Below are positions 1 through 64,000 of a stretch of DNA of 64,000 bases, piece by piece (position 1 is the first letter of the stretch; each line of letters opens with the position of its first letter). Source of the stretch: Phaeosaccion multiseriatum (taxonomy: Eukaryota; Protista; Ochrophyta, other classes). A program made the translations under genes and the position numbers. Where the stretch lies: the NCBI GenBank assembly GCA_965112735.1, contig OZ218962.1, positions 744,001-808,000 of the forward strand, written 5' to 3'. The notes under the pieces are model-generated. The model made no database searches and had not been told where the DNA came from. It was given only the letters and a program-made list of their open reading frames with translations.

Positions 1-3000
1 CCACCATCTCCGCCACCTCGCCCCCTCCCTCTCCCTCACCCCCCCCCTCTCCCTCACCCCCCCCCTCTCCCTCTCCCCCCCCCCACCCCTCCTCCCCCTC
101 CTCCTCCCACTCCTCGTCGTACTCTTCACTGCCATCCTCGTAGGCGAAGTTCATCATCGCCGCTACTACATGGGGGTACAGCTCCTCACCCCCATCCTCC
201 AGCTCCATCTCAAAGTCAAAATCCTCATTCCCCTCCCAATCCTCCTCTCCACTGCCGCTTGCACTGCTCCATCCAGCCATTGAGTCGCTTTCACTGCCTC
301 CGACGTTGTCTGAGCCGTGCAGGGTGGCGCTCTGAAGACTGAGGTGTAGAGAGGCGGGATTTCCCTTGTAGAGATAGGGGTCGACGAGTAAAGGGTTTCT
401 GTGCAGGATGGCACTGGGTGGAGGGCTTGCCACTTCCTCTGCTTCCTTCACTCTCTCTATTGCCTTTGAGGACCGTGGGGGGCCCTCCACTTCAGTGCCG
501 CTGCTGCTACTGCTGCCGCAGCCACTACCGCTGCGCTTGCCGTCGCTGTCCCCCTTGCCGCTGCCACTGTTGCTGTTGCTGCCACTACTGCTGCTCTTGC
601 TCTCACGGATGCTGCTGCTGATGTCGGTGCCGATGCTTCGCATGCGTCTCGCGCTGGTGCTCCACAAGTGGTCTTCATAGCCCTGTACGTCGAAGCGAAA
701 GGGCTGTGCGCCGAAGTTGGCCGTAATGGGCGCGTTCGAATCCACGCCAATCACAGGATACAGAGGACGCTGCGGAGTACGGACGTAAGCACGCAAGTGT
801 GGGGGAGGGAGGGAGAGAGAGAGGCTTACAAAAAGACAGGGGGGACCCTAGGGAAGCATCATCAGTACGATTCACGGGATGGAGGGAGGGAGGGAGGGAG
901 GGAGGGAGGGAGAACAAATGACACCACGACAGCGAACGCATGGTTCAATCACATTTGATGACAAGAGAAGAAGGCAAAGACAAGACTCACGCTGAGGGCC
1001 ACGTGCTGGAATGGAGCAGCGACAAACTCCCCATTGAGGGTGAAGAAGATGGCGACCTTGTAGCTCGTCGGCTGGTGTGGAACCAACCTGTCTACCTCCG
1101 CGCACCATCTTCAGAGACAAGAGAGAGGGGGGGGCGGAGGAGGAGGAGGATGAGGAGGAGGAGGAGGAGGAGGAGGAGGTGGTGGTGGTGGTGGTGGTGG
1201 AGGAAGAGGAGCAGGAGGATTAGGAGGGCTTGTTATTGCTCAGAGAGAGAGAGAGAGAGAGGGAGAGGACAAAACGCTGTGCTACTACACATATCACATC
1301 TCTGACCTCTAGACAGATCTCTGGACATACAGCTGCTCTGGACACACAGCAGCTCTTTAGAGGCTCGAGGCTCGAGGCTAACTCACCCGGGGAGGGGGTA
1401 GTGCATCTGCATCATGGGCTTGACGAGAGGAGGGTATACGATGCCACACCCTGCATTCATCGCCGTTTCGTTCAAACATTTAAAAACAATTACAAACAAA
1501 TACGATACAATGTGCAATACAGAAGAAAAACTGAGGGATTGCGTGATGCAATTTCCTCTCACTGACGTCATTCACGGACCGACTGTATCAAGGCCACATG
1601 GACACCCACAAGGGCACCCCAGGCAGGACCACTCAACCCCTCTCCACTGACATAATCAACATCCCAAGAGCACCCATATGACCGACCGGACTGCGTCGCC
1701 TTGTCACCCATCACCCATTCCCTCTCCCTCTCCCTCTCATCCCTCTCATTGATATATGCACTGACCGACTGTGTCGCCCTCTCGGAAGGGCCTCCTGACC
1801 AAAGCGGGTGTAGGGGTTCCGTGCCCGTGGTAGAAGTACCCGTCGTCGCCATGGTAGCCCCACGAGTGCCTGCCAGGCGTAACGCCCCAATCCAACCCCA
1901 CAAGGTCAGTGACGGTACATCGTGGGTAAACATGCACACACATGCACCCGCACACGCACATGCACGCGAACACGCACGCACGCAAATGTACAGATGGGTA
2001 CGTTCAGGACAGAGGCTTGAGTGAGGAAGGAAGAGCAAGTCCGCAGCAGCCACAGCAGCAGCCGCCGTAGCAACAATAGTAGCCAAAGGCCGGCCACGAC
2101 GGACTCACCTATCCCAGCCCGGCTGCCGATTGTTCAGGAGGAAGCGGCTGCTTGCAAGCCCCACCGACACACAAGGAGCATTGCCTGCTCCTCCTCCGCC
2201 CCCCACCATTGCTTCGACTGCAGCAATGACTCCTCCTCCGCCCCCCTGCCCTGCTTCGACTGCAGCAATGTGTGCTGCCGCCCCTGCTGCTGCTGCTGCT
2301 GCTGCTGCAGGTGCTCCTTCTCCTCCTGCTCCTCCACTGTCCGCCCCTTCCTGTAGCTCTGTTGCGTCCACCCCTGCTGCCAGAGCCGCTGCCGCACCGA
2401 TAGACACTTCATAGTAGGCAATATGGCCGTAGCGAATCTCAGGCCCTCGGGGAAGCGGGCCACCCACTCCAGCAGGAACCGCAGCAGGAGGAGCCGCAGC
2501 AGCTGCGGAACAAGACGCGGAGGAGAAAGATGGCGGCGGTGTCGGGGGAGAGGAGGGCAAGACGGGACCTTGCCCTTCCCCTTCCCCTTCTTCTCCTGTT
2601 CCTCCTCCTCCTCCTCCTCCTCCTCCTCCTCCTCCTCCTCCTCCTCCTCCTCCTCCTCCTCCTCCTCCTCCTCCCGCTCCCGCTCCTCCTCCTCCCGCTC
2701 CCGCTCCTCCTCCTCCTCCTCCTCCTCCTCCCGTTGCGGGGGCATATCGCTGTCCCGCCCCTGGCAGCAGTCGGGTGAAGCCCTTCCCCACGGGGGCGGT
2801 GCCGATGAGGCGCAAGAGCTTCTGCTCCTCTGTGCACAAGGGCGTGGTCGTTTGTCCCGTTCTGTTACTCAGGGCAAGCAAATGGGCAAGCGGCAAGACA
2901 GGCATATGGACAGACAGGCAGGCAGACAGGCAGGCAGGCAGGCAGGAGGCAGGCCGGCAGGTAGAATATGTGTTGAGGCGGGGTAGGCACTGCCAATGTC

Positions 3001-4566
3001 GAAGGGGTGGTTGTGTGATGACTGAGTGCTGATGAGTGCCTGCCTGCCTACCTCCACGTGGCTCTACACAGGTGTCGTCCACGACGACGACGATGACGAT
3101 GGTGATGCTTTCAAAATTAATGGCAGACCCGAAAACAGCGAGCAAAGGGTTCATATCTGGTGGAGAAGCACTGGAGGAGTGAGCAGGGCGGCTTCTCCTC
3201 CTCCTCCTCCTCCTCCTCCTCCTCCTCCTCCTCCTCCTCCTCCTCCTCCTCCTCCTCCTCCTCCTCCTCATCCTCCTGCTGCTCCTCCTGCTGCTGCTGC
3301 TGCCCCTTGCCCCTGACTCATGCCCATCCACAGCCCCTACCAGTGTCCCCCTCCACCCCCTTCTTTAGGTCTTGTCGGCCTCGGCTCTACCTGCTCACCT
3401 TGCGGCCTCGTGCCACCACGGGAATGGCCTGTCCGCCCGCACGGCACGATCACCTCCCAAGGCGTGCTGAGAGAGCACCACCACCGGGGGGAGGGAGGGA
3501 GGGAGGGAGGGAGATGCAATAACAAGGGGGTGAGTCCTTGTGCGCGCAATACCGCAGTACCAATTCCAATGGATACTTCATCAGTCGAGAAGAGACTCTT
3601 GGGGGCCGAGAGGAAGCAAAAGAAGCGGAGTGTTTCCCAATCCTCGCGCCCCCTTCGCTTCCACATTCCTCTCTCTCATGCCTGCCATCCTTCCGTGCTC
3701 GAACCCACGGACCGCATGCTCGCGCACGCACCTTCCAAACGACAGTCACGCATCTGTCCTCCTCGGCAGCGGGCGCGAGCCAGCTCAAGGCATCCCCATT
3801 GGCGGGGGTCTTGTCGAGCTGCGAGGGCCAGGCGCTGACCATCGTCTGACAGCGCTGGCGCCACGAGGAGGGGAAGGCCGGGGCAGGCGAGGCCGGAGGA
3901 CTCTCCTCTGCTTCACCGATGGGGCAGAGCGGGGCAGGGAAGCGTCGGGTGTGGGCAGGGGCGGTGCAAGAGCGGGCATGCGAGGGATCCATGGGGCATA
4001 CAGGCGGGGGGTGAGGAGCTTGCCAAGGAGGAGAAGGTACGAACACCGAACATGACATGGATGAATTGATCATTTCCTTTCGTCCACTCCGTATCGTGTG
4101 GAGTGGGAAAACAAACAAATATGGGTGGATCTCCTGCTGTGGAGGGGTTGAGGGGGAGGGAGATTAGTTTGCACCTCGCCTTACCCGCTGCATAAATGTG
4201 GCCCTCCCTGCGGATCCGGCAAGTTGTCGCCCTGTCCCACACAGCCAGGCACATCTGGAGGGCGAATGCACACGCGGAAGATTCAGAAAACGCGATTCGA
4301 GACCTTCGTGAAGAGGATACAGAAAGGCTTGACTTTTTGCTCGGCTTTTGGCTTACCTCCCTCCACACGCCGGGCTGTGAAGCCGCCTCCCTCAGCACTC
4401 TATTACAAGCCCTCAGAGCATCGACGTCGTGGAGCCAAAGGAATGGCAAGACCGCACCCAGAAGTACGTGGGGTAGCTGCAGAAGGAGGGGGCCATGTGT
4501 TTGTGACAATGGAAGTGGAACCAAAGGACCTTCAGGCCCGGGGGGAAGAGAGCTACTGCTGCTCAT
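1..4566 (-). CDS. F-box + SPRY (RanBPM/Ssh4-like) domain protein, multi-exon, 3' end runs off the window
   Basis: ATG at 4566. F-box-like LLQLPHVLLGAVLPFLWLHDVDALRACNRVLREAASQPGVW. SPRY motifs on successive exons: GGDRAVRADRPFP (~3400-3465), YYEVSIG...CVSVGLASSRFLLNNRQPGWD (2110-2420), HSWGYHGDDGYFYHG...FREGDTVG (~1765-1875), CGIVYP (~1390-1452), IFFTLNGEFV (~990-1108), LYPVIGVDS...ANFGAQPFRFDV (~680-790), then an acidic tail open to position 1. Confidence 0.85.
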
Positions 4567-4743
4567 GCTCCTGTGTTGCTTTCGTCCCTCCATATCTCCT
4601 TCTCTCAAGGAGAGCTCACGGGCGCTTTTAAGGGCCGAACCCTCGCCCCGACGATGATCCCCCCCCCCCCCCGAATCCTCGATTCCTTGACTTCAAAATG
4701 GCGCGCCAGTTGCTGGGTAAAGGTCGAGTAGCCAAAGAGAAAA

Positions 4744-7700
4744 ATGAGCTCCTTCGTGAGAGATACAGCGTCACGCGAAGCAGCTTCGGACCTGGGGAGT
4801 GGTCTCTATCCGGAGCTGCAGCGAGGACTGCGAGGCTTGAACGACGAGCAAACAGAGGCCTGGCTGATCGAATGGCACCGCGCCCTGGTGGCGGCGAGGA
4901 AGGAGGGCCGCAGGAGCGAGGCGGACAAGCTCATCGCTACCATCGGAGTGGCGGCTTTGCAGGTGTATGCGGGTATGCGCAAAGCAGCTTTAATTCAACA
5001 GTCCTTCGCTTCCTGAGGCTTCATTTCTCCTTGCCTTCCTTCTGCCCTCCCTCAAGCAGATGCCCTCGATCACCTCTCCCCACCCTTCCCTGCTCCATAC
5101 ATCCCGCCCTCCTGCTCTCTATTCCCTCACTCCTCCACCACCTGCCTCCCTAGGTGCACAGCACGGGCCCATTGCGAGCCCTGCTGCCCTCCATCTACAA
5201 AGAGGTCCTTTCCGAGTTGCACAGCGGCGCCCTGCAGAGCACAGACATTGCCTGCATCAGGGCTCTAGGCCGCCTCCTCAGGGCCTTCCCCGGCAGCCCC
5301 ACTGCGCAAGTGTTGACGACAGCGCAGGCCGTCCTCGTCGACCGTATCACCACAAGGTGGGGTTTGAGCTTGGGACCGAAGGACCTCCTCCCCCCTGACC
5401 GTGGAGACCTTTCTTTTGTGCCTGCTTTCTATTATCTGCTCCACCTCCTATGATCATCATCCAGACTCACACAAAATGACTAGCAAAGCGCCGTTCCGCG
5501 AGTACCGTATCTTGCTGCTGCCTCTTACTCTGTTCTTCGGGACCCGCCTCTCCCCCTCTGGCCTTTCTTTTTCCTTGGCTTCCTCCACTCTCTGCCGCAA
5601 CCAGACCCATCTACTCTGAGACGGCCCAGAGCTACTCCATCTATCTGGAGGCTCTGGCGGCTTGTGAGTGGGGCAGCTTCGAGGCCTGCGCCCACGAGGT
5701 ACTTGGTGTCAACACGGTCTTGTGCGATGCCGCCTTGTGGGAAGCCAGGGAAGGCGGAGAGGGGCATGTCATGAGCTTGCTGGCGCTGCTGCTCATCCCG
5801 TACTGCAGTGAGCAACGCAGGCAGGCCTCAGGAGCTCCACCACCGCCAGATACAGCAGCAGCAGCAGCAGCAGCAGCAGGAGGAGGAGGAGGCGCGCCGA
5901 GGGAGCCCCCAGCAACCCTGACAGAGGACCCACTCCTGCTGCAGCAGCTCACGCAGGTCGCTGCCGGCCACCTGGCCCTGGTGCGGGAGTCCTTCGTGGC
6001 CAAGCCGGACCCTGCAGCCCTCAGTGCGGCCGCCGCGGTGCTCGGCGCATTGGCGGGGGCAAGCAGGCAAGAGGCGGTCGTGAGTCTAGCGGTGGAGGGT
6101 ATGCTCAGCATTATCGGCCAGGAGGAGGAGGAGGAGGAGGAGGAGGAGGACCAGGAGCAGCAGCAGCAGCAGGAGCAGCAGCAGGGGCAGGGAGTGCGCG
6201 GGGAGGGAGGGAGTAGCAGAGGAAGTGGGCAGCGCCTGTCTTGCCCCACGGCCTCTCCCTCGCCTTTCCATGTGACCGTGGGCAGTACGCAGGAGGCGGA
6301 GGCGCTAAAGTACGCGTTGGAGGCCTTGAAGGAGTGTTCCGAAGGCGTGGCGCCTCCCCTGCTCAGCTTTGATTCTGTAACCGTCACCATGGCTGCGCTC
6401 CAAGCGGTCCCCGAGGGGCTACGCGCCCTCCTGGCCCGCTGCTCCAGAGGAGAAAGCAGCAGCCCTGGCGAGCGAAAGGTCACAAGGGCGCTGTGCGGCG
6501 AGGTGCGGGAAGTAGCGGTGGGCTGTGCCCGCGCTGTGGTGGGGCTACACGGCTCTCTATGGCTACAGCACCATCCTGAGCGCCTGCTGAAGGGAGTGGT
6601 GCCAGGTCTGGCGTCTCCGCTGCTCTTGGCGGACGCTGTGGCTGCATTGAAGAGGGATGGAGGGGGCGGTGAAGCGAGGAGGGTGGTGGTGGAGGTGAGA
6701 GCCACGACCGGACGACAACTTGTGGCAGTCGGAGAAAGGGTGGGGGGCGTGTACACGTAAACCTGCCCCTCTCTCTCTTACTCTCACTCTCCGGCGTTGC
6801 TCTTCCACCCTCTCATGTGTCTCTCTCAAGTGTCGCGCCTGTAGCGCACATCTCTACCCCTTCTCCTCCCCCTTCCCCTCCCCCTCCTGCTCTCTTGTTT
6901 CCTCCTGGATGATGCTCCCTAACCCTCCGCTCCTCCTCCTTCTTCTCCTCCTCCCCTTCCTCCTCCCCCCCCCCCTCCTCCTCCTCCTCCTCCTCCTCCA
7001 CCACCACCACCACCACCACCACCTCCCAGATCGTTCTCCCCGACGCAATAGACCAGCTTGCCGGTGCCTTGCGCAACCTCAATCGATACAGCGCCGCCGC
7101 TGCCCAGGGTGTCCTAGAGGCGACTCACGCCCTCATTGAGGCGGCGGGAGACGACTTTGCTCCCCATGTGGACCGCATTGGCCGACCCTTATCCACCGCT
7201 CTGGCGGCGGCTGTATCACCAACTGCTGGTGCTGCTGCTGCTCCCGATGGAGGCCAGACGAGTGGGGTAGGGCTCTACTGTGGGAAGGTGGGGGCGGCTG
7301 AGCTGTTGTCTGCGGCGTGCGCGACGGTTGCGGCGGTCCAAGGCGAGCCAACCCGCCTGTCCACCAAGCCACCCGACCAGGAGCAGTTGGTAGTACAGCA
7401 GCAGCAGCAGCAGGGTCAGGGTGGAGCATATGCGCAACCTCGGCCGATGGCATTCGCGTGGTCAATGCCGCTGTTCGAGGCCGCCGTGGGCATCGTCGCC
7501 AGGCATTGGGGAGTACCAATCGGTCCAGATGGACTGCCAGGCATGCATGCGGGGGAGAGAGAGGGGGAGGGAGAGGAACTAGCAGTGGCGGCGTATGAGG
7601 GTCTGAGCACCATCGAAGCTCTCTTGAGGGGCAAGCTCATCGCAGGCAACGCAAAGGGCTTTGCTGAGACCAACGTGGAGACGCTCCTGGCGGGCCTGGC

Positions 7701-8142
7701 GGGGAGGATGTGCGGCTGGCTGCAGCAGAGATCAGGCGTGTCAACTTGCCCGACAGATGGGTCTCCAGGGAGAGGAGGAGGAGGAGGAGGAGGAGGAGGA
7801 GGAGGAGGAGGAGGAGGAAGAGGCAAGGAGGGGGGATTGGGACAGCTTCTCGCGCTGGACTGTGATGTCCTCGTGAAGGGGCTGGAGGTCATGACTCTGG
7901 CGTCCAGTGCGGCGGTCATGGGAGATGCAGCTGTTGGTGGTACAGCACCGCCAGGAGGAGGGAGAAGAGGAAGGCGGGAAGGAGGAGGAGTAGGAGCAAA
8001 GGGGGGGCTGCAAGCCGCTTCCCTCGCGCAGGCGCTCGTGCCGCTCGTGGCGCACGCACAGTTCCTGGCCTCTCCGATGGCGGCCAGAGACGTGCCGGCC
8101 CCGCTCAAGGCCGCCTGCTTGGCCATTGTGAGCCGAACGTAG
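4744..8142 (+). CDS. Helical ARM/HEAT-like protein of unknown function, about 4 exons
   Basis: Long Leu/Ala-rich amphipathic exons at 4744-~4962, 5154-~5356, ~5604-6756 and ~7030-8142, separated by GT-AG introns with pyrimidine tracts. No specific family recognised. Confidence 0.55.
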
Positions 8143-9009
8143 AACCAACGCCCTCACCTGTGTGGTTGGGTGCGTGCGTGGTGAGTTGCCTTCGTCCATC
8201 GTGGTGTTCGTCCTTCGCCTACTGCTGCTCCGAGAAGTTCATCCCACAAACGAAGGTAGCCGCAGCTAGGGGAGGCAGGCAGAAGGTAGAAGAAGGAGCA
8301 CACAGAGGGATCGATTTAAGGATCCAACGTATGCACTGTGCGACTAGAGAAGAAACGCCGCACATTGATGATTGATTGATTGATTGATTTGATGTATTCT
8401 TGTATTGTTACGTGCTCCGAACCAAAGGGGACCCCCCGAGAAGAGAAGAAGAGAGTTGGACAAAGGAGAGTTGCAAGCCCACGCTTTGACACAACCCATT
8501 TCCTGCCATGCCGTAACCGTAAGCTTATTGGTGGATGGATGGTAGTAGATGGCCTGAATGAGGCATTGACGTTCCGTTGCGGCTACTACAAGTACAGCCC
8601 AAGAGTCAACCGATCTCTATAACTGCAACGAACGGAACAAGTGCAGCTTAGGTACGAGTCCCCGCCCCTTGCTGCTACGCAACGCAACAACACGAAGCCC
8701 GTGACCACCGTCCCCGCTACGATATCTGCTTCACCTCAAGCCCTCCCGGCCTCTCTTTGTCACGCACAGCTTGCTCCCACTCTCGCCAAGCCCCTTCTTG
8801 CTCACTTCAGTCACTTCAGCCGTAGATGGGACTGACTGTCCATCTTTCGTCCTTGAGCTTCTCCCATCAAAAACAGGTGGCCTCGCCTGGCTGGCCCCAT
8901 GTATGTATGTACATACGGCATAACTATCTGTGTACGAAGAGATTTGTGCTCCATGGAAGGAGGGGGAACAGGCAGGAGAAGGGCTGGGGGGGATATTCCC
9001 CTCACGTCT

Positions 9010-9124
9010 CCTTTGATCTTGCTTTGACCTTTGACCTCTGACCTTTGGTCTTCTTCTGACCTTGATTTGACCTTTGGCCTTTGACCTCTGACCTCTGACC
9101 TTCCTTTGACCTTTACCTTTGACC
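9010..9124. repeat. Degenerate heptamer tandem repeat (TGACCTY)n
   Basis: About 15 imperfect copies, e.g. ttgacctttgacctctgacct, lying between convergent genes. Confidence 0.85.
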
Positions 9125-9200
9125 AAGCTACGCTACGTGTGCACAAGCAGAAACCTCTCCCATCACCTGCTGCATCACCTGCTGCTGCTGCATCACCTGC

Positions 9201-9231
<31 letters not shown>

Positions 9232-9351
9232 CACAAAGCACAATCCCACCCACCTTCCCTTTCACTTCACTTCAACGCTCCGCCTTCCTATGCACAAAAC
9301 AGCCTTCCTCCTTACTCCGGGGGAAGACGACTCCTTACTACACTGTCACAA

Positions 9352-11323
9352 TCAAGCGTTTCGCTTTCTCTTGGTTCCCCAGGAGGGGAATCCGAACCAC
9401 GATCCCCGACCTTGCACTTGCTCTTGCTCCTCCTCCTCCGCCCCCTCACCGCAACCATCCGCCATCTCCTCCGCCTCATCCTCCTTGCTCTCTCCCCCCC
9501 CTCCCTCCTCCCCCTCCTCCGGTGGCACAGTTCCGCCTGCTTGAGTCAGCAGCCCCTCCAGCAGCGACAGTCTCTGTTGGAGCCGCTGCTGCACCTGTGT
9601 ATGGGCCTCTCTCCTCGTCGTCAGCAAAGCCTGAACGTGCTCGGTGCATTGTATGGCCTCGGCTTCGTTCTCTTGAACACTCTTGAGCTCCTGCTTGAGC
9701 TTTGCAATCTGCGCCTTGTCCTGCTGCTCGACAAATACGTTGGTTCAAAGACAGGGGGGTAGAGAGAGAAGGGGGGGGGGGAGAGGGAGGGAGAGAGAGA
9801 GAGAGAGAAAGGGGTGAGGGGGGGAGGGGTGGAGAGAGAAGGGGGGGGGGGAGAGGGAGAGAGAGAGAGAGTAAGGGGTGAGGGGGGGAGGGAGAGGACG
9901 AGGGGGAGGAGGCGGGTACAGATACGCCCCCTTGGGACCGACTGTACCTCTCGAGTGAGTGCCGCCTCCTTCGCCTCAGTGGTGAGCCGATCCACCTCCG
10001 CCTTTGCTTGCTGCAGGGCCTGCTGCTCGCTCGCCTCTTCACTGGTCTTGGCGGCCACACCTGCCTCGAGTCCCATGATCCTGGCCTCCAGCTTCCTGTA
10101 CATAGACCGCCCAAGCCAAGGGGAGACGGAGCAATCCACATGTGTTGCGAGCGTGTGAGGGGGGTGAGAGTCACAAGACAAAACGACCCCACCAAGCAGG
10201 AGCACCAGGGGTGAGAGAGAGAGGGGGTGATAAGAGAGGGGTGAGAGATGATAAGAGAGGGGGGGATAAGAGAGCGGGTGAGAGAGGTCTTGCTTCCTCT
10301 GGGGGGGGTCACTGAGTCACTGAGGTGCCTTGCCATGTGCCTCTACTCTTCAGAGTCCTCTTTCGTCCTTCCCTTCTCTCACCTCCCTCCCTCCCTCCCC
10401 TCCCTCCCTCCCCTCCCTCCCTCCCTCCCCTCCTCCCTCCCTCCCTCCCCTCCTCCCTCCCTCTCTCTACACCTCCACTCACCACTTGTCGTCCTCCACG
10501 GTCTTGAGTCGCCTGGCCTCGGCCTCCACCCTCACGAGTGCATCCTTCTTGTCCTGCAGCTGTATCACCAACTCGCTCACCCTCGCCGTGGCTTGCTCAA
10601 GGTCTCGGCCCTGCCTGCCCTGCTTCTCCTCACTCTCCAGCCACCTCTTTTGCATCTTGCTGATCGTCTCTTGGTGGCGAGTCACCTCCTGCTTGAGCTC
10701 ATTAATTTTGCTCTGCGCTTTGGTGTACGCGGCTAGCTGCTCCTTTGCCTTTTCCTCCTGTCGCTTGGCCTCCCTGGCCCGCTCCTCCAGCTCCTTCTTC
10801 TGCTTGTCAAGCATTTCCTTCTGCCGGTCGCTCGACTCCTGACTGACCTTTCCGCCTCCCTCCGCGGCGTTGGCGACGGCGGCGCTGGCCTTGCCTCTTG
10901 CCTCGGCGGTTCGCGCCTTGTAATCCTCCCTAGCGGCCTCTCCGGCCACCTTCACCGCCTCCAGCTCTTCCTTGAGCTCTCGTATGGCCCTGTCCTTCTC
11001 GGTCAACTGCAGCACCAATTTCTGTCGCGTGGTGTGAGCGGTACGAGGATAACAGGGTAGAGCAAGAGGGAGAGGGGCGGGGGGGGGGGGGAGGGATTGA
11101 GACCTTGAGGAAACAAAAAGCCCGCTTTACGCTTAGTTTGCTGTCCTCGATTGATCCCTTCCATTCTCCGCCAAACTCTGTGGTGATACCTTCGAGCCTC
11201 TGCTGGTCCGATCACGCCCCCCGCTTACTCAGTACGAACACCACTCACCACCACTGCGGTGTTTTCCTTCTGCAGCTCCGCCTGCAAGTAGTTGACGTCC
11301 ACATCTTCCGCCACCGTCGCCAT
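9352..11323 (-). CDS. Coiled-coil protein, about 4 exons
   Basis: MATVAEDVDVNYLQAELQKENTAV (11249-11323, donor GTGAGT); E/K/Q-rich heptad exon ~10483-11020; exon ~9935-10110 (MYRKLEARIMGLEAG...); last exon ~9352-9740 ending RKRNA*. Confidence 0.75.
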
Positions 11324-11477
11324 CTTCCGCACACACTCCGGGATTGGAGACTACCGCAGCAATCTTGATCAGCACTGTAGGGAGGAGAAGGACGGGAGGA
11401 TGGGTGAGGAAGGTGAGAAGGAGGCGGGGGAGACGGGAGAGAGAGAGAAATAGAGAGAGAGGTAGAGAGAGAGACAA

Positions 11478-11514
<37 letters not shown>

Positions 11515-12427
11515 AGCGCGGAAGGAGAGAGAGGCACGGAAGGAGACGGACATCATACGCTGCCCGGGCGGAGGGTTAGACCGCGAGAGCGCTAGCCGCA
11601 CCAAAGCCTATTCCACTTCCCTTCCCTTTCCCAGGAGCTTTCACCTTTTTTTTGTTTCGCTTTCCTCTTTAAAGTCCCCTTCCTTCTCTCCTCTTCCGTC
11701 CTCAGCCACGCACCTTCTCACTTGACTATCTCCTTAACACCTGACCTCAACTTTATATAAACGGAGGAGCTGGATCTGCTTGACGTATTGACGATTGAAG
11801 GTAGAGTGGAGGGGGGAGAAACTGAAATTGGAGGCCTCCCATACTCCTTCTCATGATGCTGTGCCACCACCAAACACACACACACACACATGCGTAATTC
11901 TCAGCCCTGATTCCTCTAAGTCAATAAAACTGCCCCGCCGCCACCCTCCCTCTCAAGAAGCGGGAAGACGATGGAGCTTGTTCTCGCTCTCTTGCTGTCT
12001 TGCCCTCAGCCCCTTCGTCTTTCGCCGCTCGCCTCGCAATACAAAACAAGCCGAACCACTGGGCTTCCTCCTCCCTGCTCCCTCTCTCCTCTCCTCCTGC
12101 TCCCTTCTCCTCCTGCTTGTCTCCGGGGCTGCTCTCTGGGCCCATCTGGCATGGATGGGGTGCGGGGCGTCACCCCAGTCTCTCTTATTGCATCTGCCCA
12201 GAGAAAGCCGATGGAACACCCTCCTGCTGGCGAGGAGCCCGCTTTGGGTCGATGGGTGGGTCGATGTAGGTGGGTGACGTAGGTTCTTCCCCCCATCATC
12301 CATCGACGGACCATCATAGGGAGGGCCCTTCGAAGAGCGCCCCCCCCCCCCTCTTTCTCTCCCTCTCCCCCATGCGGCTGCGCTTCAGCCTCGCTCTACG
12401 CTTCTCTTCTGCGGGAGTCGAGGCGAT

Positions 12428-13018
12428 CGATGGTGCCCACTCGTAGCGATGGTGCCCACTCGTAGCGATGGTGACCACTCGTAGCGATGGTGACCACTCG
12501 TAGCGATGGTGACCACTCGTAGCGATGGTGACCACTCGTAGCGATGGTGACCACTCGTAGCGATGGTGACCACTCGTAGCGATGGTGACCACTCGTAGCG
12601 ATGGTGACCACTCGTAGCGATGGTGCCCACTCGTAGCGATGGTGACCACTCGTAGCGATGGTGACCACTCGTAGCGATGGTGACCACTCGTAGCGATGGT
12701 GCCCACTCGTAGCGATGGTGACCACTCGTAGCGATGGTGACCACTCGTAGCGATGGTGACCACTCGTAGCGATGGTGACCACTCGTAGCGATGGTGACCA
12801 CTCGTAGCGATGGTGACCACTCGTAGCGATGGTGACCACTCGTAGCGATGGTGCCCACTCGTAGCGATGGTGACCACTCGTAGCGATGGTGACCACTCGT
12901 AGCGATGGTGACCACTCGTAGCGATGGTGACCACTCGTAGCGATGGTGCCCACTCGTAGCGATGGTGCCCACTCGTAGCGATGGTGACCACTCGTAGCGA
13001 TGGTGCCCACTCGTAGCG
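12428..13018. repeat. 19-bp minisatellite (GATGGTGMCCACTCGTAGC), about 31 copies
   Basis: Head-to-tail units differing only by one A/C site; no spacers; just downstream of the stop codon at 13065. Confidence 0.97.
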
Positions 13019-13064
13019 AGAGGTGGGGGGGCTTATCTTGACGAGAGGGCCAGAGAGCCCCCCC

Positions 13065-15870
<2,806 letters not shown>

Positions 15871-16300
15871 CTCCCCCCTTTAGGTTCTGCCACTAGTGGG
15901 GAGGGGAGCGAGCATTAAACGCATAAAAAGGGAAGAGAAGATCGAAGACGGGAACCCGTTGAGAAGAGATTACTATGTCAATGATAGTGATTTTTCGTGT
16001 TGGTTCTCCGAGAGACGCCAGTCTGCAAAGATGGCTGCCTTGCACCGACCCCCCTGCCGTCTTAGCCTCAGCCTGCTTGGCTTGGCAGCCCTGTAACCGT
16101 CCGCCTTGTCAGCCCCACCCCCGGTCTGCTTCCCCAGGCCGGGGCCACCGCGCGACTTCCTTGACTTGTTGATTCATTCCTCACAACACTGCAGAAGCAG
16201 TCGGGGAAGAGCGCACACCCGGATGGACGACGACAACCCACCACGCACGCACGCACACACACACGCACACACACACGCACACATACACACACACACACAC

Positions 16301-16404
<104 letters not shown>

Positions 16405-17130
16405 ACACACACAACACACGAGGTGAGGCTATACGGTCGACTCGCATGGCCAAGCACGCGGCCTTGAGTGGGGCCTGCACATCTCGAACTGACCGTACGC
16501 CGCGAACGGCACCAGCCCCTGCCCTTGATCCGCGCAAAGCTGCTGCCCCGCTTGTGCTCCTCCTCCTCCTCCTCGTCGTTGTCGTCGTCGTCCTGCTGCT
16601 CTGCTACTGCTGCTGCCGCTACTGCTGCTGCTGCTCGTGGTGGTGGTGGTGCTGTATCAACCCCCTTGGGATTTGTGCTGTATCCAGAGAGGAGCAAAAG
16701 CAAAAAGCAAAGACCCGACGGACCACCCCCGACGATTCTCTCTCTCTCTCCTCCCACTCTACGGCTCTCCCCTTCCTCCTCCTCGACGTTCTCTCGCTCT
16801 GACTTGTCGTCGTTCTCTCTCTTCACAGCTCGCCTACCGTTCGATACCGTGAATGACCACCAGAAGGGCAGTGGCTCCTTGTTTGTTCTAAAGTCAATCA
16901 CTTCACTGTCGCTCTGCCCGCCCAGCGACATGATTTCTCTCGCACCAAACTGATCAATCATCTCCTCACACCTCACCCCTCTCGCTGTCACCGACGCTCC
17001 TGACTGCGAAAGCTCATTCCCAACCCCCCCCCCACCCCCTTTCCCCTGAGGAGGACGCGGATGAAGAGCCGTGATGCCGTTCATTTCGGGGCACAGTTAC
17101 GTCATGTAGACACAAGTCGGTCAGGTCTGG

Positions 17131-17263
17131 CAAGGGTAACATCGAGAACATAACAGTCGTTCTCTTCAAGTGCCCTTGGGTATGGCCCAAAGGTAACATC
17201 AAGAACAGACAGTCGTTCTCTTCAACTACCCTTGGGTATGGCCATAACCAGCAGGTCTGTGCT
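17131..17263. repeat. Two tandem ~57-bp units, each an imperfect hairpin
   Basis: caagggtaacatcgagaac...gttctcttcaagtgcccttgggtatggcc is followed by a near copy; inverted pairs caaggg/cccttg and gagaac/gttctc. Confidence 0.75.
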
Positions 17264-17559
17264 CCTTCCGGCCTCCCTTTGTCAGGGACACATGTCCACA
17301 TGTACTACATGTATGATATGTCCACATGTACTACATGTATGGCGTGCAGAGGCTCTTCTTGGGCCCAAGAAAGGACCCCAACGTGAGGTACGTCATCCTC
17401 GGTCCCCTGCTCCTGCCCCTCATCTTCCACCCTCCGAGAGAGACATAAGAGAGAGGGAGGGAGGGAGGAAGGGAGGGTCTCCTCCTTTTCCTTCCCCTCC
17501 CCCCGCCTTCAGCCCGTCCCTACAGCTCGATCATGGCCTGTTGGTTGTACAGTCCTTTC

Positions 17560-20414
17560 CTATAGCTCGTTCTTGGCCTTGTTGGTTGCGCACTTGCCGT
17601 GGTGAAAGAGACCGTATATGAGGTTCTTGACAGCAACCGGTTTGTCAGACACCACGGCGTCCACCCCCGCCTGCGCCGCCACCACCAGCTGGGCCTCCTC
17701 GTCCACCACCCAGGCAATCACCTGTAACGGTGCGTTAACGGCGTGTGTAACGGCGCATTAACGGTGTGTGTAACGGTGTGGGTGTTGAGTTAGGAATGGC
17801 GACCGGGTTGGGGCAACATCATGTTAGCGAAAAGAAAAGGGGGAAGTGTCGCCTACGGTGCGTCTCACAGAAGGGGAGAGAGAGGTGGAGGGGGAAAGAG
17901 GGAGAGCGAGAGAGGGAGAGTGATGGGGGGACTGAGAGAAGAGAGAGAGAGAGGAAGGGAGGGAGGGAGAGAGAGCCATACAAGCACACTCACACACACA
18001 CACACCACCACCACCACCTACATCCGCACACGTATCACACACACATGTACATACAAACACACACACACACCTTCTTCCCTTTCCGTCGCATGGCATCAAC
18101 GTAGCCTTTGCCTCCCTCCCCCGCCAGCATATCAATCTGAGGCATACTCCCCCCCACCCCCTGGAACTGAGACGTGCTCCCGCCGGCCCCAAGGAAGCCG
18201 CGCATCATGTCCGTGGGCCCCAGCATATGCCGCGCCCCTCCCTCCGCCCCCTCTGCGCCCCCCTGGTCAGCAGTTGGATTAGCAGCGGCAGTAGTGGCGG
18301 CAGCGGTGGTGGTGGAGGTGGTGGTGCTGTGGTTGGGGCGCCGGATGCCCACAAAGACCTGAACGTCGTCGGACAACTTCCTTGCGTAACCCATCAGAGT
18401 CTGCCCCCCGCCCGTCTGACCCTGACCCGGACCCTCACTCTGAGCGGCGTCTTCTCTGAACACGAACGCTATTCTCTGTCCCATCGAAGTTGCTCGTGCC
18501 GCTTTCCAAACGGCGTCGATGCTCTCTTTGCACAGAGCAGCTCCTTTCAATTCCACGGTGAGCTCTAATTGCGGCACATGTGGGCATTCAATTATTGTTG
18601 TTTTGTTGTTGTTTTTTTGGTTTTTTTTTTGCGGAGCACAGAATCAAAGGAGGGAGGAGAAAGAGGAGACGGAGAGGGTCAATGAGTAGCGAGAGCAAGA
18701 GATGGTGAGAGAAGAGGGTCATTGAGTAATGCGAGTAAGAGATGGAGAGAGAAGAGGGTCATTGAGTAATGCGAGTAAGAGATGGAGAGAGGAGAGGGTC
18801 GTTGAGTAATGCGAGTAAGAGATGGAGAGAGGAGAGGGTCATTGAGTAATGCGAGTAAGAGATGGAGAGAGAAGAGGGTCATTGAGTAATGCGAGTAAGA
18901 GATGGAGAGAGGAGAGGGTCATTGAGTAATGCGAGTAAGAGATGGAGAGAGGAGAGGGTCGTTGAGTAATGCGAGTAAGAGATGGAGAGAGAAGAGGGTC
19001 ATTGAGTAATGCGAGTAAGAGATGGAGAGAGGAGAGGGTCGTTGAGTAATGCGAGTAAGAGATGGAGAGAGGAGAGGGTCATTGAGTAATGCGAGTAAGA
19101 GATGGAGAGAGGAGAGGGTCATTGAGTAATGCGAGTAAGAGATGGAGAGAGAAGAGGGTCATTGAGTAATGCGAGTAAGAGATGGAGAGAGGAGAGGGTC
19201 ATTGAGTAATGCGAGTAAGAGATGGAGAGAGGAGAGGGTCATTGAGTAATGCGAGTAAGAGATGGAGAGAGAAGAGGGTCATTGAGTAATGCGAGTAAGA
19301 GATGGAGAGAGAAGAGGGTCATTGAGTAATGCGAGTAAGAGATGGAGAGAGGAGAGGGTCGTTGAGTAATGCGAGTAAGAGATGGAGAGAGGAGAGGGTC
19401 GTTGAGTAATGCGAGTAAGAGATGGAGAGAGGAGAGGGTCATTGAGTAATGCGAGTAAGAGATGGAGAGAGGAGAGGGTCATTGAGTAATGCGAGTAAGA
19501 GATGGAGAGAGGAGAGGGTCATTGAGTAATGCGAGTAAGAGATGGAGAGAGAAGAGGGTCATTGAGTAATGCGAGTAAGAGATGGAGAGAGGAGAGGGTC
19601 GTTGAGTAATGCGAGTAAGAGATGGAGAGAGGAGAGGGTCGTTGAGTAATGCGAGTAAGAGATGGAGAGAGGAGAGGGTCATTGAGTAATGCGAGTAAGA
19701 GATGGAGAGAGGAGAGGGTCATTGAGTAATGCGAGTAAGAGATGGAGAGAGGAGAGGGTCATTGAGTAATGCGAGTAAGAGATGGAGAGAGGAGAGGGTC
19801 GTTGAGTAATGCGAGTAAGAGATGGAGAGAGGAGAGGGAGCGGGTCGGGGCGGGGCTGCACCAAAGAAAGCACTTTACAAGCCGAGTCGTCGGAGGAGGG
19901 AAAAGGGGGAGGGCCTGGTAAGGCAATAAAACGCAGGGCCTCTGACGGCACACAGCAACTGTCGGGTAAGGCCCTTAAGAGGGGGCGAGAGACAGAACGG
20001 ATGAGAAGGAACGAACGAACGAACGAATGGGGAGTACACCGAGAAGGAAGGAACGACTACGTTCTCTAACCTGGAAGCTTCTTGAGCCCCCCCTGGGCGG
20101 ACGAGCAACGGTACAATGACATCGCCACAAGAAAATCCTCCACGGTGGGAAAGGGGAAGGCTGTCGGCGACCAGCAGCCAGACGCAACACAAGACACAGA
20201 AAAGGGGGGTTGGTGGGAGGATCCCGGCAAGGAGAGCGGGGTGAGGCAAGAGGTTGTCAGATCGCGAGATAATACCAGACACACTGATTGACTGACGGAC
20301 ACACATACACACAGGTACACAGACACACGTCCAGCCAAAGTCAATGAATGAACGCAGCATAGCAGCAGCATATGAGCCAGCCATACAGAAAGTGGTCCAG
20401 TGAACGCGCACACT

Positions 20415-20471
<57 letters not shown>

Positions 20472-21624
20472 CGCGCTCGTTTCCTTCCCTCTCACCTGCC
20501 GTTTCGCTGTCACTCAGCCAGAACTTGCGCCGCACGGCCGCTTCGAAGTCTTCCCTGTCCATCCCTCTCAACACCTCCAAAGCTGCCGTCGAGTCCCCCC
20601 CCTCCACTGCCGCAGCCGCTGCTTGGGCGAGTTGCGCCTGCTGAGAAGTTTCTCGGCGGCCAGGAACTGCTCCCCAGGAGTCGCCTTTGGTCTTGAGGGC
20701 CTGAGCCATAGCGAGGGGGTGCCCCACCAACAGGGTTCCGTCCTTCAGTTTCACGATATCCACGTCCAATCTGTGCGGATGGGAAGGGGCGGGTGGATGG
20801 TGGGGTGGGGTTCGGTGGGTGTTCATTCGGGGCGGGGAGTGGGGGACGTGGTGGTGATACCTACTGACACCTCCTTGTCTGTCTTAAGCACCCGATACCT
20901 GCAGATGCCTCCTTCCCTAAGTTTCTGGAGGGCGCTGATTGACCCCGCGTTGACGTGTTGTTGCCTGGCGCTCCCTCCAAATTTGATCTTGCGGAGCTTT
21001 GGGGCTCCTCTGCCGTGGTGCGACATCACTGTATTCAGTATTTTGGCGTTTTGGCGTCAAGAGAGAGCAAGTGTAACCGAGCAGGAGAGGGGCGGCGCAA
21101 GGGACGAAAGGGGGAGAACAGGAGATGACATGGATGTGGTTACGTACTTCTCTTACGAGCCAGGATTGATTGCATTCCTCCAGCGTCCTGTATCCATCAT
21201 CCAGCAGCTTCGCTTGTTCTTCATTGTTTTTCATTCCTCCTAAACTCCTTTCCTTACCTTCTATTCTCTTGAGGGCGGCACAGGGAACTTCCTCCGGGCG
21301 CAGCGCAAACATGTTGAGTTTGTTGTGTCTGTGCACGGCCCACTCCACAGACTTGGCCACCACGATCAAGAGCACCACAATCACCATGGCCTTTCCCATT
21401 TCCGTGAGGCCTCCCTCACCAGGTGAAGGAGAGGAGTCCGAAGAGGACGACCTGGAACGCGAGGCTGCTCCTCTACTTCCCGACGCCTCGTCCAGTCTCC
21501 TCCTTCTCCTCCCTCTATGCTCCTGCTGCGGCTCATCGCGTCGGTCGCGCTGCCTCCAGTTGTCCGCGTCCTGCTGATCATCCACCCATTCACTCGTAGA
21601 GAACGTTCGCCGTCCTTGACTCAT
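17560..21624 (-). CDS. Glycerophosphodiester phosphodiesterase (GDPD)-family protein with N-terminal transmembrane anchor, 6 exons
   Basis: TM segment MVIVVLLIVVAKSV, then GDPD motifs in canonical order: MSHHG, NAGSISALQKL..GG, LDVDIVKLKDGTLLVGHP, FPTVEDFL, TVELKG, KVIAWVVDE...AGVDAVVSDKP. Splice phases are consistent from exon 2 onward. Confidence 0.85.
18680..19838. repeat. 40-bp intronic minisatellite, about 29 copies
   Basis: Unit RTTGAGTAATGCGAGTAAGAGATGGAGAGAGRAGAGGGTC with two biallelic sites; lies inside GDPD intron 4. Confidence 0.97.
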
Positions 21625-21790
21625 CGCCGCGGCACACAGAGAGAGAGAGAGGAAAGGTTGTTGAGCGAGGAGAGAAGAAGGAGGAGGTAATGAGATGGCG
21701 GCCGGCCGGGGGGGGCTGTCACAGATGGCGTTTGATGGCACTGGATGGTGACAGTTTCAACAATCTCGGGCTCTACCCACAAGAGTAACT

Positions 21791-23378
<1,588 letters not shown>

Positions 23379-23642
23379 TCAAGTGATGTGAAGCGAGTCG
23401 GGCCACACATACACGCTCAATGATGGGTGGGTGGGTGATGGGGAGCCAGTCAATCCCCACCCCACACAGGCCTCAAGAACTTGCTCTGGATCGATGTGGT
23501 CCTGGTGCTGGTCCTGAGAGCTGCCTCGATCTGGTGTGGACGCCGATCCAGACGGGATGGTAGTAGATGGACTGCAGGGACGTCTTCTGGCTTCGTCGGA
23601 AGGAGTATGGGCTGTGCTTGAGGTGGAGAGGGGCAAGCAGCA

Positions 23643-24178
23643 TCATCGAGGTGAGCGCGGCTGTGCGCGTGCGCTTGGGCTCTTGTGACGAGACTCCGTT
23701 GTGGAGCTTTCCTTTGGCTGTCTATCGGTGCTGGCCGGGGTAGTCGCCACGGGGACGGGGAGGGAGGGAGGGAGGGAAGGAGGGAAGGAGGGAGGGAGGG
23801 AGGGAGGGAGGGAGGGAGGAAGGCAGGGAGGGAGGGAGGAAGGGACTAAGAGGAGAGAGGAGCAGTTGTGGACGGTGCGTAGTGAGATGTAGTGAGAGGA
23901 GGAACGGACAAGAGGCAGATTATGGAGGGAATGGGTGGCAAAAGCAGCACCGGTACCAGCAGCACAGCACAGCTGGAGCGAGGCCGGCCTTGGCCGACAG
24001 GTAATTTTCATACAAACAATTCCTCGGCAACATACACACCCACCACTCCAAAAGGGAAGCTAGCAACTATCCTAGACTACGTCCCCATATTGAGGGGTAT
24101 ATTAGAGCTTATGAGCTCGGAGTACGGTAATTGTGGCAAGCATAGGCGCCCTCTCTGCCCACACCGCACAACCCACTC

Positions 24179-24227
<49 letters not shown>

Positions 24228-27200
24228 GCTTCGAGCGTGGAACGTCTACGCCGAACCCCACACCTTGTCTGAGGACAGCAGGAGATCCATGCTCTTTCCT
24301 TCCCCTCCCTCCCCCTCCGCGTTTGAATGCTTTGGTCGACTACTCTGCTGGTGCTGCTGCTGCTGCTGCTGCCGCGTCCCTCCTCCTTGACTCTGCTGGC
24401 TACTCCTCCTGGATAACGAGGAGCTGCCCCCCGTCTCTCCTCCTCCACCGCCGCCGCTGCTGCTGCTGCTGCTGCTCGCCCCCTTGCTTCCCTTCCTACT
24501 TCTCGTACTGCTAACCCTCCGCTGCTCTCTACTACTGCTATTGTTCCTACTGCCACTGCTTCCCGCCGTCCCTTCACGAGGCGTCAGACTCCTCCCCCCC
24601 CCCCCCCTCCTCCTCCTCCTCCTCCTCCTCCTCCTTCCACCTCGTCGTCCCCCCCGCCACGAGGTGTGCCACTCGCACCAGCCGTGACCTGAGCCTGAGC
24701 CTGACTCCTCCCACCGCTGCTATGCTGCCCTCCCGACGCAGAGTCCGGCCCCGCCCCGTCCACTGCCATCCCCCCCCCTGGGGAGGACGACATCATCATA
24801 TCCGCATACATGCCCCTGTAAGAGCTGTCTTGCCGGCATGACTGAGCCATTTCCTCCAGAGACACGCTGTTGCGCCGCCCCCGTCGTTGCGCTCCCAATG
24901 GCAATGCGTCCCCTCCACCGCTTGCTGCCGCTGTTGGACTCGTAGTGCCGGTTGTGGTCGTCTTGGTCGGGTTTTGGTGGTGATGGTGATGATGGTGGTG
25001 ATGGTGGCCATCGTCGCCGCTCCGATCGCTACGATCATGGTGATGGCGGTGACTGTTGTGACGATGATGATGATGATGATGATGTTGATTGTGCTGATCC
25101 TTCTCCTGATGATGGTGCTGATGCCGATGATGATGCTGCTGATGATGATGATGTTCATCGGAGCCGAGTCCTCCCAAGTCGAGCCCTCCTTCTCCTCTCC
25201 CGCTGCCCCGCCTCGCTGCTGCATTGTGGCGGAGGTTGGCGCTCGGTCTCCTTTCTCCTCCTCCCCCCCGCCTCGAGCTTGGCCGAGCCTGCGTGGCCAT
25301 CGCCGGGGCCCCTAACGCTGCGGGTATAGGGCCTCCTCCTCCTCCTGATCCTCCTCCTCCTCCTCCTCCTCCTCCTCCTCCTCCTCCTCCTCCTCCTCCT
25401 CCTCCTCCCCCATAGGTACCCAGAGCTACTGCTGCTGCTGTATCACCAACTGTTACTGTATCACCAACTGTTACTGTATCACCAACTGCTGCTGCTGCTG
25501 GGGAATGGGCCAGTCCCCTCGGGGAAGCCACTCCTCCCCCGGGGAAACCGCTACTATCACTATCGGGGACAGGACCTCGAGACACACTCAGGACCCGACG
25601 AGAATCACGCGCGCTCTCCCCTCCCGCCCCCCCTCCTCCCCCTCCCGCCCCCCCAGCTGCCGCCTGCCTGCTACTTCCACGTGGTCTTGATGGCTCCATG
25701 GAGGTGGGCGTGCTTCCCCCGCTCCCTGCCCCCCCTCCTGCCCCCACCCCACTGCCACCCCCCCTGTTGCCGCTGTTGCCGTTGCTATTGCTATTGCTGT
25801 TGCTATTGCCGCGCTCGCCCTCTCGACTGTGAGTGCCCCCTCTATGACTATTGCTGCTACCGCTCCCCCCTGTAGCTCCGTTGATGGCCAGAGGCAGGGA
25901 GTCTCGAAGGCGTGCTGCTGCCCCTTCCCCTACCCCCTCCCTACTCGAGGCCCGAAGGGAGGAGGCAGAAGAACCCATCACCAGACCCTCTACCCTGGGG
26001 GATTCCACCCCGGGAGTCGCTGCTGCCACCGGAGTAGCGGCAGAAGTAGTAGAGGCATCATAAGCGACACTTTCGCTCGGCCCTAGCTCAAGCAATTCCC
26101 CTTCCCCGTGCAACGCCCCTGACCCCCCTTCCCCGAGCGACGGAAGCTTCTTCGGTGCGTCTGCAGACACCCTCCGACGAAAGTGCGGATTGTAATTCAT
26201 GCCCCGGGGGGTCAGCTCTTGTTCGCCACTCAGCAGGAGCTCTCCCCCCTCCTCGCCCCTCTCAGGAAGCCCCCCTCCGCCGCCGCTGGCATCGCCCCTA
26301 CTCCTGGCCCTGCTGCCAGACCTGCTGCTGCTGACAGGAGAGAGAGAGCGAGGGGGCGTCATCGACTCGAGGCTTGGCAGGGCATGACCAGTCTCCTCTG
26401 CTGCTGTATCACCAACTGCTGCACCAGCAGCTGCTTCTACTCGTGCTGCTCTTGCTGCTACTCCTGCTGCTTCTGCTGCTCCAGCTGCTCCAGCTGACAA
26501 TAAGCCTGCGCCGACAGAAGCTGCAGCGCTCTCCTCCACGTATGATACCTGCACTGGCCCACCTCCTTCTCCTCCTCGTCCTTGTCCTCCTCCTACTGGA
26601 TCAGCACGTGAGGGTGCCTCTTCCGGCAGCGTCTCATGAGTAGAAGGAGGTATTGCCATGGCCCCTGTGACAGTTACTCGTCTAGCCGCTGCTGGGGATC
26701 GAGCCTCGGCGGCAGCAGCGACTGTCGCGGCCATGTCCCCTCCTGCCGAGGGAGACGGTGTGGCGGCGCTGCCCCTTCGAGCGGCGTTGAGCTTGGCCAA
26801 CAGCTCCTCCTTCTGCTTCTGCCGCCGCCGGTCCCGCTCCTCGTAGGCCTTTGGGGGGGCGGAGGAGAACAAGTAGGAGGAGGGTGGGTGATAAGGAACG
26901 ATTGAATGTTGGCCTGTTCAGGTATATGGTGCGATGGTGCTGGAGACACCATTCTCTAGAAGGACATTGCCCCCTACTCCTCCTGGCATGCAACAGGCCC
27001 TCCTCTCCCCTCCTGCTCTCAAGTTAAATCGCTTCTTCTGGAGAGTCCATGCTCTCGAAACACACACCGACTCCGTCCCGTCTTCCTCCTCCTCCTGGCA
27101 ACGAGGCCCTCCCCTCCTCCGTTGGCTCACCTTCAGTGTCTCTTTCATGTTGTCCGGCAAGTCTGCGGCATCCTTCCACTCTGTGCCATACCGGCCCGCC

Positions 27201-27268
27201 ACATCGGCCACAAGCTTGGCTACCTTTGAAGACGTCTGGCCCTCCCCACTTTCCACTGATGTCGCCAT
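23643..27268 (-). CDS. Large low-complexity (Gly/Ser/His/Ala-rich) protein; apparent frameshift at a homopolymer; 3' end uncertain
   Basis: Exon 1 MATSVESGEG...MKETLK (27131-27268, donor GTGAGC); 762-codon ORF 24584-26872; coding-like sequence continues in another frame past the C14 run at ~24594-24607 to a donor near 24264. Confidence 0.55.
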
Positions 27269-27635
27269 GATGGGGTACCGCCGAGAAGAGAGTCAAGCAC
27301 CGAGTGATCGAGGGAAGGATCCAAGGCCTCCGGAGTAGACAAGCCGATTTCTACTGCCCTACCTCAACTAAAGACGGCATGGTCCATGTGCGCATGGTCC
27401 CCTCTTCAGTCGCCTCCTAGGCGTGGGATTTGTTAGGCGTGGTGGGGGCATACGAACAAGATTTGAAACCGTAAAAAAAGAGGAGGAGCCCCCGTCGTCG
27501 GAAAATCCTCCTTCTCGTGTTTGATGATCCGTGTTTTATCTACAGCTCGTATAAAGAGAGGAGAGAAAGGTTGCAGAGCTAACTGTCGGCGAGCCCATTC
27601 CTGCATGGGCCGCGAAAAAATGGGTACCTTCACCT

Positions 27636-30600
27636 CTAAAGAAGGTACAGCGACTGAGCGCCCATGAGGGGTCTTCCCCGTCTCATGAGCCACTCTTGAA
27701 CAACCGAGTCTTCCTCTACCACCACCACCTCATCCTCCTCCTCCTCCTCCTCCTCCTCTTCTTCTTCTTCCCTCCCCTCCTCCTCCTCCGCCTCCTCTTC
27801 CACCACCTCATCGTTCCCGTCCTCCTCCTCCTCCTCCTCCTCCTCCTCCTCCTCCTCCACTTCCAGACCGGCACCCACACGCCCCGCCTTAATGCTACAC
27901 ACGTGCCCAGCGGGAGCAATGAGCTGCAAGCGCACTGTCCCCGCCACACACCCTTTAGCAGTTGTGCCACCCCAGTCGTCGCCATCCTGCAGAACCGCAG
28001 CAGACGCCAGCAGACCATCAGCACCGACACCACCACCACCACCAGCTGCGGTGGCAAGGGCTGTGGCAGCAGCAGTAGATATTTCTCCTCCTTCTCCTCC
28101 TCCTCCTCCTGTCACCCCCTCTGCCCTGGGGGTCAGGACCGGGTAGAAGCGAAACGCCTCGAAGGCTTGCTCTTGCTGTTGGGTACCCCCTCCACCCCCC
28201 TCCACATCCACATCGCCTTGACCTCCACCTCCACCCCCTCGCCCCAACACCACGCTACCCAGGGCTCCTGCCAGCCTGCACACGAGCTGGGGCTGGGGGT
28301 GAAGGAAGAGCTTCGCGTCGTCGCCCTGCAAGCGTGTAACGGCCGCCACTGTCCTCAGCATGTCTCCCACCCGCCCTTGCTCGTAGTGCACTCTTCTCCT
28401 CTTCGACGTCCTCTTTGCTGCGACTAGAGCGCTGCTGGTGCTGGTGCTGGTGCTGCTCGAGGATGAAGAGACCGCAGGGAGAAGCATTTCCACCATGGCA
28501 GGCTTCTCGCCCGCCTCAGCTGCAGCGCTAGATTCGTCAGACTCAATTCCACCCCCTCCTCCTCCTCCTGCGACTCCCTGCACTCCCACCGCCAAAGCCC
28601 TTCCGCGCACCTCCACTGCTACGCCATTCGCGCATACGTGCAGCACGCCATCACTACCGCAGGTCACAGAGAGGTTAGCGTGGCCGGCGTGGGCAGTAGG
28701 TCGTCCGTCCTCTCTCTCTCTCACCCTCCGCGGCTGAATGAGCAGCGTGATTCTCTCCAATCCCCCCGGCCAGAGCAGAGAAGAAAGGGCTCCGTCCACT
28801 TCGCCGGAGGGCGCAAGCTCTTCCCTGCCCTCGAGCAACAGCCCTCGCTCCACCTGCACTTGCCGCAGCACCAACTGGTCCTGCTGCTGCTGCTGCTGCT
28901 GCTGAGCGACCGCGTCCGCCGCCGCGTCCTGTGCCTGCTCGCCTTTGGCCGTCTTGTCTCCGTCAATAACAGGAGTCGCAGCAGCAGGTGGTGGTACAGC
29001 AGCAGGAGCTACCCCAGAAGGGGCGGCCGCTACCGCACGCTTCTGGCCCCGTCGACTGCTGGTACTCTCCTCCCTGTCCCTTCCCTCCTCCTCCCCCACC
29101 TCCCTCCTGCTGGAGCCGGCAGAGGCGGAAGGGGGCGGGGGAGACCGTGCAGCCGCAGCAGCAGCAGCAGCAGCAGTACCAGTCTTCTCGAAAGCCGCGC
29201 ACGCCGAGGAGGAGCGCTTCTTGTGGAGCGCGCTGCGTCGTCTCGCTGCCAAACCAAAGAAGCCCTTCGCCTTGGCCGGGCTTCGCTTCTGAGCACCGCC
29301 GCCGCCACTTACGCCCGTTACGCCCGTTACGCCCGTTGCGAGGAGAGAAAAGCTCACAGTGTTGCCCCCTGCTTTCCACGCAGAGACATCCACCGCACGC
29401 GGACTACGTTGACGCTGTTGGTTTTCCTTGTTATCCACACCACCACCCCCACCTCCAGCAGCAGCAGGAGCAGCCCCAGTGTCCTCCTTGGCCCGCTTCT
29501 CCTTCTCCAACTCCTTCCTTCGCTTCTTCTGCGCCGGAGCCCCCCCCCTCCCGCCAGACTTGTCGCCCCCATTCGGTGTGACTCCTCCTCCTCCCCCTCC
29601 CCCTCGACCGCCGTAGAACTTGTCAAACTGCCTCCGGACCTCGTCCGAGATGCTCAGCCTCAAACCTCTCAGCTTTTCCTTGTCCTCCCTTTCCCTGAGC
29701 TGTCTTGCCTCCCTCCTCTTACGCGCAAGCAGCCGGTCCGCCTCCGCCGAGTCTCCAATCTCTTGCTCCTCCCTCTCCTCCTTAAGTGCTTCCTCCCGAA
29801 GCCTCTTCTCGTGTTGGGCCTCCTGTGCCGCCCGGCGCTCCCTCTCTTTCTGCATGGCCACCTGAGCGATTTTGCTCCGCTCTGACTCGCTTCTCTGACG
29901 GGCCTCGTGCTCCTTGGACCGGGACCTCCTCTCATTCTTCCTTTGAATGTCGGCCTTGCCCGCTCTGTCGAGCACTTCGATACTGTATGTCGAGGCCACT
30001 TGGTCCTCCATGATCTTCTCCATCGTCATCGCGTTCTCCACGACCTCCGCGGACACTTTGTCGATTTCCTGCCGTACCGTGCAGTGCCATCCATGAAAAA
30101 ATCGGATGAGAAAAGGGGAATATCATGTCAAACGTCAAATGTGTGTGGCCTTCTTCCACTCCCTCATGCACATTGCCACAAACAGGCGTTAACTCTCTAA
30201 CCTCCTCCTCCTCCTCCTCCTCCTCCTCCTCCTCCTCCTCCTCCTCCTCCTCCTCCTCCAACAAGAACAACCACCACCACCACAGCCCCAACCAACAACA
30301 AAAACACAGAGAGACCCAAAGCACAAGCCCCTCCTTCTCTCCTCACCTTCCTCGGCCCGTTGTACTCCACCGCATTTGTGACAATCAGCCTCAAATCCTC
30401 CAAGAAGTCCCCGTGATTGGGATACTCGTCTGCCTCCAGCTTCCGCGTCACAGTGTCCAGGTCAGAAGGCGTCGCAACAATAGTGAGATAGTCCGGTACG
30501 ATGCGGATGTCGACAGGCACTTGGAAGTACCCCATGGCGTGACAGGCTCGAAGCTTGCCGAGGAGCTTCCTGGGCTCTCTCTTGTTGTCGGCTGGCGACG

Positions 30601-33600
30601 CCGCGGTGGATACGAGATCCGTCTTGCTGAGAAGCTCCTCCCTCTCCTAAGGATTGGAGAGTAGGGACATTTTGGAGTGAAATAAGATGAGTTGTGCAGT
30701 AACAGCGGAGAGAGAGAGGAGGAGGAGGAGGAGGAGGAGGAGGAGGAGGAGGAGGAGGAGGAGGAGGAGGAGGAGGAGGAGGAAGGAGGAGGAAGAAGAG
30801 GGGCACTTCCAATGCCCTTCCGTGATCTCTGCCTCACGCCCACTGACCCCCCTCGCACTTTCACACCCATGCACCCCCACACCCACACGCACCCACGCAC
30901 GCACCCACGCACCCACGCACGCACCCACCTCTCGTGCCGAGTCTCTGTTGCTGCGCGTGAGGCGTATCACCTCCACGGGTGGGATCAGAGGCCCAGCAGC
31001 AGCCGCCGCAGCATCGGCAAGGGCACCGGCCTTGGCTGCTCCCGCCGCCTTGCCTTCCAGCCTCTTGCTGTTGCGGCTGGCTTTCATTGCCTTCTGTGCC
31101 ACATTGGCACTCTTGCCAGCAGGGTTCTTGCCTCCTCCTTGCTTGCCCCCCGCTTCTCCTCCTCCTCCTCCTCCTCCTCCTCCTCCTCCTCCTCCTCCTG
31201 CTGCTGCTGCTCCTCCTTCATCTTCGAGGGGGAGAGTCTCCAGCGCCAACCAGCGGCAGAACTGCTTGAGGTGTTGACACACCTCCAACACGTTGAGGGC
31301 ATATATGTCAGCGTCAGCCCCCCCCGTGTTGCTATTGTACGTAATGCCGTTCTCAAACACGAGCAACAACTTGTTGAAAAACTCTTGCCTATTGCTAATC
31401 CTCTTGGCCAAGAGAAGCGTTTCTAGAGAGCCAAGGTCCATTGGCTCATGAATGGTTCTCGCGTAGTCTTCTGCGATGGTCGGGTAGACTTCCATCACAG
31501 GCTGATGTAGACACAGAGAGGAGGGAGGCAGGGAGGGACGGAGGGGTTAGGGAGAGTGGCCAGGCAACAGCAACAAATACAGGTAGGCAGGCAGGCACAC
31601 AGGCAGCTACGGCCCCCCCCCCCTCCTTTCCCTCTCCCGCCCCCCCCCCAACAACACCATACCAAACCCCAAGCACACGTACCATATGGAAAAAATACTT
31701 GGCGGTCTGTGCGGCCTTCTTGGGGTCCACAAAGTCGTGGCGCATCACCTTGCGCAGCAAATCGTGGCACTCCTTCTCCCAAGGCTGCAGCTCCGACAGC
31801 TGCCGTCGGTGCTTCTCCAGGCCCCATGCCACCCCCTTGGGCGGCACAAACTGGGCCTTGGGTACGATTGGATAATACATCCCGCCCCCACCCCCTGTTC
31901 CCACGCTCTTCCCGCTCATTCTCTTCCCACCACCACCACCTCCTCCTCCTCCTCCTCCTCCTCCTCCCCCACCCCCACCCCCTCCGCCTGGGGTGCTCGG
32001 CGCAGGAGCACTAAACTTGATGCTGACCTTCCGATTGCCCTTTCCGGCCAGGGGCACCACCGTCGTTACCGGCGCTGACGTCAGCAGGCTGCCATCCTGA
32101 CCCTGTCCCTCGCTGCTGTCTCTGTCCTTGGCCGTCCTTGCCACTTTGGACGGTCGAGGAGAAGATCTCGAACCCGAGTCGACCTCTCCCGCCTCCTTCT
32201 CTCCTCGACTGCCATCCTCCGCCGTCTCTCCTCCTCCTCCTTCTTTGGGGAGCTTCCTCTTCCTCTTGTTGGTTGAGGAAGAACCCTTGCTGGCCGCTTT
32301 CCTGCCCCCCGGGGTGTCCCTGCCCCCCAGAGTGTCGACAATCTCACCGTCCTCCATATCATCATCCATGTCTTGAAGCACCCGTTTCCCTCCTCCTCCT
32401 CCTGCTGCTGCTGCTGCTGCTTCTCGTGCTCGTTGATCAAGAACCTCCTCTTGCTTGAGCTGCTGCAGCTGCTGCTGAGTCTTCTCAAAAGCCTCTGCTG
32501 CCCTCCTCTTCTCGCCCTTCTTCTTCTTTACGCCACCCCCCCCGTCTTGGCCAGCCCCTCCCCCACCTCCGCCCTGCTGCTGCTGCTGCTGCTGCCCCTG
32601 TTTGGTACTGAAGTCCGCCAGCTGCAGCTCCCGGAGGAGGCGGTTCGGTGGTTGGTTGGGACACACGCGGGGTAACCTAAACACCACACCCTTGGCGACA
32701 GATGCAGCCGCGGAGGAGGAGGAGAAGATTTTCAATTTCAACTTTGGCCCCCCACTCTTCTTCTTCTTTTGCTCCTCTGCTGGTGCTGACGCTGGTGAGG
32801 GTGCTGCCGCAGCAGCTGGTGATACACCACCCTTCACCGCCGCCGCCGCCGCAGGAACAGTTGGTGATCCGACAGCAGTAGTTGCAGCAGCAACCGTAGC
32901 AGCTGTGCCCTGCGGGCTCGTCTTTGCTCCATTCGCAGCACCGCCACCCTCATCCGACGGTGTCCGTGCATCCACATAGGGCTTGAAGCTGGACCCAGAA
33001 GAGCTGCCGATGCGGGCGTTCCTGGCTCCGTCCGGCGACAGACTGTGGCCGACACCAGCGCCGCTTCCCTCTGCACTGCCCGCATGGCCTTTGCCGTTCT
33101 TCTTACTCCCTCCTCCGCTTCCTCCAGCAGCATCCTTCCTGCTGCCTCCCCCCGGGGTTGTTGACTTGGGCGGGGTGACAGGGGGGGTTCTACTTCTACC
33201 GCTGCCGCTGCCGCCTCCATCAGTGCCAGCGTCGCTCGCCGCCCCCCCTACCTGCTGCTGGAGCAGGCCTTTCTTCACCAAGGACGGAGGAGGAGAAGAA
33301 GCTGCGCCTGAGGCAGCGGTGGGTCCCTCTCCCAACCCCGCGCCCACAGCAGAGCCGGAGCCGAAGACAGCATCGAGGGTTAGAGTGTACGGGGCCCGGA
33401 GCTGCTGAAGAAGCTCTTCGAACATCGCCTTCGACTTGATGATGAGGTCTTTAGCAACTGGGCACAGACCTCTGATGCCTCTGCTCCCTGCCCCTGGCTG
33501 TTGGGTTTCGACGAGAGAGGGGAGAGAGGGAGACGGGGGGGGGGGGGAGGGAGGCAGAGAGAGAGACGGGAGAGAGGGGAGAGAGGGGAGAGAGAGAGAG

Positions 33601-36600
33601 AGGAGGGAGAAAAGAGAGCGTAGCATAGTCAGTAAGTCAGTAAGTCAGTAAGTCAGTAAGGGGGGGTGGGCGAGTGACACGCGAGGTAGACGACGACAGG
33701 CATAAAACACAGCTATAGATTGGAATACCGTGGAATACCGTCACTAACTAGGTCAAGCCAGCACCAAGCCACCACCCGCCCTTGCCCTTGCATTTGGATT
33801 TCAGAACACGTATCGTATACATGGAGAGGCTCGTCCTCTCACAGTGCCTGTCTCACCGTAAGTGCATCTACTCCTTCCTCCCTCTCTCCCTCCCTTCCCT
33901 CCTCCTGACTTCCTGCGCATTTCACCAACAAAAGTCTCCATTGTTCATCCACCCACCCACCCACCAACCTTGTTGTAGGCGAGGCAGTTGTTGAAGATGA
34001 GTTGGACATCAGCGCTGACAGCGTCCAGGTTGTTATAAGAGCCCCTCCCCAGCTTTCCTAGAACCTTCCCCAGATCCATTGGCTTGGACACGAAGCTTGA
34101 ATTGTGTAGTTACAGTCACGAAAAGTCATGAGAAGGAAAAAATGATGTGGGTGAGAAAAGTTAAAAGAAAGATAGAGCAGAGACATCCAGAGCGAGAGAG
34201 AGAGGGGGGGAGACAGGGAGAGAAAACGCCACCCTACCCACAGAGAGCGGTGGTTGAAAGTACCCCTCCCTCCTCGTGAGATCGAGATGGCTACACATCC
34301 TTCTCCCCTGTTCAACGCCGACGTAAGCCTACTCACTTGGCGTAGTCCGCCACCCCCACCACTGGTGCACCGAAGATGGTCCCAACTTGAATTGGGTGCT
34401 CATCAGGAGGGAGCCGGACCTCAACTTCCTTCAGCCTTTTCAACATCTGCGAGGGTGGAGGGGAGGGGATTGAGTGATTGCGTGTATGAGTTGCCATACC
34501 ATGTCATATTACATGTATTCCTCCTCGGCGTGAGGCACAGAGGGAGGGGATCCCCTTGGGGCGGCTTGTGGATGGATGGCTCAGAAAGCAGAGCACTTCC
34601 ATCCCATGTTTCTTTCTCCTCTCCCTTACACTTCCGACTTCAGGCTCAGGTCAAGAAACGCCAAGCCAAGTTACGCCAAGCTAAGCTAAGCCTAGAGAGA
34701 CAAACCAATGCCCCCCTCACTACCTCTCTAACTCGCTCACTAACTCACTATCTACCTCACTCATTCACTCACTAACTCACTCAATCACTCACTCACTACC
34801 TCACTCATTACTACCTCATTACCTCTCAAACTCACTAACTCACTCACCGTGGCAGTCTGCTCCTTCGCGAGGCTCATAAACTTCTTAAACTCCCCAAGCG
34901 CTTTGTCCGTCGCGGCAAGGCTCAACAACCCCATCCTCCTCCTCGACTTCTCATTCGACAGCGGCACGTGCTCCAACTTGAGTCGCTGAGGCGAGGGCCC
35001 CTGCCACTCCCCCCACCGCTTGCTTCCACCCCCTGTCTTGCCCACCCCCGTCGCCCCCCCTACGGCAGTGAGTGTACCGAAGGGGCCGGAGAAGGCTTTG
35101 TCCACTTTGCTGCTGCTGCTGCTGCTGCTGCCTCCGCTCCCCCCGGCTCCACTACCACCGCCACCACCGCTGCTGCTTGCCGCGACGCTGCTGCCGGTCC
35201 TGACACCAGGAACCACCTGCATGGGAGGGGGTGAGGCACCCAACCCAGCACCCCCAATGCTGGTGATGCTGCTACTGCTCGTGGTACTGGCTCTACCTCC
35301 TCCTCCGCCCCCCGCCTTGCCCCCCCCCCCCTTGTGCTTGGAGGAAGAGGAAGTGGTAGAGGAGGAGGAGGGTGGGGGAGAGGCGACGGAGGCCTCCATA
35401 GGCGATACCGTCCTGCTGCCGCCCTTGCTGCCGCTAGCCACGGCCAGGGCACGGGCATTGGAGGGGAAGAACTCCTGCACCTAAGGGGTGGGGGCGAGAG
35501 GGGGGGGGAGGGGAGTCAGACGTCAGTCAGATCACTTTCCTCCCTCTCGCTTATCTTATCCCCTTCGCTTAGATAAAAAAAGTACGAGTACGGAGTACGA
35601 GCAGCCTGAGTACCTACCCTCCTTCCTCCCTCCACTCCCTCCCTCTCTCCCCTCCCTCCCTCCCTCCTCCCTCCCTCCCTCCCTCCACTCCCTCACCAAC
35701 TTAGGCAGCAGCCCCTCCAGATGCTGGGCCGACTCTACAATTCTGGCCGCGCCGACCACTGTCCGGTCTTTATTGAACTTCACGGCGTTCTTGTACACTC
35801 TCTTACTGAGCTGCACGAAGCGCTCGACAGAGGGAGGGGACAGCTCGCCTTCCACTACCATCGTCGTCAGAGTGGCGTGGTCCATGGGCTTCTTGACCTG
35901 TTGGTGATACAGGGAGGGAGATAGAGAGAGAGAGCCGTTCATGACGCACACGCACGCACACACATAATACCACAACCGAGGGAACAGGCGGGGTAAGATG
36001 ACACGGCGATGTCTCTCTTGCCCCTTTCCCCACTCTTCACTACCAGCCTTCACCACAATATATGCCTCTTCGTATCCACTCTCCCACCTATAAAACAGAA
36101 CCTCTCCCTCCCTCCTTCCCTCCCTTCTCCCTCCCTCCCTCCCTCTCTCCCTCGCTTCTCACCCCAGCCCCTCCCTTCCTGCCACTCACCTTTTTGTTGT
36201 ACTCAGCCATGTCCACCCCCAACGGCTCCACCGCCACAGGCTTGGCAAAGAAGCCATCGGGATCTGCCAAAGCAAGGTGTTTCAACACCTCAAGACAGGC
36301 CTCCCACTCGGGCAGGAGCTGCACGCTCTGACGGGGCTTGTGCTTCTCCTCGAACTCTTTCAAGTACGTCACTGCAGCCAAGCGGCAGTTGTCGCTCAGC
36401 GTGTTCGTTTTGGTGTCCTGGTGGTTCATTGGGGAGGGAGGGAGGAGAGGGAGAGAGGGAGGAGAGGGAGAGAGGGAGAGAGGGAGGGAGGGAGGTTGGG
36501 GGGAGGGAGGGAGGTTGGGGGGAGGGAGGGAGGGAGGAAGGCACAGAGGGAGGGAGGGATGGAGGGAGGGAGGAAGGCAAAGAGGGAGGGAGGGAGGGAG

Positions 36601-36943
36601 GGAGGGAGGGAGGGAGAAAGGGAGTGAGGCATAGAAGGAGGGAGGGAGGTTGGGGGAGGAGTGAGGGGTGGTAAGCGAGGGACGAGGGAGGGGCGAACCT
36701 CTCTTTACTCATCTTTTCATCCTCTCCCACAGCCATCCACTGCCATCCTCTCCTCACCTTATTGAACCTCATGGCGTTGGCAAAGAGCCTCCGGACCTCC
36801 CTCACGAACATCTCCACCGAAGTGAAGGGGTTGGTGGTACGCTTCTCCAGCCTCGGCTCAATGTCTTTGAGGCTCGTTGGCTCTGGAACGTACAGGTGGT
36901 AGGCGGGGATGTCACGCTTCTTTACCTGTGTGTATGTCAATGA

Positions 36944-36987
<44 letters not shown>

Positions 36988-39868
36988 ACGTGTGTGTGTG
37001 CGTGCACGCGCGTGTGTATGTGTGTGTGAGTGTGTGTCCGCGTGTGTGAGCGTGTGAGTGTGCGTGTGTGTGTGCGTGTGAACGTGTGTGTGGGTTGGTG
37101 TTCGCGTGTGATTACGTGTGCGTGTGTGTATTTATGTTAGGGGCAGACTCACTCACTCAACAGCTCACTCATCCCCTCATCCCCTGACTCACTCCCTCAT
37201 TCACTCGCTTGCTCCATCCCCTCTCACACTCACAAACTCGTCCCCTTAAGTCACTCACCCACCCACCCCACGCACCCACCCACTCGCTCAACCCCTCACT
37301 CCGTCCCTCAGTGACTTACCTTGACCAGGAACCATCGACCGTTCCTCTCGTCCCTCTTGATAAGAGCCTTGATGGCCTCCTTGGCTTTTCGCTCGGACTC
37401 GGCATCCCAGGGGGTCACCGTCACCTCCGGAGTCATCCGTCCTCCTCCTCCAGCTCCTGCTGCTCCTCCTCCCTCCGCCCTCCCCGCCTTGCCTCCTCCC
37501 CTGCCCGCCCCTTCGCCGTCTCCCGGTGAGCTCTCCAATGAGAAAGCTGGCGACGCCGCCCGCACTGGACTACCACTTGCCGCGCCTAGTGCTCGCATAG
37601 CAGCGCGCGCGGCTGCAGCTGCGCCCTTACCCACGCCAGCACCACCACTAGCCGCCGCAGGGGAGTCCAGAGGCATAGAGGAAGGGGAGGAGCGCTTGGA
37701 GCCGCCGGTCTGTCCACCGCTCTGTCCACCGCTTCGCTTCCCCCCCCCACCGCTACTGCTGCCGCCGCCGCCACTGCTTTTAGACGACGAACTTTGCTTC
37801 GGGGGCGGGGTGGTCACTATTCTCCCTTCACTGGCTGCCCCCACTGTATCACCACCTGCTGCATGTGCCTTCACTGCCGCTGTCGCCAATACCGCTGCTG
37901 CTGCTGCTGCTGCTGCTGCTGCCGCCGCCGCTGCTGCTGCTGCTCCTGTGGCTGATACTGCCGCCTCCTCCTTCTCGTTCTTCTCCTCCTTGTCCTCTTT
38001 CACTGCCACGTCTCGCTCTCCGGCGCCCCCCCCCGGTACTCCAATCTGCCCCTCCTCCTCCTCGTCGTCGTCCTCTTGCTCCCTCCCCCTCTTCTTGTCT
38101 TGCTCCTTGCCCCCCTTCTCGTGAGAGGCACTCGGCAGCGGGGATGATGCCACCACGTCCCTTACCGCCCTTGTATCACCAGCTGCCACAGCTCCTTTCC
38201 TATCCGGTGCCGTCGCCAACACACCGACCGGAGCAGCCGCCGCCCCTGACGCAGGCGAGATTTTGGCGGGAGAAGGCAGAGCCGAGGAGTAGGGACGGGG
38301 GGAGGAGGAGGAGGCAGGGGAGGAGGAGTCCCTACCTCCCGCAGGAGGGGGGGTGGCGCTGCTGCTGCTTGTGCCTGGGCCTGCCCTTCCCTTTGGGGGA
38401 GTTGTTCGGACAGACGAGGGGTGCGCCGCTTTCTTGTCCTTGTCCTGTGCTCTCTGCTGCTCCGTCGGCCTCTCTCTCTCCCTCTCTCTCTCCCTCTCCC
38501 TCTCCCTATCCCTCTCCCTATCCCTATCCCTATCCTTATCCCTTTCCCTCTCCCTTTCCCTCTCCCGCTCCCGCTCGCGCCCCTTCTCGGACGGGCTCGA
38601 AGAGTCTCGGTTCCTCTCCTTCCCAGCAGGCTTGGAGGGCGTCCCCCCCCTTTCTCTCTCTCTCTCGCCCCCGTCCTTGCCTCTTCTTCCCTTGTTGTCA
38701 CCCCCCGCCTGAGGTGACTCCCCCCTTTCGCCCCACCCCCACCCCCTCTCCCTCTCCCGATCCTTCTTGGACTGTGGCGAGGAGCCATAGTCTCCCTTCT
38801 TCCTGCCACTGCTCTCCTCTTCGGTGCTATCGGTGGTTGGCTTAGGGGTCTGTTCTCTCCTCCCCTCCTGCTCCTCGTCATTGGTTGTCCTTGACGATGG
38901 CCTCCTCTCCTGCTTGTTCCTGCTCCGATTATCCCTACTGTCGCTCCTGCTGCGACTGTTGTTATTGCTTCTACTCCGGCTCCTCCCCCCTCCCCCGCCT
39001 TTTCTTCTTCGATCCTTTCCGTGCTGAGGCGACGCCCTACTCCTCCCGATTGACCCGCTACCCCTACTTTTCCTCCCTCCTCCCCCCCCTCCTCCCCGCC
39101 CGTCACTCCTATCAGTGGCGCGCTTGTCTTCCTTCCTCTCTCTGTCGTCCCTCCGCCCTATGGACCCCCTGTCGCGATCCCTATCCCGGGACCTTCCCCT
39201 GCTTTCGCTGTGCGACCTCGGCCTCCTTCTACCCCCTCCCCCTCTCCCACCCCCACTTCTATCTTTGCTCCTGCTTCTGTGCCTTGATTTATACGTGTCG
39301 CCCCCCCGATTTCGACTCACGCTTCGGCTCCTACTCCGGCTCCGACTCCGTCCCCTCCTCTCCTTCCCCCGTCCCCTGCCCTGCCTGTCTCTGTCATTCG
39401 GTTTATTGCCGCGGCTTCGACTCTCGCTCCGGCTCCGACTGCGACTCCTACTCCGGCTCCGACTGCGGCCCCTCCTCTCCTTGCCCCGGCCGTCTCCTCT
39501 CCTGCCCTCGTCCCTGTCGTATTGCTTCCCTCGGTCATTCGCTCTGCTCACAGATTTTACACAAGCCACGCAGTGAGGGATGTGCAGCAGAGGAGAGAGA
39601 ATAAGAGAGAGAGGTTGTGAGCAGGATACCTGTGGGTGAGGGCCCAAGCCTTCGGCCGTCGTAAGAGTCTCCATACTTACTTCCCGCCACCGCTGTATCC
39701 ATCGTTTTTGCTGCCCCTGTCGTCTCGGCCCCTCCCTCCGCTGCTTCTTCCGCTTCCACCTCCACCTCCGTCCCGCTCGCGACTGTCCTTATCTCTGTTT
39801 CGGTCTCTGTCTCTGTCTCTGTCTCTGTCTCTGTCCCTTCCCCTTTGGTTGCCTCCGCGACTACTCAT
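27636..39868 (-). CDS. RS/RD-rich protein with five bromodomains, about 12 exons
   Basis: N-terminal RDRDRD and RSRSRS tracts. Bromodomain signatures: PTSL...FANAMRFN (36758-36925); KPMDH...YKNAVKFN (35697-35897); KPMDL...FNNCLAYN (~33970-34095); EPMDL...FENGITYN (~31335-31500); TPSDL...VTNAVEYN (~30350-30535). C-terminal coiled coil and acidic tail. Confidence 0.9.
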
Positions 39869-40340
39869 CCTTCCTCCTCAAGCACTGCCGCGGCTGGTGG
39901 GCTTTGGCGAGCCTTCTCCACTCCTCTGGAGCACCAGCCAGGATGGTGACCGCAAATCCCGCCGCCCTTGAGGGGCGGTACTTGTAGAGCAATAATGAAC
40001 GAGAAAGAGCGCGGCCAAGTCCGTAGGGGAAAGGAAGGCCTTTCCCCCCCCCTGAAAGCCAGATCCTTCTTCCCCAGCAGCTCCCGGAGAAGCGAGACTG
40101 CAAGGACGGCGGCTCTTGTGAGACTGGTTGGAGAGCTGTGACTGAGAGCGAAAGGCGAAGAACAAAGGCTGTGAAAGGCTCTTGACATCCCCTTATTGTG
40201 TGTGCACCTCGGGGAGTGGGAGAATGTCGATTTTTTGTCGCGATGTCGATTTTTGTTATTCCCGCCCACTGCCATACGTGAAACACACACGATTATCGTT
40301 CGCCAAGGAAATAGTAAGAAGAGGAGTGCGTTGAGGCATC

Positions 40341-43300
40341 ATGTTGGGAGCCAGGAGGATCATAGCGTCTTCCTCGAGATGGCTGCTGGCGAGGCCAAGC
40401 GGCGCGGCGTATCTTAGCGGCAGTGGCGGCTTTTTCTCAGCCGACGAAAGCCCGAGCTTCACCACCAACAGCCGCACAAGCAGCAGAGTAAGGGCCTCCT
40501 ATTGCACGGGTAGCAGCGGGGGGAGCGTCAGGAACCAGAGGCGGTGTCCACCGATTATCAGTAGCAGGAACGACAGTGGTGCCAGCACGTGTCGAAGGGC
40601 CTTCTTCAGCAGCAAGGATGGCAGCGACGACGAGCACGAGGAGGAGGAGGAGGAGGAGGAGGAGGACGACGAAGGGTCGGGGGTTGTGGCGGGCTCGGAC
40701 TCAGACTCCAGTAGCGACGCCGCGGATAGGGAGTTCTTCCAGCAGCAAGCAGCGGCGGCGGCAGCGGCCGTGGGCAACAGCATCCCCTCGGCTTTCTTCG
40801 CACAGGTGTGATACGACCGTGTTGTTCGTTGGGAGAGGGCGGTGGGGCCTCTCATTCTCCCTCCTCTCTCTTCTCTCTCCTTATTCGTTGGAAGCGCTCT
40901 CCCTACCTCTTCTCTCTCCTTGTGCATTGGAAGAGGGGAGGGCTCTCTCTCTCTCTCCTCCCTCCGACCTACCCACCCGTCACACTCTCCCGCTCTCCTT
41001 CCCCCCTCCCCCTCCCACAACACAGGCAAGTGCCCACTATGACCTGGTCGTGGTTGGGTCGGGCCCTGCCGCCCAGAAGTGTGCCCTGGAGTCCGCTCGG
41101 ATGGGCAAGAAAGTTGCCGTGGTGGACAAGGGCTCCATGGTGGGGGGCGTGTGCGTGCACACAGGCACCATCCCCAGCAAGACGTTCAGAGAAGCTTGTC
41201 TACACCTTACGGGATTCCTGCACCAAGGTAAGGAATGGGTATTGGGCACGGATATTGGGTATTGGGTGTACATGACGACAGGGTGTGGGGACTTATCACA
41301 GTCGCAACACGGACCCAACCGAAACCCCTCCCCCCCAGCCACCAGCACCAACACCGACTCAACATCGGCACCCTCCCTCCCTCCCTCCATCCATCCATCC
41401 ATCCATCCATCCATCCATCCATCCATCCATCCATCCATCCATCAATCTCTTCTTTCCCTCCCTCCCTCCCTCCCTCACGCCCTCCCTCCCCTCCTCAAAC
41501 AACAAATACGCCAATCAACACCAAAGGCTTCTACGGCCGTATGAGTGCCATGAAGAAACACATCTCCATGCCTGATATCCTCATGGTGGTACGCAAGGTA
41601 GAGCACGGGGAGACGGCCGTCATCGACGATCAGCTCAGGAGGGAGGGGGTGGACCTCATCTCCGGTGAGGGTCAAGGGGAGGAGAGAGGAGAGGAGAGGG
41701 GAGGGGGGAGGAGAGGGGAGGAGGGTGGAGGTGAGAGGTAAGGGAGGGGTGAGGCAGGCAAAGAGCGAGATAGAGGGAGAACAGCATCAGACACAACCCA
41801 GCACCCCACCGACAAGTCATTCACGGCCCCTTCCCGCTCCCCATCTACCCACCCACCCACCCACCTACCCATCCACCCACCCATCCCAAACCCCCAAAAC
41901 TAGGCACTGCCCGCTTCATCCCCTCCCCCGAGGGCGATCATAAGCGAGTGGTTGTCCTGCGGGATACCAAAGAAGGCGACAAGGAGGAGCGCACCTCTGT
42001 GTACAGACACTTTACAGCTGGTGTACCTGCCATGACCCTGTCCAGTGAAAAGTTTTTGGTGGCGTGTGGCACGCGACCGGCCAGGCCGGATCACATCCCC
42101 TTTGACGGGCAGAGGGTATTCGACTCCGATCAGATTCTCTGGGGAGGAGTGAAGGAAGTGCCGAGGTGCGAAGAGAGGGAGAGAGGAAGGGGTTGTGTGT
42201 GTGCGCGCGTGTGTTTGTCTGTGTGGCTGTGTGTTTGTCTGAGAGAGAGGAGAAAGGCACACAGAGAGGGGAGGTGGGGAGTGTGTGTAAGAGAGAGACA
42301 CAGAGGGAGAGGGTGTGTATATGTGTGAGAGCGAGAGTTACCCTCCTCCCCCCCTCCCCCGCCCCAGAAGGCCTCGCATTGTCCACTTGTGGTTTGTCGT
42401 CCTTGTCGTCCTTGTCGTCCGCCGTCGCCACCCGTTGAATCGACATCTACACTATTTACAAACCCAAAGCTCGCCTGCATATTCACAGCTGGCACTACTC
42501 TCTCCTGATTCCAACGCCTTCTCTCCCTCCTTGCTGTGTGTGTGCGTGCGCCCTTTATCTCCCTCCTTGCTGTGTGTGTGCGTGCGCCCTTTATCTCCCT
42601 CCTTGCTGCTTTGCTTCCCTCGCCCCTCCCTGTACCCACACCCCCACCTGGGTGCACCCCTGCTTGGGGCGGTCTCTACTGTATACAGGGACCTGATCGT
42701 GGTTGGGGCCGGGGTCATCGGAATGGAGTATGCCTCCATGATCAACATCTTGCCTGGGACTACGGGTAAGGGGCGTCGCAAGGAAGACAGAAAGGAACGA
42801 AGGAAGGGAGGCTCACTCACTCACTCACTCACTCACTCACTCACTCACTCACATACTCACATACTCACATATTCACTGATTCACTCATTCACCTGCTCGC
42901 TAGCTCACTCAACTCACCCACCCACTCTCTGTATCTCTCTGCTCCTCTTTTGTGTGGGGAACAGTCACTATTATCGACCCCCGTGATGAAGTGCTCGGAT
43001 TCGCCGATAAGGTACGTACATACGTACTTGCGTACTTGCGTACGTCAAAAGTCAGCTTGGTGGGCTGTGCGTGGGCTGTGTGTGGGTGCGTGCGTGTGTG
43101 CCAGCTCTTCTCTACCATACCAAGGGATGGCAGTTGATGGGGAGGCCATAGGTGGGACGCCCACACTCACTCACACACACGCACACACTCACTCACTCAC
43201 TCTCACGCACACACACGCACACACTCACTCACATACACGCACACACTCGCTCACACACACACACTCACACACGCACACTTTCATTGACATACACAGGAAG

Positions 43301-45711
43301 TTGTGCAGGCCTTGGCCTATGCAATGCGCAAGAGCGGGGCTCGCTTCCTGCTGGGGGAGACAGTGCAGTCGGTTGAGAGGCAGAGCGGCACCAACAAGGT
43401 CGTTGCGGTGCTGAGCACGGGCAAGAGGGTCGTGGGGGATGCACTACTCTACACCATGGGCCGGCAAGGTAGGGGAGGGGAGGGTATGGGGTAGAAGGGA
43501 GAGGGAGAGGTGGCCTTGAGCCTTGAGGAGGGACTCTTCCTTTCTCTTTCCTTCTCTCTCTCTCCCGCTGCTACTGCTACTGCTGTTGGTGATGCTCGTG
43601 CATTCCCCCACACGTATAAGTTCTGCTTTGGTGGTAGTCTGTCTCTGAACTGAACTCCTCTGCTCTCCTCTGATCTCCTCTCTCCTCCACTCCACTCCCC
43701 TCCACTCCCCTCCCCTCCCCTCCCCTCCCCTCCCCTCCCCTCCCCTCCCCTCCCCTCCCCTCCCCTCCCCTCCCCTCCCCTCCCCTCCCCTCCCCTCCCC
43801 TCCCATCCCCTCCCTCCCCTCCCCTCCCCTCCCCTCCCCTCCCCTCCCCTCCCCTCCCCTCCCCTCCCCTCCCTCTTCTTCCCTCCTCTCCTCTTCTTCC
43901 CTCCTCTCCTCTCCTCTCCTCTCCTCTCCCTCAGGCAACTCGGACAGCGTCGGGCTGGAGAGTGTGGGGATTGAAGTAGACAAGAGGGGCCTCATTCAGG
44001 TCAGTCAGTAAGTCAACTGGGCTCTTCTCTCCTCTCGATGGCAGCTCATGGCGGCACTGAGCGTTACACTCACTGTACCGCGCTGTGCATCTCTCCTTGC
44101 CTTGCCTGGTCCTGATCATGTCCTCCCCCTGCCCTGCCACGCTCAGGTCAACGACTACTACCAGGCAGCGGAAGATGTCTACGGTGAGAGGAATCTATAC
44201 CGCACCAAGACGGACCCGTCAATAGTCTGTCCGTGTACATATCTCTCTCTCTCTATCCGTCTCTCTCTCTGTCTATCTGTTTCTCCCAAACCCGTCCTCA
44301 TTCTTGTCTTAACCCCCCAACCCCCCCCCCACACCCTCCCACCCTCTATACTCCCCCACAACTAACCTTTCCTCCCTCCTCCCTCCCTCCCTCCCTCCCT
44401 CCCTTCCGTGCGTTGGCGGCTCTCGCTGCCACCGCCCCTGCCCTGATACCATCTGCTGCCATCCTTCTCTCCCCAGCGGTGAGTGCCTGAAGCATACCAT
44501 ACTCCATTGATTTCTCACGCTTTTTCGCATGCACTTCCTCGTAAAGCCGCCGACTACACTCCCCTCTGCACGAATTGTCCCTCCCTCCCTCCCTCCCTCC
44601 CTCCTCACTCCCTCCCTCCCTCCCTTCCTCCCTCCCTCTCTCCCTCCCTCCCTCCCTCCCTCCCTCCCTCCCTCCCTCCCTCCCTCCCTCCCTCCATCCC
44701 TCACTCACTCACTCACTCACTCCCTTTCTCACCCCCTTCCTTCCCTCAGTGCGGCGACATCATCGGCTACCCTGCCCTTGCATCCACCTCTACAGAGCAA
44801 GGTCGCCGTGCCGCTCTCCACATGTGGCGAGGGGCCTCTGCCGTTACACTGGACGACGACATGCTGGATTACAGCAGCCGCAGCGGCTCCGACCAAGGGG
44901 GAGGGCAGGACGGGGGCATGGTGGCAGTGGGTGGCGGGGAGGACCAGGAGCGCCACACGCAGGTCAAGACAGTCGATCACGAAACATGGTTGGGCAGAGA
45001 CTCCGAGCAGCTCTTCCCATACGGTATTTACACGGTGCCAGAGATTAGCATGGTTGGCAAGACAGAGGCTCAACTTACGGCGGAGGGAGTCAATTACGAG
45101 GTCGGGGTCGCCAACTTCGAGGAGCTGGCCAAGGGACAGGTATGGGTGTTGGTGATACAGGGGTGGGTGGGTGGGTGGGAACGTAAAAGTGGGTGGGTGG
45201 ATGGGCGGGTGGGTCTGTAGAGGCGTGTGTGTGAACGGAAGGTTATCGGCGGAGGAAGGGGTCCACTTCTGCGCTGCTGTCTCGCCCACGTCCCCAGGGT
45301 CTCTTTTCTCTTGTGCGAGACTTGTCCATCCACTGCCATCCGTCCACTGCCATCCGTCCACTCCCATCCGTCCACTGCCATCCGCCCACTGCCATCCGCG
45401 CCTCGCTTGGATCGATTGGCCGCTCTCCACTTGCCTTGTCTTGCCTTGCCTGGCCCTACTCGTGCGCTCCTCACCTCCCTCTCTCTCCTCCCTCCTCCCC
45501 CCCTTTCCCCTCCCTTCCTTGCCTCCCCTCCCTCCCCCGCGCGGTGGCCTGTTACAAATGGCGTACCGTATCAGATGCTTGGAGGGGCGGATGGCTTCCT
45601 CAAGATCATCTTCCATGCCGAAACGCTTAAGCTCTTGGGCGTACACTGCTTCGGTGACGGGGCCACAGAGATCATACACATCGGACAGGTGCGTGTGTGT
45701 GTGTGTGTGTG

Positions 45712-45766
<55 letters not shown>

Positions 45767-46323
45767 GTGTGTGCGTGTGTGTGTCGGTGTGTCGGTGTGT
45801 GTATGTATGTGTGTGAGAATGTGTGTCGCGCTCTCATTCTTCTCTCTCGCCCTCTCTCTCGTCTCGCTCTATGGTCTCCCTCTCGCTTGACTCTCTCCCG
45901 CTTTTCTCTTCTCTTCTGTCTCTCTTGACTCCATCTCTCCCTCTCTCTATCTTCCTCTCTTTCTCTCTCTCTCTTTCTCTTTCTCTCTCTCTCTCTCTCT
46001 CACATACAGGTCCTCATGAGTCAGGGCGGTACGATCAAATACTTTGAGTCAAGTGTTTTCAACTACCCCACCCGCGCCGGTAAGTCCATAATCCCTTCCC
46101 ATATTCTGTCTGTCTGTCTGTCTGTCTGTCGCCCAGTTTGCTCTCTCCATTCCCCGCTCCGTACCCCACTCTCTGACTCGCTGTTCTCCTCCCCCTCCCC
46201 CTCCTCCTCCTCCTCCTCCTCCTCCTCCTCCTCCTCCTCCTCCTCCTCCTCCTCCTCCTCCTCCTCCTCCTCCTCCTCCTCCTCCCCCTCCTCCTCCTCC
46301 TCCTCCTCCTCCTCCTCCTCCTC

Positions 46324-46354
<31 letters not shown>

Positions 46355-46540
46355 TCCTCCTCCTCCCCCTCCTCCTCCTCCTCCCCCTCCTCCTCCTCCC
46401 CCTCCTCCTCGTCCTCCTCCCTCTGCCGTGGACGCATGTCTCCCCCCCCTCCCCCCCGGGTCCTCACAGAGGCGTACAACGTCGCTGCCCATGACGGCCT
46501 TCGAAAAGTCGGCAGGGCAGGTGTGGACATAGTGCCTTAA
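40341..46540 (+). CDS. sthA: Soluble pyridine nucleotide transhydrogenase (SthA/UdhA-type flavoprotein) with N-terminal extension, 14 exons
   Basis: GSGPAA FAD motif; [13 protein letters not shown] (CxxxxT rather than the CxxxxC of DLD/GR); [11 protein letters not shown]; [11 protein letters not shown]; [12 protein letters not shown]; EIIHIGQ; FNYPTRAEAY (YPT rather than HPT). Exons 40341-40805, 41026-41227, 41527-41664, 41904-42165, 42689-42765, 42965-43011, 43297-43468, 43935-43999, 44147-44183, 44477-44478, 44750-45139, 45575-45688, 46010-46079, 46470-46540. Confidence 0.93.
44477..44478 (+). other. Predicted 2-nt microexon (CG) of sthA
   Basis: ccttctctccccAG|CG|GTGAGT joins a phase-1 donor (44183) to a phase-0 acceptor (44750) and restores VYACGD. 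Confidence 0.8.
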
Positions 46541-47039
46541 GTCAACGAACTCGCATTAGGCCCAAGCGCTGGCGACAACTCCCAAGCTCATGAGCGTGTC
46601 ACGCCAAGCTCATTCAGCCGAAGAACCAAACCAAATACCTCGTAGCACATCTTTTGCATTTTTGTAAAACAGCAGGAAACGTCTGAAACTGTCTCCGCCC
46701 CGGGGCGTCCCTGACCACAGGCAAAGTGTGTGCGTGGTGCGTGGGCCCCGCCCGCCCTGTCCACACCCGGCCGGCCGCCACACCGGCTCACCAGCCAGCC
46801 AGCTCCTCCAGCACTTGACTTGCAAGAGGGGCCGCTGCCTCGGCCTCCGCCTCGGTAGAAGAGGCGCCTCCTTCTGTCTGGCTAATATGCGCCGAACATC
46901 ATCAGGTATCAGACCTCGCGCCGGCCATAATCAATAATCAGGCCTGCTGGAGCGGGCCAGAATCAGCAATCAGGCCTGGCTCGGCCGTAATCAGTAATCA
47001 GAAAATCAAGCCAGGACGAGGCCTATACCGAGGGGGTGG

Positions 47040-47446
47040 TCTCCGAGTCGAAAGGTGCCAGTCCTGACGCCAAGTCCAGGCCCGCCGGAGCTCGCTCTCT
47101 CTCCACCTGGTGAGGCTCCCTGTGACACACTGGCTTACCACTGCCCCAGCGGATGCTCTTGGCTGAGGTTGATGTCCGAGAACTTTCTCCAAACTCGCTT
47201 GGGGCAGCATTCGACAGATGGCGAAGGCAGTCGCAGCGATGTGCCCTCCGGTATAGCTAAGCCAAAGAAGGCGTGGGCAGCGAGCATGTCCGGAAGTGGC
47301 GAATGATGGCAACCGCGTACACCTTCTCCCCCACCGTCCAGGCCCACGCTCGCTCCTTGCTTCCCGTAGGCCCTCAACCCTGTCCTGCTCTCTGTCAGTC
47401 TCAGTAGAGCTGGCTGCACTTTTCCTCCTCCTGCGGTATCCTAACT

Positions 47447-47482
<36 letters not shown>

Positions 47483-47520
47483 TCCTCGCTTCAGCTTTTT
47501 TTCGTTGCTGGCCCTTCTCC
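47040..47520 (-). pseudogene. Decayed partial paralog of the adjacent Myb-like repeat
   Basis: WAWTVGEKVYAVAIIRHFRTCSLPTP followed by a stop/frameshift, then PEGTSL...CCPKRVWRKF in another frame; preceded by a poly-Q tract as in the intact gene. Confidence 0.8.
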
Positions 47521-47862
47521 AGCGCTTAGCTACAGGTCGGTGAGGAGCATGTAAGGAAAAGGAAGTGTAAGTGTTTAGTCCCATCTCAGGCAGGGACACG
47601 TGGTTTTGGGATGGGCCTCCTTTATCCTACCTACTTTGCTCCTTCTCGACTGCCTCTCTCGAGCGAGTCTCCTTTCATTCTTTCATAGTATACAGTTGAT
47701 TCTCACCAAGCCAGTGATGCTACGGCCTACAGCAAGGCTTGCTTGTAGGCTAATACCTGCTACACCACCATACTTGTACGCTCTAGAGATGTTTCTCGCT
47801 TCCTGCTCCCCAGCTGTTTGAAAAGGGCTTGCTTCTCGAAAGGCGGCGGGCGCCAGACCCAG

Positions 47863-50103
47863 CTAGGCGAAAGTCTTCGCCCGTACGAGGCGTATCTCTC
47901 TCCGCGCCTTCCTCCCCTCCTTCTTCTTCTCTCTCACCACCACCACGCGCCTCGCCAGCGCTGCCCACTCCCTCGGGAGAGTCTCGCTCAGCTCCTCGAA
48001 GGCGTCGTACGCCTCCAGATAGGCCTTCAAGAAGCGTCTGACCGCTGCAGCATCGCCAGGGCTAGGCGTCCGTCCTCGTAGGTACTCAGCGCTCACAGCG
48101 TATAGGGGGAGAAGCCGGACTTTCTTGGAGCATGCCGTCACGACCACGCCTCTCGAAGTCGCGCCCACGGTGCTCTCCTGCCGCGCTGCGTCGGAGTCAG
48201 CCGCCGGGAAGTTGTCGTCAATCATCTTCCAGCGCTCGTTGGGCAGCTCCACCTCGTCCCCGATGCTCAGCGTGCCCCCGTCCACACCAGCTCCTCCCGC
48301 TCTGTCAAGAGGGGCCGCTGCCTCGGTCTTCTCCTCGCTCTCGGTGCTCTGCTCGACTGACACCTCTCTCCTCAGAGGCGCCTTCCTCACCCTGGCCTGA
48401 TCTCTCGCCCCCTCCCTGCTATCCTTCGGTAGCCCTGTCCCTTCTTGTTGAGGGTGTTGTCCACCCTCTGTATCCCCGTCAGACTCAACGCTGCCAACAG
48501 CGTCCGGTCCAACCCCCTGCGGGGGGCAGGGCGACGCACACCATGATGTGAAGGGCACGGTCTCCAAGTCAGCGGATGACAGTCCTGCTCTGAACCTCAT
48601 CTCCAACTTCAGGAGCTCTCTCTCTGCCTTGTCGCGATCAACCCCCGAGAGAAAACTGTGACACGCCGGCGTAGTACGGCCCCAGCTGATGAGATTACCC
48701 CTGAACTTCGATCGAACTCGCCCGAGGCTGCATGCTAGCTTCTCAGAGACGAAACCACCCAGAGATGTGCTCTCCGGTAACGGCATGGGCAAGGAGCCCA
48801 TATTGAAGTGGTGAATGAGAGCAGCCGCGTACTCCTCCTCCTCCGCCGTCCATGCTCCTTTCCGTGCCACGCAAGGCTTGTTCATTCCAGTGTTAGTCAC
48901 AGGAGCGGAGCTCTCAGGCTTCGCACCCCCCTCCGCCGCCTCCTCCTGCTCCTCCTCCTCTTCCTGCTCCTCCTCCTCCTCATCATCCTGTTGCTGCTGC
49001 TGGTGGTGGTGCTGCTCTTGACCTCGGCTCTTGGCGCGCGGAGGGAGAGGCGACACATCCCATGATGCGAAGGGAACGGTCTCCGATTCGACCGATGTGA
49101 ACCACGCTCGGAACCTCGTCTCCAGCTCCCGGAGCTCCTTCGCCGCCTTGTGGCGCTCCAGCACCCCCACCGGGCAGTGGGGACTGGAGTTAGGCCTGTG
49201 ACAAGCTGACTTCCGGATCCGGACGATCCGCCTGACACTGTCGAACTTATCATAGACTCGCTGAGGGTTGCATGCCAACTTCTCAGCGATAAAGGTACAT
49301 AGAGACGTGCCCTTGGGTAGCGGCGTGGGCAATGAGCCCGCCCTGAAGTGGTGGATGATGGCAGCTGCGTACCCTTTCTCCCCCGCCGTCCACGCTCCTT
49401 CCCGTCGGCAGTCAGGCTTGTTGTCCTGCTCACTGTTCGTCGCGGTAGCGGCGCTCTGACGCTTGGCGTGACGGTTGGCTCTCTCCTTCTTCTGCTGTAT
49501 CACCAACTGCTGCTGCCGCCGCCGCTGCTGCTGCTGCTCCTGCTGCTGCTCCTGCTGCTGCTCCTGCGCCTTCTGCTCCTGCTGCTGCTGCTGCGGCGGA
49601 CCTAGTCGGCCCTTGGTCCGCCGAGGACGAAGGGACACTCTCCTTGCTGCGAAGAAGCCGGTCTCCGAGTCGACAGGCGCCAATCCTGATGTCGAGTCCA
49701 GGTCTGCTGTGAGCCCCGCCTCCAGCTCCCGGAGCTCGCTCTCCACCTTGTTGCGCTCCTCCTCGGCTGTCTTCTCGACTTGCCTGATCTCCGGGAACTT
49801 TTCGTAAACTCGCTTGGGGCTGCATGCCAGCTTCTCAGCGAGGAAACCCACCAGAGACGTGCCCTCCGGTAATGGCATGGGCAAGGAGCCCGTCCTGAAG
49901 TGGCGAATGATAGCAGCTGCGTACTCCTCCTCCCGTGCCGTCCATGATAGTCCTTTGCGTGCACCGCCGCGAGTCTTATCCGTTCCACAGCGGTCAGTCG
50001 CGGAAGATTCACTGGCCGAACACCCTCTTCCTTTCCTTTTGCAGTGAGCCAGGCTGGCATCGGGATTGGATCTCGGTCTCTTTCTTTGCGTGGTGGGACG
50101 CAT
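47863..50103 (-). CDS. Intronless protein with three stramenopile-type Myb/SANT-like repeats (putative transcription factor)
   Basis: Three copies of GxWTxxExxYAAAxIxHFxxGSLPxPLPxxTSLxxFxxEKLACxxxRVxxKF, resembling the RxGKWTxEEExY...LxCxPMRIxKKF domain of diatom and oomycete proteins; likely ATG at 50103. Confidence 0.8.
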   Translation of the reverse strand: MRPTTQRKRPRSNPDASLAHCKRKGRGCSASESSATDRCGTDKTRGGARKGLSWTAREEEYAAAIIRHFRTGSLPMPLPEGTSLVGFLAEKLACSPKRVYEKFPEIRQVEKTAEEERNKVESELRELEAGLTADLDSTSGLAPVDSETGFFAARRVSLRPRRTKGRLGPPQQQQQEQKAQEQQQEQQQEQQQQRRRQQQLVIQQKKERANRHAKRQSAATATNSEQDNKPDCRREGAWTAGEKGYAAAIIHHFRAGSLPTPLPKGTSLCTFIAEKLACNPQRVYDKFDSVRRIVRIRKSACHRPNSSPHCPVGVLERHKAAKELRELETRFRAWFTSVESETVPFASWDVSPLPPRAKSRGQEQHHHQQQQQDDEEEEEQEEEEEQEEAAEGGAKPESSAPVTNTGMNKPCVARKGAWTAEEEEYAAALIHHFNMGSLPMPLPESTSLGGFVSEKLACSLGRVRSKFRGNLISWGRTTPACHSFLSGVDRDKAERELLKLEMRFRAGLSSADLETVPFTSWCASPCPPQGVGPDAVGSVESDGDTEGGQHPQQEGTGLPKDSREGARDQARVRKAPLRREVSVEQSTESEEKTEAAAPLDRAGGAGVDGGTLSIGDEVELPNERWKMIDDNFPAADSDAARQESTVGATSRGVVVTACSKKVRLLPLYAVSAEYLRGRTPSPGDAAAVRRFLKAYLEAYDAFEELSETLPREWAALARRVVVVREKKKEGRKARREIRLVRAKTFA

Positions 50104-51528
50104 GTTGACTATCGCACAAAGAGAGTGTTGTTGTGTGGGGAGAGAGAAGTATGGCCGGCCGAGTCGAGGCCGGCAACAATCACTGTAGCTACCAGCGGCT
50201 TTCTCCCCCCCTACCAAAATCCTGATGTTTCGAACCAGCGAGCGCTCTCCTCTCTCTCTCCCCCCGGCTCTCTCCCTTTTCTTTATTTCCGCTCTGCGAG
50301 CTGTTTTATCCTCACCCCCTAACTTTTTTTGTTTTTTGTTTTTTTTGTTTATTTTTTTTTGACTGGCTGCAAAAGTAAAAACCTGGATGGGCGGACACAA
50401 CCGCTTAGGGGACAGCGCCTCCCCCTCCCCCCCCCCCCCCCCCCCTTTTTCTTCTTTAGCCACTACTGGCGCCGCACTTGCCTCCCTGTGTGGGCCCTGC
50501 CTCTTGCGAACACATTGCCACCTTTAGAAGCCGGAAGTAATTTACCTCCTGGGGCGCTTCAGCGCTCTGCCCGCTTGAGACTTGGCACCTGAGACTAGTG
50601 CGACGTCGTCGTTCTCCTCTTGCCCTCTATCTCCTTCGTCTGATTGTTTGGCCTCTCCTTCGTCCACCGGTACGCCTGTTCCCTCCTCCTCCTGCATCGC
50701 CTCCAGCGCCGACCGACTGTCTTCGCCTCCCTCTTTGCTCATGACCCTCTCGGCCCATCGTCCACTCGCAGCCGTCATCTTGTCCGGCCATTGCAATGGG
50801 GGCAACGCTGTAGCCGGAACAGCAGCGGCAGCATCGAGCAGCAGAGGCCATGAGCAAGCAGGAGAGGTTGAAATCTGGGGAAATATTACTTTTAGTACCT
50901 TACGTAAGTACATCACGTAAGGATTGGTTGTCTGTCCGCTGGGGAAATGCCCCCCCCCTCCCCCCCCCCCCCCTTTTTTTCACCTATGGATGGTGAAAGT
51001 GACTTTCTGCTCATCGTCCAGAGTAGCCATAGGCAAGGGAGGCACAATAAAGCCATCAGAACCTCAAACAACCTGTATCCTGCTCCTTCAGAGTTAGCAG
51101 CAAAACCGATTAGCTGTCCATTCACCCAAGTATTACTCTTATAAGAAGAAAAGAAATTCCCCCCCCCCCTCCCCACTCCCCCGCCACCCTGGGTAGCTAC
51201 GATAGCCTCCACCCAACCGTACCCCTTCCTCCCTGCCTGTCGCTTGTCCGTCCACCGACGGCGGCCCACACCAATGGCTGGCTGGCCAAAGAAAGGCCCC
51301 GCCAGACGGTTGTCCATCGTTAGGCTGCCCCGGCCCCCTCGCTCCTTCTCGCTCTGTTTCGCCTTCCACCGTTATCTGCGCTCACTCCGAAGACGGCGCC
51401 GCCTGCTGCTCCGGCTTCCAGGCGCTCCCCATCCTGACCACAAAGTCCGTTACCCAGCCAGGGCCCCTCCACGAGGTAGTTAGCCCTCGTCATTGGAGGA
51501 GGACAGGATGAGTTCCCCCTCCCACGAC

Positions 51529-63194
<11,666 letters not shown>

Positions 63195-64000
63195 GGTGAG
63201 CCTGCGGCCACGGATGACCCCCTGCCCACCACTCCACCGAGGCTGTCCCTTGGTGAGCATGGCTGATGGTAGCGATGGCTGATTGCTCAATTCCTGGGAG
63301 ACTCCGATCTGACACGCTCTCCACAGCCAGACGCCCGCTGCGACCAAAGGAAGCAGGAAAGAGGCAGGCACAAGACAAGTTATTACTGGGGGTATGAGGG
63401 GCATTGTTGTGCCCAGGCCAAGCAAGGGAGAACTCAAATCCCCTCCCTTCCCCGCCCCTGGCTGGCTAGCTACTACTGCCTGCGCACGCTCTTCTTGGAC
63501 AAGTGCCAAGCCTACTACGGGGCAAAAGAAGGGTAGAGGTTTGCTCCCCTCTTGCTTTTCGCCTCATCACTCCTACCCCCTCGCTCAGGCTCTCAAACTG
63601 TCTCACTGTCCTCGCCTTGCGTCTGCTGCTGCTGATGGAGCAGCCAAGTCAACAACTTTCTTGAAAAGGCAGTCCTCCCAGCTCCTGCTCTAGTACCGTC
63701 CGCAAGTGAAGAATCGCTGCCTGCGCCGCGTCTGCACAAATGGGAGGCAAACAAGGACGGCCCACCCAATCAGCGAGGAGGCACAGCCAGAGGAGGGGAG
63801 CAGAGCAGGAGGCAGTCAAGGAGAGAGAGAGGCAGCAGGGTTGGTGGTGTGTCCCGGCTGGCTGCGCCTGGTTGGTTGTGGGCTGAGCACTTCCCAAATC
63901 AAAAACTGTGCTGATTCTTCCCCTCATCTCCTCCCTTCGCTATCCTCGATCGTGTGTAGCATATATGGGTACTGCTGCTGCGGCTTCACGAAAATCTTCC

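Follow-up and report, generated by a model that had tools for sequence, protein, structure and literature searches.

A predicted 2-nt internal exon in the soluble transhydrogenase gene of Phaeosaccion multiseriatum

Gene identity, exon–intron layout, and reading frame

The dinucleotide CG at 44477..44478 (+ strand) was, with a probability that we put at roughly 0.8, a real 2-nt internal coding exon of a transhydrogenase gene lying in the window (the whole 64-kb stretch of DNA that was analysed, which was part of contig 13 of a 22-contig, 67-Mb genome). This interpretation was supported by the sequence and by comparison with relatives, and the presence of the two bases in the mRNA is predicted. 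Together with the last base of the preceding exon, CG would form the codon G+CG (GCG, Ala) of the FAD-binding motif VYACGD.

The SthA-like soluble transhydrogenase coding region was located at 40341..46540 (+ strand), and it was composed of 14 exons (703 codons) separated by 13 GT-AG introns according to the exon table and the frame count; the gene was single copy when searched for across the 67-Mb genome (22 contigs). The exons were searched against databases one by one, and joining was confined to an in-script frame count and a 13-residue peptide scored locally. The best family match of each of the five exons tested was NF003585 (NCBIfam; Si-specific soluble NAD(P)+ transhydrogenase), and the matched profile positions were colinear: 4–66, 134–170, 218–272, 324–386 (the best stretch of exon 11), and 388–424. 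The summed NF003585 score of these five exons, searched singly, was ~298 bits, while the family cut-off of 465 bits applies to the whole protein. The best solved relative was soluble transhydrogenase 9n4y, and brown algae, Chrysoparadoxa, and other ochrophyte stramenopiles had the closest proteins. Two dinucleotide-binding GxGxxG/A folds were found, one in exon 2 and one in exon 5, and the Pfam dimerisation domain PF02852 was located on the relatives' products in the part spanning exons 11 to 13. The redox-active CxxxxC pair was absent in exon 2, which contained one Cys and had Thr in place of the second Cys; the missing second Cys (GTIPSK) presumably sets SthA apart from lipoamide dehydrogenase. 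The gene can be assigned to the soluble (Si-specific) NAD(P)+ transhydrogenases of SthA/UdhA type.

The following layout was obtained around CG, all on the + strand: exon 8 at 43935..43999 (65 nt); exon 9 at 44147..44183 (37 nt; cag|GTC AAC ... GTC TAC G|gtgaga), which ended in phase 1, its last base (G) opening the Ala codon; intron A at 44184..44476 (293 nt; donor GTGAGA and acceptor CAG); the proposed exon CG; intron B at 44479..44749 (271 nt; donor GTGAGT and acceptor CAG); and exon 11 at 44750..45139 (390 nt; ccctcag|TGC GGC GAC...), which began in phase 0, contained a lineage-variable insert, and ended with ...ELAKGQ. Exon 9 and exon 11 were separated by a 566-nt gap, in which direct reading of 44471–44484 gave ccccAG CG GTGAGT, and upstream of the exon 11 acceptor (44748–44749) no AG was closer than ~200 nt, the first being at 44545–44546. 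With CG included, the in-script frame count joined all 14 exons into one open 703-codon frame with all 13 introns being GT-AG, while without CG the frame shifted and a stop was encountered ~99 codons later, inside exon 11. The neighbouring exons needed CG to stay in frame, as is characteristic of an ultrashort microexon.

An earlier note on this DNA had described much of this arrangement, and its description was borne out in each part: (i) the gene encoded a transhydrogenase, the tested exons all having NF003585 as best match in colinear order; (ii) exon 9 (44147–44183) ended in phase 1, and the next large exon started in phase 0; (iii) there was no other AG near the exon 11 acceptor; (iv) direct joining of exon 9 to exon 11 frameshifted the enzyme; and (v) AG CG GTGAGT at 44471–44484 gave exactly two bases, which were located at 44477–44478.

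Splice signals, motif conservation, and competing readings

The CG site read tgccatccttctctccccAG|CG|GTGAGT, and it displayed the splice-site features looked for in a microexon: a pyrimidine tract at 44454–44473 (17/20 pyrimidines), a candidate branch site CTGAT 30 nt upstream of the 3' end of intron A (branch A at 44446), and a donor with the full GTRAGT consensus. This consensus was present in 2 of the gene's 13 donors, GTGAGT after CG being one of them. Intron B harbored CTCAC branch candidates, a (CCCT)n tract at ~44580–44700, and a pyrimidine tract of 19/20. The CG acceptor scored low (−0.6) with the acceptor matrix, which was overfitted (12 training sites for 22 positions), and this acceptor was supported by its pyrimidine count. 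The gene's other 3.5 kb of intron contained seven AG-NN-GT sites, all of them in a purine-rich context (≤7/20 pyrimidines) and none having two bases that started with C.

Fifteen AG...GT/GC pieces of length 2+3k in the gap kept the frame without a stop; when scored by matrices derived from the remaining splice sites of the gene, CG reached 7.5 and the next best piece −6.7. CG is, on these scores, the sole credible frame-restoring piece in the gap. The other internal-exon candidates of length 2+3k were rejected, none having a usable donor, and an enumeration of single-intron alternatives (GT, GC, AT, and GA donors; AG and AC acceptors) likewise yielded none that combined credible sites with an intact motif.

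A search of both strands of the 64-kb window (128 kb) gave a single AGCNGTRAGT, at the CG site; ~1 per 128 kb was expected from shuffles, corresponding to ~0.004 for the 566-nt gap when only the right strand is counted. A stricter motif (8 pyrimidines, N, CAG, NN, and GTRAGT) occurred 21 times in both strands of the 67-Mb genome, compared to 10 times for the reversed control, and 8 of these 21 occurrences were one repeated 20-mer; its rate predicted ~1e-4 occurrences in the gap, for a pattern defined after seeing the CG site. Among the 12 strict-motif genome matches fetched, long spurious ORFs in this GC-rich genome hid any further 2-nt exons, and one match (L035) was an ordinary exon end.

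These expectations also bear on the reading that the frame break is non-biological, with the assembly two bases short at the exon boundary or the gene a recent pseudogene, and AG-CG-GTGAGT a coincidence. Exon 9 was one residue shorter than in relatives and missed the usual Thr before the motif; the protein was thus somewhat atypical in this region, and the loss of a residue and of the conserved Thr could hint at relaxed constraint. However, the other exons were intact and formed one open 703-codon frame with 13 clean GT-AG introns, the gene was single copy in the 22-contig, 67-Mb assembly, and a motif with a chance of ~0.004 or less in the gap supplied exactly the missing conserved residue; a non-biological frame break was considered quite improbable. 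No transcript or protein of P. multiseriatum was found with exon 11 as the query against 1.8 billion representatives and a 90%-cluster collection, nor with the full-length relatives P0003 and P0211 as protein queries, nor in a metagenome scan; these same-species searches returned distant relatives only, with ≤58% identity across all of exon 11.

The residue two before GD was Ala in 352/357 and Gly in 2/357 of the motif-carrying homologues among those fetched. The nearest clade (e.g., Scytosiphon, Ectocarpus, Undaria, Chrysoparadoxa, and several contigs) read YACGD, the solved SthA 9n4y had IYAAGDVIGWPSLAS (IYAAGD) at the aligned place, and VYA(C/V)GD was also present in thioredoxin reductase and 2-ketopropyl-CoM reductase. 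In the P. multiseriatum gene, the FAD-binding motif (V/I)(Y/F)AxGD was found only with the CG exon, as VYACGD. The proposal of the earlier note that CG completes a conserved YAxGD FAD-binding motif agreed with this, VYACGD matching the YACGD of the closest relatives and carrying the Ala that nearly all homologues share. The exon 9 peptide plus Ala resembled the homologous segment of relatives (z 6.9; 0/300 shuffles reached the score). A short profile HMM built on the 21 residues preceding xGD had too little discriminating power.

The same position distinguishes the 2-nt exon from a single intron of 564 nt whose donor would be the non-canonical GA (44186 GAGAGG ... CAG 44749), under which exon 9 would end with TAC GGT, the motif would read VYGCGD, and no microexon would exist. 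Such an intron would keep the frame, use the same acceptor, and give the Gly seen in 2/357 homologues; but Ala, and not Gly, is the rule at this position and the closest clade has YACGD, the donor would be the sole non-GT donor in the gene, the good canonical donor G|GTGAGA 2 nt upstream would compete with it, and the full acceptor-CG-GTGAGT module in the gap would be left unexplained. A GA-donor intron is accordingly rated as highly unlikely; it predicts the cDNA TACGGTTGC.

Two further canonical paths would also keep the frame: (i) splicing from a weak donor at 44177 (GAT|GTCTAC, in frame) to 44750 and (ii) read-through of exon 9 to 44229 followed by CG, the read-through peptide superficially recalling the family motif Y-R/Q-T-x-x-P-x-I/V. 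The donors GTCTAC and GTCCGT are, however, poor compared to GTGAGA at 44184; the 44177 donor would drop Val-Tyr-Ala, the conserved beta-strand before GD, while read-through to 44229 would add 15 residues, replace Ala with Ser, and still need the CG exon, and little credence is given to either path. The read-through was also rejected as a second copy of the motif, its peptide being no better than shuffles (z 0.5, compared to z 6.9 for exon 9 plus Ala).

Relatives' DNA and the origin of introns A and B

The motif (I/V)YA(C/A)GD was found on uninterrupted DNA in Scytosiphon (L003, 9096–9188), Chrysoparadoxa (L015, exon 4969–5073), JGI contig L002, NCBI contigs L016 and L018, and contigs L022 and L023, and the two bases were therefore taken as ancestral coding sequence. 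Introns A and B were both absent from every relative with genomic DNA examined. Since no relative had the flanking introns, the microexon was not conserved among them. In a metagenome relative (L001), the Cys codon was split by a single intron (gca t|gtaagc ... gcag|gt ggg gac) that lay 1 nt downstream of the position of intron B and could be either intron B slid by one base or an independent intron. The intron between exons 8 and 9, just before VND(F/Y)YQ, was shared with Scytosiphon L003 and with L002.

In the tree of the exon 11 region, the window was placed in a well-supported clade (98/98) together with brown algae, Chrysoparadoxa, and metagenome relatives; there was no resolution inside this clade, so that intron gain versus loss was decided by parsimony only. 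The absence of both introns from all sampled relatives points to a lineage-specific origin, and introns A and B most likely arose, by parsimony, in the P. multiseriatum lineage; the parsimonious courses would be two independent gains 2 bp apart or one gain beside an older intron. An introner or transposon origin was rejected, as the gap matched only microsatellites ((CCCT)n, CT-rich) across the whole genome. The 5' parts unique to each of introns A and B were unrelated, only (CCCT)n being common to both, and neither an introner family nor a duplication was indicated.

A more specific scenario is offered tentatively, and we regard it as rather doubtful: after the split from brown algae and Chrysoparadoxa, two introns would have been gained 2 bp apart in one codon of the FAD motif, and the spliceosome of this alga would routinely handle exons too short for exon definition. 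If true, obligatory sequential splicing of a recursive-like type could be studied in this species as a natural model, as could the way in which dense intron gain makes ultrashort exons. The two bases were plain exon in all sampled relatives, and the CG exon would illustrate cleanly how lineage-specific introns can create a microexon that was not inherited.

Predicted splicing and known ultrashort exons

In the predicted pre-mRNA, CG would lie directly between introns A (293 nt) and B (271 nt), both of the ordinary U2-type GT-AG class and each complete with donor, candidate branch site, pyrimidine tract, and AG; removal of both would join TAC-G, CG, and TGC into Tyr-Ala-Cys and restore the (V/I)YA(C/A)GD strand-loop that holds FAD. 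U1 pairs with donor positions −3 to +6. The acceptor of intron A lay two bases from the donor of intron B, so the factors binding them could not sit together, and such a lack of joint occupancy argues for intron definition, with the introns removed one after the other. For introns A and B, both <300 nt, intron definition followed by sequential removal is the most likely course, and the CG site would act like a recursive splice site at which two bases are kept; the earlier note's suggestion of intron definition or ordered splicing is reasonable in this light. Position −3 of the intron B donor was occupied by G before as well as after removal of intron A, so either order of removal would be chemically possible; the simplest guess is that intron A goes out first, co-transcriptionally.

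The CG exon is most likely constitutive, since skipping would destroy the frame of a single-copy enzyme gene. It might instead be real but facultative, with skipping giving a frameshifted, decay-prone mRNA and thus a splicing switch on the enzyme level: the premature stop would fall ~99 codons on, inside exon 11, tiny exons skip easily, and alternative isoforms have been described for a number of 1-nt exons of plants (PMC8831610). There was, however, no sign of regulation in the sequence, and the CG splice signals ranked with the strongest of the gene, as is typical of ultrashort exons in constitutive use (PMC8831610, PMC4674806); facultative use of the CG exon is unlikely.

The CG exon would join a rare but already known kind: 1-nt exons with strong GTRAGT donors have experimental proof in plants (PMC4674806, PMC8831610), a 1-nt exon has been reported from Fusarium, and animals are known to have 3-nt ones. 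In a literature search of incomplete coverage, no paper naming a 2-nt exon was found, and no paper on microexons in brown algae or stramenopiles.

The 1-nt exon of Arabidopsis APC11 is constitutive, has been proven by cDNA and mutated minigenes, and is conserved across land plants (Guo & Liu 2015, PMC4674806), and sequential intron-defined splicing has been proposed for it (PMC4674806), in agreement with the course suggested here for CG. The APC11 exon and the CG exon shared four characters, each being a lone ultrashort exon in an apparent single intron, flanked by AG and GT, essential to the frame, and exonic in intron-less homologues, but they differed in other respects: (i) the APC11 exon was 1 nt, from a plant, cDNA-proven, and conserved and (ii) the CG exon was 2 nt, from a stramenopile alga, lineage-specific, and predicted from DNA.

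Plant microexons of 1–15 nt, e.g., the 1-nt exon of VPS55, have been catalogued (Yu et al. 2022, PMC8831610), with 1-nt and larger exons covered and 2-nt ones not singled out. Like the CG exon, they were missed by annotation, lay in conserved coding motifs, and had strong GTRAGT donors adjoining them, while plant microexon clusters, unlike the CG exon, were conserved over hundreds of millions of years (PMC8831610). Read mappers placed plant microexons only when the junction was annotated (PMC8831610). A 2-nt exon is beyond standard gene predictors and read mappers, and the enzyme would be annotated as frameshifted, truncated, or devoid of the FAD motif; other genes in stramenopile genomes rich in introns would suffer the same failure of annotation. 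If confirmed, the CG exon would bring ordered, intron-defined splicing to light beyond plants and fungi.

The 1-nt exon of Fusarium CYP621A (PMC12940212) resembled the CG exon in being needed to assemble a conserved enzyme gene and in being found by homology, and differed from it in being fungal and 1 nt long. Recursive splice sites are zero-nucleotide exons of long introns in Drosophila and vertebrates (as cited in PMC4674806). CG was rejected as such a site, because AG and GT were not juxtaposed as AG|GT and the two intervening bases were needed by the frame. Recursive sites and the CG site would have in common an acceptor beside a regenerated donor (pyrimidine tract-AG|GTRAGT) and the stepwise removal of the intron halves, but at recursive sites no base is retained and the introns are very long, while the CG site would keep two coding bases in a gap of 566 nt.

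Exon 9 and intron positions around the FAD-binding motif

Exon 9 (44147-44183) of the SthA-like transhydrogenase gene encoded one residue fewer than every close relative and did not contain the Thr normally found in Y-Q/R-T-x-x-P-x-(I/V)-Y-A (comparison sequence: VNEYYQTAVEHIYA), and thus the segment preceding the FAD-binding motif was atypical. The first 50 nt of the following intron A (44184-44235), translated in the frame of exon 9, superficially resembled the family motif, but the similarity of this read-through peptide was not significant (z 0.5).

Intron positions were compared between the window and its relatives. The phase-0 intron immediately 5' of VND(F/Y)YQ was common to the window (44000-44146), Scytosiphon (L003, 6136-9095), and a JGI metagenome contig (L002, just upstream of 6001), and it was absent from Chrysoparadoxa. 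In an ENA metagenome scaffold from a related alga (L001, 780-1015), the codon for Cys in YACGD was split by a single intron, located 1 nt downstream of the site of intron B, which follows the proposed 2-nt exon in the window; the scaffold's intron would either have slid by one base or have been gained independently at almost the same site.

Strict motif and microsatellites in the genome

The strict motif (eight pyrimidines, N, CAG, NN, and GTRAGT) was also encountered elsewhere in the 67-Mb genome of the same species. One match (L035, C14:591104-594123, at about 1490-1520 of this locus) fell in a gene that encodes CDP-alcohol phosphatidyltransferase-like motifs (DGYIAR and DPLADK) and coincided with the end of a normal exon (...GGSLLYR|GTGAGT), and thus the strict motif by itself was no marker of a microexon. 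The 20-mer CCCTTCTTGCAGTGGTAAGT, composed of an acceptor-like tract, TG, and a donor, was present in eight identical copies (including C1:652102-652121, C3:4944291-4944310, and C10:31496-31515), and it probably belonged to a repeat dispersed across the genome or to a gene with multiple copies.

Several introns of the transhydrogenase gene were packed with long microsatellites of (CCAT)n, (CTCCC)n, (CCCT)n, (GT)n, and (CCT)n types, distributed at 41360-41470, 43660-43930, 44580-44700, 45690-45800, and 46180-46420; the genome-wide matches of the 566-nt gap between exons 9 and 11 were confined to these repeats.

N-terminal extension and exon 11 insert relative to bacterial SthA

About 155 residues encoded by exon 1 (40341-40805) formed an N-terminal extension with no counterpart in bacterial SthA; the extension had a basic and Ser-rich start plus a long acidic run and may be composed of a targeting peptide and a low-complexity linker. 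Within exon 11, an insert of about 55 to 60 residues relative to bacterial SthA (9n4y) was identified at 44828-45001; it was rich in Gly, Asp, and Ser and separated the GD region from the FPYGIYT block. At the same site, relatives harbored inserts that differed in length and sequence, the one in Ectocarpus being far longer.
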